Shown here: positions 1 to 64,000 of the stretch, one piece after another
Position numbering within the stretch: the first letter of the stretch is position 1
Layout: every line of letters begins with the position of its first letter
Sequence record: KC690136
DNA length: 64,000 nucleotides
DNA from: Escherichia phage JES2013
Direction: 5' to 3' (one strand)
Translations under genes and position numbers: made by a program
The notes under the pieces: model-generated
Databases searched by the model: none
Told to the model about the DNA's origin: nothing
The model's input: only the letters and a program-made list of their open reading frames with translations

Positions 1-279
1 AGCACAATGGAGGGTTCTGTCTCTGTCCTGCTCCAAAAACGCAAGCAATCCAGACGTACGTGTCTTACCATACACTACAGAGCAAGGTGCAGCAGAAGAT
101 CTGAGAAGCTTTTGTCTATCTTGCTGACTTCTGTAAGATTTGTTGCCCTCAAAAATCTTATCCAGAGTTCTGGTGGTAACAGTGTTCAGGCTGTCAGCCA
201 GAGCTGCCTTGGATGCGTTCCAGTCATAACTTGAAGATCTTGCAGAAGCAACGATGTTATCAATCATTGCAATTGGCAT
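1..279 (-). CDS. hypothetical protein, 5' part only (start ATG at 279-277, open to window edge)
   Basis: Reverse-strand reading frame open for 93 codons from ATG at 279 to position 1; overlaps stop of upstream gene as TAATG; lies in tail gene block. Confidence 0.4.
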   Translation of the reverse strand, partial: MPIAMIDNIVASARSSSYDWNASKAALADSLNTVTTRTLDKIFEGNKSYRSQQDRQKLLRSSAAPCSVVYGKTRTSGLLAFLEQDRDRTLHCA

Positions 280-716
280 TAATACCTCCAGACATCAACA
301 ACGATAGAATCTTTCATGTCGAACATAAAGACCCCTTTATCACCTTTCGCCCAAATCTGGTTGTTCCAGAACACACCAGCGGTGAGCCCGTTCAGACCTT
401 CGAAAATGACAATATCTCCACGCTGAACCTGTTTAGGAGTATCCAGCCGAGTCATAAAGAGATCAAAAATAGTAGGCAGGTGTGTAGTTTTGAAACGAAG
501 CATGCACCATCTTTTGCTTTCCAACTCTGTTTTATACGTTCCTTCGAAGTTGGAAAGAAAATCTGTTCCGTATTGGGCATCAACACACTTAGCCGCAAAG
601 GTGCAACAATCGTGGAATCCCCATTCAAAAGGTATGGTGGCCTCTTCGTCAAACACTTTCCACAATCTTTCTTGCCAATCCACTAAACGAGGGTGTGTGC
701 TCATTAAACCTCCCAA
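279..716 (-). CDS. hypothetical tail-region protein
   Basis: 145-aa ORF in co-directional tail gene block, tightly packed with neighbours. Confidence 0.5.
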   Translation of the reverse strand: MGGLMSTHPRLVDWQERLWKVFDEEATIPFEWGFHDCCTFAAKCVDAQYGTDFLSNFEGTYKTELESKRWCMLRFKTTHLPTIFDLFMTRLDTPKQVQRGDIVIFEGLNGLTAGVFWNNQIWAKGDKGVFMFDMKDSIVVDVWRY

Positions 717-1270
717 ATGATCGGGCGGCTCGCCACCTGATCCACATATTTAAAAAATCTGTCATTATCGTTTCTTGAGCTGTGGCTTTCCTCCGTGTAC
801 CGATAAGGAAAACCTCTTAACCAACTATTGAAGATGGAAGAGATGGATATGGACAAAGCACTATTCTCCCCTGTCTGAATAGCCATATCTGTTATAAGGC
901 CGTCAAACAAGCCATTAGTTGTGACAGGCAGACCATTCTCCATAGCGGTAATGTACAACGTGGCACGACAACCGGAATACTCCGTCTTCAGAAGATCACC
1001 CACATACTTAGGATCAAACCCGTTCAATGTCGCTACCACAGATCCGAAGTTGGTGGCATCTTTCTCAGACACAGCAGTTAACGTTGCTGATCCACCTATC
1101 CCTATAAAATGTTGCCCCTCAATTACTACAACACCAGTGCCTGAGCACACCCTGACAGTTCCTGTCGGTAGCTCCAGCTTTGCAGCAATTAAGATCTCAA
1201 CACCATCAAGCTCCAGCTTTTCAAGAAATAAATTATCTAATGGCGCTCTGATCATCTTAGAAATCCTCAA
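704..1270 (-). CDS. hypothetical tail-region protein
   Basis: 188-aa ORF, overlaps neighbours by a few nt in operon-like arrangement. Confidence 0.5.
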   Translation of the reverse strand: MRISKMIRAPLDNLFLEKLELDGVEILIAAKLELPTGTVRVCSGTGVVVIEGQHFIGIGGSATLTAVSEKDATNFGSVVATLNGFDPKYVGDLLKTEYSGCRATLYITAMENGLPVTTNGLFDGLITDMAIQTGENSALSISISSIFNSWLRGFPYRYTEESHSSRNDNDRFFKYVDQVASRPIIWEV

Positions 1271-1847
1271 AGAAGTTGATAACTATATTATCACCTTTTT
1301 GCATAGCATCGACTTTTTGCTTAATTTTATAAATATCTCTGATATGAAACCTACCCTTCGGGGATTGAGTTATTATCTTCATAGTGTCCCCTGCGGCAAT
1401 AGGTTTTCTAAGTCTTGGAGATATGCTTATAACAGCAGACCCAACACCATCGCTACGCACTGGAGCTGTTACCACTTTCAATTCATCATTGACAGATATT
1501 TTATCCCCAGCTCTGGCTATGTCTCTGTTTGGCTCCCACCCTACCGTCTTCAAAAAATCGTCGTTACCAGTAGGCCCAAGGGCGATTGGCTCATTAGCTG
1601 TTACCGAGTGACCGTAAGTTTTAATAAGAAAGATGTTTCCATCTTTATACACCTGATCAACAAAGCTCTTAAGCTCTAGCAACTGTGACTCGCTGATATT
1701 GGAGACCGTCAAAGTGCCTTTCCAGTTAGGTGTGGCATAGGTTACTTTTTGCGTTTTACCTGTAAACGGACTTTTAAACGTAACAATATCTGCCAGCAGC
1801 TCCAATCTAATATCTGGAAGGTATCTAGGCCTTTCCCATAAAAACAT
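1257..1847 (-). CDS. hypothetical tail-region protein
   Basis: 196-aa ORF directly downstream of the long tail fiber gene. Confidence 0.5.
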   Translation of the reverse strand: MFLWERPRYLPDIRLELLADIVTFKSPFTGKTQKVTYATPNWKGTLTVSNISESQLLELKSFVDQVYKDGNIFLIKTYGHSVTANEPIALGPTGNDDFLKTVGWEPNRDIARAGDKISVNDELKVVTAPVRSDGVGSAVISISPRLRKPIAAGDTMKIITQSPKGRFHIRDIYKIKQKVDAMQKGDNIVINFFEDF

Positions 1848-1910
1848 TGTGCCTCCAGGTTAAACAATCATGATAGTTATTTTACCAGATTTTAAGTTAA
1901 TACGCAATAC

Positions 1911-1940
1911 AAACAAAAAGCCCCCGCCGAAGCGAGGGCA
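1911..1940 (-). terminator. putative rho-independent terminator after tail fiber gene
   Basis: GC-rich hairpin (gcccccgcc gaag cgagggc) followed on the minus strand by a U-run (plus-strand A-run 1911-1919). Confidence 0.4.
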
Positions 1941-1946
1941 AAACAG

Positions 1947-4900
1947 TTACTTCAGTTTCTCTTGCAACCCAGTAACAACCTCTGTCAATTTTTTAACCTG
2001 CTCCTCAAGGTCGGTTATTTTATCGTCCTGTTCCCTGCAAACCTGGACAAGCAAGCCTGTTACAGCTGCGTAATCCACGCTGTAGAATCTTTCCTCTGTT
2101 ATCAAAGGAGTTCCATCTTGATCAGGGTTTGGGATTTCCTTTCTTTGCACGAAAGAGCTAACTGCTTCCGGCAGCGCTTCAAGCACTTCTTGTGCTATAA
2201 CACCTGCATAAGGCATACCGTTCTCTTTAAGAGTGTAAGTATAACCCTTCATCTTCCGGATAGCTTCTAACGCATCAGGAATAACAGCTATGTTATCTTT
2301 CAGATCTCTGTCAGAACTCTGATTGACAGATGTGCAATTCACAGCGCCGTTTACAGAAAGATATCTTGATTTATCTGGCAAGGTACCGCAATGCCATACC
2401 CAATTTGATTGAGACTCGTCAAGAACCTTAAACTCTAACACGTTTGGACGATCTCCTGTGCTGCCGTTACCCCAATAATACATATGGGCGGCATTAGCAG
2501 GCATGTTGCCACCGTTATTAGTAACATGACTTCCAGAAATATATACCTTTAACTCTGGGGTTGGTATTTCCCCTTCCGGGGTTGTTCCTCCATACCTGAA
2601 GCTAACACCATTACCACCTGTTTGGGTCCACGGGCCCCAAGTGAAGACCTGTTTCACCATATTCCCATAACGTGTAAATCTATCGCCATGGTAGGTAATA
2701 TATTCTTGAACACACCCATCACCGTTATTGGCGTTATTTTGCAACACAATAAGTGTTCCGGCCTCATTTACGGGATAATGACGATCATATGTTGCATCAT
2801 TATTTGCAGGCTGATGGTAAATACCTTCCCACAATCCGTGATAGGTGTTAAGGTCTGAAGAACCAAGACCTTGACCCCTGTGTTGCATAGCCTTATTCCA
2901 GGGATGGTGATTACCACCTTCTATAGACCTGGTGTATAAGTTACTTTGTCTGCCAGCAATCTGGAAAGCGTAGTTTCCCGAGAATCCTACAGATAACCCG
3001 CCTACAACCATGGTATCTTGTGGGCCGTTAACATTACCAGCTATTATTTTTGACGGGTTGTTAGGCCCAAACTGGTTGTTCCAGTCTGCACCCGTGTGGC
3101 ATACAAAACCGCCCGGAGCTGAGAAAGTGCCATCTTTGTTGAAGTTGTAGAATCTATGAGCTGTGCCTACAACATCACGAACAATAACTTGAGCAGCTTC
3201 TGGAGTAGATCTGAACTCTGCCTGTCCTTGCAGTCTTGCACCATTACCACATTTAGAGGTAAAGGTGTTGTTGATCAGATCCTCTGTTCCTTCCGACGCA
3301 GCCTGGAACCCTGCATTAGAGAACAGTGCTTTTCGAGTGGTCTGACTACCAGGGCAAAGGTAGTCAATACCGTCTGCCCATAGCTCGACTTTAGGCATAT
3401 TCATTTTGCTCATCACAGCATAGCGTTCAGCAGTGCCTATATAGTGCCACTGTGTGCCGCCACCAGTGTAGAACCCTGAAGTACCTTTGAAGTCAACAAT
3501 AGGTCTGGTATTGGTGTTGTTATCTCCAAGAACAGCGAGATTCAAATCTGCTGACTGGAGAGGTGCAACGAACTTAACACCGTCCTGATTGTTTGTTACA
3601 GAGCCGACCTGGTAATCTTGCTCTCTGGTAAACACTTCGACAACATTTCTACTTGCGTATATGCTGACAGGGAAAGCACGAGCCTCTACATAGAAAGCAA
3701 CATACTCTTGTTTACCCCTTGTTGGAGCAACCATCCCAAGAAGTGCTTTTTCATTCTGGTAGAAATTTACTACCCCGTAGAAAGAGTCTCCTCTGTCTGT
3801 CCAACCACCAGTCCTATAGTGACACTGTAAGGTAGCACAGTTCATAGGGTCATTTCCAGATGACGATCTGGTAACTATGGTAATATCAGTACCAGTTGCT
3901 GGAGCATAGTACGGATCTGTTCTAACGATGATCGGGTAGTATTTCCCATCTTCCATCCCTGCGGTTCTTGGCAGTGTTAAGAAGTCTTTCACACCTGCTG
4001 CTATAGGAACTTTGAACAGATTCTGAGCATCTGCTAAAGTTGTAGCCCCAGTACCACCTGCGGCTTGAGGTAAAGGTTCCCACTTGGCCTTCCGGTTGTT
4101 ATAAACACCCCATTCCAGAGTGCCGTTACCGGATTCGTCCATCCCACCATCCCAGACAACCATCTTGGCGGCTTTCTTGGACCCCCAGAAGCCTCTTTCT
4201 GCCCCTGAACTACGGATCCATTCTCCAAGACCCCAGTTTGTCAGCTGACCAGTAAGATCCCCAACCTGCATGTATTTAGGGCAGTCTAACACGCCATCTT
4301 CGCGGAAACCTAAATATCTATGAGTTTCAGATCCTTTTGCACCTTTGTGCAGGTGGATTGTCAACCAAGCCTTATTGTCGTTTCTTACCTCAGAGTAGAT
4401 CCTATATCCATGCTCAAGGACACCGTCAGCGCTGTATTTGTCCCCGTTAACAATACCTGATGCTGACTTAACATCAGCAGAACTTTGAGACAGGTAAAGG
4501 TGCCCAAAGGTAGGGGAGTTTCTAGACCCGAGACCGATGTGCGCTCTAAAGGTATCATCGTTACGAGGTCTGACCATCGGCTGCCATGCAGTCCACTGAT
4601 TTGTGTTGGCCTGATAGGTTCTTAAATACCAAACATCTACGTTAGAGAATGGATAGTATTCCTGACGACAACCTGTACCGCCGTTAGCATTGTTCTGCCA
4701 AACAATCAGGTGACCAGCACCAGAACCTGCAGGGTAACCATTTGCCTCAGTTGCATAAGCAGTCATCGGCTGGTAGTATACACCATCCTGATTACCAGTC
4801 AAGTTATTGATATTGAAATTTGGCTCAAGGGCTGCACGTTGCTTATAGAAAGCACCGATATTGATACGGACTCCAGCGGCATCTCTAGCCCCTGTGCCGC

Positions 4901-5765
4901 CTTGCTCTATAGCAAGAGGTTGCCACGAGGCTGTTTGTTGGTTCCACATACCCCAACGGCCTGTTGCGTCAAGCTGCAAGTACCCTGCCGTGTTTAAATC
5001 ATCTCCAGCACGGATAACTGTTCTTGTTGGGTTGTTTGCCTCCAGGCGTTTAAATTCATCACGAAGTGCTATTCTTTTCGTTGTTGCTACACCGTTGGTT
5101 ACTGCAATGGTGTACATGGCTCCGGTGGTAGCGCCACGGAAAATACCATCAACAGTTGTAGTATCACGACGAGATACCACACCGTTCAGAAATTTTTCAC
5201 CAGCTGCTGCAGAAGGGTAGTTGGTAGTTCTTCCCTCTTCAATAACTGCAGGGCCAACAAAGTTATCAAGGTGAATAACATCGCCTACAGTGTGCACTGT
5301 ACCAAAATCTACACGCTGTGCAAGTGCTTTGGCATCGTTAGCTGTCTGAACAGTAACATCCATTACATCCTGGACAGACTGCCCTTCGGCTGTCATGATC
5401 ATAGATGCGCCAATGGTAGATTCCAGCTCCTCCCTTAAGGACGGGTCTGTATATACCGTCCATGCAGCGTCAGTAATCCCACCATCGGAGTACGGTGAAG
5501 ACAATGCAGGAACAGTGTGCGGAAATTCGCCTTTCCAACGCAGGTAGAGGTCTTCCTCTTCGAAGTAGGCAAAATCCATTGGGCCGTTTAACTTACCACC
5601 TTCCTTAAAGGAGATTACATGAGAAACAGTCCCATCAACATGGACAACATCGCCAATTTTTACACGACGGGTCAGGTCTGGTTGTTGAACAACCAGGTAA
5701 TCATCCTCTGTCACTGCGGTAGTGGCAGGAAGAGATTCAATTCTGACAACTTTAATATCAGCCAT
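1947..5765 (-). CDS. long tail fiber protein with C-terminal intramolecular chaperone (peptidase S74-like) domain
   Basis: 1272-aa ORF; C-terminal ~120 aa (SSDRDLKDNIAV...YAGVIAQE...coiled coil) matches the auto-cleaving chaperone domain of phage fibers and endosialidases; Gly-rich repeats; internal duplicated segment. Confidence 0.75.
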   Translation of the reverse strand: MADIKVVRIESLPATTAVTEDDYLVVQQPDLTRRVKIGDVVHVDGTVSHVISFKEGGKLNGPMDFAYFEEEDLYLRWKGEFPHTVPALSSPYSDGGITDAAWTVYTDPSLREELESTIGASMIMTAEGQSVQDVMDVTVQTANDAKALAQRVDFGTVHTVGDVIHLDNFVGPAVIEEGRTTNYPSAAAGEKFLNGVVSRRDTTTVDGIFRGATTGAMYTIAVTNGVATTKRIALRDEFKRLEANNPTRTVIRAGDDLNTAGYLQLDATGRWGMWNQQTASWQPLAIEQGGTGARDAAGVRINIGAFYKQRAALEPNFNINNLTGNQDGVYYQPMTAYATEANGYPAGSGAGHLIVWQNNANGGTGCRQEYYPFSNVDVWYLRTYQANTNQWTAWQPMVRPRNDDTFRAHIGLGSRNSPTFGHLYLSQSSADVKSASGIVNGDKYSADGVLEHGYRIYSEVRNDNKAWLTIHLHKGAKGSETHRYLGFREDGVLDCPKYMQVGDLTGQLTNWGLGEWIRSSGAERGFWGSKKAAKMVVWDGGMDESGNGTLEWGVYNNRKAKWEPLPQAAGGTGATTLADAQNLFKVPIAAGVKDFLTLPRTAGMEDGKYYPIIVRTDPYYAPATGTDITIVTRSSSGNDPMNCATLQCHYRTGGWTDRGDSFYGVVNFYQNEKALLGMVAPTRGKQEYVAFYVEARAFPVSIYASRNVVEVFTREQDYQVGSVTNNQDGVKFVAPLQSADLNLAVLGDNNTNTRPIVDFKGTSGFYTGGGTQWHYIGTAERYAVMSKMNMPKVELWADGIDYLCPGSQTTRKALFSNAGFQAASEGTEDLINNTFTSKCGNGARLQGQAEFRSTPEAAQVIVRDVVGTAHRFYNFNKDGTFSAPGGFVCHTGADWNNQFGPNNPSKIIAGNVNGPQDTMVVGGLSVGFSGNYAFQIAGRQSNLYTRSIEGGNHHPWNKAMQHRGQGLGSSDLNTYHGLWEGIYHQPANNDATYDRHYPVNEAGTLIVLQNNANNGDGCVQEYITYHGDRFTRYGNMVKQVFTWGPWTQTGGNGVSFRYGGTTPEGEIPTPELKVYISGSHVTNNGGNMPANAAHMYYWGNGSTGDRPNVLEFKVLDESQSNWVWHCGTLPDKSRYLSVNGAVNCTSVNQSSDRDLKDNIAVIPDALEAIRKMKGYTYTLKENGMPYAGVIAQEVLEALPEAVSSFVQRKEIPNPDQDGTPLITEERFYSVDYAAVTGLLVQVCREQDDKITDLEEQVKKLTEVVTGLQEKLK

Positions 5766-5800
5766 TCTTTCTCCTGAAAGGGGGCAAACAGCCCCCTATG

Positions 5801-8398
5801 TTAAAGGTACAATCCACGGTATTGAGCATAGAGGCCCAGACCGCGAAGGATTTCGCCAGAGTGATAGCCCACCGGATCAGAAACTGCCCAGCAGCCGTTT
5901 AAAACATTATCACCATTGATGAAGTGGTGCTTTTGCAGTAGCTTCATACAGGCTTCTACAACAATATCTATTTGAGGTATTGTCTCTGAATACCCGCACA
6001 GACCTAGCCAGCAGCAACCTGCAAGCCATTCACCTACCACCCACATCCTGTCCCCTCTGTCTTGATAAGAATATCCCCCAGAGGTGTTAAAGTCTGTAGG
6101 CAGATTTCCTGAATGAGATGACTGGAATCTGTTGAGGAACCATGCCCATTTCTGGCAGAACAGGAATAATCTTTCATCAACAGGTTCTTTATGTTTCTTG
6201 AGCTCATAGATTGTGCGGCACGCAGCAACAAAAGATCTTGACTGGAGCTTGGAGTTATCTACCATCTCCCACCAACCAGTCAACCCTTCATTACCTCTTT
6301 GCCATACATAACGTGAGGCAACTGGACCCTCTGTCTTAAATGTATTATTATACCAGACTTGAGCGTCATACAGAAAGCCTATTGTATTTGACAATCTATG
6401 GCGATCTATGTTTTCTGCACCCATGCAGTAGACTGCCGGGTATTGCATGCCTGGGTAGGGCCAATTTGGCCTTTCCTCTAAGAGATAGTTTTCCTTATCT
6501 ATCACCTTTCCGGCAGGGAACACACCTGGTGTGTGCCTGTATGCACCTTGCTTGTAGTTTCTGACATAGCAATCGCCAACCTTAGCGGTTGATTCTGTCT
6601 TGCTTGCCATCCATACGCTAAACCAGATTAGATAAGCATCCCTATCTGCAATATAGAATTGCGGCAGCGTGTTGACGCAATATAGATCAAACAAGCCATT
6701 ACCTATCTGCCTGTCGCTTAGGCTGAAATCTACAGAGGTGAGCCCCTTAGGATTAGCAAAGAAAGGTTTAATCTCTTCTTCAGTGTGATGAGGTTGTGTC
6801 GGATCTAGTTTGAAATCTCCTAGAGTAAGAGTTTCTGTTATCCACTGTCCATTAGTGGCATATAGATCAGCATACCATAACCACCTGTCTTTGTCAAGAA
6901 ATTTGACCCTTACCATCTCATCATCTGATCGATAAGTTACTGAGTTTAAAGAAATCTCTCTTCCAAAATTGAAAGTTACTTTACCTCTTGCTATATTACA
7001 ACGGGTGAAGTTGTCAGAGTGGTTGTAAATGTCGGTATCATACTGCATACTAACACTAGCGCCACCACTTACGACAATGTTTTCCTCTTTAGGTAAGAGA
7101 TATGGATTACCGTCTTTACCAACCACCTCTACGAAATCAGTAACCTTGGCAACTATTTCTGTTACCTCTGCCCCTCCAAAAGGAACACCTATCCTGTACT
7201 GTTTTTTGTTATTGTTGCCATCATTAAGGATGAAATGTGGCTGGAACAGAACCCCTTCTCCTCCGAAATTCATAACAATTTCAGCATCTCTGCCTATTTT
7301 GTATGTAGTCCCTTTTTGAATTATTTCGCAAGGCTGGCGTGCGTTCATTCTAAAATTGATATATCCGTCACTGTCCCTGCTCATGACAGGAACTGTTCCT
7401 GCAACAAGACAAGTACCATCTGTAAACGGTGCCTTAATCAACGTGGTCTTCCTAAACAGTTTGTCGTAGGCGTTTATATCACTGAAATTAAGCAACTTGT
7501 TGTAAGACTGTTCAAACGCGGTGTAATACTTTTCCTCACCTGTCAAGGTGTAGAGTTGATAACAAGCGTCACACCACATTTCTTCCCCGTCCAACTCTGG
7601 GGCCTGATTATCTGCAACCACGTTTATGGGATTTACAATTACAGGGGATCCTGCAGGTATCACCGATCCACCCTGCTCTTGAGGTAATCTTACACAATAG
7701 GTCACTTTGTGGTTGCCTGTAACACCCTTATCTTGTAATTGGATTGTGCCAAACTCTACAGACGTATGACCACTATCAGCTATACTACCGTTAGCCCAAT
7801 AGCGATTACCATCCCATGCTATATACCACTCAACCCACCAACTTAATCCGGATGTTGTCCAATCTGGGTTAGCATCTGTGCCACCGTAAACATCAGAGTC
7901 TACAGTGTTTCTTCCTAACACGCCGTTATACGCTTGGAATGCCTTGTCCAGGTATTCCCCCCATGTCGGAGATCCAGCTGGGATTTTTCCTCTACCATTG
8001 GTAAAAGACACCACCACATCTTTAAACCCACCATGTGATGGAACCCCATCTGTGGATAGAGGGTAGTGGGACAATCTTTGCATTTTACTTTCTACTGCAT
8101 ATGCACCCAGAAGATGACTATTGTAAGCTTCCCAAGCATCTTTTGCCCTATCCAGATAGAAATCGCTTTTCGATGCTCTGTATGCTTCAATGTATCCCAG
8201 AATCAACACAGCTTGGGACTCATGCATTGCCCAATCATTATTTATCTTATTACCTGCCCACCCTGCAGCTATAAGACCATCAGGGTTTACTAGCTTATTT
8301 TGTGTAGGGGTGTTGGTAATACCTGTGTTGTTATCGAGGCACTTCCTGTGCCCCTCAATCATCTGAAATACGTTATCAATGTTATGTTGAATACGCAT
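5801..8398 (-). CDS. large tail fiber/tailspike distal protein, possible carbohydrate-active domain
   Basis: 865-aa ORF immediately downstream of the 222-aa anchor-like protein; helix-rich N- and C-terminal regions flanking a beta-rich core; no motif confirmed. Confidence 0.4.
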   Translation of the reverse strand: MRIQHNIDNVFQMIEGHRKCLDNNTGITNTPTQNKLVNPDGLIAAGWAGNKINNDWAMHESQAVLILGYIEAYRASKSDFYLDRAKDAWEAYNSHLLGAYAVESKMQRLSHYPLSTDGVPSHGGFKDVVVSFTNGRGKIPAGSPTWGEYLDKAFQAYNGVLGRNTVDSDVYGGTDANPDWTTSGLSWWVEWYIAWDGNRYWANGSIADSGHTSVEFGTIQLQDKGVTGNHKVTYCVRLPQEQGGSVIPAGSPVIVNPINVVADNQAPELDGEEMWCDACYQLYTLTGEEKYYTAFEQSYNKLLNFSDINAYDKLFRKTTLIKAPFTDGTCLVAGTVPVMSRDSDGYINFRMNARQPCEIIQKGTTYKIGRDAEIVMNFGGEGVLFQPHFILNDGNNNKKQYRIGVPFGGAEVTEIVAKVTDFVEVVGKDGNPYLLPKEENIVVSGGASVSMQYDTDIYNHSDNFTRCNIARGKVTFNFGREISLNSVTYRSDDEMVRVKFLDKDRWLWYADLYATNGQWITETLTLGDFKLDPTQPHHTEEEIKPFFANPKGLTSVDFSLSDRQIGNGLFDLYCVNTLPQFYIADRDAYLIWFSVWMASKTESTAKVGDCYVRNYKQGAYRHTPGVFPAGKVIDKENYLLEERPNWPYPGMQYPAVYCMGAENIDRHRLSNTIGFLYDAQVWYNNTFKTEGPVASRYVWQRGNEGLTGWWEMVDNSKLQSRSFVAACRTIYELKKHKEPVDERLFLFCQKWAWFLNRFQSSHSGNLPTDFNTSGGYSYQDRGDRMWVVGEWLAGCCWLGLCGYSETIPQIDIVVEACMKLLQKHHFINGDNVLNGCWAVSDPVGYHSGEILRGLGLYAQYRGLYL

Positions 8399-8399
8399 C

Positions 8400-9068
8400 T
8401 TAGATAGCTCCTGCGATAATCAGTGCCCCGTACCAAGTTAACCCGTTGTCGTAGGTTTCCAACTTGAAAATGTCTGTTGCACCAGCTGTAAATGTTAGGA
8501 TAGGATCTCTTCCGTAGGACCATTTAACATTACCAGGCCAATAGACTTTGTTGCCGCCAGAGGTCTGAGTAATGCATACGGTTATAGTTCTCGCCACCCC
8601 TTCAAGACCTTCTGTTTGATTTTCAAAAGAGATTGTGGTATTTGAAGTTAGTCGAACTTTAAAGGTATCCGCAACTTCAAGATCCATATCAAGCTGACCA
8701 CCGATAGATCCGTAATCAACTATTCTGCCAGAAGAAGTTGCAGCAAGCTCACCAAAAACAGACCAGGCATTTGCAGACACACCCCCAGCACCCTCTACCG
8801 TGGAGTCTGGGAGGATTATTTTAGGATAATCCCCGTTCCACGTGTAGTAGCGCTTAGTTTCTGGATCATAAGCAAAGTCCTTCTTGCTCTTAAGATAACC
8901 ACCCTCTGTGAAATAGACTATCTTAGTAATGCTAAGATCGTTGACAACATCGTCAATCTTAGCCTTTCTTGTCCCATCAGTCTGGTTGACAACCAAGAAG
9001 TCATCACTCAGGACTGTTTCTGCATCTTCAAGATCTGGAATTGGTATTGTAGGATAAGCTACAGCCAT
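8400..9068 (-). CDS. short tail fiber/adaptor protein sharing the N-terminal anchor domain of the long fiber
   Basis: 222 aa; first ~100 aa align with N-terminus of the 1272-aa fiber (DDFLVVNQTDGTRKAKIDDVV vs DDYLVVQQPDLTRRVKIGDVV; EGGYLKSKKDFAY vs EGGKLNGPMDFAY). Confidence 0.55.
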   Translation of the reverse strand: MAVAYPTIPIPDLEDAETVLSDDFLVVNQTDGTRKAKIDDVVNDLSITKIVYFTEGGYLKSKKDFAYDPETKRYYTWNGDYPKIILPDSTVEGAGGVSANAWSVFGELAATSSGRIVDYGSIGGQLDMDLEVADTFKVRLTSNTTISFENQTEGLEGVARTITVCITQTSGGNKVYWPGNVKWSYGRDPILTFTAGATDIFKLETYDNGLTWYGALIIAGAI

Positions 9069-9077
9069 GATTTCTCC

Positions 9078-9794
9078 TTAGTTAACATCAATAGCACGAC
9101 CAGACTGGTTGGCAATAGCCTCGTCATTAGAGGTAGCAATAACACCAGAGTATTCGCGCTCATCTGGAGCAAGCGTCCAGGTATTGCGGTTAATGGTTTG
9201 TTCTGCCTCAGTCATCAGCAGATCTTTATCCTGAGTCAACAGAGAGCCTACAGGGATCGGGTTTTCCATCTCAGGACCAGCATACTGGTTCCACCATGTG
9301 GCATCTCCGGTTCTAGGCAACCTGAAGTTGATCAGATAGTACAGTTTATTAGCCCACTTAATCCAACCCTCATCATCACAGAGAGAGGTTGTCCCAGAAT
9401 CAGGCTGTGGGTAGGTGAACTGATCAAGACCTACGAAAGCCAGCCTTACAATCTCGTTCTCTTTGGTAACAACCTCAAAGAACGCTTGGTATGTTCTCGA
9501 TCTTCGATCCATGGTAGACTGGAAGTTTATGATGTTTAGCACATCCGGCTCTTGTCTTGCCACTTCCATAATCTTGTTATCAAGAACAGTCTTCATGACC
9601 TTCTTACTGAGAAAGTCCATATAAGGGAAGCCAAACAACTCGTCAAAGTACCAGCTCCCCTTCCACGTATTAAACCTCATCCACAAGCGCTGGCGCAGAC
9701 TTACCTGGTTTGAATCTATCAACTCAAGACCTTTGTCTATCGCCAAATCACCTGTCTGTGGGTCCATCAATATATCACTGTAAAGCGTAGCCAT
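9078..9794 (-). CDS. hypothetical baseplate/tail protein
   Basis: 238-aa ORF in tail module. Confidence 0.45.
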   Translation of the reverse strand: MATLYSDILMDPQTGDLAIDKGLELIDSNQVSLRQRLWMRFNTWKGSWYFDELFGFPYMDFLSKKVMKTVLDNKIMEVARQEPDVLNIINFQSTMDRRSRTYQAFFEVVTKENEIVRLAFVGLDQFTYPQPDSGTTSLCDDEGWIKWANKLYYLINFRLPRTGDATWWNQYAGPEMENPIPVGSLLTQDKDLLMTEAEQTINRNTWTLAPDEREYSGVIATSNDEAIANQSGRAIDVN

Positions 9795-9806
9795 GAAAGC
9801 CCTCTA

Positions 9807-10484
9807 TTAGTGCGGTCCACTTGTCTCGCCATCAGGGCAAGAGTGGGTATGACCTTTATATTCTGCATAGAATGAATCCAAATCCACACCAGCAGCAGTT
9901 ATAATTCTACCAGATGGGTCTATTGTGGCACCATTCATTCTGATATTCCCATCCACAGCAGCTCGCAAATTGGCAGCCCCGTTAGTGAAAGAAAACTCCC
10001 CGCTGCTGTCGCACCGTAATGTCCCACCAGGTGTTTGAAGCTCAAAATCGCCAGAAGGTGTCAGTTTAAAATAAACCCTATCATTCCATAACTCTACGTT
10101 ATCAGGATCGATCTGTAAAGCGTTTGAGTCTGAATGGACAGAGGTGATTGCCCACCCTGGAAACAGGCCGTGAGTTTGTTGATCGTCGTTATTGTTTTCA
10201 TTTCTCTCTGAAAACTGTAATCCTACAACATCTCCAGCCTTAATAGGAAGTGTTAACCTTGCCTTTCCGCTGTTTGCAGACATCACCTGAATTGGAACGT
10301 CATAGATAAGAGGGTATCTCTCCACATCTCCGTCATCAAACGTAGTTTCAGCTATTGGCTGCACGGCTGCAGAAGGTATACTGTAGTCAACACTGACAAC
10401 TCTGGCCCTGATACTGGTGTGGTAGTCCCTCATTATTTTTTCTATAAAGGATCTTACAGCAGCATCTTTCCTATTTATTGCCAT
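9807..10484 (-). CDS. putative baseplate spike/needle-like protein
   Basis: 225-aa ORF; C-terminal His/Cys cluster (YKGHTHSCPDGETSGPH) reminiscent of metal-binding spike tips; position after tape measure. Confidence 0.3.
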   Translation of the reverse strand: MAINRKDAAVRSFIEKIMRDYHTSIRARVVSVDYSIPSAAVQPIAETTFDDGDVERYPLIYDVPIQVMSANSGKARLTLPIKAGDVVGLQFSERNENNNDDQQTHGLFPGWAITSVHSDSNALQIDPDNVELWNDRVYFKLTPSGDFELQTPGGTLRCDSSGEFSFTNGAANLRAAVDGNIRMNGATIDPSGRIITAAGVDLDSFYAEYKGHTHSCPDGETSGPH

Positions 10485-11488
10485 TATACCTCCTCAGTTT
10501 TGTCAACAACTCCACCCACTGTTTCCCCAAGGCCAAGCTCTGTAGTGTAATCACCTCCTTCTATGGTGCCCTTATGATGCACCGTGATCACCTTATAGAA
10601 TCCTGTATATTGCTTGCTTTTAAGATAAATAGTGGACTCTGGGAGGATAGCTCCGTTAAGGCATGTGGTTACAGTAAGGCCAACATCCTCTCTCGGGTTT
10701 TTCTTTTTCTTTTTAGATGTCGAACCACCTTTGGCAGCAGCTTTAGCTTTTCGTTTTTTAGCAGGTTCTGGGTTTTTAGGGGTAGGAGATCCGTGCATCC
10801 CAGACTCTGCACTTATTTCAAACACAGAGTCTTTGAACCTTTTTCCAACCTTGGTCCAATACAAAGCCCCATCCTGAACGCTAAATGTGGAGTTGGTCAG
10901 CCTTGCAAACCTGCGGAGGTTCTCTGCAGTGTTTCCAGAGAAAGCCATAGAGTATTGCAAAGTCTGGTTTCCAAAACCAACAACCCTACCTTTTGGCAAG
11001 TTCATATCCTTCAGTAGGTCATTAAGCACAGAGTTCAGAGGTGTGCCTTTCTGATAAGATCTTGTGCTTTGGCACTTAATGATGTTCTCAGTGCCATCCC
11101 CAAAGATGAACTTAGTTTTTCTGGTCGGACCTTCCCACCTGTCTTCAACAAACTCCACAGTTCCGGAGAATATCAACTGGTTCTCATTATCATAGCCAGC
11201 TTCAAACATAACTGCAAGGGCATCAGCCTGATGCATATCCAGATAGTTAACTGTATCGTCAGACAGGTTGTAAACTGTCACATAACCTTTGTTTGGCTCT
11301 TTGGTATTGTCCTTTTGTATGTCAAACTCTATATTGGCAGCACCAGTGTCCGAGCTAACTTCATAAACTCCGGAATCACTCTCCCCTTTCTTTTCAACAG
11401 ATTTTGGGATATTGGTTTTTGATTTACCGCCATGTTCTACAGGACGACCAAACAATAATCGCCATGTTCTACGTCTGTACTCTGCCAT
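10484..11488 (-). CDS. hypothetical tail protein with lysine-rich linker
   Basis: 334-aa ORF; internal KKRKAKAAAKGGSTSKKKKK stretch. Confidence 0.45.
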   Translation of the reverse strand: MAEYRRRTWRLLFGRPVEHGGKSKTNIPKSVEKKGESDSGVYEVSSDTGAANIEFDIQKDNTKEPNKGYVTVYNLSDDTVNYLDMHQADALAVMFEAGYDNENQLIFSGTVEFVEDRWEGPTRKTKFIFGDGTENIIKCQSTRSYQKGTPLNSVLNDLLKDMNLPKGRVVGFGNQTLQYSMAFSGNTAENLRRFARLTNSTFSVQDGALYWTKVGKRFKDSVFEISAESGMHGSPTPKNPEPAKKRKAKAAAKGGSTSKKKKKNPREDVGLTVTTCLNGAILPESTIYLKSKQYTGFYKVITVHHKGTIEGGDYTTELGLGETVGGVVDKTEEV

Positions 11489-11868
11489 TATTCTAACCCT
11501 TGCTGTTCCTTGTAAAGATCAACCGGGGTGCCGTATACAAGTTGTAGCTCAGATCTCGCCCCAAGGTTATATCTTCCCACCCTGCCCCAATATTGATCGT
11601 CTTTAAACGACAGCGCCATCAGTCTACCTTTCGGTAAATCATCTCTGTAATGCAGTCCGTCTAAAATATCTTGACAAGCTGTTACTTTTCTGGTTACTAA
11701 AGGGCTGTCACCCACTGGACCAAGAGATAACCACCAGGACTCATCCCTCTCATTCCATTGCATACGCATTTCATACGTTTCATTGTCTAAAACAACACGC
11801 ATGGTTTGATCAGGAAAGCCGTCAATGTCCCACACAAAGGTGATTATGCACCAATCTTTAAGCTCCAT
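11488..11868 (-). CDS. hypothetical tail protein
   Basis: 126-aa ORF with start/stop overlap with neighbours. Confidence 0.45.
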   Translation of the reverse strand: MELKDWCIITFVWDIDGFPDQTMRVVLDNETYEMRMQWNERDESWWLSLGPVGDSPLVTRKVTACQDILDGLHYRDDLPKGRLMALSFKDDQYWGRVGRYNLGARSELQLVYGTPVDLYKEQQGLE

Positions 11869-11880
11869 TATACGCTCCCC

Positions 11881-12792
11881 TTATTTCCCGTTAACTTTGT
11901 TGTAGTTTCCCTGCTCAGAGGGGACTATGGTAGAAGGTCTTCCATATTCCTGATAATACCAATCCGCAGCCGATTGGGTAACACCGTTTTCATCTGTCCA
12001 CATCATAGATTTGTATGGCTGCCACTCCTCTGCAGCGTTTGTGGATGCAGTGTCTGCGAATGCTCCTGTGTCCCTCTTGTTACCTACGTTACTACCATTC
12101 TTACAGTCGTTGACAGCACCTTTTTGCTGGGTTTTGCCTACTTTCTTAGGATTGCTGTATACAGTTGCATTAACAACCTTATTCAAGTAGAATGTGCGGA
12201 ACTCTGTAAGTTCTACATCAAACACCATTGCAGCGCCTTCACCAACAGACTTGTTGGCAGAAAGACTGGTTATGATGTAGTTCTCAAGAAGTCTCTCCTC
12301 GGTAACCAAAGAAACCAACTGTCGTTTATTGATAATCTCAGTCAAAGCCTCCAATGCAGCGCCTGGTCGCATAGATGCTGCAGGGTTTTTAGAGTCAGTA
12401 TTCCTATCGATGTAGTTTTGCTCATAGATTATGTGTGGGGACGTATTTACCCTACCAGTAAAAGAAAATACACCATCTTTAATTACAGCGTGGTCTGACA
12501 GGGTAGATTTATCTTCCACCGCAAACCCAGTCTTATCAACAGAATGTTTGAAAGAGTAATTCTCAACCTGATCGAAGATAATGGCAAGATCGTTAGTAAA
12601 GTTTTTACCCTTCATCTCCGTATTGCGACCGCCATAGTTAAGACCGCTGACAAACATAGTGTACTTTACATCGCTTTCAGTTTGCTGCTCTGCCTTTTCA
12701 GCCTTTGGAGATTTAACCTCTTGAGGCTTGTACAGGTCTTTTTCATCAACTATATTGCTTGGCATAACCTCTCCAGGACACTCCGATACCAT
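11881..12792 (-). CDS. hypothetical tail protein (distal tail/baseplate)
   Basis: 303-aa ORF immediately downstream of tape measure gene. Confidence 0.45.
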   Translation of the reverse strand: MVSECPGEVMPSNIVDEKDLYKPQEVKSPKAEKAEQQTESDVKYTMFVSGLNYGGRNTEMKGKNFTNDLAIIFDQVENYSFKHSVDKTGFAVEDKSTLSDHAVIKDGVFSFTGRVNTSPHIIYEQNYIDRNTDSKNPAASMRPGAALEALTEIINKRQLVSLVTEERLLENYIITSLSANKSVGEGAAMVFDVELTEFRTFYLNKVVNATVYSNPKKVGKTQQKGAVNDCKNGSNVGNKRDTGAFADTASTNAAEEWQPYKSMMWTDENGVTQSAADWYYQEYGRPSTIVPSEQGNYNKVNGK

Positions 12793-12830
12793 CTAGATAT
12801 TGTATCATAAAATAGCCGTTTTTACAACAC

Positions 12831-12860
12831 TGATAAAATAAAGGGGGCCAGAGCCCCCCT
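12831..12860 (-). terminator. putative rho-independent terminator after tape measure gene
   Basis: Hairpin agggggc caga gccccct followed on the minus strand by a U-rich run. Confidence 0.4.
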
Positions 12861-12870
12861 GCACAGTTTA

Positions 12871-15207
12871 TTACCAAAGGTCGGTAGACATGAAGTTGAT
12901 ATCTTTATTGTTCTCCCACTCAAGTTTTGCATCAAATATTTTGTTAAACTCACCCTCATCTATTGAAATCGTGATTTTACCATCACTGATCTCTAAAGGC
13001 AGCATTTCCATAGTTCTTAATTGAGAAGCAAAACCAGGGCCACCTGGCAACGGGAGAGTCCCGCCCGGTAAGGTGTCCAAAGGATTGACAAACCCGTTAC
13101 CTCCCGATATGATATCTTTGCGAATCATATCGCTGATAGTATCCAGCTGCTGATTTCTTTCACTCAGTGGGTTGAAACGGTCATTAAATAATTCCCCGGC
13201 GCTTAATATTGTACCAATAATACCCAGCTTACCGAGCAGACCAACTTTGCCACCAGGTGTCTTGAGGCCACCTCCTCCTTTTCCTGCCGGAGCACCACCA
13301 CCAGATCCTTTTGTAGTAGCGGCACCTGCTGCTCCAGCCGCACCCCTCAGAGAGCTAAGGAATTTAAAGGTTTTTACAAGCATGGATGCCATGACAAAAC
13401 CTTTTGTTAGGGCGTTCACTACCAGCATGATGGCAGCAGCAAACCCTGCCCATTTAGCATAGCTAAAGGTGTCATGAAGCTCTTCAGAATATTCCTTCGT
13501 CTTGGCTGTTATGAATCCCCATTTAATTCCCCATTCAAGGAAAAACATGCGGATCTTAACTATAGTGTTGTTTAGTTCACCAACTACCCAGTTAAGACCT
13601 CTCACAAACCCGCTAACAAAATCACCAGAGGCATCCCACACAAATTGTAGAGTCTCACCAGTGCGGATCAGTGTATAATAGAACTCTGTTAGTTCGTCAG
13701 ACCAACGGGTGAACAGTTTCTGACGAGTCAGTTCGATGAAGGTTTTCAGTCTGTTTTCTGCCAGCACGTTAGACTTCTGCATTCTTTCATAACCAGCTGC
13801 AGATGCCTCGTTCATGTACTTAGCCACATACTTCATGATCTTGGCTGTTTTAACCTCACCTTTCTTCATCATGTCCATAAACTGATCCATGGAGAGTTCA
13901 GAAAGACCAAAAGCCTCTTTGGTAGCCTTGATAAAAGGTTCGTATGCACCAGGTAATGCTTCAGCAAGTTGTTGCTTCAGTTCTTCGGACATTACTTGCC
14001 CTTTACCGAGCATCTGTTGGATTGCCATAATACCGCGCTGGTATTTTACCTCATCAGCACCATAAGCAGCAGCATACTGGGAGTATGCAGAAAACAGCTC
14101 ATGCACTTCCTGATTTGTCATCTGGTTTTTGGCGTTTACCGACATCTGGGCGTAACCTTGAAGACCAGATTTGAGATCAAAACCAAGACGCATAGCCTCT
14201 TGCTGGACAAACGCAACCTCACTGTTGGCTTTGTTTGGATCTCCAGTAACAGCAGTAAGAGCAGCACTTGCCCCCTCCATCATGTGACCGGATCTGTTAA
14301 CCGCAGCAAATCCAGAAAAAGCTGTATACGCAGCTGTTGCATTAATAACAGATCTACGTAAGTCTCTCATGGCATCGCCTAGTGTAAGCGTTTGGCTGGT
14401 GGCACTTTTAAATCCAGACTGCAGCGCTGACAGGTGGGCGTTAAAGGTTGACTTTTTCATCTCCCCGCGAGCAAACCTAGACTCTAACTCTGAGTATCCT
14501 GGCAAGCTTCCACGGAATCCGGCCCCATACTTGGCAGAAAGTCTTATCGCGGAGTTGTAGAGGTGGGTTCTCCTTGCCTCACGATCCGACATAAGCCTGT
14601 TATCCATACCAGCTTTACTGTCTCTTCTTAGCTGTCTATGATAACGATTCATAGCGGCTGTCTGAGCTTTCACAAGGTTAGGGTCGGAAGCCACACCACC
14701 CATATTAGGGTTACCGGGGATATATTTGAAAGATTTGGCATTAGCCAAAACTCTTGCCTTAGGTGCCTTATAACCACCGTAAGATACTGGTGCAGATTTG
14801 GCAGCCTTTTTGGCCTCTTTAGCTTGCTGCTGGTAGAACTTACGCATCCTAGCCATTTCTGGATTTTTAGCGGTAAGATTACCTACAGCTTGTTTACGTC
14901 TCGCATTCTCCCTACGTTCTATTGCAGCCCTTACTGCAGCCTCTTTCTTGGCCTGTGCTACGCTCTCTCTGTGCAGTTTAGCATTTGCCTGAGACTGCTG
15001 TCTGGCAACCCTCTGCATTGTCTGCTGGGTTTTAACAGCTACCGCCTGCCATCTACTCATGGGGTTGGCTGAGTTAAAATCCTCGCCCAGTTTCCTGAAC
15101 TCCCTCCCAATACTGCGAATTTTCTCTACAGCTTTTTTGTAGGAGGAGTTCTCTATCTCAAAGCCAATCTTGTTGACTGTTGTGGCAACTATTTTGTTTG
15201 TAGCCAT
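12871..15207 (-). CDS. tail tape measure protein
   Basis: 778 aa; Ala/Gln/Lys-rich helical composition, Gly-rich segment, position directly after chaperone ORF pair. Confidence 0.7.
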   Translation of the reverse strand: MATNKIVATTVNKIGFEIENSSYKKAVEKIRSIGREFRKLGEDFNSANPMSRWQAVAVKTQQTMQRVARQQSQANAKLHRESVAQAKKEAAVRAAIERRENARRKQAVGNLTAKNPEMARMRKFYQQQAKEAKKAAKSAPVSYGGYKAPKARVLANAKSFKYIPGNPNMGGVASDPNLVKAQTAAMNRYHRQLRRDSKAGMDNRLMSDREARRTHLYNSAIRLSAKYGAGFRGSLPGYSELESRFARGEMKKSTFNAHLSALQSGFKSATSQTLTLGDAMRDLRRSVINATAAYTAFSGFAAVNRSGHMMEGASAALTAVTGDPNKANSEVAFVQQEAMRLGFDLKSGLQGYAQMSVNAKNQMTNQEVHELFSAYSQYAAAYGADEVKYQRGIMAIQQMLGKGQVMSEELKQQLAEALPGAYEPFIKATKEAFGLSELSMDQFMDMMKKGEVKTAKIMKYVAKYMNEASAAGYERMQKSNVLAENRLKTFIELTRQKLFTRWSDELTEFYYTLIRTGETLQFVWDASGDFVSGFVRGLNWVVGELNNTIVKIRMFFLEWGIKWGFITAKTKEYSEELHDTFSYAKWAGFAAAIMLVVNALTKGFVMASMLVKTFKFLSSLRGAAGAAGAATTKGSGGGAPAGKGGGGLKTPGGKVGLLGKLGIIGTILSAGELFNDRFNPLSERNQQLDTISDMIRKDIISGGNGFVNPLDTLPGGTLPLPGGPGFASQLRTMEMLPLEISDGKITISIDEGEFNKIFDAKLEWENNKDINFMSTDLW

Positions 15208-15262
15208 GGTTTCCTCATAATAAAAAAGGGCCAGATCCCAGAAAAGGAATCCGGCCCTTAGA

Positions 15263-15628
15263 TTATCCTCTCCTGCGCTTAGCTTTCGCAGCAGCTGCGG
15301 CAGCCTTCTGCTCCCGCTCCATTTCCCTGTTTTGGACGGTATCTAGGAATTCTTCGATATCAAGATACTCACAGAGCTTCAGGAAATACGCCATATCTGC
15401 AAGATTTAGCGATTCAAAATTTTCCCCTTTGAAATTCTTGAGCACCCTGCACCAAAGAAAGTCGAACCAGTTGAGTGAACTATTCTTAGCTGCCCACTCA
15501 CTGGCCCTCACAACAACCTTGCTTATTCCTGCTCTTCCGGAGTCTGATCCAGGTTGTTCACCTGCTGAATCATACCCATCTGCTGTAACATCTCCAGAAG
15601 GCTTCCTAAACCGTCTTGTGTGAAAAAA
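15263..15628 (-). CDS. tail assembly chaperone -1 frameshift extension (T-like part of a G/GT-type pair)
   Basis: -1 frame is open from the slippery site at 15628-15622 through the ORF ending at 15263; standalone ORF 15263..15511 starts with GTG. Confidence 0.45.
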   Translation of the reverse strand, partial: FFHTRRFRKPSGDVTADGYDSAGEQPGSDSGRAGISKVVVRASEWAAKNSSLNWFDFLWCRVLKNFKGENFESLNLADMAYFLKLCEYLDIEEFLDTVQNREMEREQKAAAAAAKAKRRRG

Positions 15629-15996
15629 CAGCCGTAGTTAACCTCCAGAACCTTACCTGCCAGCTTAATCATCTCCAGCAGATGCCCTGCAAACACAACA
15701 TCAGGGTTAAGCTTATCCACACCATCTACGGTAATATCTTCGAACAAGATTTTAAATAACTCTTCAATAGAGCTATCATCGAGTTCTTGGAACAGGTAAG
15801 CCAGAGCAGTAGGAAGGACCTCTGCCATATTCTGACCACCAGAGATAATAGATCCACCGATAGCACCTAGCGGGACAGCCACAATCTTACCGATTTTAGG
15901 CATGTTTTTCATTGCTTTCATCGGTCCCCAGTGGGTGATCACAAAGTTGTGCCCTGCTAAATCAATCTCTGTTGTAGGTCTAAAGTTTATAGCCAT
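15523..15996 (-). CDS. tail assembly chaperone (G-like)
   Basis: 157-aa acidic ORF between putative tail tube gene and tape measure gene; contains slippery heptamer. Confidence 0.55.
   Translation of the reverse strand: MAINFRPTTEIDLAGHNFVITHWGPMKAMKNMPKIGKIVAVPLGAIGGSIISGGQNMAEVLPTALAYLFQELDDSSIEELFKILFEDITVDGVDKLNPDVVFAGHLLEMIKLAGKVLEVNYGCFFTQDGLGSLLEMLQQMGMIQQVNNLDQTPEEQE
15622..15628 (-). promoter_or_regulatory. candidate -1 programmed ribosomal frameshift slippery heptamer U_UUU_UUC
   Basis: Minus-strand TGT TTT TTC in the zero frame of ORF 15523..15996 (encoding CFF); -1 frame has no stop until 15263. Confidence 0.5.
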
Positions 15997-16110
15997 TTTA
16001 TAGCATCCTTATTAGTCATGTTGTGCACCATATTTGTGTATTTTACCATGATTACGGTGCATTGTCAATTTAACCTTTCAAGCAGTTCAAGAACGTGTGT
16101 CAAAACCATA

Positions 16111-16141
16111 AAAGCAAAAAGCCCCACCCGAAGGTGAGGCT
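16111..16141 (-). terminator. putative rho-independent terminator after tail tube gene
   Basis: Hairpin (agcctcacc ttcg ggtggggct on minus strand) followed by U-run. Confidence 0.45.
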
Positions 16142-16158
16142 TATGCTAAAGTGTGCCC

Positions 16159-16632
16159 TTAGATAATACCTGCAAGACCTGCGAGGCCAGTAAGAGCACC
16201 AGTGATGTTATCACGGTTGAGCCATGCATCCAGAATACCGATATCCCAGTCCAGTTGACCTACTTCGGTTCCGTAAGTCAGGTCAGGCTGTTTCTGGATC
16301 CAACCGATTGTAGAAATACCAGGGCCCTGGCTACCTTCCAGCAGAACCGGGAAGAATACCAGGCCAGTAATCGATGCCTGTTTCTGCCAGTCAGAAAGGT
16401 AAGCGTTCCATACAGAAGTGTTCTGCAAAGATACAGTCATAACACCAGATTGGTTACGAGACAGGGCCGCAGACATTTCGCCATCCACACCAACGTGAGG
16501 GTAGATGTTGTCTTCGTTTCTTGAAACAACGATCTTGGTGTCAGCAGCGAAGCCAGTGACACGCTGCTGCATCAGGTACAGTTTGACCTTTTTAGGGTCA
16601 TAAGCATAAGGAGTTAAAATTTGAGTTTCCAT
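16159..16632 (-). CDS. putative tail tube protein
   Basis: 157-aa ORF between 458-aa putative sheath and chaperone genes; terminator downstream. Confidence 0.4.
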   Translation of the reverse strand: METQILTPYAYDPKKVKLYLMQQRVTGFAADTKIVVSRNEDNIYPHVGVDGEMSAALSRNQSGVMTVSLQNTSVWNAYLSDWQKQASITGLVFFPVLLEGSQGPGISTIGWIQKQPDLTYGTEVGQLDWDIGILDAWLNRDNITGALTGLAGLAGII

Positions 16633-16642
16633 CTAGTCTTCC

Positions 16643-18019
16643 TTATTCAGTCATTGCAACAGCATTGGTAGATTTAGAACCAACTTTGTCCAGAAGGACG
16701 TTGATCCGGATACGAACGAAGTGCAGGGCGTTGTTATACACCAGTTCTACTTTCACACCTTCCAGAACACGAGCAGCCAACTGATTGGTTGGAATCTCTG
16801 CACGTTTAGGAACTGTGATGATCGGGTCGTAGAACACATTGTTGTCTTCGTCAAAACCTGTCAGGATCGCGCCATTCTTAATGCCAGTATTGATCGGGTT
16901 GTTCATCAGAACAGACTTGATAACCGGAAGATCATCATCAGACATCTTCATGCTTAAACCCATATTAGAGCGACGATGCATGTACCCAAACATGGATTCT
17001 TCAGATCTGAACTTGATCCAGTGTGCAAAACGAATAGCGTCTGCATACTGACCTGAAGCACACTTGCCTTCCCAGAAAGCGCCAACACCGTTAATCATTC
17101 TGTAGAAGTTAACGTGGTTTTCCCAAATAGCCATACGCTGAGTTAAAGTCAGAGATGGTGCAATCACACCTGACATCTGTTTTAAGTGCAAGCTGTCGCC
17201 GTAAGACGGATCGTTGGATGCCATAGCACCTATGATACCACCCTCCGGGAAGTCCTTATCTGCACGAGGATCGTACATGCCGACACTGTCATATTGTGCA
17301 GCTTTCAGTTTGGTGGCGATGTTATTATCTTTACCAGTCACATCTTCTGCAGTAGAGTAGACATGCAGCTTGTAGTTAGCCTGAGCCCACTTAGCACATG
17401 CTTCAATGTCGGTGTGGTCTTCATGGCACAGGAAGTACCAATTGTCACGCTCAGCATTGATCTTATCAACTACTGTAGAAGGTTTTTCAGCATTGGCGAT
17501 ATTTTTGATTGTATAGTTACCAGTATGGTAACCAACAGTACAGTCACCAGTGATGGTGAGAACACCTTCAGAAGCCTCTACAGTGATATCGTTCAAGCTA
17601 TCATCTGCTTCAATTTTAGTCTTCATTGACTCTGCAATCTGAGTTGCACCTGTTCCACCAGAGATAGGTACTATCAAAGAAGTATTGTAGCTACCTTTTG
17701 CAATAGTCATTACGACATCGGTATCGGCTGCGGCAGCAATACCTTTAAAATCTACAGTGGTCTTTTCTTTGGCCTGTCTGCCGATCATAACGTATTGTGG
17801 AGGGAATACACCACCAAAAGCTTTTGCTGCAAACTCATACGCTGCAGAGCCTTGTGCGAAACCATCTTCCACCATCTGATCCAGCTCTGCATATACGCGA
17901 GCTCGCTCAGTAAAGTTGTTGTGGATAGCGATGAACAGGGGAGTTTCGAAACCTACAGTGTCAATAGGCTGGGTTCCGAGGTTAACTGTAACATCTACCA
18001 CTTTATCTAAATATGGCAT
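16643..18019 (-). CDS. putative tail sheath protein (or major tail protein)
   Basis: 458-aa ORF preceding a small tube-like ORF, chaperones and tape measure; assignment by gene order only. Confidence 0.4.
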   Translation of the reverse strand: MPYLDKVVDVTVNLGTQPIDTVGFETPLFIAIHNNFTERARVYAELDQMVEDGFAQGSAAYEFAAKAFGGVFPPQYVMIGRQAKEKTTVDFKGIAAAADTDVVMTIAKGSYNTSLIVPISGGTGATQIAESMKTKIEADDSLNDITVEASEGVLTITGDCTVGYHTGNYTIKNIANAEKPSTVVDKINAERDNWYFLCHEDHTDIEACAKWAQANYKLHVYSTAEDVTGKDNNIATKLKAAQYDSVGMYDPRADKDFPEGGIIGAMASNDPSYGDSLHLKQMSGVIAPSLTLTQRMAIWENHVNFYRMINGVGAFWEGKCASGQYADAIRFAHWIKFRSEESMFGYMHRRSNMGLSMKMSDDDLPVIKSVLMNNPINTGIKNGAILTGFDEDNNVFYDPIITVPKRAEIPTNQLAARVLEGVKVELVYNNALHFVRIRINVLLDKVGSKSTNAVAMTE

Positions 18020-18091
18020 TTGTTTCCTCTTAATATCTGTGCACGGATATCAAACACGCAGTGTAATCATTACACTACACAATTATAACGA

Positions 18092-18643
18092 TTACTGACC
18101 ACTGTCTGTAACCGCTTTACCAGAATTGGGTGAAGGGAAGTGTGTGGTTATTTCAGCCTTAATTCCCTGAAGATCCTCAAAAGCCCCAATGTCTGTTTCA
18201 ACAAACCTTACGTTAAATGTCAGCATCACAGTGGCTCTATTTTCATACGTCTGCTTATTCAACGGCACTCTTTGAGGTGAGATTGTTGAATTGTTAGAGT
18301 AGGCAAAGCACGATCCCAGAGGGAAATACTTGTCATAAAACATTGGAAGGTTTATTGCTTGCAATACTCTGCTAAGTGCAGCATATGCCCTGCCACGATA
18401 AGCTGTTAACAGATAAGTAACAGTGTAACTGTGGGTGACGTAAGCATTACCCTCCGCATCTTGAAACTCATTATCTTCCCAAGTGGTGGGATTGATCGCC
18501 AAGGTTTGTAAAAGTACAAACTCACCTTCCGGCTTCGGTATGGTAGAGCTTTCTGCCAGAACTACAGTTCTTCCTGTGGCAACCTTGACGAGCTTAGCAA
18601 TGGTTGTTTCAAGATCAGAAAAAACTTTTTCGAAAGCTTCCAT
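18092..18643 (-). CDS. hypothetical neck/tail completion protein
   Basis: 183-aa ORF between capsid and tail genes. Confidence 0.4.
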   Translation of the reverse strand: MEAFEKVFSDLETTIAKLVKVATGRTVVLAESSTIPKPEGEFVLLQTLAINPTTWEDNEFQDAEGNAYVTHSYTVTYLLTAYRGRAYAALSRVLQAINLPMFYDKYFPLGSCFAYSNNSTISPQRVPLNKQTYENRATVMLTFNVRFVETDIGAFEDLQGIKAEITTHFPSPNSGKAVTDSGQ

Positions 18644-19068
18644 CAGTTTTCTCCTTCAGGCTCTTCTACCACAAAAAATCTATATCTCCCACCACCAGAG
18701 GTAACATATGCATCGCATTTTAAAACAGTAAACCATTTCAAGTCACCACGGATGTCAGGCAGCTGAATTTGGTCAGCCATTGCATATGTTCCTTCGTCCG
18801 GACTATACAACTTGGTTGAGGAGTAAACTGTAAAAGCCTCGTACTGTCTGTCACCTTCAGGGTTTATTTGAGAGGAGTAATCTTTAGCTGCCCTTCCTGT
18901 CAACGGCTGCACAACACAATCTAAGACATCAAACTCTTCATACTCAAGTTCTAACCCCTCGTTGGCAAAAGGGCCACCAACTGTTTTGTTATACACTCTG
19001 TGGCGACCTTTGAATGTTTTACGAGGTATTAGTCTGTTCTTTCCTATCAGCTTATAACCTGCTGCCAC
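18643..19068 (-). CDS. hypothetical head-tail joining protein
   Basis: 141-aa ORF, ATGA-type overlap with downstream gene. Confidence 0.4.
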   Translation of the reverse strand: MAAGYKLIGKNRLIPRKTFKGRHRVYNKTVGGPFANEGLELEYEEFDVLDCVVQPLTGRAAKDYSSQINPEGDRQYEAFTVYSSTKLYSPDEGTYAMADQIQLPDIRGDLKWFTVLKCDAYVTSGGGRYRFFVVEEPEGEN

Positions 19069-19084
19069 TCAACCCCCTTATTTT

Positions 19085-19555
19085 TTACTGTCCGATTTTA
19101 AAGGTTGCAGATTCAAGCAGCACATCGTAATGCCGCATAGCCTCGTTGAAGCCTTTCTCTTGTGCCCACTGCTCGCTAACAGTAGGATTACTAAACTGCC
19201 CAGCCTCAATAACAAACTGGATAGCTTTGGCCCCTGTGTCCCCCATCTGCTTAAGAATAGCCTCTGCACTTGATCCCCTAGCCATAGCTCTCAACAATTT
19301 TTCTGTCAAGGTCTGTAGTTGAGTGCTGTGAAATGCAAAAGCTGTCTCCATGAAATTGCGAACAGGCAGCCCGTTCCAACCGAAGTTGTGAATGGCTGCC
19401 AATGTTGCCATATTTAAGCCTGACGGGTGAGGTTCGTCATAAAAGCCGTAGGTTATTGTTTTACTTTCAAGTCTCACAAGTTCTTTGTAGAAGCGATCTA
19501 AACGCTTTAGGTTGAAACTTGTTTGACATTTAACCTTTAGCATTATATTCCTCAC
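19085..19555 (-). CDS. hypothetical head-tail connector region protein
   Basis: 156-aa ORF. Confidence 0.4.
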   Translation of the reverse strand: MRNIMLKVKCQTSFNLKRLDRFYKELVRLESKTITYGFYDEPHPSGLNMATLAAIHNFGWNGLPVRNFMETAFAFHSTQLQTLTEKLLRAMARGSSAEAILKQMGDTGAKAIQFVIEAGQFSNPTVSEQWAQEKGFNEAMRHYDVLLESATFKIGQ

Positions 19556-19596
19556 TAATGTATTTTACCACAAAGATACATCAAAAGCAACAATTT

Positions 19597-20274
19597 TTAA
19601 AAACTGCGTTTGCGTCTTGGGTGGCGAGGAGGTTGATTATTTAGACCACTGATAGGTGTAATCCCCTGAACATCGAACGGTCCGTTACTGTTTTCATTAA
19701 ATTTAACCCGAATTCCTTCGTCTACACGAACACCACCAATGATAATCATTCTGCTATAAGCATCTAGCTCAGAGTCTACATAATCTGGGTGTGCCAGCAG
19801 CCAATCAAGAAAATCTTTCCACTGAGCGTAGGAAGATCCACCACGAATCTCTATGGTCTCATCACCTATTTTTTCCAGACGAGAAGTTATACTTGCATTA
19901 CCACTGGAAACTTCCTGCATCATCAGCCACCGCACAAGCTGCACAAGCACATTGTACTTAAGCAGGGGTAGCTTATCAGGGTCTGCCGGATAATTTAGTT
20001 TCAGCTTCTCCATGTCAAGGAATGTTTTAATTACCCCATCAGGGAGTGTTTCCTCATCAACATTTCCAAGCAATAACCTCATAATATCAATAAGAGGTTG
20101 GTCTGGATCAGGTTCTGGGGGCACAGGATCTTCTTTTGGTGGTTCTTCTGGGGTATCGACTACACCATCATGGTTAGGCGGTGACGGGATAATCTCTTCA
20201 TCTTCATACCATGCCATTTGAAAATACCTCGTAAAAATAAAGCCCCATTCCTGATTTGGAAGGGGCCTTAACAA
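19597..20274 (-). CDS. hypothetical protein with Pro/Glu-rich segment
   Basis: 225-aa ORF. Confidence 0.4.
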   Translation of the reverse strand: MLRPLPNQEWGFIFTRYFQMAWYEDEEIIPSPPNHDGVVDTPEEPPKEDPVPPEPDPDQPLIDIMRLLLGNVDEETLPDGVIKTFLDMEKLKLNYPADPDKLPLLKYNVLVQLVRWLMMQEVSSGNASITSRLEKIGDETIEIRGGSSYAQWKDFLDWLLAHPDYVDSELDAYSRMIIIGGVRVDEGIRVKFNENSNGPFDVQGITPISGLNNQPPRHPRRKRSF

Positions 20275-20276
20275 AA

Positions 20277-21131
20277 TTATGCCAGTGCAGCCTCAAAATC
20301 TTTCATCATATTTTGGAAAGTTTTTGCCTTACTTAAGGTAACACCGTGCTCTTTAGCGAAGGTTTGGAGTGCATCTTTCGAACCACTTTTGTCATCTTCG
20401 TTGTTAAGAGCTGAGGCTTGCTGTAGTATGGCATCAATATCATTACCGGAAGATCTTGATTCTTGTGCCTGTTCAGGATCCTGCTTAGTTCCTTCCGTAC
20501 CATCCGGTGCGGTAGGGCCTGGTGATTCCTCACTGCCACCACCAGGTTCAGTAGGACCTACAGGTGGCTCCGGCTCTGGTTCAGGTTCTGGGGCTACTGT
20601 AGAAGTCAGCCCAAGATTTACAACCTGAGAACGTTTCTTAGGCCACTCAATGGTGAAAGTCTGGGTATCTTCTGCATAAGCAACATCGCATTGCTCATCG
20701 TTTATGGTCACTTTTTTGGGCATCCCTTCAGGGTCCCACAGATGACCTTCTGCTACGGAAACCTTGAAAGCAGCATCTACCTCTTTAAACACCGAAGGAG
20801 TGAGTGTAATATTGACATCACCGCTTTGAAGTGTTAAAGTGCTTTCATCAAGATTTTCTGTGAAGAACAGAAGAATAACACCCATACGGATGGTTGAAAT
20901 GCCTGTATCAATTGGCAGGCCTGTGTGTTTTGCAATCTTCTCGAAGAAGTCTACAATCGTTCTGCATGGATAGTGAACACTTCCAATAACGAACTCTGTT
21001 GGTGGAAGCAGGGCTGATAAACCAACATTGATTTCTGGATTGTATTGTGCTAAAAATTGATAAAAACTTAACTGATTGTTGAAAACTCTTAATAGAGGAT
21101 CATACTCGACTGGATATACGGCTCTCTTCAC
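20277..21131 (-). CDS. hypothetical structural protein with PE-repeat linker
   Basis: 284-aa ORF; PEPEPEPEPP repeat and Gly/Pro-rich linker. Confidence 0.4.
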   Translation of the reverse strand: MKRAVYPVEYDPLLRVFNNQLSFYQFLAQYNPEINVGLSALLPPTEFVIGSVHYPCRTIVDFFEKIAKHTGLPIDTGISTIRMGVILLFFTENLDESTLTLQSGDVNITLTPSVFKEVDAAFKVSVAEGHLWDPEGMPKKVTINDEQCDVAYAEDTQTFTIEWPKKRSQVVNLGLTSTVAPEPEPEPEPPVGPTEPGGGSEESPGPTAPDGTEGTKQDPEQAQESRSSGNDIDAILQQASALNNEDDKSGSKDALQTFAKEHGVTLSKAKTFQNMMKDFEAALA

Positions 21132-21152
21132 GGGACACTCCTGTTAAACCCT

Positions 21153-21188
21153 AATAAATAAAAAAGGGGAGGGGAGAACCCCCTCCCC
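21153..21188 (-). terminator. rho-independent terminator after major capsid gene
   Basis: Strong hairpin ggggaggggg ttct cccctcccc followed on the minus strand by a 7-9 nt U-run. Confidence 0.6.
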
Positions 21189-21212
21189 ATATGGGATGAA
21201 TCACATTAGTGA

Positions 21213-22235
21213 TTATTCACTTTTCAGAGTTACTTTAACAACCAGCTCTGGGCGGGTGTTAACTGCCAGCATGGAAGTTTCAGATTCGATTTTCTGTTCT
21301 CTCAGGTAGGCAGAGTGTTTATACCACATATACAGCTCTTGAGCTGGGGTATTTGCATCTTCCAGAGTGTCAGCCGGAGCAAAGTGCAGCTGGAACATCT
21401 GATCGATACCCATAGGCATCAGACGAGCCTCACCGTCCGGAATGTTGCCAGAGATGTCTTCGATGAAGGTCATACCCTTGTGTTCAAACACACGGTAAAT
21501 GCTCTGTTCACCACCTGCACCCAGACGACGACGCAGCGGTTCCTGAGAAGAGCTGTAGTAGGTGTAAGCCAGCTCTACCAGCGGGTGATGAACCAGTGCT
21601 GAGAAGAATTTCGGAGAGCACAGCGCGATGATGTTATAAGCACCAGCGTTGTCACCAGCCTGCAGAGCAATGTGCAGACGTGCATCTTCGATTACTTCCA
21701 TCGGGTCCTGTGCTGCATTTTTAGGATCGATTTCGATAGATTTCTGGGAAACGCCCCACAGTTTGTAATAGTCATACTGACAGGTGGTGTCGCCAGGGGC
21801 ATATGATTTACCCAGAACTGCAGCAAACAGCGCTTTTTCACGCAGAGTTTCGTGGGTCAGACGGATACGACGAACCACACGGGTAACTACGTCCTGAACA
21901 GTTTTCGGTGCATCAGGGGTGAAGTAGCGACGGAAGTTCTGAACATCCGCAGCGGTGATGCCTTTATCCAGCGGGAAGAACGGGATGTTCAGGTTTTTGA
22001 TCTGAGCACGTTCGCTACCAACGTAGTTACGTTCACCACCACGGCGACGTGCAGCAATATCACCAACCACTTCATCTACACGTTCAATCTGTGCGATTGT
22101 TGAGGTGCCTAGATGAGTTTCAAACAGATCCATACCAGTGATCAGTCGGAATTGGCGCGGAACCAGTTCAAGAGTAGCACCTAAATCAACAATACCAAAA
22201 TCATCTTTACGGGTGTTAGCCATTATTTTCTCCAA
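21213..22235 (-). CDS. major capsid protein (lambda gpE-like family suspected)
   Basis: 340 aa; follows scaffold and decoration-like genes; strong terminator downstream; R-x-R-G-G and YKGM-like motifs recalled from gpE family. Confidence 0.6.
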   Translation of the reverse strand: MEKIMANTRKDDFGIVDLGATLELVPRQFRLITGMDLFETHLGTSTIAQIERVDEVVGDIAARRRGGERNYVGSERAQIKNLNIPFFPLDKGITAADVQNFRRYFTPDAPKTVQDVVTRVVRRIRLTHETLREKALFAAVLGKSYAPGDTTCQYDYYKLWGVSQKSIEIDPKNAAQDPMEVIEDARLHIALQAGDNAGAYNIIALCSPKFFSALVHHPLVELAYTYYSSSQEPLRRRLGAGGEQSIYRVFEHKGMTFIEDISGNIPDGEARLMPMGIDQMFQLHFAPADTLEDANTPAQELYMWYKHSAYLREQKIESETSMLAVNTRPELVVKVTLKSE

Positions 22236-22269
22236 ATAACTTTAAAATTTATTTCCCAAAGATCTAGGA

Positions 22270-22644
22270 TTATTCCTGAACTTTGTTGCCTTTGGCTTCA
22301 AGCGCTGCCAGAACTGCTTCAGCTGCCGCTGTGCCGCCAGCAACTTTCAAATGAGCTTTAGCGAAGGTTACACCGCGAACAGCAACAACCAGCTTGTACT
22401 TCTCGCCAACTTTCAGCGGTTCTGCAAGATTTACACGACCAGCAGAGTCGGGCAGAAGCGCACGGTCAACCAGCACACCAAAGGTGTCTGAACCATCTTG
22501 ATTAGCCAGAGTACCGGTTTTGGTAACTACTGCGCCAGCAACGTGATCAGCAGTGAGAGTGATTTCAATTTCTTTAAAGTTGAAACCTGCATCGCTAGAA
22601 TCAACTTTGCCGAGCACGATATCAGAATATTGAGTGGTGATCAT
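22270..22644 (-). CDS. putative head decoration / capsid-associated protein
   Basis: 124-aa ORF immediately upstream of major capsid gene; assignment by position. Confidence 0.35.
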   Translation of the reverse strand: MITTQYSDIVLGKVDSSDAGFNFKEIEITLTADHVAGAVVTKTGTLANQDGSDTFGVLVDRALLPDSAGRVNLAEPLKVGEKYKLVVAVRGVTFAKAHLKVAGGTAAAEAVLAALEAKGNKVQE

Positions 22645-22665
22645 TATTTTCCCCTATTAAACAAA

Positions 22666-23646
22666 TTATTTATTGGATTCTTTACGTGCGCGAGCCAGAG
22701 CTTTAGCGACGTTTTCAGCAATAATGTCTTCAGCAGATTTAGCAATGTCGTCCACCACGACATCACCATCTTTACCTTGCTCTGTGGTTGCGAACTCTTC
22801 TTTAGCTTTTTCAACTTTAGCTTCCAGTTCAGCAATACGAGCTTGAGCTTTTTCCAGCAATTCAACAACAGGGGCGTTAGCTTTATCCAGCATGAATTCG
22901 ACCAGAGGTGCGTGGTCTTCTTCAGTGGTGAAGCTTAACGCCTGAGCTTTTTCCAGCATTTTAGCTTTTTCAACTTCTACCTGAGCCTTGATGATTTCTT
23001 CAGCTTTTTCATTGGTAGCTTTCAGTTCTTCGAACTGTTTCAGCAGGTCCAGGTACTCTTGAGACTTGGTTACGTCTTCCACCGGATTCTCCTCGGTATT
23101 TGCGGATTTATCAACATTGTCCACAGCGTCTGTAACAACTTCTTCTGTGGTTTCCTGTGCCGCTTTAATAAGTTTCCCTTCTTCATCGAAGAGATCAGCG
23201 GTCATCTGCTCAAAAACTTGTTGGGTTTTCAACAGAGTGTATTGGTCAACAATACTTAAATCTTTACCTTCTTTAGCAGCTTTGTGAATGGTTACGTTAT
23301 CACAACGTTCTTCTAACCACTGCACACAAGCCTCTGCATCAGCCTGTGCCCACTCCCAATCTGGGTGTTCTTTTGCCCAAGCTTCTTCCTCAATCTCGAA
23401 CCCAAGCAGGTGAGCCAGTGCCTTAGCATCGTCATACCACATATCGAAAAAACGACGCAGGTATTCTTCAAAGCTAAGTTCAACAGTAACTTGGCGAAGA
23501 GCCTTAACGATATCCTCTGTTAACTGCTCGGGCTTAAGATCGCTCTTCATTAAAAGAGATACAGGCCTATTGTTAGCGCTATAGCCTTGCGCCTTGTGGC
23601 ACAGGGCAATCCCTTTCTCTTTAATAGTGATTGTTTTTTCAGACAT
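22666..23646 (-). CDS. putative scaffold protein
   Basis: 326 aa, highly acidic, long coiled-coil-like E/K/A-rich C-terminal half; between protease-like and capsid genes. Confidence 0.5.
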   Translation of the reverse strand: MSEKTITIKEKGIALCHKAQGYSANNRPVSLLMKSDLKPEQLTEDIVKALRQVTVELSFEEYLRRFFDMWYDDAKALAHLLGFEIEEEAWAKEHPDWEWAQADAEACVQWLEERCDNVTIHKAAKEGKDLSIVDQYTLLKTQQVFEQMTADLFDEEGKLIKAAQETTEEVVTDAVDNVDKSANTEENPVEDVTKSQEYLDLLKQFEELKATNEKAEEIIKAQVEVEKAKMLEKAQALSFTTEEDHAPLVEFMLDKANAPVVELLEKAQARIAELEAKVEKAKEEFATTEQGKDGDVVVDDIAKSAEDIIAENVAKALARARKESNK

Positions 23647-24077
23647 TACTCATTGCCCTCTTCTACAACACTGATCCCGAAGTTTACGTTGGTGATCTCG
23701 CCAGTTTCTTCATCAACATTGCCAGTTGCCTGAATGCTTAGTCCACCAACAATGCCAGCCTTCTTAGCTTCCCATAATTCAGGATTGTTGTATTTAACTT
23801 TAGCAACCCAAGAGCCAGCCTTGATGACCTGCTCAGTACCAATTACCACAACATCAAACTCTTCTTGAATCCACGTCTTTTCAATAGTGAATGCATCTGT
23901 GGAGGTCAAGTGGAAAAGGTTTTCAGAAACTAGGCCTGCGGCGTATGCTGCGTCCCAATTATCTTTAGCCTTTTTGATGGTGTCTTTACTCATCCACTCA
24001 CCGTGAGCGTCTTTAGTGTCCGGTTCGTAGATGATTTCGTAGGAAATCATTTCTTCCTGTGGCATCTTATTCCCCAT
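23646..24077 (-). CDS. putative prohead protease / XkdF-like protein
   Basis: ORF between portal and scaffold; start trimmed to internal Met (MGNKMPQEE) to avoid overlap with portal; motif match recalled, not verified. Confidence 0.3.
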   Translation of the reverse strand: MGNKMPQEEMISYEIIYEPDTKDAHGEWMSKDTIKKAKDNWDAAYAAGLVSENLFHLTSTDAFTIEKTWIQEEFDVVVIGTEQVIKAGSWVAKVKYNNPELWEAKKAGIVGGLSIQATGNVDEETGEITNVNFGISVVEEGNE

Positions 24078-24132
24078 GTGGATTATTTTATCACGCCAAA
24101 GGAGGTTTTGCAACCCCCTGTGTTGATAATTT

Positions 24133-25689
24133 TTAATTTTCCATGTTGGATATGGAATTATCTCTGGTTGATGACATCTTAGAAGTGCCGTTGCCAGTGG
24201 ATCCTGCAGCCATACCATCACCAGCCCTGCTGATATCCTGGCCCAAGAGCTTCATCAGCTCTTCTTGATCCATGTCTTCGTCAAATCTTTCATCAAACCC
24301 GCCTACTTCAAGAATCTTATTAATTACTGCAGGAGTTTTTGGCAAGTAACCTACAGCACCGATCCTCTGGACAAACTTGGAGAAGCTCTCCATGTCCACT
24401 TCTTCAATCAGACCAGGTTTCAGTTTAGGCATATCATCATCTTCAAGGATGATACCATTCAATGCCAGAAGCTGTGGAATAAGATCCTTATTGAAGGCTT
24501 CAGTGATAATATCTATATCACGCTGAACAAAATGACCATGGATAGACTGTTTTGACTCAGACAGAGAGAAGGATCCAACGTTATCGTTACCGAGGTTAAT
24601 AAAGCCAGCACCGAAACGGTCAAGAATCGCCTTCTTACGGGCATCGATCAAATCTTTAGTGGAATATTGCTTACCCATACCGTCAACCCCCTTCAGGGTC
24701 ATGGAGTAAAGCTCTTTACCAGACTTATCTCTATCAGACGGAAGTATAAAGAAACTTTGCTCACCACTATGGGCGTTTGCTGCGTCAAGCATAAGGTCTG
24801 CAACCATTCTCCCTTCCATTGAATTCGGGTCAATACTGGCCTTGTTCAAAATATTGGAAGGAATTTTCAGCTCAAGCACCCCACCAAGGTCTTTGGAACA
24901 GCCAACAACCTCAAGGTTTTCAATCAGAACTTTCTCACGGAAAGATCTGTAGCAACCTATCATCGGTGACACACCTGCAGGGTTAGATTCTGTTCCTGAC
25001 AGGGTCATGAGCATAAGCTTTTTAGCAGGGATGAAAATTTCAGGCTCATTAAAGCCTTTTGAAGGCATTGCAGCAAGAGGTCCAGCCCAGCGTGCATTCT
25101 GAGTGTTTAGAAATGCATTAGGTGACTGATAAATACCTGTCAGTGTTCTACTATTCTTGTCAAAGACAAACGGCTCTGATCTGGACAAACTGGCCTGAGG
25201 TCGGAATGCAATTTTATCAATAAGAAGCATCCCGGCATATTTACCTTCTTTCTCTCTGCGGTATACTTTCTCAAACAGTGAAAAACCATACTCGTTAAAG
25301 GTAGCTGCGCTTCTTGCAATATCCCGAAGGGTTTGTTGGTTTGCCAAATTACGCAAAGAATACTCTATAAGCTCGGCAGCTTTCTTAGAGTCTTCACTTT
25401 TAACATTATAAAGGATCTTAAAATCATTGAATGCTTTCGTGATGAAAACATATTTTGTATCTAAGGCAGTAGCAACTGTGGAATCACATTTCATAGTCTC
25501 CACTGTGGCAATCAGCTGAGGCCAACGCAATTCCTCAACCATCATAGATTGCGATTCTGCCATAATTTGGGAAAGTGCGCCAGAACCGATCTCACTCATA
25601 CGAACATTATGAGTTGGTGCGCCTGCGTTCCCAGATTTATTCACAGTTTTGGCTGTGGCGTTGTGTTTCCTGCGGTTCTTTTTGGACAC
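24133..25689 (-). CDS. portal protein
   Basis: 518-aa ORF directly downstream of terminase large subunit. Confidence 0.6.
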   Translation of the reverse strand: MSKKNRRKHNATAKTVNKSGNAGAPTHNVRMSEIGSGALSQIMAESQSMMVEELRWPQLIATVETMKCDSTVATALDTKYVFITKAFNDFKILYNVKSEDSKKAAELIEYSLRNLANQQTLRDIARSAATFNEYGFSLFEKVYRREKEGKYAGMLLIDKIAFRPQASLSRSEPFVFDKNSRTLTGIYQSPNAFLNTQNARWAGPLAAMPSKGFNEPEIFIPAKKLMLMTLSGTESNPAGVSPMIGCYRSFREKVLIENLEVVGCSKDLGGVLELKIPSNILNKASIDPNSMEGRMVADLMLDAANAHSGEQSFFILPSDRDKSGKELYSMTLKGVDGMGKQYSTKDLIDARKKAILDRFGAGFINLGNDNVGSFSLSESKQSIHGHFVQRDIDIITEAFNKDLIPQLLALNGIILEDDDMPKLKPGLIEEVDMESFSKFVQRIGAVGYLPKTPAVINKILEVGGFDERFDEDMDQEELMKLLGQDISRAGDGMAAGSTGNGTSKMSSTRDNSISNMEN

Positions 25690-25791
25690 AAGCTTTACCC
25701 CTCAAAACAGTATAACAAAATAGCCCTCGTGTTAGAGGGCTAGTATCTCCGATTACTCTATTCTACCACATCTAATTAAGATTGGCAACAC

Positions 25792-26913
25792 TTAGATAAA
25801 ACGCTTGAACATAGAAGGTGATGAGATTGATGGAATCACACAAGGAAGTGCTACCTCCTCTTTCTCCAGGAAATTAATCGCAGAAGCTACACAGTCGGCC
25901 CAGTCGTCTTTCCTGTTAAATGTTGATCTTTCCCCGTTGAATTTTTCAAGTTCAGTCAGAAATGCTTCCAGAGTATCAGGATGGAAACTGGATTTTACAA
26001 TCCTAACCATTCCTTGTTGGGCAAGATTGGCAAAAGGTGAGAACCTTGTCAGTTTAGATTTGTTGGAAGGCATTGGGTCTTCTTCAACCCTAAACCCTTC
26101 GGCGAGCAAGGATCTGGAGGATGTTAAGAACTCACTCTTACCTGCCTGACCGGGGTCCACAGAGAATACGATTATACAATCATCACCATCAAACTGCGCC
26201 TGTTTCCTGATGATCACATCTCGTTCACCAGCCTTTTTACAGAACTTGCCTTCCAGACCTGTGGAATACCTCCCGTCATCCACGTTCTCAGGACAATAAT
26301 CACCGGACAGGTAATAAAAGCCGTCGCTATCTTTACTTACCTTAACACTGGCGGTAAAGTCAGGAAATTTATTACCGGAAGTTCTCTCGGTTCCTGCCTT
26401 ATCCCATGCCCTGCAAGATACTGATCCAAGGGGTACTCTATCGGCATCACGAAGGAAAGATCTTTGAAAATAGTTTGCACCCTCAGGCTTTGCAAACCAG
26501 TTGCCATGAAGAAGCTGGGCTTTTTCAAGCTCGGGCAGACCTTCAAGAAAAGCAAGGTATTCTGGGTTGTCTCTCAAGCAGACAGGATTATCGAAGATTG
26601 TTGCGCCTATAAACGAGAATGACAACGGTCTTGGCTTGATCTCTACACCAAGTCCGTTAACCGTGGTGTATTTCTCTATCAACTCTTCCTTAGAGTCTCC
26701 CCAAATAAATTCACCGTCGCGTCGGATAAAATATCTTTTCTTACCGCATTTCTCCGGATCTGGATACCCTTCATCGTCCAACCACCATCTAACCAGTTTG
26801 GCAAGCATGTGTTCTGAATCTGGGTTACAGCTGATAACCATTCTTGATGGATACTTTGACTGAGATCGCAGACGAGACATCAGGTAGTCTATCTGTTCCC
26901 ATTCGAATTGTGT
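25792..26913 (-). CDS. terL: terminase large subunit, exon 2 (nuclease domain)
   Basis: C-terminal DDWADCVASAINF motif typical of terminase nuclease domain; in-frame stop only at 26917-26919, so exon can begin at 26913. Confidence 0.65.
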   Translation of the reverse strand, partial: TQFEWEQIDYLMSRLRSQSKYPSRMVISCNPDSEHMLAKLVRWWLDDEGYPDPEKCGKKRYFIRRDGEFIWGDSKEELIEKYTTVNGLGVEIKPRPLSFSFIGATIFDNPVCLRDNPEYLAFLEGLPELEKAQLLHGNWFAKPEGANYFQRSFLRDADRVPLGSVSCRAWDKAGTERTSGNKFPDFTASVKVSKDSDGFYYLSGDYCPENVDDGRYSTGLEGKFCKKAGERDVIIRKQAQFDGDDCIIVFSVDPGQAGKSEFLTSSRSLLAEGFRVEEDPMPSNKSKLTRFSPFANLAQQGMVRIVKSSFHPDTLEAFLTELEKFNGERSTFNRKDDWADCVASAINFLEKEEVALPCVIPSISSPSMFKRFI

Positions 26914-27796
26914 CGTTTATGTTCAGGCAAGGTCGCTAGTCTTGCCCCGCCATTTTCAGGCAGCTGCATGTCTCCATGCAGACCAGACTATATCTTATGA
27001 ATGTGTAAATACTCTGCCGCTCTAAGAATAGTTTCCTCATCTTCTTGGAAGAAACCTAAAGCTCTGTTGCATTTATCACAAAGCAACCCTCTTACAGCAC
27101 CAGTTTTATGGTCATGATCAACACAAAAGAAATCTCTGTACCCTTGCGTCCTATACTCATCGAGAGATATTCTACAAATGGCACACTTATGATCTTGATC
27201 TGAGAGTAGACGATAGTATTCATCTTTTGTTATGTGAAATTTCTTCTCAATCTGATAAAACTTTTCACACATCTTACACCTGTTCGTAACCAGATATACT
27301 TTACCATAGTCACGTTTTGTGTAAAAACTATCAGCGAGCATACTTTCATGACAAGATTTGCATTCAAAAAGTTCACCTTTCTTCAGCAAGTCTTGAATAA
27401 ATAATGCTGCGTCATCTCTCTTAACCATATTTTTGTTTTTACGAGATCCACCCTTCCTGTAGTACATATAGCATTCCTTGCATGTACCTGAGTATCCATC
27501 CTTGCTCTTAGATGATAAAAAGAAATCATCAATAGGTAGAACTCTTTGGCAATCCATACATTTTTTAGTATTACACATTCACCCTCCCGTTTCGAATCGC
27601 TTGATTCTACGTCTTTCGACTAGTCGTTGAACGTTCATCCTCTCGGATGCTTCGCTGCGGATTATCTAAACTAACACACTGTTACCATACCTTCGATCTC
27701 TCTTCGAAGCCTCTATCATGTTACCATGACAGGTTGGTGGTGTCAATAATAAAGATTTCCCCGCAATTAGGGAGGTTTTACGAGAGCTACAAATTA
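26914..27796 (-). mobile_element. group I intron interrupting terL, with embedded HNH homing endonuclease ORF
   Basis: Minus-strand conserved elements P (AATTGCGGGGAAA, ~27768-27756), Q (AATCCGCAGCG, ~27663-27653), R (GTTCAACGACTAGTC, 27632-27618), S (AAGATATAGTCT, ~26996-26985); candidate guide GCTCTC pairs with exon end GAGGGT; exact 3' boundary uncertain. Confidence 0.7.
26988..27578 (-). CDS. HNH homing endonuclease (Endonuclease VII family) encoded within the intron
   Basis: 196 aa; CxxC pairs plus DHDHKTGAVRGLLCDKCNRALG motif (T4 Endo VII-like); strong RBS GGGAGGG; stop codon lies inside the S element. Confidence 0.75.
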   Translation of the reverse strand: MCNTKKCMDCQRVLPIDDFFLSSKSKDGYSGTCKECYMYYRKGGSRKNKNMVKRDDAALFIQDLLKKGELFECKSCHESMLADSFYTKRDYGKVYLVTNRCKMCEKFYQIEKKFHITKDEYYRLLSDQDHKCAICRISLDEYRTQGYRDFFCVDHDHKTGAVRGLLCDKCNRALGFFQEDEETILRAAEYLHIHKI

Positions 27797-28222
27797 ACCC
27801 TCATCGAAGCAAACCATGGTGTACTCAAGCCCTTGATGGTTAAGCTTATCTTGTACATACTCCATGTGGCAGTATTTTACAACAGCTCCCTTTTTGCTTC
27901 TATCCCACTTGCCAGTGTTCGGATCAAACCGTGGAAAAATGAACTTATGATCCTTCTCTCTGAACTTTGGCTTAATGTTTTCAGGCAGATCGCTATAAAT
28001 AGCTACTGCTTTAGGCCATAGTCCACCCTCACCTTCCAACTGTGGGGTTGTTCTTCGGAACATAACCACAGAGCTGTGGGGGTCATCAATAATTTTAAGT
28101 GGCATCAACTGCAAGAGAAACGACTTGCCAGACCCTGCGGCACCGCCGATTACCAAAATATCTGCATCGTTTTCGAGGATCATCTTCTGCTTTTCAGAAC
28201 ACGGTCCGTAAATCTTAGACAT
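27797..28222 (-). CDS. terL: terminase large subunit, exon 1 (ATPase domain)
   Basis: Walker A GGAAGSGKS and Walker B MVCFDE; ORF stops right after Walker B with TAA that would be the first intron nucleotides. Confidence 0.7.
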
Positions 28223-28509
28223 TAACCTCTCTCCTTTGGAAACAGTGTTCTAATATAGTCTTGCAAAATGATCAATTTAGCTCTATCATTGCTACAAGAC
28301 AAATTATTATCCCTCATAATGCCAGAATTTACTGCATCTGGAGCACCTTTCTTCAAAGGCATAGCTTTAGCAGGTGGTTTCATGGCACCTTCCGGGGGTT
28401 TAACAATCAACCTTCCTACATCTGGAGGGTCAATCTTGTATTCTCTCTCAACGCTGGTTGCACACCCACATAATAAAAAGCACACAATAAACAGTGCAGC
28501 AACTCTCAT
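28222..28509 (-). CDS. putative o-spanin (Rz1-like outer-membrane lipoprotein)
   Basis: 95 aa; signal peptide with lipobox-like LLCGC, Pro-rich mature part; overlaps i-spanin by 4 nt. Confidence 0.45.
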   Translation of the reverse strand: MRVAALFIVCFLLCGCATSVEREYKIDPPDVGRLIVKPPEGAMKPPAKAMPLKKGAPDAVNSGIMRDNNLSCSNDRAKLIILQDYIRTLFPKERG

Positions 28510-28904
28510 CGATCCTCCTGATTGATACTCTCATTATAAATATCTATAAGCTGATCAGGGAGTGTTGACTTCTTACCTTCAGGTGATTGGAGGTAGATAA
28601 TCTGCTTTTCTCTACCTGCCCTCTCAGCTATATTTAATTTATCCTGCAGATCAGAAAGAGATTTTTCAAGGTTTTTAACCTCCTCTGCGTGGCCCATTTT
28701 AATCTTGTCGGCCTGCTTTTGTTGCTGATCAAGGATCCGTTCCCACTTTAACTCTGTTGCTGACACACCCTCCTGGTAGGCATCATTAAGCTTGGAGTTA
28801 AACCAATACACGGCCCCAAGATAAGCTGTACCTATCGCAGCTGCAAAAACTAAACCTTTTATGATCCCTTTATACCTACTCAGCCATGTTAAAACTGAAA
28901 TCAT
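28506..28904 (-). CDS. putative i-spanin (Rz-like)
   Basis: 132 aa; N-terminal transmembrane segment then charged coiled-coil-like region. Confidence 0.45.
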   Translation of the reverse strand: MISVLTWLSRYKGIIKGLVFAAAIGTAYLGAVYWFNSKLNDAYQEGVSATELKWERILDQQQKQADKIKMGHAEEVKNLEKSLSDLQDKLNIAERAGREKQIIYLQSPEGKKSTLPDQLIDIYNESINQEDR

Positions 28905-29009
28905 TTTAAGGCTCCAGAAACGAAAAAACCCCGCAGCTATGCAGCTAACGGGGCGGGTTAAAATTGAGTAACCTAAATAGATCGAAACTAACTAAAAGGA
29001 GACTAATAC

Positions 29010-29279
29010 TTATCGAGGCACTCGGTGGATGATTCTAACAGTAACTGCATTTTCATTCATCAAGTATGCATCTACATCTCTGTAAATATAAAACTTCTGC
29101 TCACTATCAACAACACAAGCTACTGCCCCTTCAGAGTTGTCTTCAAAAAAGACCACCACTGCATCGCAGCTGAGTTCATGATATGACTCTCGAAGATTTA
29201 CAGCCAGAGGATTGAAATCGTCACGAAAATCTACGGTATGGGTTGGATTTACACGCTCTACAATTTTAAGTGTATACAT
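29010..29279 (-). CDS. hypothetical protein
   Basis: Track ORF 29010..29369 trimmed to internal Met (MYTLKIV) because the upstream part overlaps tRNA-Pro. Confidence 0.4.
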   Translation of the reverse strand: MYTLKIVERVNPTHTVDFRDDFNPLAVNLRESYHELSCDAVVVFFEDNSEGAVACVVDSEQKFYIYRDVDAYLMNENAVTVRIIHRVPR

Positions 29280-29325
29280 TTTAAAGGTTCCTTTTGTTTG
29301 TATATGTTTAAAGTATAACTGAAAG

Positions 29326-29402
29326 TGGTCTCCACGGAGTGATTCGAACACTCGACCTCCTGATCCCAAATCAGGCGCTCTACCAAGCTGAGCTACGCGG
29401 AG
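29326..29402 (-). tRNA. tRNA-Pro (anticodon UGG)
   Basis: Manual cloverleaf: acceptor CTCCGCG/CGTGGAG, D-arm GCTC/GAGC, anticodon loop TTTGGGA, T-arm GAGTG TTCGAAT CACTC, encoded CCA. Confidence 0.7.
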
Positions 29403-29413
29403 TATTCATTATT

Positions 29414-29488
29414 TGGTGGCCCTGGGTGGAATTGAACCACCGTCTGGCGATTATGAGTCGCTTGCTTGAACCTTCCAGCTACAGGGCC
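29414..29488 (-). tRNA. tRNA-Met (anticodon CAU; could be initiator, elongator or Ile2)
   Basis: Manual fold: acceptor GGCCCTG/CAGGGCC, anticodon loop CTCATAA, T-arm GGTGG TTCAATT CCACC, encoded CCA. Confidence 0.65.
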
Positions 29489-29489
29489 A

Positions 29490-29565
29490 TGGTGCTGATG
29501 GCAGGACTTGAACCTGCAACCTATTGATTACAAATCAATTGCACTACCAATTGTGCTACATCAGC
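29490..29565 (-). tRNA. tRNA-Thr (anticodon UGU)
   Basis: Manual fold: acceptor GCTGATG/CATCAGC, D-arm GCAC/GTGC, anticodon loop TTTGTAA, T-arm GCAGG TTCAAGT CCTGC, encoded CCA. Confidence 0.65.
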
Positions 29566-29570
29566 AAAAA

Positions 29571-29661
29571 GGTGCTAGGTGATGGAGTCGAACCACCCGA
29601 ATCGCAATGATAACAGATTTACAGTCTGCCCCGCTACCCCTACGGAATTAACTCACCTAAA
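29571..29661 (-). tRNA. tRNA-Tyr-like (anticodon GUA), atypical 5' half; 5' boundary uncertain
   Basis: Anticodon arm GCAGA CTGTAAA TCTGT identical in core to bacterial tRNA-Tyr; canonical T-arm GGTGG TTCGACT CCATC; long variable region; acceptor/D-arm pairing not resolved by hand. Confidence 0.45.
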
Positions 29662-29787
29662 TACTAATATTTAAATTCTTTTTAAAATAGCTAGTGTTCT
29701 CACCACTAACTATGAGGTATCGGTAAAGTGGTTACCGCCACTTGCCGAAGATTTACTCTGCTAAAGTAAGCTACATTAAAAAGAACT

Positions 29788-29862
29788 TGGCACCCCGTAC
29801 TGGACTCGAACCAGTGTCAACGGCTTAGAAGGCCGCTGCTTTATCCACTAAGCTAACAGGGC
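29788..29862 (-). tRNA. tRNA-Arg (anticodon UCU)
   Basis: Manual fold: acceptor GCCCTGT/ACGGGGT with G-U pairs, anticodon loop CTTCTAA, T-arm ACTGG TTCGAGT CCAGT, encoded CCA. Confidence 0.65.
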
Positions 29863-29920
29863 ACTGGGTGGCTTTCTTTTACACCTTAGCCGCCAGAAAA
29901 GGTGGGAGACCATGTTTACA

Positions 29921-29949
29921 ATATTACACTGTTAAGCAAAGTTTGTCAA
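29921..29949 (-). promoter_or_regulatory. sigma70-like promoter for tRNA cluster
   Basis: Minus-strand TTGACA (29949-29944), 17-nt spacer, TAATAT (29926-29921), ~55 nt upstream of tRNA-Arg 5' end. Confidence 0.55.
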
Positions 29950-29958
29950 GAAAATATT

Positions 29959-30297
29959 TTAGCTATTGCTAACAGGCTGTATTTCTGTGGTAAACGGCAT
30001 AAAAGGTGCTGGTTTTTCAGCCTCTTCTACTACCACCTCTTCCTCTTCACCAAACATCTCATCATATTCTTCCTGCATTCGGTCTGCCTTATCAAGAACA
30101 TACTCTGCAATGCTTTGACGAATATTTTGTTTGGTTTTCGGGTCCAACATCAGCTCTCTTAAAACTTTGTGAGCTTCTGGAACCATCGCTATAAAAGATT
30201 CCTTCATATCAAGGATGTTCTTCTCTAGCTGAATGGCGTTGGACTCCTCTTTCAGAGGTCTGCCTCTACGGCGACGCTTTTTAGTTGTATCCGCCAT
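29959..30297 (-). CDS. hypothetical basic/acidic protein with AT-hook-like motif
   Basis: Track ORF trimmed to Met with GGAGG RBS (MADTTKKRRRRGRPLKEE...); RGRP motif; acidic C-terminus. Confidence 0.5.
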   Translation of the reverse strand: MADTTKKRRRRGRPLKEESNAIQLEKNILDMKESFIAMVPEAHKVLRELMLDPKTKQNIRQSIAEYVLDKADRMQEEYDEMFGEEEEVVVEEAEKPAPFMPFTTEIQPVSNS

Positions 30298-30645
30298 GTT
30301 TCCTCCATTATCACGTGATAGGTGGATTTTATCACAGCAAATACTGATTGTCAAGTTCGCCGCAGGGTGGTGTTCCCTGCGACTTGTCCAGCGTCCTGGA
30401 CCAGCAAGACCCAACAAGTGGGTTTTCCAGCTATACCCATTACCGCGCTCAGGCTCGACCTTATTACAGGTTGGCTGGGGTCACATCGTCATGTGCTGGC
30501 TGCCCCTACCATTTTAAGTGTGGTGCACTATCAAGCCCTCTAAGGGGAACTCAGTCTTCTCCGAACCCTGTTTCAAAGCATCCGGAGATAAAGCCATCAA
30601 ATTCATCTTTAAATTGGATATTCATCATGATACACGAAAACAACC

Positions 30646-30888
30646 TCATTGTAAAGCGCAAATAAATAAAACATACTTAATTTGTTTGTTATCAGGCTCA
30701 GGGTAGAAGTAGAAGATCTTGCTATCACCGATCTGAACACCACCATCCCAACAGCATAGCCCATAACCTGTATTCATACAAGCTAAGTCGTTGGCAAAAT
30801 CTATTGCATCATCCAGTGCACGAAATTCACCTTCATCTTCTAAATAATCCTCATTCATGGAACGAAAAACGAGCTTAACCTTAAACAT
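30646..30888 (-). CDS. hypothetical protein
   Basis: 80-aa ORF. Confidence 0.35.
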   Translation of the reverse strand: MFKVKLVFRSMNEDYLEDEGEFRALDDAIDFANDLACMNTGYGLCCWDGGVQIGDSKIFYFYPEPDNKQIKYVLFICALQ

Positions 30889-30964
30889 AGCATTACCTGT
30901 AGACCTCGTAAGTTAAAATTGTAGCACATCATATTGCAGATCTTATCAGGTAACACTGTTTTTG

Positions 30965-31174
30965 TCAACAGATTCCGGCCTTATCTCGCCTGTCTGCGTA
31001 TTCTTTAATCGCAACCTCATCTGCATTAGTGACCAGGTCTTCAAAGTAACTCTCAAGCTCCTCGTCAATGTCAGGAGACCAGCTCTTTTTCCTGTCAGTG
31101 TGAATTGCAGACTTGTTGAACTTATTACAGTTCTTTGCTACCGGGTTATTCATTAAGCGCTCCTCAGCGTTCAT
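30965..31174 (-). CDS. hypothetical protein
   Basis: 69-aa ORF overlapping upstream gene end. Confidence 0.35.
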   Translation of the reverse strand: MNAEERLMNNPVAKNCNKFNKSAIHTDRKKSWSPDIDEELESYFEDLVTNADEVAIKEYADRRDKAGIC

Positions 31175-31742
31175 AGTAAATTTTATTTAACATTACCTCA
31201 TCCTTTGCAGAAAGAATACCGAGATATGCATCACCGAATCTACCTGCAACAACCTCTGCATGATACATTACTTCGTTAATATCGTCAAGAGTGATAACTG
31301 GATGACCGTATCTCTCTGAGTATTGTCTCAGAGTGCGATGTAGAGAGTCATCATCATAGGCAGACTTTTTAATATCACAAACACGACGAATAGCCTTGAT
31401 GTCGAAAAACCCTGTACGATACCAACCAAGAAAAAGGTTTCGTGCAGTGTCAACATCTACATCAATACCATCAAGAACCTTATCTACAAGATAGCTATCA
31501 TCCTTTGGACTCGCTTCCTTAGTGCGGATATAGTTGCCATCTTTTCCAGGTGACAGCTCCTTCTCATCACCAGCCTTCATGTCATCATTTGGCGGGGTTA
31601 GCCACTTATCCGGATGCTTACGATCACGAGCGTTAGAATGATTACGCTGGAAACCTGGCTGCCACTTGAAAGTTTTCTCCATCTGTTCTTCATTCTGATA
31701 ACGTTTTGCAATCTTTTCACGGTCATCTTTGCGTGAACTCAT
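31164..31742 (-). CDS. hypothetical protein
   Basis: 192-aa ORF with GAGGAGG RBS upstream of ATG. Confidence 0.5.
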   Translation of the reverse strand: MSSRKDDREKIAKRYQNEEQMEKTFKWQPGFQRNHSNARDRKHPDKWLTPPNDDMKAGDEKELSPGKDGNYIRTKEASPKDDSYLVDKVLDGIDVDVDTARNLFLGWYRTGFFDIKAIRRVCDIKKSAYDDDSLHRTLRQYSERYGHPVITLDDINEVMYHAEVVAGRFGDAYLGILSAKDEVMLNKIYYER

Positions 31743-32246
31743 AGCTGCCTCCTCTTCAAGTTATAGAAAAACTCACTGTATCGCTTTGTAACGAGCTTTT
31801 CTATCAAACTGGTGCGATTGCATTACTTGGTATGGTTTATATAGCTGTGGAGCGATTTAGGGTCCTTCTTGTCCGTTTCCACACATAAACTTTATCCAAA
31901 CTCGCGCGGGAGGCTCTCAACCGACTCCTTACGGCGCTGGCAAGCTTTCGTCGGTGGCCCACATTAGTGCTCGGCCTTTGGCCTGCGCTATCGCTTCGCT
32001 CCCACACATGTTAACAGACCTGCATGTATGCACTTCTGTTATTGTGTGCACTATGGAGGCCCGGCATCTCGCCCCTCGTAGGCGAGTGCCAATGAAGGGC
32101 CGACACTACCCATAGTAAGTAATAAATTTAAAACATGGTACTTAGGATCTAATATATTCTACATAAGTTAAGTATATGTACTTTAGTACCATAAGTACTA
32201 GATCTTTTATTTTTTATTATTCAGTTATTTTAGTTATATTCTTTAT

Positions 32247-32311
32247 GTGTCCGTATCACGGACAGTTAGTGTCCGTATTACGGGCAGTAGTGTCCGTATC
32301 ACGGACAGTTA
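32247..32311. repeat. three tandem copies of a palindromic ~16-bp site (GTCCGTATCACGGAC) at 22-bp spacing; iteron/operator-like array
   Basis: Copies at ~32249-32265, 32271-32287 (variant GTCCGTATTACGGGC), 32293-32309; preceded by AT-rich tract 32111-32245. Confidence 0.6.
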
Positions 32312-32382
32312 GTGGACTCTGTTCCAGAGCGAACATAAAACATACGAATCCTTATAGTACAGATATTTAAGTTTTTACTGGT

Positions 32383-32733
32383 CTAACCAGTTGTTGACAT
32401 CCGAATAACCTCTTCTGGTGGCAAAACTTTGGAAAATGTGCATCTTTTACCTCTCCCTTGTGTGGATGTTTCAACCACCCCCGCACACTCTAAAGTTTTA
32501 ACGCACGCTGCTGCTTTTGTTTTCTTTATCCCAACATCTGCTGCAATTTTCCTTGTGCTTGGTGTGAAGCGTGAATTTCCTCCAAGCTTATACCAGTTGT
32601 GCAGGTAGCAGTATACAATCTTGTCATACAAGTCAAGAACAACAACCTCTCCAGTTGTGTCATTCAAAACTTTTGACATAGACAGTATTTCAAGGGGGAC
32701 TTTAAGATATAGCAGCTTATCCCCATCTTTCAT
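32383..32733 (-). CDS. putative helix-turn-helix DNA-binding protein
   Basis: 116 aa; segment STRKIAADVGIKKTKAAACVKTLECAGVVE resembles an HTH/winged-helix; adjacent to the palindromic repeat array. Confidence 0.4.
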   Translation of the reverse strand: MKDGDKLLYLKVPLEILSMSKVLNDTTGEVVVLDLYDKIVYCYLHNWYKLGGNSRFTPSTRKIAADVGIKKTKAAACVKTLECAGVVETSTQGRGKRCTFSKVLPPEEVIRMSTTG

Positions 32734-32780
32734 ATCTCCTGATTCTCCTTGTGTGGCAATTTTCTTTAAAATAGCAGGGA

Positions 32781-33335
32781 TTACTCCCCGCTGTCAATAG
32801 CAAAACTCATTGCAATACGGTATGCTTCTTCTAATGGTAAGAGTCTCCCCCACACATCCCAACCGACATCAAGCTGCCTGCCAAACAACTGTTGTGTGGT
32901 TCCGTGAGCATGACCGAACAGTTGGACTGATCCATGAGGCTTTCTGTTCCACTTTGCAAACTGGTAATGGCTCATACAGATCAAATTCTTGTTGTGGCGA
33001 AGCTCGTAATAATCTACAACCTCGTGATAGAACTCTTTCATAATTCTGACAGTCGTCCTTGTGTCATGGTTGCCACGAACAAGAATAATATGTCCGTTCA
33101 ACATATTTAGAATATCCGGGAGTAAGTTGTTGATATTCTTATCATTAGTGCACGCAATATCTCCCAAGTGGAACACAGTGTCTGCAGGTGACACAACAGA
33201 GTTCCACTCGGCGATGATTCCTGCATTCATACTGTCAAGATTGTGATCATACTGAGATCTGTGTTTTTGACATGAATCAAACTCCATGACCCGCTGGTGG
33301 AGAAAGTGTGTGTCGCTTGTTACAAAGTATTTCAT
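32781..33335 (-). CDS. metallophosphoesterase (calcineurin-like phosphatase)
   Basis: Motifs DxH (VTSDTHF), GDxxD-like (HLGDIA), GNHD (RGNHD), GHxH (FGHAHG); start trimmed to Met preceded by GAGGA RBS. Confidence 0.65.
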   Translation of the reverse strand: MKYFVTSDTHFLHQRVMEFDSCQKHRSQYDHNLDSMNAGIIAEWNSVVSPADTVFHLGDIACTNDKNINNLLPDILNMLNGHIILVRGNHDTRTTVRIMKEFYHEVVDYYELRHNKNLICMSHYQFAKWNRKPHGSVQLFGHAHGTTQQLFGRQLDVGWDVWGRLLPLEEAYRIAMSFAIDSGE

Positions 33336-33342
33336 ACATTCC

Positions 33343-33753
33343 TCATTTAAGTTTAATGCAGTTTTTAAGCTGGCGTTCCATACGATCCACAACCCTGTCT
33401 GGAACATCATGAATGCTTTTATTACCGTGGCGGTTTTCAACCACGATCACGGTATAACTATACCCATGACTGATTGCCATGTCAACATATTCCTGCACAT
33501 GTTTTTCTTTTGTAAACGTATTACTTACCACGATACGGTCGTATCCCATACGCATCATATCTTCTACGTTATCTTTGCACCATTTTGCTGCGAGTGTTAC
33601 TTTACTTGCATCCCAGTTGTAATTGCCGTCATCGTCATACCAGAACATGTCGTTCTCAAAATGTGGATACAGACCTTCTAAAGATAGCGCATTTGCCAGT
33701 GTTGATTTGCCAGACCCTGGCAGACCACGCACGATATATAGCATTTTAGACAT
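33343..33753 (-). CDS. P-loop kinase, polynucleotide kinase-like
   Basis: Walker A GLPGSGKST at N-terminus similar to T4 Pnk kinase domain (GCPGSGKST); start at Met after GGAGG RBS. Confidence 0.55.
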   Translation of the reverse strand: MSKMLYIVRGLPGSGKSTLANALSLEGLYPHFENDMFWYDDDGNYNWDASKVTLAAKWCKDNVEDMMRMGYDRIVVSNTFTKEKHVQEYVDMAISHGYSYTVIVVENRHGNKSIHDVPDRVVDRMERQLKNCIKLK

Positions 33754-33871
33754 AGCAATCCTCCGTTTTAATTTTAATGATAGTATACCTAACTGTTTTG
33801 TTAATTTCAAGTGTTGACACTAGGTTATTTGTGTGGCAGGATAGACTGACAAAATGACAAATGAGGAACGT

Positions 33872-34789
33872 ATGATGAAGTATTTTAATGCAGACGATCT
33901 AGTTGACAAAGGTCTTGTAACCAGCAGATATTACCCAGATCTTGGATTAAAGATTTATAAATATGCCAGAAAAGTATTTTACAACAATTTATGGCATTTG
34001 TCCCCTCGTTTGCTGGAGTGCCGAGGCATTGTTGTCGGTAATGAAGGAAATGTTGTGGCATGGCCCTTCACAAAAGTGTTTAACTTGGGAGAAAATCACA
34101 CCAACCTGCCTGACAATAAGCTTGTGACGGCGGTAGAGAAAAAGAACGGATTCCTCGGTGTGGTGTCATCTCATAAAGGTGAACTATTGTTCTCAACAAC
34201 CGGATCTCTTGATTCCCCATATTGTAACCTCGCAAAGGAAACCATCCGGGAGCAATGTGGTAATTTAGATCTTATCAAGAAGGTTATGGGCAATGAAAAC
34301 ATGACATTCATGTTTGAAATTTGTCACCCTTCAGATCCGCATATTGTTCAGGAAGATCATGGCGCATATTTGATAGGTTGCAGATATAATGATTCTGGAA
34401 TAATGCTACCAGAAGCAGCTTTAGATGGGATTGCCAAATACCTTGGCGCAAAACGTCCTCACACTGTGCGTGAAATTCCGTTCAGCTATGCAAAAGAATT
34501 GGCTGCAGAAACAAGAGGTGAAGGGTATATGATTCGTAAGCCTTACTACCCTTATGATCTGCAGCTGAAGATCAAGTCTCCATACTATCTGGCACGGAAG
34601 GCCGTAATGAGGGGTAAAGCTTGGAAGATTTGGGATGATGATATCTTTAAACGTGTTGACGAAGAGTTTTACGGCATGGTAAACTTCATTCGTAGCAATT
34701 ACACAGAAGATGTGTGGAACTGCCTACTGGAGCAGGAACGCAGGGAGATACTCGACCACTATTTCCACAACGAGGACTATATGCAATGA
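33872..34789 (+). CDS. putative RNA ligase (Rnl1/tRNA-ligase-like nucleotidyltransferase)
   Basis: Candidate ligase motifs: I KKNG (VEKKNGFLG), IV EGYMIRK, V LQLKIK; start chosen at ATG with GAGGA RBS (track ORF begins at 33854). Confidence 0.5.
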   Translation: MMKYFNADDLVDKGLVTSRYYPDLGLKIYKYARKVFYNNLWHLSPRLLECRGIVVGNEGNVVAWPFTKVFNLGENHTNLPDNKLVTAVEKKNGFLGVVSSHKGELLFSTTGSLDSPYCNLAKETIREQCGNLDLIKKVMGNENMTFMFEICHPSDPHIVQEDHGAYLIGCRYNDSGIMLPEAALDGIAKYLGAKRPHTVREIPFSYAKELAAETRGEGYMIRKPYYPYDLQLKIKSPYYLARKAVMRGKAWKIWDDDIFKRVDEEFYGMVNFIRSNYTEDVWNCLLEQERREILDHYFHNEDYMQ

Positions 34790-35136
34790 AGAAGTTGATT
34801 GTGTGGCTGGATGATTTGAGAGATCCGTCAAATTATGGACTCCCAGACGCTGTTTGGCTGAAGAATTCCTCCGAGTTTATGGATTTTATTAACGATAAGG
34901 GAAAGCTCTACAGACGCGTTTCTGAGTGGCATATGGACAACGACCTAGGAGAAGTATTCGAAGGATATGATTGCCTATCCATGTTGGAGGAAAAATTTGT
35001 ATTCGGTAAGCCTCCCGTGGTTGACAACGTGAAGATTTTCGTACATACTTCTAATCCATCAGCGGCTCGTAAATTCATGCTTGCAGCTGACTCGTTTAAA
35101 AAGTTTGGAATAGAGATTAAACAAAACATCTACTGA
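34786..35136 (+). CDS. hypothetical small alpha/beta protein (possible receiver-like fold), partner of Sir2 gene
   Basis: 116 aa; ATGA overlap with upstream ligase gene; LIVWLDD and VHTSNP segments; no confident family assignment. Confidence 0.35.
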   Translation: MKKLIVWLDDLRDPSNYGLPDAVWLKNSSEFMDFINDKGKLYRRVSEWHMDNDLGEVFEGYDCLSMLEEKFVFGKPPVVDNVKIFVHTSNPSAARKFMLAADSFKKFGIEIKQNIY

Positions 35137-35144
35137 GGACACTT

Positions 35145-35906
35145 ATGCGACGACTGATTATTATCTCCGGTGCTGGTTTGAGCGCTGAATCTGGTATTCC
35201 CACTTTCCGATCTGGTAGCACTGCAATGTGGGAGAATTTCAGCATCGATGAGGTGTGCAACATCCACACCTTTGCCAAGAACTACTATAAGGTGCATGAC
35301 TTTTACAATGCACGTCGCGTAGCTCTGGGCAGTGTTGATCCTAACCTTGCACATCTTCGGATCGCTGAGTGGTATTCCCGCTGGTCTGGTCGTGTGATCA
35401 ACCTTACCACCAATGTAGATGATTTGCTGGAGCGTGCTGGTGTAAAACATGAAGATATTTTACATGTCCACGGGTATTTGCCTGAAATCACCTACGAAGA
35501 TGCTGAAGGTAATGATGTAATTAAAAATATCGGATACACGGAGGTAGATACAGGCAAGTATACCTGGGTTAAGCCCAATGTAGTGTTCTTCGGTGAGGTT
35601 GCTCCTAAGTATACAGACATGTATGACCTGTTGACATCTCTCACAAGCAATGATATGGTGATCCTGGTAGGTTGTTCTAACACAGTTATTAATTTTAACT
35701 GGGAATTGTTTCCTGCTACTTGTAAAGGCACAAAACTGCTGATTGTAAACAAGTATGATTCGCAGAGTGCAGATGGAAGTGGCATTTCACGTAGCGACCT
35801 TTATCAATATGAGGATCGCGGGATCCCTGTATGGTTTAACGGTGCTGTTGACGCTTTCTCTGATAAAGTATTTATTGAAACTGTAGAAAACTTTATGGAA
35901 CTTTAA
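35145..35906 (+). CDS. Sir2-family (sirtuin-like) NAD-binding protein lacking zinc ribbon
   Basis: Motifs GAGLSAESGIPTFR, catalytic-His region HVHGYL, FFGE; no Cys4 zinc-ribbon between them. Confidence 0.7.
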   Translation: MRRLIIISGAGLSAESGIPTFRSGSTAMWENFSIDEVCNIHTFAKNYYKVHDFYNARRVALGSVDPNLAHLRIAEWYSRWSGRVINLTTNVDDLLERAGVKHEDILHVHGYLPEITYEDAEGNDVIKNIGYTEVDTGKYTWVKPNVVFFGEVAPKYTDMYDLLTSLTSNDMVILVGCSNTVINFNWELFPATCKGTKLLIVNKYDSQSADGSGISRSDLYQYEDRGIPVWFNGAVDAFSDKVFIETVENFMEL

Positions 35907-35919
35907 AAGGAGACCTTTA

Positions 35920-36633
35920 ATGCTGAATACTAAACTGATCGACAACCTGGAAAAACTGTCTCAGCCTGAAAACTACCTTTGGTCTGCCAACTGGGTGGAA
36001 AACTGGAACCGTGTGGCAGCTAAGGTGAAAAAATCATACACACCATTCGAATTACAGCTTAGCTTCATTGAGGAAGAGTTCAATGAAGTTTTGGAAGAGC
36101 TGGAGAAAGGTGATGGTGGAGATCACTTGCTAAAAGAGGCCTGCGATCTTCATGTTGTCACAAGTTATGCCGCTTATCTTGTTAATGACAATCACGAAAA
36201 GTGGTCAAACCTGTTTGATAATCCACGAGGTATTAAGTTCAAGATTGGTGAGTTCTATGATACACTGATCGCTGCGAAAAACACCTCTAAGCAAAGAGCG
36301 TCTGCTTACCGCTTAGCAGAGTTGTCAACAGCTTTGCTGTTCCAGCTTCGCGGCGATGTGTGCGGGATGATGCGTAAGGTTCTCAAATCGAATGACAGCA
36401 AGTTTGCACGGGTCAACCATCTACGGTATTCACACGGTGCCAGTGCAGATATGCCTGCTGAACAACTCATCGAGTTGGAGATTAAAGATCTTGAGCGACG
36501 CTTTGATGGTCGATATGAAGGTTTTGTTGCTAAGGAAGAATTCTACAACGGTAATAAAGTTATCATATTCCTTGACAGTAAAGGTAAGATCATGAAGCCT
36601 TCAAGCTTCAAGGATGTAACAGAGTATATTTAA
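35920..36633 (+). CDS. putative MazG-like nucleotide pyrophosphohydrolase domain protein
   Basis: 237 aa; acidic helix pattern FIEEEFNEVLEELEKGDGGDHLLKEACDL resembling all-alpha NTP pyrophosphatase metal-binding motif; AAAGGAGA RBS. Confidence 0.4.
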   Translation: MLNTKLIDNLEKLSQPENYLWSANWVENWNRVAAKVKKSYTPFELQLSFIEEEFNEVLEELEKGDGGDHLLKEACDLHVVTSYAAYLVNDNHEKWSNLFDNPRGIKFKIGEFYDTLIAAKNTSKQRASAYRLAELSTALLFQLRGDVCGMMRKVLKSNDSKFARVNHLRYSHGASADMPAEQLIELEIKDLERRFDGRYEGFVAKEEFYNGNKVIIFLDSKGKIMKPSSFKDVTEYI

Positions 36634-36666
36634 CAACATAGCCGGGATCACCCGGCTTTACTTGTT

Positions 36667-37005
36667 GTGGAAAGTATGCAAGTGAGGCAGATAGTTATGT
36701 ACAAGCACTCTAGAGATCTTGAAAACGATGCTGTGTTTGGGGATCAGATGAAAGAGTTGGTTAAACTCATAGGCAGGATAGAGGATAAGTTTGACACTAA
36801 GATCTACATCGACAGCAAAGTATTCAACCACAAAATATGGACAAATCTGTGTGTTGGACTACATGGAGATAAAGATGTTGTAAATTTAGTTGTAATTAGG
36901 TTCATAGTGTGGCAGAATAAAACTATAAATTATTACGATCCACACCTGCTTGTTTACCCGATAAAAGACCTATTAGATAAGGAGGACTGCAATGCCGTTA
37001 TTTAA
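36667..37005 (+). CDS. hypothetical protein
   Basis: 112-aa ORF. Confidence 0.4.
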   Translation: MESMQVRQIVMYKHSRDLENDAVFGDQMKELVKLIGRIEDKFDTKIYIDSKVFNHKIWTNLCVGLHGDKDVVNLVVIRFIVWQNKTINYYDPHLLVYPIKDLLDKEDCNAVI

Positions 37006-37261
37006 TCTTGCTAAACCTGTAGAAGCACACCAGTTTGACGGAAGCTCTTCATCAGTATCTGATCTGCAACGGTGGATTGATACAGGTGTGTTTACATCGT
37101 CACCTGTTCGGACCAGAGATCTTCGTCGTATGTGTGAGCTTGTAGAGCCGTTTGGTAACCTAGTCTTGTACCAGGGTGATTGGCTTGTTGATTTTATGGG
37201 GGACTGGTTGGTAATGAGTAAAGAAGAGATGTTTAAAATTTTTAAGGAAGAGGTAGAGTAA
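36992..37261 (+). CDS. hypothetical protein
   Basis: 89-aa ORF overlapping neighbours. Confidence 0.4.
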   Translation: MPLFNLAKPVEAHQFDGSSSSVSDLQRWIDTGVFTSSPVRTRDLRRMCELVEPFGNLVLYQGDWLVDFMGDWLVMSKEEMFKIFKEEVE

Positions 37262-38544
37262 TGCATCAAATCAAAACAACACTGTACGCACTGAACAAAG
37301 ATGGCAGCTACCAACAGTGGAAAGTATTCACGGATGGTGATAAGGTTATCGTAGAGTTTGGCAAGCTTGATGGTAAACTGCAATACAAAGAGACGATCTG
37401 CACACCTAAGAACGTAGGTCGTGCCAACGAGACTACAGCTGAGCAACAGGCCGAGCTTGAGGCTATCAGTAAGTGGGAAAAACAAGTCCGTCTGGGGTAT
37501 GTTGAAAACATGGAAGATTGCGAGCAGGGTGTTGACCTTTTACCCATGCTGGTGCATGACTATCTGAAGCGTGGCAAGGCACTTAAATTACCTTGCTGGA
37601 TCTTGCGTAAGTTAGATGGCCTTCGTCTGCTTGTTGTTTTCCAAAATGGTGAGCCTAAATTTATTTCCCGTGGTAATAAGTCCTACCCTATTCAAGGAAA
37701 GCTTTTAGAGCAACTTCGTTCTTTCCATTCTACCACTGGGATTAAACAACTTGATGGGGAACTATACATTCATGGTCTTCCTTTGCAGAAAATAGTGTCT
37801 CTTGCTAAACGGTGGCGCACACAGGAAGAGATTCAGGCCGAGATCGATAAAGACTATGAGGCAGATAAAAAACGCCGTCATGCCGCAATTAAGGCAGGCT
37901 TATCAACATACAAAAACTTCAACAAGGTAGATATTCCTGTCGATGTTGATCCTGTTCGTGATGATTTGCGTTACGGTGGGTACTGTAGCTACGATCTGGA
38001 GTATCACATTTTTGATATTCCTAGCGACAAGGTGTGGTGGGATCCAGAAACAGAGTCTGGACGCTGCAAGGATCTTATGGATGCAGAGGATACCGTTACC
38101 ACTCTGATGCTTGACCATATCAAGGTTGTTGACGCAGAGCTTGCGTACACAGTTGATCATTGCGAAGAATCTGTTGGTATATTCATGTCCGAAGGATATG
38201 AAGGTACCATTATGCGTAACTTCTGTGGTAAATATGAGTACGGTCAGCGAACATCTGAAGCATTGAAATGGAAAAAGTTCAACGACGCAGAGGTGAAAGT
38301 TATTGACGTTGAGAAAGATAAGAATGATGAAGGTGTTCTTATCTGTGTTGACAAGGAAGGTATTGTTGTTAAAATGAAGATGAAAGGTACGCACGAGGAG
38401 CGTAGCTATGACAGAATGCAGGAAATGATCGGCAAGTTTGTCACCTTCAAATATCAAGCAAGGACAGAAGACAACAACTACCAATTCCCTGTCGGTATCT
38501 GCGTCCGAAATGTTAACCCAGACACTTGGGAGGTGCTGGAATAA
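37261..38544 (+). CDS. ATP-dependent DNA ligase
   Basis: Motif I RKLDGLR (KxDGxR), motif III LDGELYIHG, motif IV EGTIMR, motif V LKWKKF, C-terminal OB-like region; extra N-terminal ~80-aa domain. Confidence 0.7.
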   Translation: MHQIKTTLYALNKDGSYQQWKVFTDGDKVIVEFGKLDGKLQYKETICTPKNVGRANETTAEQQAELEAISKWEKQVRLGYVENMEDCEQGVDLLPMLVHDYLKRGKALKLPCWILRKLDGLRLLVVFQNGEPKFISRGNKSYPIQGKLLEQLRSFHSTTGIKQLDGELYIHGLPLQKIVSLAKRWRTQEEIQAEIDKDYEADKKRRHAAIKAGLSTYKNFNKVDIPVDVDPVRDDLRYGGYCSYDLEYHIFDIPSDKVWWDPETESGRCKDLMDAEDTVTTLMLDHIKVVDAELAYTVDHCEESVGIFMSEGYEGTIMRNFCGKYEYGQRTSEALKWKKFNDAEVKVIDVEKDKNDEGVLICVDKEGIVVKMKMKGTHEERSYDRMQEMIGKFVTFKYQARTEDNNYQFPVGICVRNVNPDTWEVLE

Positions 38545-38686
38545 TTTAGGTATGTTTAGTAGCCAATTGAATAAGTGTTTTCAATTTGCACCTACATATG
38601 CCCTGATGTATGAACTGTGCAACCTAGCCACACCACACAGTGGTGCTGATCGGGGCTCGTTATGAGTGAACTGGAGAGTATGAAAA

Positions 38687-39157
38687 ATGAAACTTGATAA
38701 AAATGTTCAACGAAAGGCTTTCTTGGATATGATCGCATATTCGGAAGGCACAGATAATGGTAGACAACCTACCAAGGATCGGGGATACGATGTCATAGTC
38801 GGAGGCAAGCTGTTCAGCGATTACAGCAAGCATCCCGGTGTTTACGTTAAGCTAAATGCTAAACTTACCTCCTCCGCTGCTGGGCGTTACCAGGTTTTGG
38901 AGAAGTTTGCTAAACACTACATGGAACAGTTAGGATTGCCAGATTTTGGCCCTGCCAGTCAGGACAAGATTGCGTTGCAACTGATCCGTGAGTGCAAGGC
39001 TCTCGCCGACATTGACGAAGGGCGTATCCACGAGGCTATCCATAAATGCCGTTCCCGCTGGGCTTCGTTACCTGGTGCTGGATATGGTCAGCATGAACAG
39101 AAGATCGAGAAGTTGATCGAGGTGTTTAAAAAGGCAGGCGGTGTTGTCCTTGATTGA
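38687..39157 (+). CDS. endolysin, lambda R-like lytic transglycosylase
   Basis: Near-colinear similarity to lambda R: QRKAFLDMIAYSEGTDNGRQ...GYDVIVGG...SAAGRYQ...WASLPGAGYGQHEQK. Confidence 0.85.
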   Translation: MKLDKNVQRKAFLDMIAYSEGTDNGRQPTKDRGYDVIVGGKLFSDYSKHPGVYVKLNAKLTSSAAGRYQVLEKFAKHYMEQLGLPDFGPASQDKIALQLIRECKALADIDEGRIHEAIHKCRSRWASLPGAGYGQHEQKIEKLIEVFKKAGGVVLD

Positions 39158-39160
39158 TCA

Positions 39161-39189
39161 TTGACATAACCACACGGACGTGGTATTGT
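39161..39189 (+). promoter_or_regulatory. sigma70-like promoter with dyad element in spacer
   Basis: TTGACA (39161-39166), 17-nt spacer containing CCACACGGACGTGG, TATTGT (39184-39189); 32 nt upstream of 39221 ORF. Confidence 0.4.
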
Positions 39190-39220
39190 TACCTCATAAA
39201 ATGTTTAGGAGGGTTTAACC

Positions 39221-39427
39221 ATGAAAGATTTTCTGTTGGCAATTTTGTTCATGGCCGCATGTCTGGCCTGTGGTGTCGTGTTTGCAGGTGAAACAGCGTA
39301 TCTTGTCGATGTATACCGGGACAATGGTAAACGTATTTGCCTTTATGAGACAAGCCAAGGTGAGCTCTACGAGCTTGTGAAACAAGGTGAGGCAGGTTCC
39401 TGCCCTCGCACCCATTTCTTTGAATGA
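39221..39427 (+). CDS. small secreted/lipoprotein-like protein
   Basis: 68 aa; hydrophobic N-terminus LAILFMAACLACGVVFA with lipobox-like Cys; GGAGGG RBS. Confidence 0.45.
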   Translation: MKDFLLAILFMAACLACGVVFAGETAYLVDVYRDNGKRICLYETSQGELYELVKQGEAGSCPRTHFFE

Positions 39428-39434
39428 GGGAGAA

Positions 39435-39902
39435 CACGTGGAAGACGGACGTTTAATGAAGTCTGAACGCAGGCTTATTGTGCAACTGATCCCAGAAACA
39501 GCTTGGTATAATAACCTCCGAAACGCTGTGAAGAAGGGTGAGTGGGATAAGATCCGCAAGAAGTGCTATAGAGAAGCCAACTACACCTGTGAGGTGTGCG
39601 GCGGTAAAGGCAGCAAACACCCAGTGGAGTGTCATGAACTTTACACTTTCGAAGAGGGAGTGATCCGGCTTGTCGGACTGATAGCGTTGTGCCCAGATTG
39701 TCACACATCGGTGCATCCTGGGTTAGCAAATATCCGTGGAAAGTATGCTCAGGCAGTTAATCAGTTGGCTAAGGTGAATAAGATCACCAAAGGTATGGCA
39801 GAGGCGTATTACCGAGACTGCTTTGCAGAGTGGCGTGAGCTTAGTAAAGTTCCAGAATGGAAGACTGACTTTTCGTGGATAGAGGGTTACCTTGATGGCT
39901 AA
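39435..39902 (+). CDS. HNH endonuclease (free-standing)
   Basis: CEVCGGKGS...HPVECHELY...CPDCHTSVH zinc-finger/His-Me pattern; start at GTG 39435 with AGGGAG RBS (alternative ATG 39456). Confidence 0.6.
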   Translation, partial: HVEDGRLMKSERRLIVQLIPETAWYNNLRNAVKKGEWDKIRKKCYREANYTCEVCGGKGSKHPVECHELYTFEEGVIRLVGLIALCPDCHTSVHPGLANIRGKYAQAVNQLAKVNKITKGMAEAYYRDCFAEWRELSKVPEWKTDFSWIEGYLDG

Positions 39903-40185
39903 GAGACCTGTAAAAGAGAAATTTGATAAGACAGCTTTTGTATTCGATACACCTTTGGACGATATCATCAGAGGTATGCAAGCTTTGTATCGGAAGGCTG
40001 AATCGGAGCAGCTGTCAGAATCAGAGCTTTACTGGTTGGGTTGGTGGGAGCTTAATCTACCTAAAGCTGAAAGATCTGATCTAAAAACCGTTAAAACGTG
40101 TGCCCAAGAAAATGCTGCACTTGGAATTTACCACAAAAGAAAAAGATCAACAAAAAGCTCTCCAAGAAAGACTAAAAAGTCTTGA
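39892..40185 (+). CDS. hypothetical protein with basic C-terminus
   Basis: 97-aa ORF. Confidence 0.4.
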   Translation: MMAKRPVKEKFDKTAFVFDTPLDDIIRGMQALYRKAESEQLSESELYWLGWWELNLPKAERSDLKTVKTCAQENAALGIYHKRKRSTKSSPRKTKKS

Positions 40186-40211
40186 CAAATGAGTCTCTGA
40201 TCTGATATTAT
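40182..40211 (+). promoter_or_regulatory. sigma70-like promoter
   Basis: TTGACA (40182-40187), 18-nt spacer, TATTAT (40206-40211); upstream of 40245 ORF. Confidence 0.45.
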
Positions 40212-40244
40212 CAGTTAACTATTTATTAACTAGGAGAACTAGGT

Positions 40245-40553
40245 ATGCTTAAAATTTTCATTGTTGAAGATAAAGATATCGTCCAGTTGTATGCAAATGA
40301 GAATCACAAAGGTATGATTCTGAAGAAGGCAAAAAACCTTCATGAAAACACAATTCAACCGGGCGATGTAATTAAGATCTGTGGTTATATGATACCAGAC
40401 TCCTTGATGAAAATAACCTACCACTGGGGGTCTAATCCGTTCCTTTTTGAAAAGTATTGGGATGTTGAGTCACTTATTGCAGAGAGTGATGATGCATTCC
40501 ATTACAGCATCCAACCATCTTGCAGAATAACTAACAGGAGGGTCTTTGAGTAG
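40245..40553 (+). CDS. hypothetical protein
   Basis: 102-aa ORF with AGGAGAA RBS. Confidence 0.45.
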   Translation: MLKIFIVEDKDIVQLYANENHKGMILKKAKNLHENTIQPGDVIKICGYMIPDSLMKITYHWGSNPFLFEKYWDVESLIAESDDAFHYSIQPSCRITNRRVFE

Positions 40554-41685
40554 AGAATATCCACTTATTGAGTCCATAGATTGTCTGGCTGATCTTCTTG
40601 AACCTGACGCTATAGTTTATTATGACTTCGATCAGGTTGCATATCAAGCTGCAGCAAGTTGTGAAAAAAGGACAATTGAGGTAACACACAAAGCCTCCGG
40701 ACGTAAGAAGATGTTTAAAACACGAACAGAGTTCTGGGGGCGGCAGAAGAACACCGTTGGTGGTTGGTTAAAAGCTGAGAATACCAACCGTGAAGCTGCA
40801 TGTAAAAAGGCTGGCAAGGAGTTTATTCCGTGGACACGGGAAGATTTCGATGTCTTGGATATCCAAACCCCTGATCCTGTAGAGAACTGCTTGCACACAA
40901 TTAAGTGTAAAGCTAATGCAGTCCTTAATTATCTCGGTATTCCGGAAGATCGGTGCGTGGGGGTACTTGGAGGCACAGGTAATTTCAGACTAGATCTTCC
41001 CATGCCGGAAAGATATAAAGCCAACCGTAACAATACTCTTCGACCACTGCTGCTTGGAGATGCAAGACAGTATCTCCAAAAGCAGTATAATGCTCAAGTG
41101 ATCAACGGTATCGAGGCTGATGACTGGTTAGCTATCCAGCAATTTGAAGGTTGGAACCACTACCAAAAAACAGGTAAGTTCAACAAGTTTATTATCTCTA
41201 TTGATAAGGACCAAAGAACACTACCGGGGCTTGTGTTCGATCCCATGCGAAACGATAAGGGAGATTTTGTAAGGGAAACCCCTATGCTGATCGATAACGG
41301 TATGGGTAACATCTTCATGAAGCCTAATGGAGAGGTTGGTGGTTACGGAATGCTGTTCTTCGGATACCAAATGCTGTGTGGTGACTCTGCTGACAACATC
41401 AAGCCGTATCAAGGACTTATCGGTAAGGGTAAGTTCGGGGATGCCTCAGCATTCTACCTGCTGTCTCAGTGCAGCACTCCAAAGGAGATGTGGGTGGCTA
41501 TTATTGATCAGTACAAGAAGTGGTTCCCGAAAGGTGTTGTTAAGTATACTGATTTCAATGGTATTGATCGTAGAATTTCCGTAGGTCAGTGGATGAGTAT
41601 AATTTTTGACTGTTTGTATATGAAGCGAACATTCAATGATCAAACAAAACTTGTTAACGTTCTTAGAAATGTTGGAGCAATTTGA
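40546..41685 (+). CDS. 5'-3' exonuclease / flap endonuclease (FEN family)
   Basis: Motifs GIEADDWLA and GDSADNI typical of T5 D15/Pol I 5'-nuclease family; TTG start after AGGAGGG RBS. Confidence 0.65.
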   Translation: MSREYPLIESIDCLADLLEPDAIVYYDFDQVAYQAAASCEKRTIEVTHKASGRKKMFKTRTEFWGRQKNTVGGWLKAENTNREAACKKAGKEFIPWTREDFDVLDIQTPDPVENCLHTIKCKANAVLNYLGIPEDRCVGVLGGTGNFRLDLPMPERYKANRNNTLRPLLLGDARQYLQKQYNAQVINGIEADDWLAIQQFEGWNHYQKTGKFNKFIISIDKDQRTLPGLVFDPMRNDKGDFVRETPMLIDNGMGNIFMKPNGEVGGYGMLFFGYQMLCGDSADNIKPYQGLIGKGKFGDASAFYLLSQCSTPKEMWVAIIDQYKKWFPKGVVKYTDFNGIDRRISVGQWMSIIFDCLYMKRTFNDQTKLVNVLRNVGAI

Positions 41686-42017
41686 TGACTAAAAACTCTG
41701 TAGATAGTGCAATTATGGAAGCTGTTTTTGAGGATGATCATACAACAGGGGCCCTTAAAACAAAAAATACATTCGTTGTTGCCACAGGTATGTGGCGGTT
41801 GTATGAAGATGACACCATTTCATACATCCTGTACACAGATGATTACGCAGATGACCGTGTATGGTCTGCTGTTTTAAAAGAGGATTGTGAGTTGATTGAG
41901 GGCGAGCGGTTATGCATGTTCACCAGTGTGGAAACAGATGTTAAGCTTTGCTCTCTCGTCTTGTTCAAAGATAAGGCTTATGCTCCTGATGAAGGAGAGG
42001 AGGATGAGGAAGCATGA
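41682..42017 (+). CDS. hypothetical acidic protein
   Basis: 111-aa ORF, C-terminal EEDEEA. Confidence 0.4.
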   Translation: MMTKNSVDSAIMEAVFEDDHTTGALKTKNTFVVATGMWRLYEDDTISYILYTDDYADDRVWSAVLKEDCELIEGERLCMFTSVETDVKLCSLVLFKDKAYAPDEGEEDEEA

Positions 42018-42643
42018 GAGAGCGTCTATTATCCATAGACCAGTCGTTGACACACACAGCTTGCGTTGTATGGGACGATGGAAAGCCTGTTCACAAGGTT
42101 GTGTTACGAACTCAAAGCTCATCTGCAAAAGAGAAGAAACCAGGGACGGTTTCTTTTGCAACAGCTGCTGAGCGTATTGACTGGATCTGCAAACAGGTCA
42201 GATATTATATCCACACGCACGGCGTTGACACCGTGGTTATGGAAGGGCTTTCCTTTGGATCACGCGGGGATGCCACACGTGAACTGGCTGGGTTGTTTTA
42301 CGGTCTTGAAGTTATGCTTTGGGATGCTTTGGCTGATTGTGAAAATGACGGCCTGTTTAAGGTCCACACAGTGACACCAACAACTGCCAAAAAGTTTGCT
42401 CGTAGTCATCTTCCTGAGGAACTTGCTTTTGAGGAGAAGAAAAAGCTTGACAAAAAGACAGGTAAAGAGCATACTGTGAAGAAACCTGTTACGATGGATA
42501 AAAAGTTGATGGTTAAGGCCTGCGAAGTATCTGAACCTGGGTTCCTAGACGGGATCAATTTGGTACAAGGTAAGGCCGATCTCGCAGATGCTTATTGGAT
42601 AGGCAGGGCGCATCTGGAGGGATTATCGCAAAGCGTAAAATAA
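42014..42643 (+). CDS. RuvC-like Holliday junction resolvase
   Basis: N-terminal LSIDQSLTHTACVVW (catalytic Asp) and C-terminal ADLADAYWIGRAHL resemble RuvC-fold resolvases. Confidence 0.55.
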   Translation: MRERLLSIDQSLTHTACVVWDDGKPVHKVVLRTQSSSAKEKKPGTVSFATAAERIDWICKQVRYYIHTHGVDTVVMEGLSFGSRGDATRELAGLFYGLEVMLWDALADCENDGLFKVHTVTPTTAKKFARSHLPEELAFEEKKKLDKKTGKEHTVKKPVTMDKKLMVKACEVSEPGFLDGINLVQGKADLADAYWIGRAHLEGLSQSVK

Positions 42644-43200
42644 GAAAGAAAGCTGTCAAAGCACCCGTTCATAACGGGTGGCTAAAAGATTCTAAGGACA
42701 TAGCCAACTTTCGAAAAGAATTGTCAGAGGAGCAGGATGGTCTTGATCCGATCTTGTGCGAGCCACTTCGTAAGCCTTGTTTAGATCATGATCATCTGAC
42801 TGGTCGTTGCAGGGGTGTTTTGTCTCAGTGCACTAATACCTTTGAGGGGTATGTGCTTAAATACTGGATGAAATACTGTAACGAGTATACAGATTGCAGT
42901 TTATCAGAGGCGTTGCGCCGGATGGCTGACTATTTGGAGAAAGACTACAGCGACTTCCCGCTCCACAAAAACTACAGAGATGATATGACAAAGTTCTTGA
43001 GGAGATGCTCTAAAGCTACGATCATTGCACGAGCAGAATCAGATCTCAATCTTGTCATTAATCCAGAGTGCACCAAGCATGAGGCTATTGAGCTCTACAT
43101 GCAGGAGTTTATAAAGAAAACTGAGGAGAGAGATTTCTATGGGGATGAAAAAGGTATTCAATCCTTGCGACTCAGTCCTGATCAGGATGAAATACCGTAA
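42595..43200 (+). CDS. Endonuclease VII-family protein (T4 gp49-like)
   Basis: Motif CLDHDHLTGRCRGVLSQCTNTFEG matching the Endo VII H-N-H core; overlaps RuvC-like gene 3' end, so true start may be internal. Confidence 0.55.
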   Translation: MDRQGASGGIIAKRKIRKKAVKAPVHNGWLKDSKDIANFRKELSEEQDGLDPILCEPLRKPCLDHDHLTGRCRGVLSQCTNTFEGYVLKYWMKYCNEYTDCSLSEALRRMADYLEKDYSDFPLHKNYRDDMTKFLRRCSKATIIARAESDLNLVINPECTKHEAIELYMQEFIKKTEERDFYGDEKGIQSLRLSPDQDEIP

Positions 43201-43360
43201 CTGGAAAGGTGTTGTTGCAGATCGCTGCGTTACTGAGCCCAATTTATGGTTTGGCTCTACAGAGTATCATAAAGAAGAGCAGTGGTTGATGCGTGCCTTC
43301 GATGTAGACAAGGGCGAATATCGTGACTTCGCTTTAAAAGACATTCTTCAGTTTTACTAA
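43139..43360 (+). CDS. hypothetical small protein
   Basis: 73-aa ORF overlapping the upstream gene; true start may be internal Met at 43187. Confidence 0.3.
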   Translation: MGMKKVFNPCDSVLIRMKYRNWKGVVADRCVTEPNLWFGSTEYHKEEQWLMRAFDVDKGEYRDFALKDILQFY

Positions 43361-43372
43361 GGAATCTTAACG

Positions 43373-44356
43373 ATGATGACAAAGTTAACTCTTGAGCAAA
43401 TTTTAACACTAAAGCAACAAGGATACACTAATAGACAAATTGCTCGTGAATTTTTAGGCCGTGAGTCACGTGAGAGCTGGATCCGACTACAGCTTAAACG
43501 TGCACAAGAGAATATGTCAGAGATTGTAGGAGAAGCAACGGAGCGCTTCCTTGAAGAGCACAAAGGTGCTAAAGTTTGGGTGTATGATACAGAGACATCC
43601 CCAACAAACGGCTGGTTCTTTGGGCACTATAAGACCAACATTCAAACCTGTGGTATTGAAGTTATGCCCTATATGCTAACTTTCGCAGGTAAGTGGTTAG
43701 ACAGCCCTAGTGTGGTTGACTGCGCTCTTCCAGATTACAAAATGTGGGATGAGGATATTCACAATGATCTCGAATTGATTCAGGATTTGTGGTATTATCT
43801 GGATAAATGCGATGTCGCAGTAGCCCACAATTCAGGTTTTGACTGCGGGTGGGCCAACCAACGATTTGCATTTCACGGGTTGCCTCCAACAAGCCCCTAC
43901 AAAGATGTTGACACCCTTAAAATGATCAAAAAGGCATTCCGTTTGAATGCAAACACTTTGGAGTATGCATGCAAATACTTCCAACTGGCCCGACAGAAAC
44001 TTATTGATCACACATTTGAAATGTGGATCAAGTGTGTCCATGGTGATCTTGAGGCATTTAAACAGATGCGGGAGTATAATGTTGGTGATATCCTGTCTCT
44101 GGAAGGACTGTATTTGCTGGCTCGCCCGTTTGCTAAGCAGCACCCAAACATGTCATTGTACTACCAGGACGAGGAGCCAAAGGTTCGTTGCCCACGCTGT
44201 GGTGGAGAACACCTTCACGAGGAAGAAGCTTTGGCATATACTCAGCTGAGTGCATTTAAAACATACCGCTGTGAAGGTTGTGGATCTGTTGTTCGTGATC
44301 GTAACAACATCCGTACCCGAGAAGAGATGAAAAACACCCTGATTCAGATAATCTAA
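43373..44356 (+). CDS. DEDD-family 3'-5' exonuclease with N-terminal HTH and C-terminal zinc ribbon
   Basis: Exo motifs VYDTETSP, HNSGFD, YNVGD; HTH-like LTLKQQGYTNRQIAREF; CPRCGG...CEGCGS. Confidence 0.55.
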   Translation: MMTKLTLEQILTLKQQGYTNRQIAREFLGRESRESWIRLQLKRAQENMSEIVGEATERFLEEHKGAKVWVYDTETSPTNGWFFGHYKTNIQTCGIEVMPYMLTFAGKWLDSPSVVDCALPDYKMWDEDIHNDLELIQDLWYYLDKCDVAVAHNSGFDCGWANQRFAFHGLPPTSPYKDVDTLKMIKKAFRLNANTLEYACKYFQLARQKLIDHTFEMWIKCVHGDLEAFKQMREYNVGDILSLEGLYLLARPFAKQHPNMSLYYQDEEPKVRCPRCGGEHLHEEEALAYTQLSAFKTYRCEGCGSVVRDRNNIRTREEMKNTLIQII

Positions 44357-44364
44357 CAAGTATA

Positions 44365-44392
44365 GGGAGGCGCAAGCCTCCCTTTTCCTTTT
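44365..44392 (+). terminator. rho-independent terminator
   Basis: Hairpin GGGAGGC GCAA GCCTCCC followed by TTTTCCTTTT. Confidence 0.65.
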
Positions 44393-44401
44393 GGAGGCAC
44401 T

Positions 44402-45220
44402 TTGAGTAAGAAAGAGTCCAACGACAAATATTACACAAACCCTGAGTATGCAGAATATCTTGTTGGTAAAGTAAAAGATAAGTATGGGAATTGTGCATAC
44501 GTTGAGCCTTCTGCTGGAAGAGGTTCTTTTTCAAAACTATTTTCAGAGATACTGTCGTACGATTTAGTACCAGATCCTGAATTTGAAGGACCAACACCGT
44601 GCATTCAGGCAAACTTCTTGGAGGTGCACCCCAAGGCAGATGTCTTCATAGGTAACCCACCGTTTGGTAAGAATTCATCTTTAGCTTGCAAATTCTTTAA
44701 CCATTGTGCATCATTGCTAGAGCTTGGCGGGGCTATAGCCTTCATCTTGCCACGGACATTTGAAAAAATATTTTTTTCAAACAAACTGGACATGTCTATG
44801 CACCTTGTCTACAGCGAAAGGTGCCCTAAGAACTCGTTTTTACTTAATGGCAAACCTTATGACGTGCCATGTGTTTTCCAAATTTGGGAGAAAAAGGCGT
44901 GCAATAGGGATCCTGTAGATATTGGAGAGAATAAGTTATTTTCTTTTAGCACACCGGATGACTACGACTTCTGTGTAAGACGTGTTGGGTATAACGCTGG
45001 AAAAGTATTGGGTGATGATGATCCAAAATCTGAAGAATCTACATATTTCATAAAATCTTTAGTTGACGGTGTTGACAGAGTGTTTGCTGAATGCTATTCT
45101 TCTTTTCAAGAAGAAGCAGGTAAGACTGCTGGAATGAAGAGTATAGGCAAGAAAGAACTACAATACATTTTGGAGACCCGGTATGATCAAAAGCATAGAC
45201 TTGACCAAAGAACTTACTGA
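44402..45220 (+). CDS. DNA N6-adenine methyltransferase (orphan)
   Basis: Motif I-like VEPSAGRGSF and motif IV NPPF; TTG start after GGAGG RBS; no obvious restriction partner. Confidence 0.6.
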   Translation: MSKKESNDKYYTNPEYAEYLVGKVKDKYGNCAYVEPSAGRGSFSKLFSEILSYDLVPDPEFEGPTPCIQANFLEVHPKADVFIGNPPFGKNSSLACKFFNHCASLLELGGAIAFILPRTFEKIFFSNKLDMSMHLVYSERCPKNSFLLNGKPYDVPCVFQIWEKKACNRDPVDIGENKLFSFSTPDDYDFCVRRVGYNAGKVLGDDDPKSEESTYFIKSLVDGVDRVFAECYSSFQEEAGKTAGMKSIGKKELQYILETRYDQKHRLDQRTY

Positions 45221-45641
45221 TGCAAAAGCTTTTGGTGAGACAGCGGTACAAAGAGGCCAGGCTATGGGACTGGCACTACCTTTCGTCTTAAAAGAGCACT
45301 TTACAGATTTTCAACTTATCAAGGGTGATAAGGGAATTCTTATCCTGGAGCATAAGTTGAGTAAGAAACGCTATAAAGTTGTTTTTAATTCTAAAGCTCC
45401 AACAAAACTGGGATTCAGAACTTACAATCTTAACCCATCCTACACTAAGGGTGTAGGAAGAGTAGAACAACAGCATTTCAGTGCTAGAGCTTCTTTAGCT
45501 CCCTTGATGCTAAATTTTTCAGGGGTGGCTTTAGGATACCTTGACAAGAAAAGAGTTCTTCATGTCCGTTTCACAGACTTTGTAACGCTTTTAGCTAACA
45601 ATGAGGTAGATGAAAAGGGACGTGTAAAAACAAACTTCTAA
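45183..45641 (+). CDS. hypothetical protein
   Basis: 152-aa ORF overlapping methyltransferase 3' end. Confidence 0.4.
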   Translation: MIKSIDLTKELTDAKAFGETAVQRGQAMGLALPFVLKEHFTDFQLIKGDKGILILEHKLSKKRYKVVFNSKAPTKLGFRTYNLNPSYTKGVGRVEQQHFSARASLAPLMLNFSGVALGYLDKKRVLHVRFTDFVTLLANNEVDEKGRVKTNF

Positions 45642-45656
45642 TAACGCATAGTATGA

Positions 45657-45860
45657 TTGGAGACCGCAATGACACTAAAGTTAACAGTTCCAGACAGCTT
45701 TTCAGAAAACTTTATCCCAGAAATGATGGATAAGATGCGATCATTGCTTGATCAGATTGAAGAGGCTGTTTGGGAAGACGATGCTGTAGTGGCTAACGAG
45801 CTGGTAGATAAGTGTAAAAGTATTATTGATGCAGTTGAAGAATACCACGGAGGTTTTTGA
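45657..45860 (+). CDS. hypothetical small acidic protein
   Basis: 67-aa ORF. Confidence 0.4.
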   Translation: METAMTLKLTVPDSFSENFIPEMMDKMRSLLDQIEEAVWEDDAVVANELVDKCKSIIDAVEEYHGGF

Positions 45861-46474
45861 TGGATATTATTGTTCTTAACGCCCCACCTAGTAGTGGTAA
45901 GGATCACATTGCAGATCTCTTGTTGGAAGCTATTCCTAACTCACACCATCGTGAGGTTAAGGAGATGCTCTTCAGCGTGGCAATTAAGGCAGCTGGTGTA
46001 ACTCCTCAACTCTGGAATGCACTTTATGACCGCCACTACAAAGAAGAGCCTTGCCCTTTCTTAATGATAGACGGTAAGCATGTTTCTCCGCGAGAGTGGA
46101 TGATCCATTGTAGTGAAAATCTGATTAAACCTATCTTTGGTGAAGATGCTTTCGGTAAGGCCGCAGTCACATCCTTGAAGAAAGATTTCCCTAAAGGTAA
46201 AGGGGTTGTTGTTTACTCCGATGGTGGATTCAAAGAGGAGCTGGCATGCCTTAGTGAGTACGCATACAGCACAGGTGGAGATCTGTTGTTGTTCCGTATT
46301 CACCGTGTTGGATATGACTGGGGAAATGATTCCAGAACCTATCTAAGTCTGGAAAAGAACGGAATAAAAGGGATTGAGTTCGATGTTGTAAATCCTGAAG
46401 GTGCACCTTGGGAATGTGCATCGGAGATTGTGTGCAAGTATATTGATGCTAAAGAGGCCCAAGAAGAATGTTAA
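45860..46474 (+). CDS. putative P-loop nucleotide kinase (dNMP kinase-like)
   Basis: N-terminal VLNAPPSSGKDHIA resembles T4 gp1 dNMP kinase P-loop; start taken at ATG 45860 overlapping upstream stop. Confidence 0.35.
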   Translation: MDIIVLNAPPSSGKDHIADLLLEAIPNSHHREVKEMLFSVAIKAAGVTPQLWNALYDRHYKEEPCPFLMIDGKHVSPREWMIHCSENLIKPIFGEDAFGKAAVTSLKKDFPKGKGVVVYSDGGFKEELACLSEYAYSTGGDLLLFRIHRVGYDWGNDSRTYLSLEKNGIKGIEFDVVNPEGAPWECASEIVCKYIDAKEAQEEC

Positions 46475-47062
46475 TCGGAATTGATGTAGATTTGACACTG
46501 GTAGATTCAGGAACAGCATGGTGGGAGTGGTTGGAGCGTTTGTATGGTCCAGCCAGTAAGACAGTCGTTAAACCTTCTAATGGGCTGATGTATTACGATC
46601 TGTCAAAGTATTGGCCTGATCGCCCCAAAGAAAACATCATAGGACCTTTTGATTTCTGGAGTGATCCGTTCCTCTACGACTTTCTTAAGCCTGAAGAGGG
46701 GGGCTATTGAGGTTATGAAAGATTTGGTGGCTCGCGGTCACAAGCTCGCATTTATCTCGGTATGCAAGAAAGGTCACCTTGCATCTAAATCAAGGTTCTT
46801 AAAGCGTTGGACCAGTGATTTTATGGATCTGGATGATCACACCCAGGGTCACGGCTTCTACGCCACACATTTTAAAGGAAATGTGGCTGTAGATGTTATA
46901 ATTGACGACAGGCATGAATACCTGAACCAATTCGCTTCACGACCTGAAGTTATTAAAATCCTAAAAGATACGCCTTATGAGCAATTTGAGGAGTTAAAGG
47001 TCAGTGTTGACTATACCGCTGATAGCTGGTATAAAATAGGAAAGTTTTTAGAAGGTATTTGA
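46468..47062 (+). pseudogene. HAD-family 5'(3')-deoxyribonucleotidase-like gene split by +1 frame change at a G6 run
   Basis: ORF 46468..46710 carries HAD motif I (IGIDVDLTLVDS); ORF 46649..47062 in +1 frame carries motif IV (VIIDDR); frames meet at GGGGGG 46698-46703. Confidence 0.5.
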
Positions 47063-47063
47063 A

Positions 47064-47264
47064 ATGGGCAGATGTTCTAAAGGTGGCGATCCTGTAGTCA
47101 GATACGGTGACTGGCTAGAGGTGTATGATCTGGGAGGTAAGCTAGTGTATGCCTCCAGGATCACCCAAGATATGTGCTCTGACATGTTTAACAGATACCT
47201 TGCATTTAAGGCCAACATAAACCCAGACGAAATTTCCAAAATTAAAACAAGGAGAGCTAAATAA
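47064..47264 (+). CDS. hypothetical protein
   Basis: 66-aa ORF. Confidence 0.4.
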   Translation: MGRCSKGGDPVVRYGDWLEVYDLGGKLVYASRITQDMCSDMFNRYLAFKANINPDEISKIKTRRAK

Positions 47265-48247
47265 TGCTAAAACTGTGCACTGCAAAGATTATTGCTGACA
47301 GCATTTCCGAGAAAGGTAAGCGTATCACCACTTTTGAACTAGAGTATCCTCGAATTATTCACTCAGAGCTTATGACGCACCGAGTGTTCAGCCGAAACGC
47401 CATGTCTTCCCGTGCAGTGCCTGTCGGCAAGATGCTGCAACAGATTGTGGAGAATCCGGCAATGCCAGTTCGCTTCGGTGTAAATAAGCGAGGGATGGAA
47501 GATGGTGGGGAACACGATCAAAAGATCCGTGTAGAGTACACTGACATGGAGTTAACTCCTGAAGAGTTTTGGAAAGAAGCTGCAAAAAACGCCGCTTGGC
47601 ATGCAGAGAAGTTCGCCCTTGCTGGTTACCATAAGCAAGTATGTAACCGTTTAGTGGAGCCGTTTCAGCGCATGAAAACAGTTGTAACAAGCACAGAGTG
47701 GAATAATTTCTTCCATCTCCGTTGCTGGCACGATGCTGACCCTACTATTCAGATGTTAGCGAATTGCATGTGGGAGGCTCTTATGAATAGCACTCCTGAA
47801 ATCCTTAAACCTGGTCAATGGCACACACCATATGTAGAGCACGTTTATTTGGACGGCGAGTTTAACTATGCTGTACGTGACACAGAAGGAAAGCTTTGCA
47901 TTCTCGATACTGGAGAAGCTCTGTCTATTAGTGCTAGTTGCTGTGCACAAGTATCTTATCGAAATATTGACAGCACGTTTGAAAAGGCAGACAGTGTGGC
48001 TAAAAAACTAATTGGTGGGGATCGTATTCATGCAAGCCCTTACGAGCACCAGGCAACACCTATGGATCATGATAACGCAATGGAACGTTTAAACTACTAC
48101 CTGTCTTCATGTGAAATCACACAAGACATTAGTACTTGGCAGGAAGGTGTAACCCATCAAGACCGTGATGGTAAATTCTGGTCTGCCAACTTTTGTGGGT
48201 GGGTTCAGCACAGACAGCTGCTTAATAACCACTTCGTGAAAGGTTAA
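47264..48247 (+). CDS. thyX: putative flavin-dependent thymidylate synthase
   Basis: ThyX-like signature HR-x7-S (ELMTHRVFSRNAMSSR); nucleotide-metabolism context. Confidence 0.5.
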   Translation: MLKLCTAKIIADSISEKGKRITTFELEYPRIIHSELMTHRVFSRNAMSSRAVPVGKMLQQIVENPAMPVRFGVNKRGMEDGGEHDQKIRVEYTDMELTPEEFWKEAAKNAAWHAEKFALAGYHKQVCNRLVEPFQRMKTVVTSTEWNNFFHLRCWHDADPTIQMLANCMWEALMNSTPEILKPGQWHTPYVEHVYLDGEFNYAVRDTEGKLCILDTGEALSISASCCAQVSYRNIDSTFEKADSVAKKLIGGDRIHASPYEHQATPMDHDNAMERLNYYLSSCEITQDISTWQEGVTHQDRDGKFWSANFCGWVQHRQLLNNHFVKG

Positions 48248-48276
48248 TCCTATCACAGCGATAGGTAACTTTTGTG

Positions 48277-48305
48277 TTGACTAATAGTATCAGATAATCT
48301 ATAAT
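48277..48305 (+). promoter_or_regulatory. sigma70 consensus-like promoter
   Basis: TTGACT (48277-48282), 17-nt spacer, TATAAT (48300-48305). Confidence 0.55.
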
Positions 48306-48345
48306 AATGGCTCACTTTGTTAGTGAGCCAGAAATGGAGACAGAT

Positions 48346-48807
48346 ATGAGTAATGTTATGATTCCTAAAAAGACATTTATTTCAGTTACTTTGGATTTCC
48401 TATCTACCGTTCCCGGGTTTAACGTTCGCACACGAAACGGTCTCCGAGCTGCACTCTTTGCCGTAGGGTTTGATTTAAAAAGTATTGATGTTCTTCGTGG
48501 AAAAAACGTTCGATGCAAAAATAAGCCAACACATTATCGAAAGGCAGATGTATTTGCTGGTGTCATGCGTGCAGACTTTAGATACCCGCAAATGTATAAC
48601 GGTGTAGATATTTTAGATGTAGATAAAGCACCCGGTGAGGCAATGCTTGTTCAAGATCTTCCGTATGATATCCCTGTGGAGGATCGTGTTAATGTAAGAA
48701 AGTATACAAAACAATCTGAAAAGGCTGAAGATATTCATATTGTTGATGAACCTTTCAATTTTGAAGATCTGCATCGCCTGGAAAAATTATTCGGTATTGA
48801 AAGCTAA
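48346..48807 (+). CDS. hypothetical protein
   Basis: Track ORF 48307..48807 trimmed: first ATG lies 2 nt after the -10 box, so start moved to Met at 48346 with GGAG RBS. Confidence 0.4.
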   Translation: MSNVMIPKKTFISVTLDFLSTVPGFNVRTRNGLRAALFAVGFDLKSIDVLRGKNVRCKNKPTHYRKADVFAGVMRADFRYPQMYNGVDILDVDKAPGEAMLVQDLPYDIPVEDRVNVRKYTKQSEKAEDIHIVDEPFNFEDLHRLEKLFGIES

Positions 48808-48817
48808 GGTGGTGAAG

Positions 48818-49048
48818 ATGAGTCATAACTCCAAGTGGAAGGATCTTGGTTTTGCAAGTCGGGCAGAGTATGTTGGTTGGCTTTGGTTCAATGGCCTGAC
48901 AAACGATATTAAAATGTATGATGATGTCTATTATGACGAGTATACAGGTAAAATTATAAATATCTCTGTAGAAGAGGATACTTTTATCCAGCAAGATACT
49001 GATACCTGCCTTGATAAATACGTTAGTGAAGTGGAGGAAGCAAATTGA
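48818..49048 (+). CDS. hypothetical protein
   Basis: Start at ATG 48818 with AAGGTGG RBS; 76 aa. Confidence 0.45.
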   Translation: MSHNSKWKDLGFASRAEYVGWLWFNGLTNDIKMYDDVYYDEYTGKIINISVEEDTFIQQDTDTCLDKYVSEVEEAN

Positions 49049-51360
49049 TCACCAAGGTAATTAAAAGCAACGGATGTGAAGTGGCATTCGATCCAGAACG
49101 TTTAAATAAGGCAGCTATTTTCGGTGACGACGGTAACGGCAATTGGTCACACATTGCACTGGATGCATACAAACGACTGTATGATGGATGTACAACCAAA
49201 GAAGTTAACCAAGCTATCATAGACTCCTGTGTTAGCCGTAAAGACGAAGCACATTCCCGTATGGCTGGTCGTGTTCTTATTGGTCAGATTTATAAAGAGG
49301 CTTTTGGAGGGTTTACAAAGATCCCTTCCTTACCATCATTTTACAATACCATGGTTGAGAAAGGGTATTGGGAGGATATGGGATATAGCTTTACCGAGCT
49401 AAACACTTTAGACGCTGTTATTGACCACAGTAAAGATCTCGGTTATGGCTATGCAGTCCTTAAACAGTTTCGCGACAAATACGGGATCAAGGATACTCTT
49501 AAAGACACCTTGTTTGAATCTCCCCAGATGATGTTTATGGGGATAGCAATGGCTGTCATGAAGAATATGCCGAAAGAACGTCGTATCAACGATGTTGTAA
49601 AATTATACACTTATCTGTCCGACTTAAAGATCAATGCCCCAACACCGTACTTAAACGGGCTGCGCACAGGTAAGACAGGGTATGCATCTTGTTGTGTAAT
49701 AAAAGCTGACGATACAGCAAAATCTATTGGTGTGGCACGTGAAGTTGCGTACACAATGACGGTTAACCAAGCAGGTATCGGCTACTATTTATCATCAAGA
49801 TCTGCAGGCGATGGTGTTCGTGGTAACACTATTAAACACATGGGTAAGATTCCATATTATCGAGGTATTGATGCTGGGGTTAAGGAGAACAGACAACAAT
49901 CACGTGGCGGTTCTGCAACAGTATCATTCCTTGCACTAGACCCACAGATTGATGAGCTAATCCGTTTGAGAAACCCTATGACTGTTGCTTCAAAAAGAAT
50001 CAACACCATGGACTACTCTATAGGTATTAACAGGTCGTTTATCAACCGTGTGGCTAAGAATTTAGATTGGATGCTTGTTTCTTATAAGCACGCGCCTCAA
50101 CTGCATGAAGGTATCTTCACCATGTCTATGGAGGAGTTTGATGCAGAGGTTGATCGTATCGCTAAAGATGACAGTATTCCTAAAACATGGATCCGAGCTA
50201 GAGATCTTGCTGTTGAGCTGATCACGCAGCGTACCGAAGTGGGAAGGCTGTACGTATACTGGACAGATGAGATGAATAGACATACACCTTTTAAAGATGT
50301 GATCTATTCAAGTAACCTGTGTGCAGAAATAGCCCTCCCGACAAAAGGCTATTCAGATATGCGTAATATCTTCAAGTACGATGTTGATGATGGTGAGGTT
50401 GCATTGTGCTTCCTGTCATCTCTTGTAGCTGGAAGGGTTACCCCAGAGGAGTATGAGGATGTTGCATACTATACGGTGCTTATGATTGACAATGTTATGG
50501 AAATCATGACATATCCATATGAAAATATGGAGAGCACTGTTAAAAAACGCAGATCCATCGGGGTTGGCCTTACCAATGTTGCACATTTTATTGCCAGCCA
50601 CAAGGTTACTTACGGATCTCCTGAAAGTAAACAGCTTGTTCACGATCTTGCAGAACTTCACAGCTACAGCTTGCATAAGGCAAGTTTACGGTTGGCAAAA
50701 GAGCGTGGTGTCTGCGAGTGGATGCATAAAACAAAATATCCAGAAGGTTGGTTACCAATCGACACCTATAACAAAGAGGTAGATAGCGTGGTGAAAGATC
50801 CTTCTCTTAAACAGGATTGGGAAGGGTTACGTAAAGAAATCATTGAAAATGGTGGGCTACGTAATAGCGTTCTTGAAGCATATATGCCTAATGAAAGCTC
50901 TTCGCTGGCAACAAACACCACTAATGGGGTTTATCCTGTCCGTGAGCACATCATCTTTAAAAAATCGCCACAAGGGCAGGTGCTGTTTATCGTTCCTGAC
51001 TATGATGAGTTGAAAGAGTATTACACCTCGGCTTGGGACGTTGATACTAACGACATGATCGATATGTATGCTGTGATTCAAAAATTCACAGGTCAGGCAA
51101 TCAGCGCGGATTTATACATAGACTACACCAAGTTGAAAGATGGTAAAATTTCAATGAAGGAGCAGCTAGGGTACCTTATCCGTGCCACTAAATTTGGGAT
51201 GAAGACATGGTATTATTTAAACTCTAGGGTTGGTGCTGGTGACTCCTTGGCAGAGGAACTTCATGCCAAGAAACAGGCTGAAGATGAAACCAGAAAGAAC
51301 TACCCTTTGATTGCAGATAGTTCAGTTGAAGATCCGTATTGCGAAAGCTGTGCACTATAA
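49045..51360 (+). CDS. nrdA: ribonucleotide reductase class I large subunit
   Basis: 771 aa; N-terminal ATP-cone (VIKSNGCEVAFDPERLNKA), active-site NLCAEIALP, C-terminal Cys pair. Confidence 0.85.
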   Translation: MITKVIKSNGCEVAFDPERLNKAAIFGDDGNGNWSHIALDAYKRLYDGCTTKEVNQAIIDSCVSRKDEAHSRMAGRVLIGQIYKEAFGGFTKIPSLPSFYNTMVEKGYWEDMGYSFTELNTLDAVIDHSKDLGYGYAVLKQFRDKYGIKDTLKDTLFESPQMMFMGIAMAVMKNMPKERRINDVVKLYTYLSDLKINAPTPYLNGLRTGKTGYASCCVIKADDTAKSIGVAREVAYTMTVNQAGIGYYLSSRSAGDGVRGNTIKHMGKIPYYRGIDAGVKENRQQSRGGSATVSFLALDPQIDELIRLRNPMTVASKRINTMDYSIGINRSFINRVAKNLDWMLVSYKHAPQLHEGIFTMSMEEFDAEVDRIAKDDSIPKTWIRARDLAVELITQRTEVGRLYVYWTDEMNRHTPFKDVIYSSNLCAEIALPTKGYSDMRNIFKYDVDDGEVALCFLSSLVAGRVTPEEYEDVAYYTVLMIDNVMEIMTYPYENMESTVKKRRSIGVGLTNVAHFIASHKVTYGSPESKQLVHDLAELHSYSLHKASLRLAKERGVCEWMHKTKYPEGWLPIDTYNKEVDSVVKDPSLKQDWEGLRKEIIENGGLRNSVLEAYMPNESSSLATNTTNGVYPVREHIIFKKSPQGQVLFIVPDYDELKEYYTSAWDVDTNDMIDMYAVIQKFTGQAISADLYIDYTKLKDGKISMKEQLGYLIRATKFGMKTWYYLNSRVGAGDSLAEELHAKKQAEDETRKNYPLIADSSVEDPYCESCAL

Positions 51361-51364
51361 TTTT

Positions 51365-51386
51365 AAAGGGGCTTCGGCCCCATTTT
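51365..51386 (+). terminator. rho-independent terminator/attenuator after nrdA
   Basis: Hairpin GGGGC TTCG GCCCC followed by ATTTT. Confidence 0.5.
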
Positions 51387-51398
51387 AGAGGTAGAATA

Positions 51399-52487
51399 AT
51401 GGCTGTATTTAATGCTGAGAACACCGCTCATAAAACTGGTGACTATCCGCTGTTTCTGGGACAGCAAATGGGTATGTACGACTCTATCAACAAAAAATAT
51501 CCACAACTGTTCGAACTGTACAAAAAACAAAAAGAACAAGACTGGGCAGAGGATGAAGTGGATTTGTCGCAATCTATTTCAGATTTTGTAACATGCTCCA
51601 AGTCAACTTATGATGTGATGGTGCAGACCTTGATGTGGCAATGGGAGGCTGATAGCGTTGCGGCAAGATCGATCATCTGCCTCTTTTCACCATTCATCAC
51701 TAATAGTGAGCTTTTCACTCTATTGATGAAACAGTCAGAGATTGAAGTTCTTCACGCACTAACTTACTCAGAGATTGTTAGACAATGCCTCCCCAATGCC
51801 CGTGAGATTATAGAAGAGATTCAGGAAAACCAAAACGTTCTGAGCAGATCTGGCGTTATTGTCAAATACATGCAAGAGCTTGAGGTTATTGGTGCAAAAT
51901 ACCGACTGGATCCTTCTAGTGTTGAAGAAGATATTGTGCGGAAATGCATTCTTAGAGCGCTTTTTGCACTTTTAGCCCTGGAAAGTATTGAGTTTATTGC
52001 AAGTTTTGCATGCACTTTCGCAGTAGCTGAACAGGGTATTTTTGTTCAGGTGGCGCAGCTTGTTCAAAAAATCATGCTTGACGAAATGCTACATTCGAAA
52101 GGTGATTTTGCCATCATTGATATCCTGCTTAATGATCCGGCATGGGAGAAAAGCTTCCTTGAGATAAAAGGGGAGTTAAAAGAGATTCTTGATGAAGTAC
52201 GAACCAAAGAGTACGGTTGGAGTGACTATATTTTCAGCGAAGGAAGAGCGATTATAGGTCTTAACTCACCGTTGCTTAAAGAATGGGTTGACTATAACTG
52301 CTCACCGATTTATGATTACTACGGCATCGACAAAGACTTTGTGCCGCCAACAAAGGACCCTCTACCGTTTATGCAGGTGTGGATGAAACCTTCATTGCAA
52401 CAGACGGCGAACCAAGAAATGTCGAACACTGACTACCGCGTCAACACAACTGTTAATGACGCTGAAGAAGAAATTTGGGAGTTTTAA
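51399..52487 (+). CDS. nrdB: ribonucleotide reductase class I small subunit
   Basis: Directly downstream of nrdA; helical ferritin-like sequence; start trimmed to MAVFNAENT after terminator hairpin. Confidence 0.75.
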   Translation: MAVFNAENTAHKTGDYPLFLGQQMGMYDSINKKYPQLFELYKKQKEQDWAEDEVDLSQSISDFVTCSKSTYDVMVQTLMWQWEADSVAARSIICLFSPFITNSELFTLLMKQSEIEVLHALTYSEIVRQCLPNAREIIEEIQENQNVLSRSGVIVKYMQELEVIGAKYRLDPSSVEEDIVRKCILRALFALLALESIEFIASFACTFAVAEQGIFVQVAQLVQKIMLDEMLHSKGDFAIIDILLNDPAWEKSFLEIKGELKEILDEVRTKEYGWSDYIFSEGRAIIGLNSPLLKEWVDYNCSPIYDYYGIDKDFVPPTKDPLPFMQVWMKPSLQQTANQEMSNTDYRVNTTVNDAEEEIWEF

Positions 52488-52490
52488 TAC

Positions 52491-52769
52491 ATGAGCTGTG
52501 AAAAATCTTTTTTCTTTATTATTTACGGTAAAGATAACTGCCCACATTGTGTAAGAGCAAAAGAATTTGCAGTCAGTAAAGGTCTGCCTTTTGTATATAA
52601 GACACTTGGCGAGGGTTACACAAAAGAAGAGCTTATCGAGAAGTGCAGTCCAATCGTACCCAGAACGTTGCCGCAGATCTTCTTAGAAAGCAATCTTGAA
52701 AGTGTCCATATAGGCGGTGCCGACGATTTCATCTCTTTTGTTAAGAATGGTTTTGGAGAGAAAAAGTGA
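52491..52769 (+). CDS. glutaredoxin-like protein
   Basis: 92 aa with CPHC redox motif near N-terminus; sits between nrdB and nrdD. Confidence 0.65.
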   Translation: MSCEKSFFFIIYGKDNCPHCVRAKEFAVSKGLPFVYKTLGEGYTKEELIEKCSPIVPRTLPQIFLESNLESVHIGGADDFISFVKNGFGEKK

Positions 52770-54889
52770 AAGTTGTAAAACGGGACGGTAGAGAAGAGGT
52801 CTATAACGGAATTAAGGTGATCAAGGCGGCAGAGTCCGCCTTACTTGAGTCTGGACATACTGAAGAAGAAGCTTACCGGATCGCCTGCGCGGTTAATGAA
52901 GTTGTTGCTAACAATCTACCAACCGACCAGTGCACGATCTCTGTAAAAAATATCCATATCCTTGTTGAAGACGCTCTTATGGATATGGGTTTAAAATGTG
53001 CAGCCAGAGAATACATCCAGTATAGGCAGACAAGAGATAATAACAGAGAGGCAGGTGGAAAACTGCTTGCAGATATTAGTGGCTTCTTGGATCGCACTTG
53101 TGATGAATTTACAAAAGAAAACGCAAATAAGCCTACCAATCATGTACACACTCATCGTGACCTGCTTGCAGGCATCCTTAGCAAACACCTTGCATCAACA
53201 CAGATCCTGCCAGACCGTGTCTCAGAAGAGCACAATAAAGGCTTCATCCATGTGCATGATCTTGACTACTTGATCAGTCCGTTAACAAACTGTTGTTTGG
53301 TAAATTATCCAGATATGTTGGAAAACGGATTCAACATTGGCAACGCCCATGTCAGTAAGCCGAAGTCAATAGGGGTTGCAACAACAATCCTTAGCCAAAT
53401 CTCTAGTGCAGTAGCTAGTGCTCAATATGGAGGTCAGACTATGAGCCATATTGATCATTATCTGGCACAGTATGCTGAGGCGACCTATGAGAAGAATCTT
53501 AAATTTTGCCAGGAACACTGGTTGCCAGATGCTGAGACTGTTGCAATGCAAATGACAGATAAAGACGTATTTGACAGCATGCAGACTTTGCTCTATCAAA
53601 TCAATACGTTAACCTCTGTCAACGGGCAAACTCCATTCATCACATTAAGTTTAGGACTGGATACCTCGGTCTTTGGTAGAATGATTACCAAAAACTACTT
53701 GAAAGTCCACAAAATGGGTCTTGGTGAAGAACGTATCACACCTGTGTTCCCTAAAGTGCTGTTCTTCCTAGAAGAGGGTGTCAACATGAGCCCTGGAGAT
53801 CCCAACTATGATTTGAAACGATTAGCTCTGGAATGCTCTGCAGAGCGGATTTATCCTGACTTTGTTTCTGTTCCACTAAATCGTAAAGTGACAGGCTCGA
53901 CAGATGGCAAAGTAACGAGCATGGGTTGCCGGAGTTTTCTTAGCAAATACAATGACTTGGAAACAGGCGAGGAGAAATACCTTGGTAGATTTAACTTAGG
54001 CGTTGTTAGCCTTAACCTGCCAATGATTGCGGCAAAAGCTAAAACGGAAGGTGTTGATTTCTTTGCAGTTCTTGACGAATACCTGGATCTTGCATACGAG
54101 GCTCACCTTGTAAGGGTTAACCGTCTAAAAGGAACAAAGGCAGGGCAGAACCCTATCATGTGGTGTGAAGGCGCTCTTGCTCGCCTGGATCCTGAAGAGA
54201 GTATTGATAAACTCTTCTATGACGGGTACGCTTCCATCAGTATTGGGTATATTGGTGTGTATGAAACCTGTCAGATTTTGGGCAGGGAGGGTGACAAGGC
54301 TTTAGCTCTTGGAATACTCCAGCACATGAGAGATGCTTGTGAGCGATACAAGAAGGAAAGTAGACTAGCGTTTAGCTTGTACGGCACCCCTTCTGAGAGT
54401 CTATGCTATAAAGCTGCAACCTGTCTGGATCGTGAATATCCTGAAGTGTTGAAGCATGAGCATGAATACCTCACCAACAGTTTCCATCAGCCAGTATGGA
54501 TAAATAGCTCTCCTTTTGATAAGTGGGAATACGAGGAAGGTTTTGCTATGATCTCCTCTGGTGGCAACATCGGATACGTAGAGACACCAAATCTGAAAAA
54601 CAACTTAGATGCTTTAGAGGCTCTTGTTGACTTCGGGTATAAACACATTATGTATTTTGGTATCAACCAGCCTGTGGATAAATGTCTTAAGTGTGGTTTC
54701 TCTGGTGAGTTCAGTGCAACAGCTAAGGGATTCGTATGCCCGGAGTGTGGAAACCATGAAGAGGGAACGATCAGTGTGATCAGACGTGTATCCGGGTACC
54801 TGTCTAGTCCAAACTCCCGTCCTTACAATAAAGGTAAGCAAGCGGAAGTTATAGAACGGGTTAAGCACTACGGAAGTTGTGGTTGCTGA
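52766..54889 (+). CDS. nrdD: anaerobic ribonucleoside-triphosphate reductase
   Basis: 707 aa; N-terminal ATP-cone; C-terminal zinc ribbon CLKCG...CPECG and glycyl-radical motif RRVSGYL; GTG start overlapping glutaredoxin stop. Confidence 0.85.
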   Translation: MKVVKRDGREEVYNGIKVIKAAESALLESGHTEEEAYRIACAVNEVVANNLPTDQCTISVKNIHILVEDALMDMGLKCAAREYIQYRQTRDNNREAGGKLLADISGFLDRTCDEFTKENANKPTNHVHTHRDLLAGILSKHLASTQILPDRVSEEHNKGFIHVHDLDYLISPLTNCCLVNYPDMLENGFNIGNAHVSKPKSIGVATTILSQISSAVASAQYGGQTMSHIDHYLAQYAEATYEKNLKFCQEHWLPDAETVAMQMTDKDVFDSMQTLLYQINTLTSVNGQTPFITLSLGLDTSVFGRMITKNYLKVHKMGLGEERITPVFPKVLFFLEEGVNMSPGDPNYDLKRLALECSAERIYPDFVSVPLNRKVTGSTDGKVTSMGCRSFLSKYNDLETGEEKYLGRFNLGVVSLNLPMIAAKAKTEGVDFFAVLDEYLDLAYEAHLVRVNRLKGTKAGQNPIMWCEGALARLDPEESIDKLFYDGYASISIGYIGVYETCQILGREGDKALALGILQHMRDACERYKKESRLAFSLYGTPSESLCYKAATCLDREYPEVLKHEHEYLTNSFHQPVWINSSPFDKWEYEEGFAMISSGGNIGYVETPNLKNNLDALEALVDFGYKHIMYFGINQPVDKCLKCGFSGEFSATAKGFVCPECGNHEEGTISVIRRVSGYLSSPNSRPYNKGKQAEVIERVKHYGSCGC

Positions 54890-54891
54890 TA

Positions 54892-54920
54892 CTTGACAAA
54901 AGCCACAAGGATGTGGCATA
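54892..54920 (+). promoter_or_regulatory. putative promoter with palindromic spacer element
   Basis: TTGACA (54892-54897) followed by dyad GCCACA AGGA TGTGGC and CATATT; upstream of 54953 ORF. Confidence 0.35.
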
Positions 54921-54952
54921 TTATTGACACACAGTGAGCTAGGAGGTACAGT

Positions 54953-55069
54953 ATGTCTACAGGTATTTATAAAATTTGCAAGTGTGGTTGTCGTTGCAAT
55001 CTTCGTTGGTGCAAGGCACTGGACGATTTTATTTGGCATTGCCCTAAATGTGATGCGGAGTATCTATGA
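54953..55069 (+). CDS. small Cys-rich (zinc-ribbon-like) protein, 38 aa
   Basis: MSTGIYKICKCGCRCNLRWCKALDDFIWHCPKCDAEYL; AGGAGG RBS; stop overlaps nrdG ATG (ATGA); below the ORF-track size cutoff. Confidence 0.5.
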   Translation: MSTGIYKICKCGCRCNLRWCKALDDFIWHCPKCDAEYL

Positions 55070-55539
55070 ATATTGCCGGATACACAGAAATATCTTACAC
55101 CGAAGGGCCAGGTATTAGAACTGCCTTATGGGTATCTGGGTGCCCACACGCTTGCCCTGGTTGCTTTAATCAGGCATTTTGGTCAAAAGATAAGGGGAGA
55201 GAGTTTACTGAAGAAGACTTGCAAAAAATCTTGTCAGATTTAGATAACCCGTCTGTGTGCGGTATCTCTCTGCTGGGTGGAGAACCCTTAGCATACTATA
55301 ATGAGCCAGATATTATTAGCCTGATGGAGAAAATTAAGGAAAAATTTGGTGACAAGAAAACTATTCTTGTATATACTGGGTTCACATTTGACCATATCTC
55401 TAGTGATGTTCTTAAACTGGCTGATATCATCATTGACGGTAAGTATGTAAAAGATTTACCAACCAAGAAACCGTTCCGAGGCAGTGATAACCAAAGAATG
55501 TTTAAAAAAGTATCAGGCGGTTGGGTCCAGGTAGACTAG
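55066..55539 (+). CDS. nrdG: anaerobic ribonucleotide reductase activating protein (radical SAM)
   Basis: CPHACPGC (CxxxCxxC) radical-SAM cluster motif; directly downstream of nrdD. Confidence 0.8.
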   Translation: MNIAGYTEISYTEGPGIRTALWVSGCPHACPGCFNQAFWSKDKGREFTEEDLQKILSDLDNPSVCGISLLGGEPLAYYNEPDIISLMEKIKEKFGDKKTILVYTGFTFDHISSDVLKLADIIIDGKYVKDLPTKKPFRGSDNQRMFKKVSGGWVQVD

Positions 55540-55542
55540 CTG

Positions 55543-55572
55543 TTGACAAAGCTTTGTTTAGATAGGTATAAT
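55543..55572 (+). promoter_or_regulatory. strong sigma70 consensus promoter
   Basis: TTGACA (55543-55548), 18-nt spacer, TATAAT (55567-55572). Confidence 0.6.
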
Positions 55573-55603
55573 TATCGTAAAATGAAAGCAGAGGAGGTGC
55601 CAA

Positions 55604-55717
55604 ATGGCTAAAAAAGCCTTGAAGAAGGCGTACAAAAAAGAAATTGCGCTTGAGCTCAAGAAAAAACACAAGCGTGAAAAGAAACATCATGAGGATGAAG
55701 AGGGGGTGCAACAGTGA
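55604..55717 (+). CDS. small highly basic protein, 37 aa
   Basis: MAKKALKKAYKKEIALELKKKHKREKKHHEDEEGVQQ; GAGGAGG RBS; stop overlaps next gene start (GTGA). Confidence 0.45.
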   Translation: MAKKALKKAYKKEIALELKKKHKREKKHHEDEEGVQQ

Positions 55718-56064
55718 CACAAGAACGTATCGATTTGGCTAATAAGTTTGTAGATCTCATTTTGCCACGGTTAGTTACTCAACATGCAGACGCTATTTCT
55801 ACTAATCTTGATGGCTTACGCCTAATGCTGAATCGCACAGATGACCCTCGTATTCGGGCTGATTTAGAAGCCTCTGCCAACAAACTGGAAAAGTTCTTGC
55901 AAGTAGACACGCAAGAAGCCTTACACAAGATTATGGTGGAAGGTTTCTCTAAAGAATTTACCATTAAAGAGCTTAAGGAGCTGATCCACCAAGAAGAGAT
56001 GAATATCCGAGTTCAGGCTGTTGCAAGCAGCATGGAAGCGGCTATTGAAAAACTGTTGCAGTAA
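55714..56064 (+). CDS. hypothetical helical protein
   Basis: 116-aa ORF, GTG start. Confidence 0.45.
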   Translation: MTQERIDLANKFVDLILPRLVTQHADAISTNLDGLRLMLNRTDDPRIRADLEASANKLEKFLQVDTQEALHKIMVEGFSKEFTIKELKELIHQEEMNIRVQAVASSMEAAIEKLLQ

Positions 56065-56102
56065 AAGTACTTGGCACATCTCAATCTGAAAGGAGTCCCA
56101 AC

Positions 56103-56891
56103 ATGGGTCGAGCTAAAGAAACAAAACGCATGCGTGATGAAGCTAGAGAGGCTCGCAAATCTGATCGCCTGCGTAAGGCTGCTGAGAAATTTGCTGACGA
56201 AAGAGAGCACACCGCTCCAGCTCTCCGACCAATGAATAAGAAGCAGCAAAAGTATCTTGATTATCTAGGGTCACGTAAGATTATCATTGTAAACGGTGTG
56301 TTTGGATCTGGTAAGACATTCATGGCATCTGCCTATGCAGGTGATCTTCTGCGTAAGAACGAGATTGATAAGATCATTGTTGCACGTCCTTACGTTCAGA
56401 CAGGAAAGACTTCAGGATTTAAACCTGGAAATGCAATGCAGAAACTGTGGCCCTATCTTCGAAGCATGATGGACACGATTTGTCGTCGTGTTGGCAAAGG
56501 TGCTTTTGCCGCAATGCTGGGAGACGGTCAGAACAGCCGTATCGAGATTTGTGAGGTTGAAAGCATTCGTGGTCGTAGTTTCGATGAGCGATGCTTTGTC
56601 CTGATTGACGAGGCACAGCAAACTAACCCTGAAGAAATGTTGTCAATTATCACAAGGATCTCTGATCAGGCCACCCTTGTAATTATGGGCGATAATAGCC
56701 AACGTGACATCCCTGGTAAATCTGGCCTTGCATGGGTGACGGATTTCTTTACTCGTCATCCAGATCCTGAGGTTGGAATGATCAGCTTTGATAGTCCAGA
56801 CGATGTTGTTCGTTCCGGGTTGGGTCGTCAGATTGCACTCAATCTTATTGAGGATCGTGCAAATCATATTTGGACCCCTGTTTCCGAGTAA
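56103..56891 (+). CDS. phoH: PhoH-like ATPase
   Basis: Walker A GVFGSGKTF and PhoH-family layout. Confidence 0.75.
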   Translation: MGRAKETKRMRDEAREARKSDRLRKAAEKFADEREHTAPALRPMNKKQQKYLDYLGSRKIIIVNGVFGSGKTFMASAYAGDLLRKNEIDKIIVARPYVQTGKTSGFKPGNAMQKLWPYLRSMMDTICRRVGKGAFAAMLGDGQNSRIEICEVESIRGRSFDERCFVLIDEAQQTNPEEMLSIITRISDQATLVIMGDNSQRDIPGKSGLAWVTDFFTRHPDPEVGMISFDSPDDVVRSGLGRQIALNLIEDRANHIWTPVSE

Positions 56892-56935
56892 TACAGAAGG
56901 GTGGTTATTCCACCCTTAGATATCTAAAACAGTTG

Positions 56936-56964
56936 TTGACAAACAGGTAAGATTTAGATATTAT
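56936..56964 (+). promoter_or_regulatory. sigma70-like promoter
   Basis: TTGACA (56936-56941), 17-nt spacer, TATTAT (56959-56964); preceded by hairpin GGGTGG TTAT TCCACCC. Confidence 0.5.
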
Positions 56965-56994
56965 TACCGGACAAGACAAGGAGAAGGAGATAGT

Positions 56995-57306
56995 ATGGCT
57001 ACAATACAAGAGAGACTGAATAAAATATACTGCCTGTTTGTCTATAACGGCGAGACAATTTTGGCAAATAAAGGATCCAAGAATGTGTGGATCAAGGACA
57101 GGGGTGGTAATATAATCAACTTAGCGTTGCTACGTGAGCGCCGACACAGATTCTTTATCGAGTCTCGGATTATTGAAAGCAGCACCTGCTACAGAACAGG
57201 CGATAAAGTAATTGTTGACAATGATACGTGGTATGTGGTAGACTGGCAATCATTGAGCTGTGATGCTTCTGACAATCGTAAGTATTCCCTAGTGATTGCT
57301 AAATAA
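56995..57306 (+). CDS. hypothetical protein
   Basis: 103-aa ORF with GGAGAAGGAG RBS. Confidence 0.45.
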   Translation: MATIQERLNKIYCLFVYNGETILANKGSKNVWIKDRGGNIINLALLRERRHRFFIESRIIESSTCYRTGDKVIVDNDTWYVVDWQSLSCDASDNRKYSLVIAK

Positions 57307-57366
57307 AGGTAAATGTGAATCAGGTTTAAATAAATAGCTTTCAACTTCCAATATTAAGGATTTCTC

Positions 57367-58416
57367 ATGAATTTAACACCTCGCAGCACCATGGTACACG
57401 GCATGAAAGAAAAACAGAACGGTTTCGAACCTATGAGTAATAAAATGTTTGGTATGCCGGGTGGTATTATGGAAACATACAGCTACCCAACACCTGTTGT
57501 TGACCACGTTCTTTATATCGACGATTTGGAAGACTTACAAGATCATATGTCTCGTCTGCAGACGATCCGTATGGCTCAGCCGGAAGAAAGCATTCGGGTG
57601 ATCATCAATAGCCCTGGGGGTTGCGTGCACATTGCAATGGCTTATCTGCAGGCATTCCGCGAGTCTCAGGCAAGCGTTGTTGCACATGCTGAAGGGATGT
57701 GCTGCTCTGCTGGAACAATCTTATGGCTTGGTTGTAAAGAACGTACTGTGGCTCCGGACACAGAGTTTATGTTCCACTACTATCAAGGTGGCACTTATGG
57801 TAACGGTGTGAACATGAATACTCAGGTCAGCTACTGGAAAAAACGTTTTGAACGCCTGATCGAAAAATACTACGGTGGGGTGCTGACAGAAGATGAGATC
57901 GCATCCATCACAGCTGGTGGCGAAGTGTGGTTGGACGGAGAAGAGCTGGCAGCACGCACTGGAGCTATTATTCTGGATGAAGGCAACATACAACGCATCC
58001 AGAACGGACAAAAACCGAAAAAGCTTCTGGCAAAAGGTGATGAAGAAGGCGTGTTAGGTGAAGCAGGTCTTCCGGAGATTCACCAGTGCACATCTTTAGA
58101 TGAGTTAGTTCATGCTGTTGAATCTGCAAAAGCGGGTGGTTCGAAAGGTGATGTTCACACTGTGTTCCTGAATCTGCAGATGGAAAGTGGCGAGACCGTC
58201 AGAATTGCCCTGGGTGAGATTACTTCAGAAGATCTGCAGAGATTCTCTGTCGTTGAACTTCAGGATATTCTGTCTCAATTGAAGACTACTCTGAACGGCG
58301 GTGAAGAGGTTAAGGTGAAAGATAAGACGCGCAAGCGTCTGGTGGACAATATTATTAAAACAGCAAAAGAGCTCAATGAAAAAATCCTGGGTGCAGGAAT
58401 TGTCGAAGAAGCTTAA
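57367..58416 (+). CDS. ClpP-like serine protease with ~150-aa C-terminal extension
   Basis: ClpP signature INSPGG, Ser in MCCSAG, His in FMFHYYQGG; located in early region far from head genes. Confidence 0.55.
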   Translation: MNLTPRSTMVHGMKEKQNGFEPMSNKMFGMPGGIMETYSYPTPVVDHVLYIDDLEDLQDHMSRLQTIRMAQPEESIRVIINSPGGCVHIAMAYLQAFRESQASVVAHAEGMCCSAGTILWLGCKERTVAPDTEFMFHYYQGGTYGNGVNMNTQVSYWKKRFERLIEKYYGGVLTEDEIASITAGGEVWLDGEELAARTGAIILDEGNIQRIQNGQKPKKLLAKGDEEGVLGEAGLPEIHQCTSLDELVHAVESAKAGGSKGDVHTVFLNLQMESGETVRIALGEITSEDLQRFSVVELQDILSQLKTTLNGGEEVKVKDKTRKRLVDNIIKTAKELNEKILGAGIVEEA

Positions 58417-58428
58417 ACATTAATTCTA

Positions 58429-58451
58429 AAGCCCTCTTCGGAGGGCTTTTA
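58429..58451 (+). terminator. rho-independent terminator
   Basis: Hairpin AAGCCCTC TTCG GAGGGCTT followed by TTTAT. Confidence 0.6.
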
Positions 58452-58467
58452 TGATCTGGAGATTTGC

Positions 58468-59001
58468 ATGACTTGTGCTAGAAAACCTGATGAACAACGT
58501 AACGCCTACGATGAGTATGTGACACCGGAGTGGTGTGCAGAAGGGCTGTATGACCTTATTCCGTTCCCAGAAGACTGGACCTACTTAGAGCCTTGCAGGA
58601 ATAGTGCCTCAGGTGTGTTCTACTCCCGTATGCCGTTAGGATCTGCATGGGGAGAAATCCAAGAAGGTGTTGACTATCTGAATACAGAATACAACCATGT
58701 TGACTGTATTATCACCAACCCGCCGTACAGCCTGGCTCGTGAGTTTGTGGACAAGGCGTTGAAAGATGCCGACGTAGTTATTATGCTTTTGCGTCTTAAT
58801 TTTCTGGAAAGCAAGGCCAGATTTGAATGGTGGCTTGATAATGCACCTACCACTGTGATCACAATATCTAAGCGCCCGTCATTCCAATCCAATGGTAGAA
58901 CGGATGGGCAGGCATATGCATATTTTGTATGGGACAAGAAAAACCGTCTAGACTTGCCGCCATTTATGTGGTTGGCACCACCAGAGGCAGATTTGAAATG
59001 A
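58468..59001 (+). CDS. DNA N6-adenine methyltransferase (small, phage Dam-like)
   Basis: Motif IV NPPY (ITNPPYS) in a 177-aa protein. Confidence 0.55.
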   Translation: MTCARKPDEQRNAYDEYVTPEWCAEGLYDLIPFPEDWTYLEPCRNSASGVFYSRMPLGSAWGEIQEGVDYLNTEYNHVDCIITNPPYSLAREFVDKALKDADVVIMLLRLNFLESKARFEWWLDNAPTTVITISKRPSFQSNGRTDGQAYAYFVWDKKNRLDLPPFMWLAPPEADLK

Positions 59002-59282
59002 AAATGAGTGCTAAGGACAAGTTGCACCAGTTAGCGCTAAAACGTCCTGTAACGCTCCCTGACGAGCTTAACTCCATTTATGATGCGATTGTAGGGGAGA
59101 TACAAAATAAAGCGTTAGCAGGCTTTCTGGGATGCGGATTTTCGATAAATCTACCCTCACATCTCTCAGATTACTTCCCGCATATTGTTGGGGATTTGAG
59201 GGCAGGAGGTCTGCAGGTAGATGTTGTTGGCATCTCTCCAGAGAAAAATAACACGGTTGCCTACTTGACAGTAACCTGGTAG
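58998..59282 (+). CDS. hypothetical protein
   Basis: Start at ATG 58998 overlapping upstream stop (ATGA); 94 aa. Confidence 0.4.
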   Translation: MKMSAKDKLHQLALKRPVTLPDELNSIYDAIVGEIQNKALAGFLGCGFSINLPSHLSDYFPHIVGDLRAGGLQVDVVGISPEKNNTVAYLTVTW

Positions 59283-59317
59283 TTATGTATTGTTGTTCTC
59301 AACAAGGGGGGTCATTT

Positions 59318-59557
59318 ATGTACAAGTCATTTTCAATTTACTCAAGACAGGCGAAACACTACACAGAGATCCTGATTACTCAGAAAAAATCTGTAGAAGG
59401 TGAGTGGGAATATCACCATAAAATGTTGCGTCCAGATTGGGTTTTTGATAGACTTATTGCTATGATCCCTCTTGGAGAAGTATACCCTCTGACAGGTCAT
59501 AGGGATGCTTGGGATTTAATTGATTACATAGATTCATTTAAGGAGCCCAGTGTATGA
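59318..59557 (+). CDS. hypothetical protein
   Basis: Track ORF trimmed to Met at 59318 preceded by AAGGGGGG RBS. Confidence 0.4.
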   Translation: MYKSFSIYSRQAKHYTEILITQKKSVEGEWEYHHKMLRPDWVFDRLIAMIPLGEVYPLTGHRDAWDLIDYIDSFKEPSV

Positions 59558-59952
59558 AGATTGAGATCACTAAAGAAGGTAAGAAAGTGTCTGGAGACTA
59601 TGCAACAGTAATTCGAGATTTAATGTTTGAAACCACCAAGTTCGGCACATCTAAAGTTGGTCAAACGGTGAGTGTGCAAGGTAATATCACCTCAGGAGAG
59701 AAGATAATCATCGTGATCAAAGGACAAGATCCTGTGGAAGGAACAGTGGGCCGAGGAGGCTACCTGTGCATTTCTGAAGAACCGCGCATGCTGGTTGCTG
59801 ATGACTCCACAGGTAAAAAGCGGGTATGTAACACTGACGAGGTGATGATTATCTATCCAGTCAACCCAGATGATCCTGCAACATGGATTGTGGGGAATGA
59901 AATCTTCTCTTTAGAAGAGTTATCATTCCCAGCTCCGCGCTCTGTTCAGTAA
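59554..59952 (+). CDS. hypothetical protein
   Basis: 132-aa ORF with ATGA overlap. Confidence 0.45.
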   Translation: MKIEITKEGKKVSGDYATVIRDLMFETTKFGTSKVGQTVSVQGNITSGEKIIIVIKGQDPVEGTVGRGGYLCISEEPRMLVADDSTGKKRVCNTDEVMIIYPVNPDDPATWIVGNEIFSLEELSFPAPRSVQ

Positions 59953-59991
59953 TAATTTATCTTACCAGGGACGGTAGAAGTAGGAGGTAGC

Positions 59992-60225
59992 ATGAAAGTT
60001 AAATTTCTTACAGATTTAGGGTACCCTTCCTTGGTTGACTGCGTTGGTAAAATTGTGGAAGCAAAACGACTATCTGCAAACGATAATGTTGTCATGGTTA
60101 AGGGAAAAGATTTACTATCTGCAGGTGCAGAGTCTGGCAGGATCTCTCCTGACTATACGTATTACCTGTCTTTAAGTAATCTACCAGAACGAGGCGGCAA
60201 AGGCCTTGAAGTTGTGGAGGAGTGA
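59992..60225 (+). CDS. hypothetical protein, member of small paralog family (MKVK-LD)
   Basis: 77 aa; similar to 63616..63843 and 63833..end (MKVKFL.D...KGKDLLSAGAESG vs KGADLIAAGASQD). Confidence 0.45.
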   Translation: MKVKFLTDLGYPSLVDCVGKIVEAKRLSANDNVVMVKGKDLLSAGAESGRISPDYTYYLSLSNLPERGGKGLEVVEE

Positions 60226-60749
60226 CAGGTATGCTACTGGTTGATTGGAAAGATTTTTATGGCGATAAAGACCCGAAAGCATTTATATATAAGCCTTGGA
60301 GATACTCAGAGAGTCAAATTGCTGCAATAAACCTTACAGCAAAGCGCCGAAAAATTATTGAAAGTAAATATAGATACGCCCAGCTAGTGGCTGGTGTTTC
60401 TCCACAGGTAGAGGGTTTTGTACTTAAACTGTACGAAAAGTTTATGAATTACGATTTGTCATTCGTGAAGGTGGGCGAGGATTTATCCCCTGGTAACAAC
60501 GTAACTCGTTGGAAAGTTTCGTGTGACAAAAAACTCCCGATCAGTATTGAGGTGTGTCGATACTGGGGGTATCATGATTGTGGATTGTATGACTACCATG
60601 ATGTGGAAATAAAGCCACGCAATCATCTAAGCGACACAGAAAAAGATTACTTGAAGCATGTGATTCTTTCCATGTTTGGAGGGTATATCACAGAGAAAAA
60701 TAGCGAAGACAGAGTATCCTTTCTTAACAGTTTGAACCAGGAGATGTAA
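60222..60749 (+). CDS. hypothetical protein
   Basis: 175-aa ORF. Confidence 0.45.
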   Translation: MTGMLLVDWKDFYGDKDPKAFIYKPWRYSESQIAAINLTAKRRKIIESKYRYAQLVAGVSPQVEGFVLKLYEKFMNYDLSFVKVGEDLSPGNNVTRWKVSCDKKLPISIEVCRYWGYHDCGLYDYHDVEIKPRNHLSDTEKDYLKHVILSMFGGYITEKNSEDRVSFLNSLNQEM

Positions 60750-60750
60750 T

Positions 60751-60987
60751 ATGGCCATAGATACTGTGTTGGTTTGGTATTGCGCATTGACCTTTCTGAC
60801 AATGGTTGTTTTAGCAACTCTTTGCATCATATCTTGTAGAAAAATTAAGTTTGACGACTTTATAACTATAATCACTGCCGCACCTTTTTGGCCTGTCGTT
60901 CTCTTCATTGTTGTTATGTGCTTGGTAGATCACTGTAAAACCGTCAGAAAAATGAAGGAGGCAGATAAGAATGGTAACAGTGACTGA
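60751..60987 (+). CDS. small membrane protein (2 predicted TM segments)
   Basis: 78 aa; hydrophobic stretches VLVWYCALTFLTMVVLATLCIISC and AAPFWPVVLFIVVMCLV. Confidence 0.45.
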   Translation: MAIDTVLVWYCALTFLTMVVLATLCIISCRKIKFDDFITIITAAPFWPVVLFIVVMCLVDHCKTVRKMKEADKNGNSD

Positions 60988-61101
60988 AACTGTTTATACT
61001 GTTCTTAGGGAGATTGCATTCTATACAGACCTTAGTTCAGTATCTTCATGGGAAAAGAGTGTGTATTTAAAATGGTGCGTGAAATTAGAGGGGACCTTCT
61101 A

Positions 61102-61221
61102 ATGTTTCAAGCCATGTTTATTGAAATGCTCTCCGGAGTATTACTGCTGGTAGCCATTTTGGGTGGTGCGGCACTAATGTATAATTATCTTGAAAAAGGA
61201 GACAGCAATGGTAAAAAATAA
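61102..61221 (+). CDS. small single-TM peptide, 39 aa
   Basis: MFQAMFIEMLSGVLLLVAILGGAALMYNYLEKGDSNGKK; AGAGGGGA RBS; below ORF-track cutoff. Confidence 0.35.
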   Translation: MFQAMFIEMLSGVLLLVAILGGAALMYNYLEKGDSNGKK

Positions 61222-61393
61222 ATCTTTAGAGCAGGCTGAAAACCTTCTCCACGAGCTGGTAAAGGAGTGGAAAGTTGAATACTCAGATTTTAATGCACGA
61301 GAGGGTGAAGATTATTGGCCTACGGAGCGCTCAGAGGGTGAATGGTATCAAGATTTTATAGAGTGGTTATATCAGACGTGCGATGAGGGGTGA
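61208..61393 (+). CDS. hypothetical protein
   Basis: Track ORF 61190..61393 trimmed to Met with AAAGGAGA RBS. Confidence 0.4.
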   Translation: MVKNKSLEQAENLLHELVKEWKVEYSDFNAREGEDYWPTERSEGEWYQDFIEWLYQTCDEG

Positions 61394-61851
61394 CGATGTT
61401 TGTTAAATATGTAAAAACGTGCCTCAACAGCCTTGGCAGAGAGCATTGGTACACCTTGCTTGAAAAAGGAGAGATTTTAACAAAATCTGGAAAGATAACT
61501 TTGATACCTCTTGACAGTAAAGACCCGTCACTACTTGTTATAGATGATTACGTTACAGGTGTGACGTTCGAGGTCTCTGTGGAGAGGTTAATACGCAGAG
61601 CTGGCGGCCCTTGTGATCAAAGAGAGTATGTTTTCGATTCCGTTACAGAGAGGGATCATCCGTCTTTAATGTTCAGGATGGTAATCAGAGATATGAGGTC
61701 ATCTATAGATAGGATCGTAAAGGACATTAAGGAACCTTTTAGAGTAAAAGTTAAGAAGTTTTTTGATTCTAAGATTAACATACTTGCCGTTGTGCTAGGC
61801 GTAATTCAACTTCTGTTAATTTTGCACTATTTTGAACTGTTGTCTAAGTAG
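61390..61851 (+). CDS. hypothetical protein with C-terminal TM anchor
   Basis: 153 aa; C-terminal ILAVVLGVIQLLLILHYF. Confidence 0.45.
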   Translation: MTMFVKYVKTCLNSLGREHWYTLLEKGEILTKSGKITLIPLDSKDPSLLVIDDYVTGVTFEVSVERLIRRAGGPCDQREYVFDSVTERDHPSLMFRMVIRDMRSSIDRIVKDIKEPFRVKVKKFFDSKINILAVVLGVIQLLLILHYFELLSK

Positions 61852-61911
61852 TGTGCAACAAGGCACAAAGGATGTGCCATAATTAAACAAATTAAGAAAG
61901 AGGTAGAGAGA

Positions 61912-62259
61912 ATGTCAAAGATTAAATCGATATTAATGTGGGTAGCTGTTGTGGCTTTTATAGGGTACTGGGTTTGGGAAACTGAATTAAAAGATATCGG
62001 ATATACCAGTCTTGAGAGCAAGGCGTGCATTGGCATAACCGATGCGTTCAGGCAAAACGCTATGGATCACGAATGTGTTGATGCAGATATAGATGAGAAA
62101 CTGTCTAAGGACAAAGATTTTTACCATGGGCATGCTTTGCTTGATAGTGGTGACACTGTAGAGTTCTGGTCGTGGTTCCGTGAAGATGGAACAATAAAAA
62201 CAGCAGTAAAGATCTCTAACAAAGAGTTAATGCTGTTGCAGCAGAAGGAGGCTCAATGA
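61912..62259 (+). CDS. hypothetical protein with N-terminal TM/signal segment
   Basis: 115 aa; ILMWVAVVAFIGYWVW near N-terminus; preceded by conserved dyad element and AGAGGTAGAGAG RBS. Confidence 0.45.
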   Translation: MSKIKSILMWVAVVAFIGYWVWETELKDIGYTSLESKACIGITDAFRQNAMDHECVDADIDEKLSKDKDFYHGHALLDSGDTVEFWSWFREDGTIKTAVKISNKELMLLQQKEAQ

Positions 62260-62543
62260 TCTGGATATCCTATACTGATGGCACCATGCTGTATACTGCA
62301 GGTACCCGATATGAGGTTCAGGAGGACGATAAAAAATTTATCGTAAAAACATTTGACAAGGACGACAACCTTTTGCTAGAATTGACTTACAAGGTTGGAG
62401 AGGTATCCGATATCCAATTGGATTGTGGTCATAAAGATAATCCACTCAAAAAACCTGGAATAGGCAAGGCTTCAGAAGAACGTTTGTCTCGTATTGCAGA
62501 AAGCGTTTCTCCCCAAAAATCTAAGAAGAGGAGTAGAAAATGA
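62256..62543 (+). CDS. hypothetical protein
   Basis: 95-aa ORF, ATGA overlap. Confidence 0.4.
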   Translation: MIWISYTDGTMLYTAGTRYEVQEDDKKFIVKTFDKDDNLLLELTYKVGEVSDIQLDCGHKDNPLKKPGIGKASEERLSRIAESVSPQKSKKRSRK

Positions 62544-62740
62544 GTGACAAAATTCTTAAATTTAATACCTACTATGAGAATGATTTGAACGATCTGTATT
62601 ATATAGTGCGTAGCGAAAACCCGAATGTAGTACTGTTTTGCCGAGAACCTTTCAAAGGAGAGGAGATTGAATCTACCATGAATGTGGATCAGATTTCACA
62701 CCTGCTGCTCCTTGGATCATTAAAAGAGGCTGTATTCTAA
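62540..62740 (+). CDS. hypothetical protein
   Basis: 66-aa ORF, ATGA overlap. Confidence 0.4.
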   Translation: MSDKILKFNTYYENDLNDLYYIVRSENPNVVLFCREPFKGEEIESTMNVDQISHLLLLGSLKEAVF

Positions 62741-62759
62741 ACCAGGGTGGAGGGTTTTT

Positions 62760-62945
62760 ATGAAGCACTATTGTCTGTCTGGTAGAATGGGTGCAGATTG
62801 TGATTGGGTTTTCTTAAAACTTGTCAGTATTCGAGAGTTCATTCCAGAGGAAGAGCAAGAAAGTGAGCTGATGTCATGGATCAACCATTACGGTAACACT
62901 TTTCGGCATGTTAAGGTGGAAGAGTTGCCAAGCGAGGCTGATTGA
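62760..62945 (+). CDS. hypothetical protein
   Basis: 61-aa ORF. Confidence 0.35.
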   Translation: MKHYCLSGRMGADCDWVFLKLVSIREFIPEEEQESELMSWINHYGNTFRHVKVEELPSEAD

Positions 62946-62947
62946 CT

Positions 62948-63037
62948 ATGATTGCATCAATATTAACGTTTATGGGTGGCGTGGCATTCGGATTCATTGT
63001 TTGCCTGTTTATAGTGATTATGTCTATGCGAGGCTGA
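62948..63037 (+). CDS. small hydrophobic peptide, 29 aa
   Basis: MIASILTFMGGVAFGFIVCLFIVIMSMRG; sits between two tightly spaced genes; below cutoff. Confidence 0.3.
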   Translation: MIASILTFMGGVAFGFIVCLFIVIMSMRG

Positions 63038-63040
63038 ATT

Positions 63041-63334
63041 ATGAAACTTTTTGAGTGGTTTAAAAAGTTTAAATATAAAGCTGTAGCCATCGTGCCGTGG
63101 TCCATTCAGTGGGTGGACGATGAGGGATTACCAATTCCAGGTGATAAAGACACGGGATACTGGATCATGCTTGAGAACGGGTTCGGTAAACGGAAATATT
63201 CCTGCACGGATACCTCAGGAGCATCTTTTAGGAGAATTCCTGGGTATAAATGTATGATTGTGTGGAAGATGTCTGGTGTACCTCCGGCCAATGCACAATA
63301 TCTTACTACCAATCCAACCACAGAAGAGGACTAA
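63041..63334 (+). CDS. hypothetical protein
   Basis: 97-aa ORF. Confidence 0.4.
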   Translation: MKLFEWFKKFKYKAVAIVPWSIQWVDDEGLPIPGDKDTGYWIMLENGFGKRKYSCTDTSGASFRRIPGYKCMIVWKMSGVPPANAQYLTTNPTTEED

Positions 63335-63337
63335 GTA

Positions 63338-63619
63338 ATGAAAAAGATTTGCGATACAGATGTGGAGTTCAAGGTGTGTAGTAAGGAGACCTATTGGGAA
63401 GTGAGACAAAAGGTATATTTGTTTGGACTTATCCCATATTGGTCTAAATTCTACTGGGGAGCAGATGAATTAGGGAGATATGCCACCAAAGCTATGGCGC
63501 TTATAGGTATAGCTGAATATATTGCTGCTAGGGACAGGGCTGGAAAAACCTGCTACTACACTGCTGACGAGATTCGTAACAGTGTTTACGTCCCCCAACC
63601 ACCTGAAGGAGACCGTTGA
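63338..63619 (+). CDS. hypothetical protein
   Basis: 93-aa ORF. Confidence 0.4.
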   Translation: MKKICDTDVEFKVCSKETYWEVRQKVYLFGLIPYWSKFYWGADELGRYATKAMALIGIAEYIAARDRAGKTCYYTADEIRNSVYVPQPPEGDR

Positions 63620-63843
63620 TGAAAGTTAAAGTTTTAGATTCAAGCTTCTATATTGGTCAGGAGCCTTTAGTGGGTAAAGTGTTTACCGCTGTCCCTAACG
63701 AAGATTATCCTGATCTTTTAAAAATAAAGGGCGCAGATCTTATTGCCGCTGGTGCATCTCAGGACTGCTTTGACAGCCAGTGGACCTACAACTTTGCCCT
63801 AGGTGAGGATGTAGAGATAGTGGAGGATGATCATGAAGGTTAA
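63616..63843 (+). CDS. hypothetical protein, member of small paralog family (MKVK-LD)
   Basis: 75 aa; MMKVKVLDSSFYIGQ...KGADLIAAGASQD; paralog of 59992..60225. Confidence 0.45.
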   Translation: MMKVKVLDSSFYIGQEPLVGKVFTAVPNEDYPDLLKIKGADLIAAGASQDCFDSQWTYNFALGEDVEIVEDDHEG

Positions 63844-64000
63844 AATTCTTGACTCTAACGTCTACTTGGGGCAATCCTTCCTGAAAGGAAAGGTCATCCC
63901 TGCGGTATACTTTGAAGGGTTGCCGTGGGATGATCCTGTGCGGCAACATCACAGTTATGTAGGCCACAACGTGGTGTTTATCTTAGGATCAGACCTGATC
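63833..64000 (+). CDS. hypothetical protein, third MKVK-LD paralog, 3' end beyond window
   Basis: ATG 63833 overlapping upstream stop; MKVKILDSNVYLGQSFLKGKVIPAV...; open to window end. Confidence 0.4.
   Translation, partial: MKVKILDSNVYLGQSFLKGKVIPAVYFEGLPWDDPVRQHHSYVGHNVVFILGSDLI

Follow-up and report, generated by a model that had tools for sequence, protein, structure and literature searches.

The minus-strand tRNA cluster of Escherichia phage JES2013 very probably contains two further elements, a hybrid tRNA pseudogene created by a 403-bp deletion and a gene for a structured RNA of ~116 nt in the 'spacer' that precedes it (Table 1). The window analysed here is a stretch of 64,000 nt from sequence record KC690136, which E. 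coli O157 typing phage 4, an rV5-like Vequintavirus, matches at 100% identity. A preliminary description of the sequence had read the region as a minus-strand operon of five tRNAs. Four of these lie where they had been placed, all four being called by ARAGORN and scoring 60–79.5 bits on the Rfam tRNA model (E ≤ 2.5e-12), but the fifth, a Tyr-like gene, was not upheld. ARAGORN made four calls and none over the Tyr-like region, which scored 22.9 bits on Rfam RF00005 against a gathering score of 29 bits, aligned only with model positions 10–63 and had no acceptor stem in that alignment. This is the outcome that the description itself had named as refuting its proposal.

The promoter that had been placed ahead of the operon was recovered by a consensus scan as TTGACA-17-TAATAT on the minus strand with 10 of 12 matches. 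It follows the upstream ORF's stop codon directly, ~60 nt ahead of tRNA-Arg, and comparison of annotations shows that the ECML-10 record labels the identical sequence as a sigma-70-type promoter, an activity that is predicted. Both the cluster and its order are as in rV5 and other Vequintavirus genomes (PMC3606486), and relatives carry identical flanking ORFs and an identical promoter. Phage rV5 has been reported to carry Arg(AGA), Tyr(TAC), Thr(ACA), Met(ATG), Pro(CCA) and Ser tRNAs (Kropinski et al. 2013, PMC3606486). Typing phage 4 differs from rV5 in lacking the Tyr, Ser and Lys-like tRNAs through a private 403-bp deletion, and its Tyr allele is of the phAPEC8 type and accompanied by the structured RNA, whereas rV5 has the rV5/ime-type allele.

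Table 1. Positions of the features of the tRNA cluster in the window, in order of transcription
Feature	Position	Strand	Basis or details
Sigma-70-type promoter-like site	29949-29921	-	TTGACA 29949-29944, 17-nt spacer, TAATAT 29926-29921
tRNA-Arg(UCU), CCA encoded	29788..29862	-	ARAGORN; Rfam tRNA 67.8 bits
Structured RNA element, ~116 nt	29673..29788	-	Fold, homologs, covariation
P1 outer helix	29788-29776 pairs 29685-29673	-	Part of structured RNA element
P1 inner helix	29774-29770 pairs 29691-29687	-	Part of structured RNA element
Hairpin P2	29769-29753	-	Part of structured RNA element
Hairpin P3	29748-29720	-	Part of structured RNA element
Hairpin P4	29708-29692	-	Part of structured RNA element
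A/T-rich linker, 15 nt, element to G1 of Tyr-derived segment	29658..29672	-	Read from sequence
Tyr-like hybrid region	29657-29571	-	tRNA-Tyr anticodon arm, GTA at 29622-29620, and canonical T-arm
tRNA-Tyr(GUA)-derived segment	29579..29657	-	79 nt identical to intact Pr121LW and Phapecoctavirus tRNA-Tyr
Crossover overlap TCCATCAC	29586-29579	-	Within Tyr-derived segment
Lys-like tRNA-???-derived 3' segment: CTAGCACC and TTTTT trailer	29566..29578	-	Suffix identity; alignment with relatives
tRNA-Thr(UGU)	29490..29565	-	ARAGORN; Rfam 79.5 bits
CAU-anticodon tRNA, software label Met	29414..29488	-	ARAGORN; Rfam 60 bits
tRNA-Pro(UGG)	29326..29402	-	ARAGORN; Rfam 66.4 bits

The individual features that had been noticed in the Tyr-like gene are all present, namely an anticodon arm of the bacterial tRNA-Tyr type, a canonical T-arm, extra nucleotides, an encoded CC instead of CCA, and an acceptor that cannot be paired. 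The T-arm has a TTCGA loop, and the long variable arm of bacterial tRNA-Tyr is present too. What changes is the location of the anomaly, which had been assigned to a non-canonical 5' half. The Tyr-derived segment comprises a 5' acceptor strand (GGTGAGT), D-arm, anticodon arm, long variable arm, T-stem and T-loop, with 3 extra nt past position 9, and its arms are identical to those of an intact allele (GCAGA-CTGTAAA-TCTGT, GGTGG-TTCGACT-CCATC and ATC-ATTGC-GAT). This 5' half, extra nucleotides included, is identical at every nucleotide to the intact tRNA-Tyr allele of relatives, which in Pr121LW scores 39.0 bits across RF00005 positions 1–71. Judged by these identities, the extra nucleotides are real and inherited from an intact phage tRNA-Tyr lineage, which is also found in Spc35-type T5-like phages. 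The foreign portion is the 3' acceptor strand, brought in from another gene by the 403-bp deletion. The segment derived from the Lys-like tRNA-??? ends in CC and supplies a strand, ACCTAGC, that is not complementary to GGTGAGT, and no 7-bp acceptor stem is formed. The fold of the region is no better than that of shuffled sequence (z = +0.34 and -0.79). A weak alternative pairing, TAGGTGA/TCACCTA, can be drawn at the cost of the T-stem.

Alignment with Pr121LW and ime shows a single clean gap with edges inside two T-arms. A 79-nt prefix is intact Tyr, a 21-nt suffix (TCCATCACCTAGCACCTTTTT, identical in ime and ECML-10) is tRNA-???, and 403 bp are gone between them. Compared with ECML-10, the closest intact relative, there is an exact 8-nt overlap at the junction, inside an 18/19-nt match. 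The missing segment holds the complementary 3' acceptor strand of Tyr, tRNA-Ser(UGA) and the 5' part, amounting to most, of the Lys-like tRNA-???; ECML-10 and Pr121LW keep the full cluster, including Tyr, Ser(UGA) and tRNA-???. The two halves of the hybrid therefore match two genes that are intact and separate in close relatives, with sequence shared at the junction, and the junction itself occurs in one of 50,697 phage records (KP869102.1). On these grounds the short form is the derived and not the ancestral state.

We propose that the ancestral cluster ran Arg, structured RNA, Tyr, Ser(UGA), Lys-like tRNA-???, Thr, CAU, Pro, and that recombination or replication slippage between the near-identical T-arms of Tyr (GGTGGTTCGACTCCATCAC) and tRNA-??? 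(GGTGGTTCGATTCCATCAC) removed 403 bp. The product would be the 5' acceptor strand, D-, anticodon, variable and T-arms of Tyr joined to the 3' acceptor strand of tRNA-???. Since the two acceptor strands are non-complementary, the hybrid RNA would have no acceptor/T minihelix and would be open neither to maturation by RNase P nor to charging. We therefore regard the hybrid, as judged from its predicted structure, as dead and not as a working tRNA, and the fusion and deletion together imply that the phage has lost tRNA-Tyr, tRNA-Ser(UGA) and the Lys-like tRNA. The parent gene was under selection, because the substitutions that distinguish intact Tyr alleles compensate for one another in the acceptor, anticodon and variable stems. 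Hybrid or deleted genes are known to arise when adjacent tRNA genes recombine, as in deletions of the T4 tRNA cluster and in unequal crossing-over at the tandem tyrT genes of E. coli. Here too the breakpoints lie in short stretches of near-identity (the T-arms), the product is chimeric and the genes in between are lost. Unlike in those cases, the two fused genes encode different tRNA species, whose acceptor strands do not complement each other, and the product would therefore be dead rather than a working hybrid.

Two other readings of the Tyr-like gene were weighed. The deletion might be an artefact of assembly or sequencing, with the real phage having the full cluster; the junction does come from a single record, a short-read assembly described as a partial genome. 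We consider this very improbable. The typing phages were assembled with Velvet at k = 90–120 (PMC4429339), far above the length of the exact junction repeats, and repeats of 8–10 nt therefore cannot have caused a collapse. The same paper counts three differences in tRNA genes among the rV5-like typing phages (PMC4429339), and phage V18, in which the same two genes are fused independently at a different breakpoint, provides a natural deletion of the same kind. Also very improbable is the initial proposal of a functional tRNA-Tyr of unusual architecture, for which the intact anticodon arm, variable arm and T-loop, the presence of A73 and a 7–9-bp pairing of the 5' flank with the foreign 3' end, drawable by hand, could be cited. 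One such possibility shifts the register, which gives an acceptor stem of 9 bp (UUUAGGUGA/UCACCUAGC) and leaves 3 bp for the T-stem. Against a functional gene stand the sub-threshold and purely local Rfam match, the ARAGORN result and the shuffled-level fold. Furthermore, because the 3' strand has been traced to another gene and the hybrid form is in no other record, the shifted-register pairing is best regarded as an accident and not as selected. We accordingly rejected an allo-tRNA-like 9/3 cloverleaf, which would combine this accidental pairing with a 6–7-nt connector and a T-stem of only 3 bp.

The second part of our reading concerns the 125-bp spacer between tRNA-Arg and the hybrid pseudogene, in which a hairpin had been seen and for which a degenerate tRNA remnant or a small RNA had been suggested. 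The hairpin is real and corresponds to helix P3, and covariation supports the suggestion of a small RNA. The first base of the element is the last A of the tRNA-Arg CCA, and its single-sequence fold is more stable than shuffled sequence (z = -4.0 to -4.1). In an alignment of 15 sequences, 99.7% of cells at 40 consensus pairs are paired, and seven pairs show compensatory change on both sides (26 cells). The covariation values were matched by 0 or 1 of 500 shuffles, statistics that overstate independence because the aligned sequences share descent, and no covarying pairs were left when partners were slid by -3 to +3. The model R1 scored 136.5 bits on the minus strand versus 46.8 on the plus strand and the element has invariant G-U pairs (columns 9:183 and 84:90), which together identify the tRNA-sense strand as the one that folds. 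We rejected the idea that the element is a YrlA (Y-RNA-like) RNA or a tmRNA, as the Rfam matches to these families fell only over the true tRNAs and far below threshold.

Given its position in a tRNA operon downstream of a promoter-like site, the structured RNA would be transcribed together with the tRNAs. Its 5' end abuts the upstream CCA and its 3' end is, in relatives, the RNase P site of the next tRNA, and for this reason tRNA-processing enzymes would be expected to release it as a small RNA with its ends locked in an 18-bp helix.

Homologs of the element are found in 175 phage records from four phage lineages, with identity down to 72%, and a 100%-identical copy has been exchanged between two phage subfamilies; none of the phage records inspected labels it as an RNA gene. 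A pattern scan of viral contigs yielded only four additional loci, all full-length R1 matches, and there is one copy per window or locus. The element is directly flanked by tRNAs in Stephanstirmvirinae and lies directly ahead of tRNA-Tyr in T5-like phages. Insertions in the copies of ESCO8, VivaForever and pEC-M2929 lie between helices. The 15-nt linker is present in Pr121LW-type Vequintavirus and some Phapecoctavirus, and absent from the T5-like and Justusliebigvirus copies. Absence of the whole element from rV5 and ime indicates that it is dispensable. In Spc35 the element starts ~14 nt past an extended -10 (TTGCTC-17-TGaTATAAT, read by eye; a promoter scan gave nothing at its threshold), and on account of this distance it would be the leader of the tRNA-Tyr transcript.

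By analogy of design, we place the element in the same class as the stable RNAs of T5 and T4. The T5 record NC_005859 annotates RNAIV (103 nt) and RNAIII (106 nt) as 'stable RNA with unknown functions'. Like the element, both lie among tRNA genes on the same strand and show three hairpins at a junction that a long terminal helix closes; in RNAIV the likeness extends to an A/U-rich outer helix of 13 bp, a single bulged base, UGUAG/CUACA as the inner helix and the sequence of the helices. The interior sequences are, by contrast, unrelated, and the R1 score of RNAIV (18.9 bits) is borderline, with E ~0.03 on a rough calibration, and comes from the terminal helix alone. Some T5-like phages hold both the element and a T5 stable RNA at different sites, and the two are therefore at best distant paralogues. 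The T4 species 1 and 2 RNAs (rnaC and rnaD, 119–139 nt) occupy the same place, directly downstream of tRNA-Arg(UCU) in the cluster, and rnaC differs in having, on our reading of its sequence, a T-arm-like GGTTCGAATCC motif that is not present in the element. Homology to rnaC/rnaD was rejected (best R1 score 8.2 bits, E ~1), as was homology to the syntenic stretch upstream of tRNA-Tyr in T5, which is structured (z = -6.2) but rod-like and scores 11.1 bits with R1. In the literature available to us, a search for the T5 and T4 stable RNAs returned reference-list entries only.

Our favoured guess is that the element acts in trans or in a processing-related role, and that it and phage tRNA-Tyr move together as a cassette. 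Alternatively, it may act only in cis, as a processing or insulating module that is degraded instead of accumulating as a working small RNA, for example an RNase III/RNase E entry site or a 5' leader aiding the folding of the odd tRNA-Tyr and its cleavage by RNase P. We think this unlikely, though it deserves serious consideration. The element always immediately precedes a co-oriented tRNA, the Spc35 arrangement (as read by eye) makes it a leader, the annotated mature ends of T5 RNAIV lie inside the outer A/U helix and thus imply cleavage there, and PMC4810235 lists a reference on a role of RNase III in the synthesis of T4 tRNAs. However, the covarying conservation of three internal hairpins and a junction exceeds the needs of a cleavage site, the tRNA that follows is dead in the window, and the annotation of the T5 counterparts is that of stable RNAs. 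A relic without function, whether a degenerate tRNA, a MITE-like insertion bounded by terminal inverted repeats or something else, is highly improbable, for although the element sits among tRNA genes, folds around a four-way junction like that of a cloverleaf and behaves as a ~128-bp presence/absence indel among Vequintavirus genomes, Rfam 15 (4227 models) gave no match of any family to 29662–29787 at E ≤ 10, T-loop and anticodon-loop signatures are missing, and single-copy occurrence, its own fold conserved in four lineages, compensatory changes and strand-specific G-U pairs all argue against a relic.

A more specific version of the cassette idea is speculative and, on balance, rather doubtful. 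The element may found an undescribed family of phage small RNAs, excised from tRNA precursors, that forms a mobile cassette with a non-canonical tRNA-Tyr (4–5-nt acceptor/D-stem connector), has spread across rV5-like, phAPEC8-like, phi92-like and T5-like phages, and may work with that tRNA against host defences that target tRNAs, retron-Eco7 being one example. Counter-defence is a known role of phage tRNA-Tyr and tRNA-Lys (PMC11555353, PMC11464382), and the tRNA-Tyr of the T5 family counters the PtuAB of retron-Eco7 (Azam et al. 2024, PMC11555353). The intact parent of the hybrid is a phage tRNA-Tyr(GUA) of the lineage shared with Spc35-type T5-like phages, whereas the gene is broken in typing phage 4. 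If the cassette and defence reading were true, the tRNA part would be knocked out naturally in typing phage 4, and this loss might be one reason for the distinct lytic spectrum of the phage.

Of the two elements, the pseudogene is an ordinary one, and the small RNA is moderately interesting and the more important. An RNA supported by covariation, like the T4 and T5 stable RNAs in design and present in at least 175 genomes, offers a tractable comparative handle on the function of the class. The pseudogene is mainly a correction, in that annotations and tRNA counts for typing phage 4 should give four tRNAs, but as a natural triple deletion (Tyr, Ser-UGA and Lys-like) the phage may also be useful for probing the roles of phage tRNAs. 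Finally, the label of one of the four remaining tRNAs probably needs revision. The CAU-anticodon gene had been described as tRNA-Met, but in a comparison with 5,345 E. coli genomes the best matches listed were all annotated as tRNA-Ile, at 76–82% identity, and it is therefore probably a lysidine-modified tRNA-Ile2 that reads AUA.

Over the whole window ARAGORN called four tRNA genes, each of them minus-strand, with Rfam tRNA scores of 60-79.5 bits (see table). The preliminary description had proposed a five-tRNA operon, but the Tyr-like member was not called and reached 22.9 bits on the Rfam model, under the 29-bit gathering score; this combination is what that description had named as refuting its reading. 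The match was limited to model positions 10-63 and hence excludes the acceptor stem. The CAU tRNA, named Met by the software, is probably a lysidine-modified tRNA-Ile2 reading AUA: among the matches listed from 5,345 E. coli genomes, the best are annotated tRNA-Ile (76-82% identity), and its acceptor begins with GGCCC, as does that of ileX.

Features of the tRNA cluster and its surroundings in the window
Feature	Position	Strand	Basis
tRNA-Pro-UGG	29326-29402	-	ARAGORN and Rfam tRNA model
CAU tRNA	29414-29488	-	ARAGORN (called Met) and Rfam tRNA model
tRNA-Thr-UGU	29490-29565	-	ARAGORN and Rfam tRNA model
Tyr-like gene	29657-29571	-	
Spacer element	29673-29788	-	
tRNA-Arg-UCU	29788-29862	-	ARAGORN and Rfam tRNA model
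Promoter-like site	29949-29921		TTGACA-17-TAATAT, 10/12 matches
Promoter-like site	30326-30354	-	TTGACA-17-TAAAAT with upstream TG, 11/12 matches

Close relatives align to the Tyr-like region in two pieces spanning ~400 extra bases, and carry annotated tRNA-Tyr and tRNA-Ser genes. Pr121LW and ECML-10 have the order Arg, 128-bp spacer, Tyr, Ser(UGA), tRNA-??? (a Lys-like gene), Thr, CAU, Pro, as does ime without the spacer, and alignment of three versions of the cluster leaves a single clean gap in the window, where 403 bp are absent. From G1 (29657) the window equals Pr121LW tRNA-Tyr over 79 nt, to CCATCAC in the T-arm, while the 21 nt that run up to tRNA-Thr (TCCATCACCTAGCACCTTTTT) exactly match the tRNA-??? 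terminus of ime and ECML-10. The near-identity of the two T-arms (Tyr GGTGGTTCGACTCCATCAC; tRNA-??? GGTGGTTCGATTCCATCAC) places the crossover in an exact 8-nt overlap, TCCATCAC (29586-29579), within an 18/19-nt match. As the 5' acceptor strand (GGTGAGT) derives from Tyr and the 3' strand (ACCTAGC-A-CC) from tRNA-???, each oddity raised in the preliminary description is explained: the stem cannot pair, an apparent 1:72 mismatch appears in a shifted register, and the gene ends in CC because tRNA-??? ends in ACC then T in all relatives, whereas CCA is encoded in the intact Tyr gene. That allele scored 39.0 bits over the full-length tRNA model, and the hybrid's fold is no more stable than that of shuffled sequences (z = +0.34 and -0.79). 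The Tyr-like gene is very probably a deletion hybrid, and the supposed unusual fifth tRNA is an ordinary lineage-specific pseudogene of fully traceable origin.

Over the 1.3 kb round the hybrid, KP869102.1 (Escherichia coli O157 typing phage 4; Vequintavirus, rV5-like) is 100% identical to the window and many further Vequintavirus genomes are 97-99.5% identical. Among 50,697 phage records only KP869102.1 contains the junction as a continuous match; the other seven records covering the whole junction query match in two pieces spanning ~554 bp. That the 403-bp deletion is an artefact is highly improbable, because Velvet assembly of the typing phages used k = 90-120, far above the exact repeat length at the junction, so that repeats of 8-10 nt cannot collapse the assembly; three tRNA gene differences have been reported among members of the rV5-like group (PMC4429339). 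An independent Tyr/tRNA-??? fusion is present in phage V18, on an ime-type Tyr allele and broken in the variable arm, which indicates that this interval has collapsed at least twice. The V18 cluster (L025, the V18 locus, 580-961 (-)) appears to be decaying: the tRNA-Pro anticodon arm is altered (GAGATAAACCATTGGGATCAGG) and the phage's own annotation no longer calls a tRNA there.

A non-canonical 5' half had been described for this gene; the extra nucleotides are real but were inherited from the intact allele, which the Rfam alignment resolves into acceptor stem, UA, an insertion auu and a normal D-arm (CCGU AGGGGUA GCGG). A connector of 4-5 nt instead of 2 between acceptor and D-stem characterizes a tRNA-Tyr lineage shared by Spc35-type T5-like phages, ime, Pr121LW and Phapecoctavirus. 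Compensatory differences between alleles in the acceptor, anticodon and variable-arm stems argue that the parent gene was under selection as a tRNA. Software disagrees on this intact gene: ARAGORN made no call in Pr121LW or PNJ1809, and some records label it a tRNA pseudogene.

We infer that the window phage lacks tRNA-Tyr, tRNA-Ser(UGA) and the Lys-like tRNA, a loss that could alter the range of hosts lysed. The tRNAs reported for rV5 are Arg, Tyr, Thr, Met, Pro and Ser (PMC3606486). The PtuAB effector of retron-Eco7 depletes host tRNA-Tyr, and a T5-family tRNA-Tyr rescues phage (PMC11555353). The Lys-like gene, of which the window retains the 3' end alone (29566-29578), is 98-99 nt long in relatives (L003 2072-2170 (-) and L002 2072-2170 (-), loci from two of their genomes); its anticodon stem has 4 bp and carries the loop UUUUUAA (UUU), its variable arm is ~27 nt long, and it ends in ACC with CCA unencoded. 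It scored 35.5 bits on the Rfam tRNA model; records label it tRNA-OTHER, tRNA-???(atcc) or tRNA-Lys, and it could be a tRNA-Lys variant or decoy with a bearing on PrrC- or PARIS-type defences. Long inverted repeats (GTTGACC...GGTCAAC, CCGG...CCGG; L003 2171-2269 (-)) occur in the 99-nt tRNA-Ser/tRNA-??? spacer of relatives, which the window has lost and which may, from these repeats, be another structured RNA.

A more interesting outcome than the pseudogene is the 126-nt stretch from tRNA-Arg to the hybrid, where the earlier suspicion of a small RNA led to a conserved, structured element, annotated as an RNA gene in none of the inspected records and without an Rfam match at E <= 10. It folds far better than shuffled sequence (z = -4.0) and has homologs in 175 phage records (72-100% identity): in a subset of Vequintavirus genomes, between tRNA-Ser and tRNA-Tyr in Phapecoctavirus, between tRNA-Ser and tRNA-Lys, then Tyr, in Justusliebigvirus, and immediately 5' of tRNA-Tyr in Spc35-type T5-like phages. 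RNAalifold, applied to a structure-blind alignment of 15 copies, gave a 40-pair consensus: an outer, A/U-rich helix of 13 bp and an inner one of 5 bp, separated by a one-base bulge, plus three hairpins. In it 99.7% of alignment cells are paired. Seven pairs change on both sides (26 cells), values reached by 0 or 1 of 500 shuffles, and no covarying pairs remained in this alignment when partners were slid by 1-3 columns. Invariant G-U pairs, together with the scores of R1, a model of the element (136.5 bits for the minus strand against 46.8 for the plus), assign the structure to the tRNA-sense strand. Insertions fall between helices (8 nt in VivaForever and pEC-M2929), and 50 nt between the inner P1 helix and P2 in the Justusliebigvirus ESCO8 (L017 250-300) show that this site tolerates large insertions. 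We consider the spacer likely to encode a genuine structured RNA.

The element begins on the A of the CCA that ends the upstream tRNA, and its last paired base lies 0-2 nt ahead of the next tRNA in the T5-like, phAPEC8 and Justusliebigvirus copies. As its ends abut the flanking tRNAs, cleavage by RNase P and by the enzymes that mature tRNA 3' ends would free a small RNA sealed in an 18-bp helix. In Spc35 the element starts ~14 nt past an extended -10 (TGaTATAAT, read by eye) and would there be the leader of the tRNA-Tyr transcript.

Eight stable RNAs 'of unknown function' are listed among the tRNA genes of the curated T5 record, of which RNAIV was the best R1 match in that region (18.9 bits, E ~0.03). 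Its layout is that of the element, a 13-bp outer A/U helix being followed by a bulge, an inner UGUAGG/CCUACA helix and three hairpins; the mature ends in its annotation fall at the inner helix, suggesting that the outer one is removed. In RNAIII, likewise, three hairpins are closed by a 20-bp terminal helix. On these likenesses we would class the element, a possible member of the RNAIV family, among the phage stable RNAs within tRNA clusters, a known class to which it would be a new addition. T4 rnaD and rnaC lie directly after tRNA-Arg, a positional likeness, but have no similarity to R1. In T5 (L024 11426-11545 (-)), ~110 unannotated nt from promoter P14a to tRNA-Tyr are strongly structured (z = -6.2, rod-like), with no detectable relation to the window element.

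The element's 3' end plus tRNA-Tyr to the T-arm, the 112-nt part of the cassette covered by this comparison, is shared at 100% identity by Vequintavirus (Vequintavirinae) and many Phapecoctavirus (Stephanstirmvirinae) genomes (window 29579-29690 (-) versus relatives' loci L004/L005 1897-2121), which points to recent horizontal exchange across subfamilies. The rV5- and ime-type genomes have a different Tyr allele and no element.

The promoter proposed for the cluster was borne out as a promoter-like site, and in ECML-10 the identical sequence carries a sigma-70-type promoter annotation. A second, better-matching promoter-like site precedes a 339-bp ORF that is itself ahead of the tRNA cluster. 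The stretch from this site to the tRNAs showed no terminator-like site on the minus strand, so transcription starting further upstream may read through into the tRNAs as well.

Follow-up and report, generated by a model that had tools for sequence, protein, structure and literature searches.

Phased palindromic sites between an AT-rich tract and a winged-helix gene in rV5-like phages: a candidate replication origin or operator

We describe a locus of Escherichia phage JES2013 (KC690136) at which three palindromic sites, phased two helical turns apart, lie between an AT-rich tract and the gene of a 116-aa winged-helix protein. The window, by which we mean the whole stretch of 64,000 nucleotides that was analysed, contains a single such array, and the same architecture recurs in other genera and in a group of plasmids. 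The array is very probably a set of protein-binding sites, and the adjacent protein, whose predicted fold is initiator-like, probably binds them. We favour, tentatively and at a little less than even confidence, the reading that the array and the AT-rich tract form an origin module of the lambda-ori/iteron type. The features of the locus are as follows.

31840..32110, minus strand (tentative): GC-rich (55%) structured non-coding element beside the AT-rich tract, a candidate structured RNA or single-stranded DNA signal
32111..32246, no strand: AT-rich tract (19.9% GC) with short dyads, a candidate DNA-unwinding element and/or promoter region
32247..32314, no strand: array of three 21/22-bp units, each with a 17-bp palindrome TGTCCG-N5-CGGACA
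32311..32331, no strand: hypervariable 21-bp patch just past the last unit (pi 0.30, 17 of 21 columns variable in 16 genomes)
32332..32382, no strand: conserved spacer from the patch to the winged-helix stop codon (pi 0.026, 8 of 51 columns variable)
32383..32733, minus strand: gene of the 116-aa winged-helix protein, the candidate array binder, with an initiator-type DNA-binding domain only

The palindromes occupy 32248-32264, 32270-32286 and 32291-32307, with start-to-start distances of 22 and 21 bp, and the second has one half-site mismatch. A first-pass annotation of this DNA had described palindromic 16-mers at 32249, 32271 and 32293 in a 22-bp phase. The repeats are indeed palindromic, phased and non-random, but the units are better described as 15- or 17-mers, the phase is 22/21 bp, and the third repeat starts at 32292 (GTCCGTATCACGGAC at 32249 and 32292, with the variant GTCCGTATTACGGGC at 32271). 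When up to three mismatches were allowed, the window gave seven strand-matches, while dinucleotide shuffles would give 0.04. As the extended unit, G-TGTCCG-YRTBR-CGGACA-GT, lacks symmetry, the units are direct repeats of palindromic sites. Across the phage genome of ~142 kb, the motif with at most one mismatch occurs at the array locus only, while away from the array the three matches with at most two mismatches compare with 3.7 in shuffles. A single cluster in ~142 kb thus fits a cis-acting site, not a regulon, and corresponds to the one cis-acting iteron cluster per replicon that is expected of an iteron origin. Tandem iterons with dyad symmetry about two helical turns apart, a feature of lambda-type origins, are also present, with three units here and two to six in relatives. 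Some GenBank records carry a 'repeat_region' label on the array without explanation, and one phage assembly, MG065672.1, was opened at it.

We compared the locus in 18 relatives, consisting of 15 GenBank genomes and three metagenome contigs. The number of units ranges from two (phage navn) through three and four (most genomes) to six (typing phage 14), and in all relatives the first two units are spaced 22 bp apart and all later ones 21 bp. An alignment of 61 units from 16 genomes, comprising 13 distinct sequences, showed that TGTCCG, CGGACA, the central T and the G on either side are unchanged or differ once or twice, while the four remaining central positions are free to vary. Nucleotide diversity (pi) within the units is 0.006-0.012, the lowest in the region, compared to 0.03-0.045 in the flanking genes. 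In IMG/VR, we found no Vequintavirus contig with the exact unit, and a scan with a degenerate motif returned mainly single chance matches and one informative analogue (L096).

Given the position of the array just past a stop codon and the lack of any other predicted terminator, the units could also be read as RNA hairpins in the 3′ untranslated region of the winged-helix mRNA, which would stabilise or terminate the transcript. A 7-bp stem is possible in each unit, with -8.4 to -9.0 kcal/mol. However, the seventh potential pair is not kept among the 61 units, no U-tract follows the array, and on the minus strand, which has the sense of the mRNA, unit 2 reaches only -3.8 kcal/mol. Half-sites rarely change, and where they do there is no compensating change and the direction of wobble differs between units, with one G-U possible only on the plus strand and another only on the minus strand. 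Neither the stem and U-tract nor the compensatory changes of a terminator or RNA hairpin array were thus found. Invariant half-sites around a variable centre, together with uncompensated changes, therefore suggest a duplex site for a symmetric dimer rather than a selected RNA hairpin, and the exact 21/22-bp phasing belongs to the same signature of duplex binding sites. We regard the RNA hairpin explanation as highly improbable.

The patch at 32311-32331, just beyond the last unit, varies far more than the synonymous sites of the adjoining gene. In most of its variants, 8-12 of 20 positions agree with the repeat unit at a common offset (shuffled mean 8.0, 95th percentile 10), in a register 4 bp out of phase, and the patch may be a decayed terminal repeat unit, which these matches suggest weakly. 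Inspection of the variants ruled out a conserved hairpin at this position.

On the other side of the array, about 135 bp of AT-rich DNA with short dyads had been claimed in the first-pass annotation, and this description holds: the tract is 136 bp long with 19.9% GC, contains dyads at 32184, 32138 and 32194, and ends 1 bp before the array, as expected of an AT-rich region directly beside iterons. Among 12,773 segments of 136 bp tested in the 64 kb, it has the lowest GC content. It also contains two GATC/AGATCT motifs. The tract is nearly invariant in relatives (pi 0.019, compared to 0.03-0.045 in the flanking genes), and its conservation in sequence, not just in composition, suggests specific sites, e.g. 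promoters. A simple scan of the tract, however, revealed no sigma-70 consensus promoter, and no intrinsic terminator was predicted anywhere in 31100-34000, so that neither a promoter origin of the T7/T4 type nor an intrinsic terminator after the gene is supported. Consensus sites for DnaA (TTWTNCACA) or IHF (WATCAANNNNTTR) are absent from 31700-32400, and their counts in the whole window are at the level of chance.

The window comes from a Vequintavirus (rV5-like coliphage): its positions 31000-34000 match Escherichia coli O157 typing phage 4 (KP869102.1) at 100% identity, and over a hundred further genomes of this genus at 96-97%. Collinearity with KP869102.1 is lost at the left end of the window, where the offset is 58611 near 200-600, compared to 59563 from 29500 onward; the array locus itself is identical in the two. 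All genes from ~29000 to 33810 lie on the minus strand. The array had been placed in a strand-switch zone in the first-pass annotation, which is incorrect, as the divergent switch is at 33810/33854, ~1.5 kb away. A GC-skew analysis had been suggested there as a check, and it gives no support to an origin: the cumulative minimum (~33.8 kb) coincides with the transcription switch, and we therefore rejected GC skew as an origin marker. The rV5 genome paper had already attempted to find an origin by skew analysis, failed, and noted that skew follows transcription in that genome. Thus, from the proposed combination of a phased protein-binding array with an unwinding element, acting as origin or operator, the array and the AT-rich tract are retained and the argument from the strand switch is lost.

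Viewed along the minus strand, the array divides a short early-looking unit, encoding a kinase-like ATPase, a phosphoesterase and the winged-helix protein, from downstream genes that begin with small ORFs and four tRNAs and continue with endonuclease VII, terminase, portal, protease and capsid. A sigma-70-like site for the winged-helix gene was found at 32797-32768 in a promoter scan. The replication genes are ~75 kb from the array. This arrangement would also suit a transcriptional operator or roadblock bound by the winged-helix protein and without any role in replication, which could serve autoregulation, block early read-through into the tRNA, packaging and structural genes, or control a promoter in the AT-rich tract that drives the GC-rich leader and a 192-aa gene. 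As no intrinsic terminator follows the gene, a protein roadblock is a plausible early/late boundary, and it would stand ahead of endonuclease VII and the packaging and capsid genes; the sequence conservation of the AT-rich tract points in the same direction. On the other hand, the array in the window is at the 3′ end of the gene, and palindromes were not found at the regulator's own promoter, so it is no classical promoter-proximal autorepressor site. The scan of the AT-rich tract offers no sigma-70-type promoter to be controlled, and two to six exactly phased sites exceed the needs of a simple operator.

To consider what may bind the array, we turned to the adjacent gene. The first-pass annotation had proposed a gene for an HTH protein at 32383..32733, and such a gene exists on the minus strand, encodes a winged-helix protein and has its stop codon 68 bp from the end of the array. 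Its variable sites are distributed as 38/10/8 by codon position, mainly at third positions, which shows that it is a real gene under purifying selection. In Pfam, the protein (AKE45423.1) falls slightly short of the cut-offs for DUF6945 and HTH_36. It defines PHROG 12838, which carries the annotation 'replication initiation protein', and has weak matches to other Rep PHROGs. Close homologues are limited to Vequintavirus, word-index and full HMMER searches for distant homologues returned essentially Vequintavirus proteins alone, and IMG/VR contained no relative of the protein. Its family is therefore left unnamed by sequence comparison. Searches of PDB sequences indicated a generic winged helix, sequence-level matches to RepA_N were insignificant (E about 0.8), and the sequence profile also matches MarR, SlyA and ArsR regulators.

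An AF2 model, built from a 27-sequence alignment with a mean pLDDT of 75.6, predicts a winged helix that is extended by a strand at the N-terminus and carries a helix at the C-terminus. The model matches DnaD-NTD (8ojj and 2vn2) and RepA_N (4pta) structures over 92-103 residues, which is the full length, while transcription regulators match only a core of 60-85 residues. The predicted fold class is initiator-like, and the protein consists of that domain alone: its 116 aa make up a single winged-helix domain, with no second domain for binding or recruiting a helicase loader. The downstream 192-aa protein was considered as the missing C-terminal part of an initiator and was rejected, as it has no Pfam match and no similarity to the Mydovirus neighbour gene. 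A protein that is a DNA-binding domain alone, with a profile that reaches MarR, SlyA and ArsR, would also suit an operator.

We found homologues of 105-127 aa, with 14-27% identity to the 116-aa protein, in Seunavirus, Mydovirus, Henunavirus and three metagenomic relatives. The Seunavirus homologue matches positions 9-113 of the 337-position Rep PHROG 8102 (E 3e-36) and scores near the threshold of Pfam 'wHTH-PRTase associated', and the proteins of the relatives have weak matches to PHROG 'replication initiation O-like' families. Each homologue in the other genera has its own two or three palindromic repeats, TGCTCAA-A-TTGAGCA or TATTCC-N6-GGAATA, at a spacing of 23-26 bp directly upstream of the start codon. 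Beyond the repeats, there are AAAAGATCT motifs in an AT-rich tract, as well as a short hairpin and sigma-70-like promoters arranged back to back, and both the AAAAGATCT motif and the order of array, A-rich run, AAAAGATCT and hairpin are common to our locus and these genera. No such array was found in VEcB, a related phage of the subfamily Stephanstirmvirinae that lacks the gene. The co-variation of the repeats with the protein across genera thus supports a cognate pair, consistent with binding of the array by the 116-aa protein.

The same comparison bears on both sides of the operator question. In Seunavirus, Mydovirus and Henunavirus, the palindromes are in the 5′ leader of the homologue's operon (~150-240 nt), past a strong sigma-70-like promoter and ahead of the start codon, i.e. 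at the regulator's own promoter, and the operon is wHTH-prs-nampt, which encodes NAD-salvage enzymes and no replication proteins. In Vequintavirus, however, the order of gene, array and AT-rich tract is kept although the gene is inverted relative to the array, which fits an orientation-independent function of the DNA, and the parallels with plasmids described below suggest a replicon. Iteron Rep proteins commonly autoregulate, and the operator and origin roles do not exclude each other; a dual role is compatible with the data. We consider an operator or roadblock with no replication role less likely than an origin, but it is the main rival.

The reading as an origin, which we prefer, is based on dyad sites for dimers two helical turns apart, a variable number of iterons, the AT-rich tract and the initiator-type domain. 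It is weakened by several observations: the protein is a single domain with no part that recruits a helicase loader, the iterons are outside the gene, DnaA and IHF sites are missing from 31700-32400, the array in the other genera is at the classical place of an autoregulatory operator, and the AT-rich tract is conserved in sequence. We therefore compared the locus with known origins. The lambda origin contains four 19-bp inverted-repeat iterons and those of Stx phages six, and two iterons with the AT-rich tract suffice for unwinding in an origin of this type (PMC7466680). Activation of the lambda origin needs transcription through the region (PMC7466680 and general knowledge). Our locus resembles ori-lambda and its O protein system, including the Stx phages P27 and 933W, in having tandem imperfect inverted-repeat iterons (19 bp in lambda compared to 17 here), in the AT-rich tract that adjoins the array, and in the variation of iteron number, which is four or six in lambdoids and two to six here. 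In lambda, a winged-helix initiator domain occupies the iterons as a dimer, and the likeness here is a predicted one. In contrast, the iterons are 68 bp downstream of the gene here and inside the initiator gene in lambda, the 116-aa protein has no C-terminal loader domain of the P/DnaB type as in lambda O, and the phage here, a lytic myovirus of 140 kb, encodes its own polymerase and T7-gp4-like primase-helicase. The 116-aa protein has no significant sequence similarity to lambda O. As two features of the lambda-O family, iterons within the gene and the second domain, are missing, the locus may work like a lambda origin but is not a member of that family.

Plasmid and lytic phage origins offer further comparisons. 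Plasmid initiators of the RepA_N/DnaD-NTD type have a second, host-specific domain, and their iterons are within the rep gene. Our locus is similar to the iteron plasmids of this type, pSK41 and pTZ2162, in the phased repeats, the single cis-acting cluster and possibly the predicted fold, and differs in having iterons outside the gene and a single-domain protein. The oriV of RSF1010/R1162 begins with iterons, continues with an AT-rich segment and then has the ssi hairpins, which serve priming in single-stranded form. The tripartite order of iterons, AT-rich tract and GC-rich hairpin element is alike in our locus, which shares no homology with it and has no gene for a RepB'-type primase or RepC next to the array. 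A priming role of the GC-rich element would follow by analogy and is pure inference. T4 ori(uvsY) and ori(34) and the T7 primary origin, from lytic phages with their own replisomes, consist of a promoter with a downstream unwinding element, and here too transcription into the AT-rich element could give opening or a primer. These origins, however, are not known to have an iteron array or dedicated winged-helix origin binder, and the AT-rich tract here has no consensus promoter.

If the locus is an origin, dimers of the 116-aa protein would sit on the 17-bp palindromes and, with two helical turns between them, line up along one face of the DNA, and the nucleoprotein complex would destabilise the neighbouring AT-rich tract. 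Early minus-strand read-through from the winged-helix gene, after which no terminator is predicted, may aid the opening. The T7-gp4-like primase-helicase of the phage would then enter and replication would start here, with the GC-rich structured element past the AT-rich tract serving as a priming or leader signal.

The phage genome contains a rival candidate for an origin, a gene-poor region of 3.5 kb outside the window (KP869102.1, 16.4-19.9 kb). This region is beside the polymerase, primase-helicase and RecD-like genes, and contains many dense direct repeats of the ACTGTTTAC type and a stretch with 33% GC. Its presence, and the distance of ~75 kb between the replication genes and the array, count against an origin at the array.

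The GC-rich element at 31840-32110 links the locus to plasmids. Its folding z-score is about -3 on both strands. In Rfam 15, no family matched the element at the gathering threshold and only four tRNAs passed, and a scan at permissive E-values gave noise, with rli43 as the best sub-threshold match (24 bits compared to a threshold of 100). The variable sites of the element are distributed as 11/10/10 by codon position, and an 18-nt indel in relatives deletes one inner hairpin. Small ORFs are annotated in this region in some records; coding was rejected because there is no codon periodicity, and an annotated 56-aa ORF was rejected because of frameshifting 1-bp indels just upstream. Homologues of the element were found only in 117 Vequintavirus phage records, which are all of the phage matches, and in six E. 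coli plasmid records. The sixth plasmid record, CP057073.1 (137.6 kb), appears to be a Vequintavirus genome that was deposited under the label of a plasmid. The other five are ~13.2-13.7 kb per unit, and four of the five are typed as non-mobilizable (PLSDB).

Plasmids of ~13 kb with the element: NZ_CP020521.1, CP148565.1, NZ_CP035869.1, NZ_CP178698.1 and NZ_CP043822.1

NZ_CP178698.1 was found in the E. coli genome set only, and NZ_CP043822.1 is a 39.6-kb record in which three places match the element. In all three plasmid variants examined for iterons (NZ_CP020521.1, CP148565.1 and NZ_CP035869.1), the element is followed in the same orientation by four to seven palindromic iterons with a 23-bp phase, and an HTH protein is encoded nearby; the layout is that of the phage locus. 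The iterons differ by variant, with CGGAAATATTTACCG in NZ_CP020521.1 and TGAGAAATCTTCA and GGGAAATTCCAAC in the others, and AT-rich repeats are present between element and iterons in NZ_CP020521.1, the one plasmid inspected for them. The plasmid HTH protein of 288-303 aa (303 aa in NZ_CP020521.1) weakly matches PHROG families annotated 'replication initiation O-like', and hhalign aligns its helix-wing part with the phage family profile at a probability of 88.6%. The differences from the phage locus are that the plasmid iterons are unrelated to TGTCCG-N5-CGGACA, the protein is longer, and the spacing from the element is larger. When phage and plasmid copies of the element are compared, two of its hairpins differ by five compensatory pair changes and all pairs of these stems are kept, which is limited evidence of covariation as it comes from two clades. 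The minus strand is the one that suits the conserved G-U pairs. The 13-kb plasmids have no listed replicon type, and in the one examined in full we saw no other Rep candidate. Since a plasmid needs an origin, the region of element and iterons is the best candidate for the replicon, and to judge from its sequence the plasmid origin is likewise a candidate.

The contents of the plasmids raise another explanation for the shared element. The fully examined 13.7-kb plasmid encodes capsid, baseplate and tape-measure proteins and has no annotated terminase or portal; its capsid is a remote relative of the phage capsid, with 23% identity. The GC-rich element is its sole DNA similarity to any of 50,697 phage records, and 117 of 117 matching records are Vequintavirus. 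The region could thus be a packaging (pac) or other cis-acting hijack signal, which satellite-like 13-kb plasmids would have copied, in which case the element would be read by Vequintavirus packaging proteins and the palindromes would be sites for a small-terminase-like or accessory protein. This would account for the presence of the element in the plasmids; in addition, the region is upstream of the packaging genes, and the MG065672.1 assembly begins at the array. However, a hijacked signal should be identical, and the palindromes are not common to phage and plasmids. Furthermore, the compensatory stem changes point to an RNA or single-stranded DNA and not to a terminase site in duplex DNA, the predicted fold of the adjacent protein resembles initiators rather than terminases, and breaks at tandem repeats are, we infer, a common artefact of assembly. 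A packaging signal is therefore improbable in our view.

An alternative that extends the origin reading is that the array, the AT-rich tract and the GC-rich element form a portable replicon module, found in Vequintavirus and in the 13-kb capsid-encoding plasmids, in which the element would be a new structured RNA or single-stranded DNA signal and the iterons with their winged-helix proteins would give specificity. We consider this extension doubtful, and offer it as speculation. If it is true, the capsid-encoding plasmids may be satellites of Vequintavirus, and the GC-rich element, in priming or packaging, would be recognised by the Vequintavirus machinery.

Phased palindromic iterons with a winged-helix protein and an AT-rich tract are of a known kind, and this instance is new: our literature search found no origin, operator, iterons or satellites described for Vequintavirus. 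The rV5-like phages of this genus are widely used as broad-host-range candidates for E. coli biocontrol and therapy. For them, the locus provides a concrete origin candidate, in which a 136-bp AT-rich tract is combined with binding sites over ~70 bp and a protein of 116 aa. If the origin reading is true, it would serve as a minimal origin in engineering and in vectors whose amplification depends on the phage, and would show how a domain-only origin-binding protein directs a replisome of the T7-gp4 type. Finally, the link to 13-kb capsid-encoding plasmids was unexpected, and suggests a possible helper-satellite or common-replicon relationship, which we have not found described, between these plasmids and Vequintavirus.

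Around the three phased TGTCCG-N5-CGGACA palindromes of the array (32247-32314) and the winged-helix gene (32383-32733, minus strand) whose product is the candidate array binder, the window carries the following features:

29326-29862, minus strand: four clustered tRNA genes (Pro-TGG, Met-CAT, Thr-TGT and Arg-TCT).
32311-32331: hypervariable patch of 21 bp (pi 0.30; 17 of 21 columns vary).
32380-32392: small hairpin CTGGT-TAG-ACCAG, covering the winged-helix stop codon.
32797-32768, minus strand: sigma-70-like site with an extended -10 (TTGACA, 18-bp spacer, TATTTT).

The hypervariable patch is flanked on both sides by the region's best-conserved DNA, and may be a terminal repeat unit that has decayed. 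The sigma-70-like site lies immediately upstream of the winged-helix gene, within the end of the phosphoesterase gene, and the tRNA cluster separates the array region from the packaging genes. Other Vequintavirinae genera (loci L140, L141, L142, L145, L146 and, in part, L144) have a small winged-helix gene that leads an operon, followed by a ribose-phosphate pyrophosphokinase gene and then, where the locus reaches far enough, by a nicotinamide phosphoribosyltransferase gene of NAD salvage. The Seunavirus winged-helix protein gives a near-threshold score against the Pfam family 'wHTH-PRTase associated'. No linkage between winged-helix and NAD-salvage genes was seen around the window array.

A look-alike array was found in an unrelated high-GC viral contig from IMG/VR (IMGVR_UViG_3300037493_002298; L096), where three TGTCCG-N5-CGGACA palindromes spaced 21 and 22 bp apart occupy positions 819-880, with half-sites and phase identical to those in the window. 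They sit within the linker of a Rep-like gene (~250 aa, weak HTH_36 match), a layout that resembles the lambda O arrangement, and the similarity of this Rep-like protein to the window protein is not significant. Because the contig was turned up by a motif-selected search, its array serves as an analogy only.

In the related genome of E. coli O157 typing phage 4 (KP869102.1), we noted a further region, which lies outside the window:

KP869102.1 (L137) 16412-19896: gene-poor region of 3.5 kb.

This region adjoins polymerase, primase-helicase and RecD-like genes, contains many copies of the direct repeats ACTGTTTAC/ACTGTTCAC at 18480-18944, and falls to 33-34% GC with inverted repeats at 18800-19700. 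We regard it as a candidate competing origin, and it is probably the 'non-coding' box on the rV5 genome map. As a separate observation, the left end of the window (1-1000) is not collinear with KP869102.1 (L138, 50001-59700). The coordinate offset between the two sequences differs by 952 bp between 1-1000 and 29500 onward, a sign that there is an indel or that the source genomes differ.

On the far side of the AT-rich tract from the array lies a second non-coding feature:

31840-32110, minus strand favoured: GC-rich (55% GC) structured non-coding element.

This element has no match in Rfam, lacks codon periodicity and contains recurring UGUGUGGG-type motifs. Its homologues were found only in Vequintavirus genomes and in 13-kb E. 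coli plasmids, with compensatory stem changes separating the phage and plasmid copies. The element is a candidate for a novel signal that acts as structured RNA or as single-stranded DNA. CP057073.1 is listed among the E. coli plasmids in PLSDB; its match to the element is like that of the phages, and it has the length of a Vequintavirus genome (137,565 bp). The record probably represents a phage genome that a culture carried or that was co-assembled with it.

The plasmid copies belong to one family:

NZ_CP020521.1 (L150/L152), CP148565.1 (L153), NZ_CP035869.1 (L154) and NZ_CP043822.1 (L151): E. coli 'plasmids' of ~13.2-13.7 kb.

These plasmids are non-mobilizable and have no replicon type listed. 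NZ_CP043822.1 is a 39.6-kb record with three matching places, suggesting that it is a trimer. Each plasmid variant examined carries palindromic iterons at 23-bp phase with a sequence of its own. The one fully annotated member encodes major capsid, baseplate and tape measure proteins together with a candidate Rep of the O-like HTH type, and neither a terminase nor a portal is annotated in it. The ~13-kb plasmids could be satellites or mini phage-plasmids with Vequintavirus kinship.

Follow-up and report, generated by a model that had tools for sequence, protein, structure and literature searches.

Parts of a conserved, base-paired non-coding element beside a putative iteron-type origin in rV5-like phages recur in capsid-encoding plasmids of Escherichia coli

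A GC-rich island in the genome of Escherichia phage JES2013 (record KC690136) was compared with its copies in other phages and in plasmids. The comparisons, which start from a stretch of 64,000 nucleotides that we call the window, show the island to be a conserved, non-coding, base-paired element that, judged by the substitutions separating its copies, is under selection for pairing. This element is probably functional. Of its three domains, hairpin 2 is dispensable; the others are hairpin A and a core of 108 nt that contains helix P3 and a constant loop. The arrangement of the phage and plasmid loci further shows it to be the constant, initiator-independent neighbor of a putative iteron-type origin. 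A preliminary description of this DNA had put the island forward as a candidate structured non-coding RNA; it overlooked the main clue from the context: the element stays in place while the initiator/iteron module beside it is exchanged, and a family of plasmids shares it.

The genome is of the Vequintavirus type (rV5-like myovirus). Over 31750-32200, the sequence agrees with that of E. coli O157 typing phage 4 at 100% identity, and the stretch is present at 90% identity or more in 117 Vequintavirus records. When composition was profiled in intervals of 200 nt, G+C content was 0.59 at 31900-32099 and 0.52 at 31800-31999, compared with approximately 41% in the surroundings, where most neighboring intervals lie between 0.36 and 0.47. 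The interval adjoining the island, 32100-32299, falls to 0.305, which is the minimum of the 8 kb profiled. These values bear out the earlier claim of a GC-rich island. We also compared the folding energy of a 266-nt stretch with that of dinucleotide shuffles, and the natural sequence folded better in every case. With RNA parameters, z was -2.6 for the minus strand and -2.8 for the plus strand; with DNA parameters, the values were -2.9 and -2.4, respectively. Calculated for both strands and both parameter sets, these scores separate neither the two strands nor RNA from DNA.

As had been stated from the sequence, no open reading frame (ORF) of 60 aa or more covers 31860-32110. The accompanying estimate that the longest peptides have about 20 aa was incorrect: mechanical ORF calls over the island gave frames of 56 aa (31837-32007, minus strand) and 53 aa (31954-32115, plus strand), as well as frames of 40, 32, and 31 aa. 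The 56-aa frame is annotated as "ORF 78" in several GenBank records, is open in most Vequintavirus genomes, and contains two internal indels that are multiples of three, all of which would suit a small protein. However, codon 3 of this frame is a stop in phage B9-1. In L004 (IMG/VR) and L014 (Logan), two divergent phage lineages that we reached through the gene downstream of the island, the frame ends at codons 41 and 39, which leaves 40 and 38 residues, respectively. Differences between copies of the frame are mostly non-synonymous, the plasmid copies have no equivalent start codon, and the predicted product is arginine-rich, as expected from GC-rich non-coding sequence. Neither this frame nor the 53-aa frame matched Pfam or PHROG, and single-base indels occur in the loop of hairpin A. 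The island carries no conserved ORF, and we give almost no credence to the idea that ORF 78 accounts for the conservation of the island. A peptide initiated at a UUG behind the Shine-Dalgarno-like AAGGAG was also rejected, as the UUG is UUA in L014 and the plasmids lack a start codon.

The evidence for pairing comes from all three domains. Hairpin A, assigned by pairing and covariation, occupies 32058-32101 on the minus strand and is the nested stem that the preliminary description had quoted (GGCCC ... CUCGCC UACGAGG GGCGAG ... GGGCC in the minus sense). Its outer stem pairs GGCCC (32097-32101) with GGGCC (32058-32062). Its inner 10-bp stem pairs GGCACUCGCC (32081-32090) with GGCGAG(A)UGCC (32063-32073), in which the A in parentheses is bulged, and is capped by the 7-nt loop UACGAGG (32074-32080). 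All 15 pairs were 100% paired in nine distinct sequences, and two of them were changed on both sides, each from G-C to U-A, in plasmid NZ_CP020521.1. The remaining substitutions and all 1-nt indels were confined to loops. Compared to L004 and L014, hairpin A is 96% identical.

Hairpin 2 (32003-32048, minus strand) is a variable domain, assigned from pairing and one covarying pair. It has an outer stem, CACACA/UGUGUG (32043-32048 with 32003-32008), and an inner stem, UAACAGA/UCUGUUA (32035-32041 with 32012-32018). One pair of the inner stem is A-U in the window, C-G in L004, and U-A in L014, and is broken in four of 12 sequences. In phages rV5, MaxTheCat, and Pr121LW, a deletion of 18 nt (32028-32045) removes the 5′ arm of the inner stem, and the outer CACACA/UGUGUG stem is retained despite this deletion. 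With 68-72% identity to L004 and L014, hairpin 2 is the least conserved part of the element.

The core (31901-32008, minus strand; 108 nt), which was delimited by a covariance model and by pairing, is common to the plasmids. Its parts run in order from the linker UGUGUGGG at 32001-32008 to CCCGCGCG at 31903-31910. The variable P2 region contains GCGAAGC/GCGAUAGC (31987-31999) and GGCC-AAA-GGCC (31973-31983). In P4, GGGC (31957-31960) pairs with GCCU (31911-31914); this helix is 90% paired, and one of its pairs, R59-Y104, is A-C in several phages, which counts against an RNA. In P3, ACCGAC (31950-31955) pairs with GUCGGU (31920-31925), and the plasmid version reads GCUGCC/GGCAGC. P3 was 100% paired in 16 distinct sequences. 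Of its six pairs, three differ at both partners, and L004 and L014 show G-U intermediates. The apical loop of P3, GAAAGCUUGCCAGCGCCGUAAGGA (24 nt, 31926-31949), reads GAAAGCUUGCCAGCGCCG(U/G)AAGGA across the copies and is constant at all but one position, where the U/G alternation keeps a GNRA-like GUAA or GGAA.

Every substitution in a stem that separates phage from plasmid copies is matched by a compensating one, at three pairs of P3 and at two of hairpin A. When partner columns were slid by one to three positions, pairing of P3 fell to 29-51%, and pairing across the tested helices fell to 17-56%. As the covariation counts rest on approximately four effective lineages, and are few and partly inherited, they are good rather than statistically rigorous evidence. 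We also built a covariance model of the core from its copies in phages and plasmids; in the 64-kb window, it found exactly one copy, at 137 bits, and matches were single within each genome segment. L004, L014, and four plasmid loci scored 109-124 bits, and nothing else that the model returned was convincing.

RNAalifold predicted an alternative closing helix, P1′ (31879-31910, minus strand), in which CCGCGCG (31903-31909) pairs with UGUGUGG (31879-31885) to enclose a short AU-rich hairpin. P1′ is 98.6% paired, with a compensatory change from C-G to G-C in L014 and a change from G-U to G-C in L004. Two of the six pairs counted are invariant G-U pairs, and RNAalifold extends the helix with further G-U pairs. 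P1′ competes with P1, a pairing in which CCCGCGCG instead pairs with the upstream linker UGUGUGGG (32001-32008) and closes the core in the single-sequence MFE structure of the isolated core. P1 showed no variation among the copies, and MAFFT left the UGUGUGGG linkers of phage and plasmid copies out of register. Two other pairings were dropped. An outer stem in the single-sequence MFE structure, CUAUGGG/UCCAUAG, has a 3′ arm that varies freely and 5′ changes that are uncompensated among phages, and the 14-nt inverted repeat I6, which flanks the island, is not found in L004 or L014.

The minus strand, in which the structure had first been read, is the sense that we favor, and it would be the strand on which the structure functions. 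In L004 and L014, the end pair of P3 is G-U on the minus strand; on the plus strand, it would read A-C and be broken. The two invariant G-U pairs of P1′ likewise speak for the minus strand. The consensus fold in the minus sense has 79 pairs, four of them compensated, and a covariation term of +0.72, compared with 69 pairs, one compensated, and a covariation term of +2.59 in the plus sense. The original choice of strand held up in this comparison. All neighboring genes lie on the minus strand, and the island is oriented likewise.

Reading 5′ to 3′ on the minus strand, the locus consists of a winged-helix gene, iterons, an AT-rich spacer, the island, a conserved 12-bp hairpin, and a gene encoding a 192-aa protein. 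The winged-helix gene (32383-32733, minus strand) encodes a protein of 116 aa that is likely an origin-binding initiator. It matched PHROG 12838, "replication initiation protein" (5e-80), and gave Pfam matches to HTH_36 (2e-5) and DUF6945 (4e-6), each slightly below the cut-off. At 69 bp from the end of this gene lie three iterons of 21-22 bp, GTGTCCGTATCACGGACAGTTAGTG (32247-32314; repeat family D1), each of which is itself palindromic and which are annotated as a repeat_region in some GenBank records. The spacer (32111-32246) is 136 bp long with approximately 30% G+C and contains inverted repeat I2, two GATC sites, and several RGTAC repeats; from its composition, it is a candidate DNA-unwinding region.

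Three direct repeats lie beside a winged-helix initiator gene and adjoin an AT-rich region (32100-32299, 30.5% G+C) suited to unwinding, the arrangement of an iteron-type origin. Iterons, initiator, and spacer together are a likely, if putative, replication origin. Conserved DnaA boxes were not among the features of the locus: the sole near-consensus box, TTATCCAAA (31892-31900, plus strand), is changed in about half of the phage genomes. DnaA-box readings of TTATCCAAA and of CCCACACA were ruled out, as neither is conserved among phages. In the rV5 genome paper, the origin could not be placed by skew analysis (PMC3606486).

The island lies between the iteron array and gene 31164-31742, as the preliminary description had placed it. 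The promoter region that this description had assigned to the gene was not evident, as no sigma-70-like promoter was predicted on either strand of 31600-32500; the same segment contained no predicted intrinsic terminator. In the rV5 record, a promoter is annotated upstream of the winged-helix gene. Since no terminator was predicted in 31600-32500, read-through transcription of the island would be likely. The 12-bp hairpin AUAGAAAAGCUC/GAGUUUUUCUAU (31763-31804, minus strand; inverted repeat I7) follows the island and directly precedes the ribosome-binding site of gene 31164-31742; it has an 18-nt loop and one G-U pair, a pair that can form only on the minus strand. The segment that contains it, 31760-31809, is the most conserved stretch of the intergenic region, with 98% identity to L004 and 94% identity to L014. 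This hairpin may be an element separate from the island.

The 192-aa gene (31164-31742, minus strand), identified from the ORF list and a PHROG match, corresponds to rV5 ORF 77 and PHROG 12226 and is confined to Vequintavirus and two divergent lineages. The island and this gene occur together in all phage lineages found, and the island lies on the same strand, 5′ of the gene, with a highly conserved hairpin at the ribosome-binding site. One explanation is that the island, as an extended and structured 5′ leader, controls the 192-aa gene in cis, much as riboswitches or attenuators do. Yet L013, which encodes a 51%-identical homolog of the 192-aa protein, has a gap of only 60 nt upstream of the gene and no element. 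The plasmids, conversely, have the element and no homolog of the gene, and the element there lies upstream of promoters. We also found no terminator/anti-terminator pair and no riboswitch match, and we consider a leader function quite improbable.

The divergent lineages separate the island from its initiator. In L004 and L014, homology with the window ends at 32771 and restarts at 32104, which is the start of hairpin A; the initiator gene, iterons, and AT-rich spacer are all replaced. The L004 initiator, which matches PHROG 8102, is only 28% identical to the 116-aa protein, and both lineages carry a different set of repeats at the iteron position. Hairpin A and the core are 96% and 86-92% identical, respectively, in these lineages, comparable to the flanking coding sequence. 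With the plasmids described below, there are three initiator/iteron contexts (the window, L004/L014, and the plasmids), and in each of them the island lies just downstream of the iterons.

BLAST searches of E. coli genomes and plasmids revealed two pieces of the island, hairpin A (32058-32101) and the 108-nt core (31901-32008), in small circular plasmids; E. coli chromosomes gave no match. NZ_CP020521.1 carries hairpin A and the core, and the remaining plasmids found by BLAST carry the core only. The plasmids are 13.2-14.3 kb in size, and one record of 39.6 kb has a length of 3 x 13.2 kb and three copies of the element. Their genes encode a major capsid protein, a tape-measure protein, a Dit-like protein, a Rep-like protein, and small ORFs. 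The Dit-like protein is 50% identical to the product of 12079-12702 in the window, a 152-aa protein is 45% identical to that of 19115-19537, and the tape-measure protein is 25% identical to that of 13477-15195. A portal or terminase was not seen in the plasmid annotation or among the scanned plasmid proteins. IMG/VR gave no match to the capsid or the Rep protein of the plasmids, and we found no description of these plasmids in the literature.

In the plasmids, the element is located just downstream of arrays of four to five iterons and upstream of the operon for the HTH_36-type Rep-like protein. The non-coding region, approximately 1 kb long, is a mosaic in which hairpin cassettes occur in varying combination and order, with the linker UGUGUGG(G) between them. 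GTGTGGG occurs 12 times in one plasmid, compared with 1.2 occurrences expected, and some cassettes have C(UUCG)G loops. At five of the 13 plasmid-family loci inspected (L155-L159), a "core II" replaces the phage-type core, and hairpin A is missing from most of the inspected loci. As core II takes the place of the core at these loci and hairpin 2 is partially lost in three phages, no single cassette is indispensable.

Hairpin A and the core are the only non-coding stretches that plasmid and phage have in common at the nucleotide level. This sharing, together with plasmids in which terminase and portal were not seen and some of whose tail proteins are related to those of the phage, would fit a site that is read in duplex DNA, either a pac site through which the phage terminase packages the plasmid or an array for a host protein that recognizes CCCACACA. 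However, compensatory changes that preserve pairing are unexpected in DNA read as a duplex, the phage-type core (core I) is missing from five of 13 plasmid loci and hairpin A from most, and the DnaA-box-like TTATCCAAA is not conserved among phages. A duplex site is, in our view, very improbable. A comparable case is the satellite-helper pair P4 and P2, which have a common cos site. In both cases, a small phage-related replicon and a large phage with similar tail genes have a short non-coding sequence in common; the pieces described here differ in that they covary like folded single strands and are absent from part of the plasmid family.

We compared the element with known RNA families. In the entire window, Rfam 15 detected four tRNAs only, and ARAGORN likewise found only four tRNAs, at 29326-29862, and no tRNA or tmRNA in the island. 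For 31700-32400, Rfam searches with E up to 10 gave only sub-threshold chance matches, the best of which were rli43 (24 of 100 bits, mostly in the AT-rich spacer) and Bcj14 (15 of 59 bits). Searches at the element in the plasmid and divergent phage copies gave nothing. Thus, the Rfam scan envisaged in the preliminary description brought no family to the gathering threshold. Among the matches listed for a pattern scan of metagenomes (GGCCGAGCAC N8-24 CGACGAAAGC), almost all were chance matches from GC-rich soil contigs, and L088 was the sole true, near-identical homolog. A scan of genome collections with CGACGAAAGCTTGCCAGCGCC gave chance matches only, in Bradyrhizobium and a MAG, and IMG/VR pattern scans returned only the L004 contig and chance matches L005 and L151. 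In the literature, we found no account of the element, of the rV5 origin, or of Vequintavirus satellites.

Two resemblances to known repeats were also considered. The sequence GAGCCUCCCGCGCGAGUUUGGAUAAAGUU (31888-31916, minus strand) is identical at 19 of 29 positions to the E. coli type I-E CRISPR repeat. We rejected a mimic of CRISPR repeats (I-E or I-F), as there is no repeat hairpin (CCCGCG is without a CGCGGG partner), the resemblance is not common to phage and plasmid (the GGAUAAA part is missing in plasmids), and there was no CRISPR-DR match. The plasmid mosaics are also similar to E. coli REP/BIME elements, in that palindromic units are joined by short conserved linkers, and plasmid core II holds GUCCGGAUAAG...AUCCGGAC, which resembles a REP unit. 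The phage island, in contrast, has no REP-like sequence, and UGUGUGGG is not the BIME linker.

The plasmid mosaic, with its two alternative cores, is typical of rapidly exchanging accessory functions, and the excess of GTGTGGG in the plasmid points in the same direction. Moreover, the rV5-like phage PhiTE carries a counter-defense non-coding RNA, pseudo-ToxI (PMC3475682). Possibly, the element acts not in replication but as a trans-acting or decoy RNA in conflict between phage, satellite, and host, for example by sequestering a host factor or a defense protein, and its proximity to iterons reflects only the availability of non-coding space. Pseudo-ToxI is similar in that it, too, is non-coding and comes from a member of the same phage subfamily; it differs in that it is a tandem 36-nt repeat mimicking an antitoxin (PMC3475682), while the island lacks a tandem repeat and a toxin context and shows no similarity to it. 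We found no partner gene, target, or processing signal, and in all three contexts the element has the same location next to iterons; nor is it similar to ToxI or to any Rfam family. We regard a decoy function as distinctly unlikely.

The G-U-containing helices, the C(UUCG)G loops of the plasmids, and the GNRA-type loops argue for RNA rather than DNA. Our preferred explanation, to which we give slightly less than an even chance, is that the island specifies a new origin-side structured RNA produced by read-through from the initiator gene. The transcript would cross the iterons and AT-rich spacer before reaching the island, a route that we propose because no terminator intervenes. Once folded, it would act in cis on the origin, for instance by activating it or by providing a primer; alternatively, it could be a platform that binds a host or phage replication factor through the 24-nt loop. 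The G-rich UGUGUGGG linkers, which are able to pair with CACACA or with CCCGCGCG, would permit alternative pairings, so that a conformational switch is possible.

Several observations count against an RNA. No promoter or terminator that would bound a discrete RNA was found in 31600-32500. In the plasmids, the rep operon has strong sigma-70 promoters and the element lies upstream of them, no convincing sense promoter was found ahead of it, and terminator-like hairpins on the opposite strand lie just 5′ of it. Thus, of the structured non-coding RNA originally proposed, the non-coding character, the conservation, and the structure, with compensatory changes in three helices, stand, whereas a discrete, stable RNA is not established and has no Rfam match.

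The main alternative, possible but rather unlikely in our judgment, is that the minus strand acts as single-stranded DNA. The initiator would melt the spacer, the adjoining minus strand would become the lagging-strand template of a fork moving toward lower coordinates, and the hairpins would exclude SSB and serve as a loading signal for primase or for a primosome or helicase. In phage and plasmids alike, the island adjoins the iterons and the 30%-GC spacer, and it has been retained through the exchange of initiator and iterons, as expected of a signal for a common replisome. It forms strand-specific stable hairpins on the predicted lagging-strand template next to the putative origin, as ssi signals do, and the DNA fold of this strand had a z-score of -2.9. 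In addition, GTGTC (32102-32106), or GGGTC or TGGTC in L004, L014, and the plasmids, directly precedes hairpin A or the core; these sequences are recognition sites of the T7 gp4 primase and might act as such here. A podovirus-like primase/helicase is among the proteins encoded by rV5 (PMC3606486). At priming sites in phage single-stranded DNA, two DNA mini-hairpin motifs have been reported, GCGNAGC and GCGNNAGC (PMC13037366), and such motifs are present in the island as GCGAAGC and GCGAUAGC (31987-31999) and again in plasmid core II as GUGC-GAA-GCAC and GUGC-GAUA-GCAC.

The same motifs also weigh against a DNA signal, as GCGAAGC is broken in L004, where it reads GCAAAGC, and the GCGAAUGC of plasmid core I conforms to neither of the two mini-hairpin rules. 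P1′, a helix supported by covariation, is not formed in the DNA MFE structure, and in DNA its two invariant G-U pairs would become G-T pairs, which are weak. Loops of the UUCG and GNRA types are a hallmark of RNA. Since the plasmids persist without the phage, a site for the phage primase would not be the whole story, and a primase-site reading rests on short motifs.

By analogy, the element appears most like origin-proximal single-strand elements, that is, ssi signals or origin transcripts. With ssi signals (G4 oric, phiX174-type primosome assembly sites, and RSF1010 ssiA/ssiB), it shares a cluster of strand-specific stable hairpins, 100-250 nt long, at or in the origin, mini-hairpins of the GCGNAGC/GCGNNAGC type (PMC13037366) in some of its copies, and independence from a specific initiator. 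It differs from them in lacking sequence similarity and in being larger and modular, and the invariant G-U pairs of P1′ and the UUCG loops of the plasmids fit RNA better. Origin transcripts and primer RNAs are known from ColE1, as RNA II, and from the transcription-activated origins of lambda, T7, and T4. The putative island transcript would likewise be a structured RNA at an origin, its G-rich segments could hybridize to the C-rich template, and the position of the island is compatible with read-through from the initiator gene. In contrast to ColE1 RNA II, no dedicated promoter, antisense partner like RNA I, or RNase H site was identified for the island. ColE1-type origins have neither iterons nor a Rep protein, and a ColE1-type RNA II locus was excluded, as neither strand of 31600-32500 contained a sigma-70-like promoter.

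If the preferred reading of a structured RNA at the origin is extended to the plasmid mosaics, the element might belong to a new class of structured RNA built from cassettes, in which the linker UGUGUGGG joins the hairpin modules and CCCGCGCG or CACACA closes them, in both lytic rV5-like phages and widespread 13.5-kb plasmid satellites that encode a capsid protein. Such an RNA would be a joint handle by which phage and satellite plasmids engage the same replication or packaging machinery, independent of their private initiator/iteron pairs. Both the class and its role as a joint handle are speculative, and we consider them unlikely.

rV5-like phages are widely used for typing and biocontrol, and their replication origin has never been defined. 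The locus described here is a concrete candidate for this origin, comprising an initiator gene, iterons, an AT-rich spacer, and a constant structured element with base pairs that can be tested. The element also links lytic rV5-like phages to a common and apparently undescribed family of small, capsid-encoding E. coli plasmids, which suggests a helper/satellite relationship or common ancestry, and the non-coding module that they have in common could be a point of molecular contact between phage and plasmid. If the element functions as RNA, it would represent a new origin-associated RNA family; if it functions as single-stranded DNA, priming signals of the ssi type would be known from a large lytic myovirus as well.

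Parts of the phage's hairpin island recur in a family of circular E. coli plasmids of 13.2-14.3 kb, whose members include NZ_CP020521.1 (L150, the whole plasmid) and further loci (L149, L152-L162). In these plasmids, hairpin cassettes A, B, C, D, E, and F, core I, and core II occur in varying order, resulting in a mosaic non-coding region (L150:1000-1310; L149:1420-1620; homologous regions in L152-L162). The cassettes are linked by UGUGUGG(G). L150 has 12 copies of GTGTGGG, where 1.2 would be expected; these lie on both strands, and some fall beyond the mosaic region. NZ_CP020521.1 also contains a 12-nt direct repeat, TAGAATTGATTT, at positions 964-975 and 1418-1429 of its locus L148. As these flanking repeats bracket a block of about 440 nt comprising hairpin A, cassettes B and C, and the core, they hint that the whole block was inserted or recombined.

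Five plasmid loci (L155-L159) carry core II in place of core I (e.g., L155:12560-12860, minus strand). Core II includes GUGC-GAA-GCAC or GUGC-GAUA-GCAC, both consistent with the mini-hairpin rules (GCGNAGC/GCGNNAGC). Another part of it, GUCCGGAUAAG...AUCCGGAC, is similar to an E. coli REP unit.

Short motifs are found immediately 5′ of hairpin A or the core in both phages and plasmids. These are GTGTC in the window (32102-32106, minus strand) and NZ_CP020521.1; GGGTC in the divergent phage lineages L004 (about 2632-2640) and L014, plasmid core I, and cassette D; and TGGTC in NZ_CP178698.1. Together, they are the three main recognition sequences of the T7 gp4 primase. The phage rV5 encodes a podovirus-like primase/helicase (PMC3606486).

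We also identified a 16-mer common to phage and plasmid. Downstream of the island, the phage sequence GUAAUGCAAUCGCACC (31811-31826, minus strand) agrees at 15 of 16 positions with GGUGCAAUUGCAUUAC of the plasmid (L148:1385-1401, plus strand) when the latter is read as its reverse complement. The 16-mer is partly palindromic and lies in opposite orientations in phage and plasmid; it is possibly a duplex protein-binding site. On the other side of the island, two GATC sites lie in the AT-rich spacer (32111-32246), alongside four or five RGTAC repeats laid out as an imperfect inverted repeat of 25 nt (I2). This arrangement may be a second protein-binding array of the putative origin.

Within the intergenic region, conservation is highest (94-98% identity in L004 and L014) in the 50 nt around a 12-bp hairpin (AUAGAAAAGCUC/GAGUUUUUCUAU; 31763-31804, minus strand) with a conserved 18-nt loop. 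This hairpin directly precedes the Shine-Dalgarno sequence of gene 31164-31742. It could serve as a translational operator or as a processing site. Further downstream, about 2 kb from the island, are four tRNA genes on the minus strand, Pro-UGG, Met-CAU, Thr-UGU, and Arg-UCU (29326-29862). tRNA-like hits are more numerous in the equivalent region of L004 than in this cluster.

Our literature search found no paper on the 13.2-14.3-kb plasmid family. Its genes encode a major capsid protein, a tape measure protein, a Dit-like protein, and an HTH_36 Rep-like protein, and a single capsid-protein cluster holds 441 member sequences. We found no portal or terminase in the family's annotation or among the plasmid proteins scanned. 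Three plasmid proteins are 25-50% identical to phage tail-region proteins (encoded at 12079-12702, 13477-15195, and 19115-19537 of the window). The family appears to consist of plasmid-borne satellites or of scaled-down relatives of rV5-like phages.
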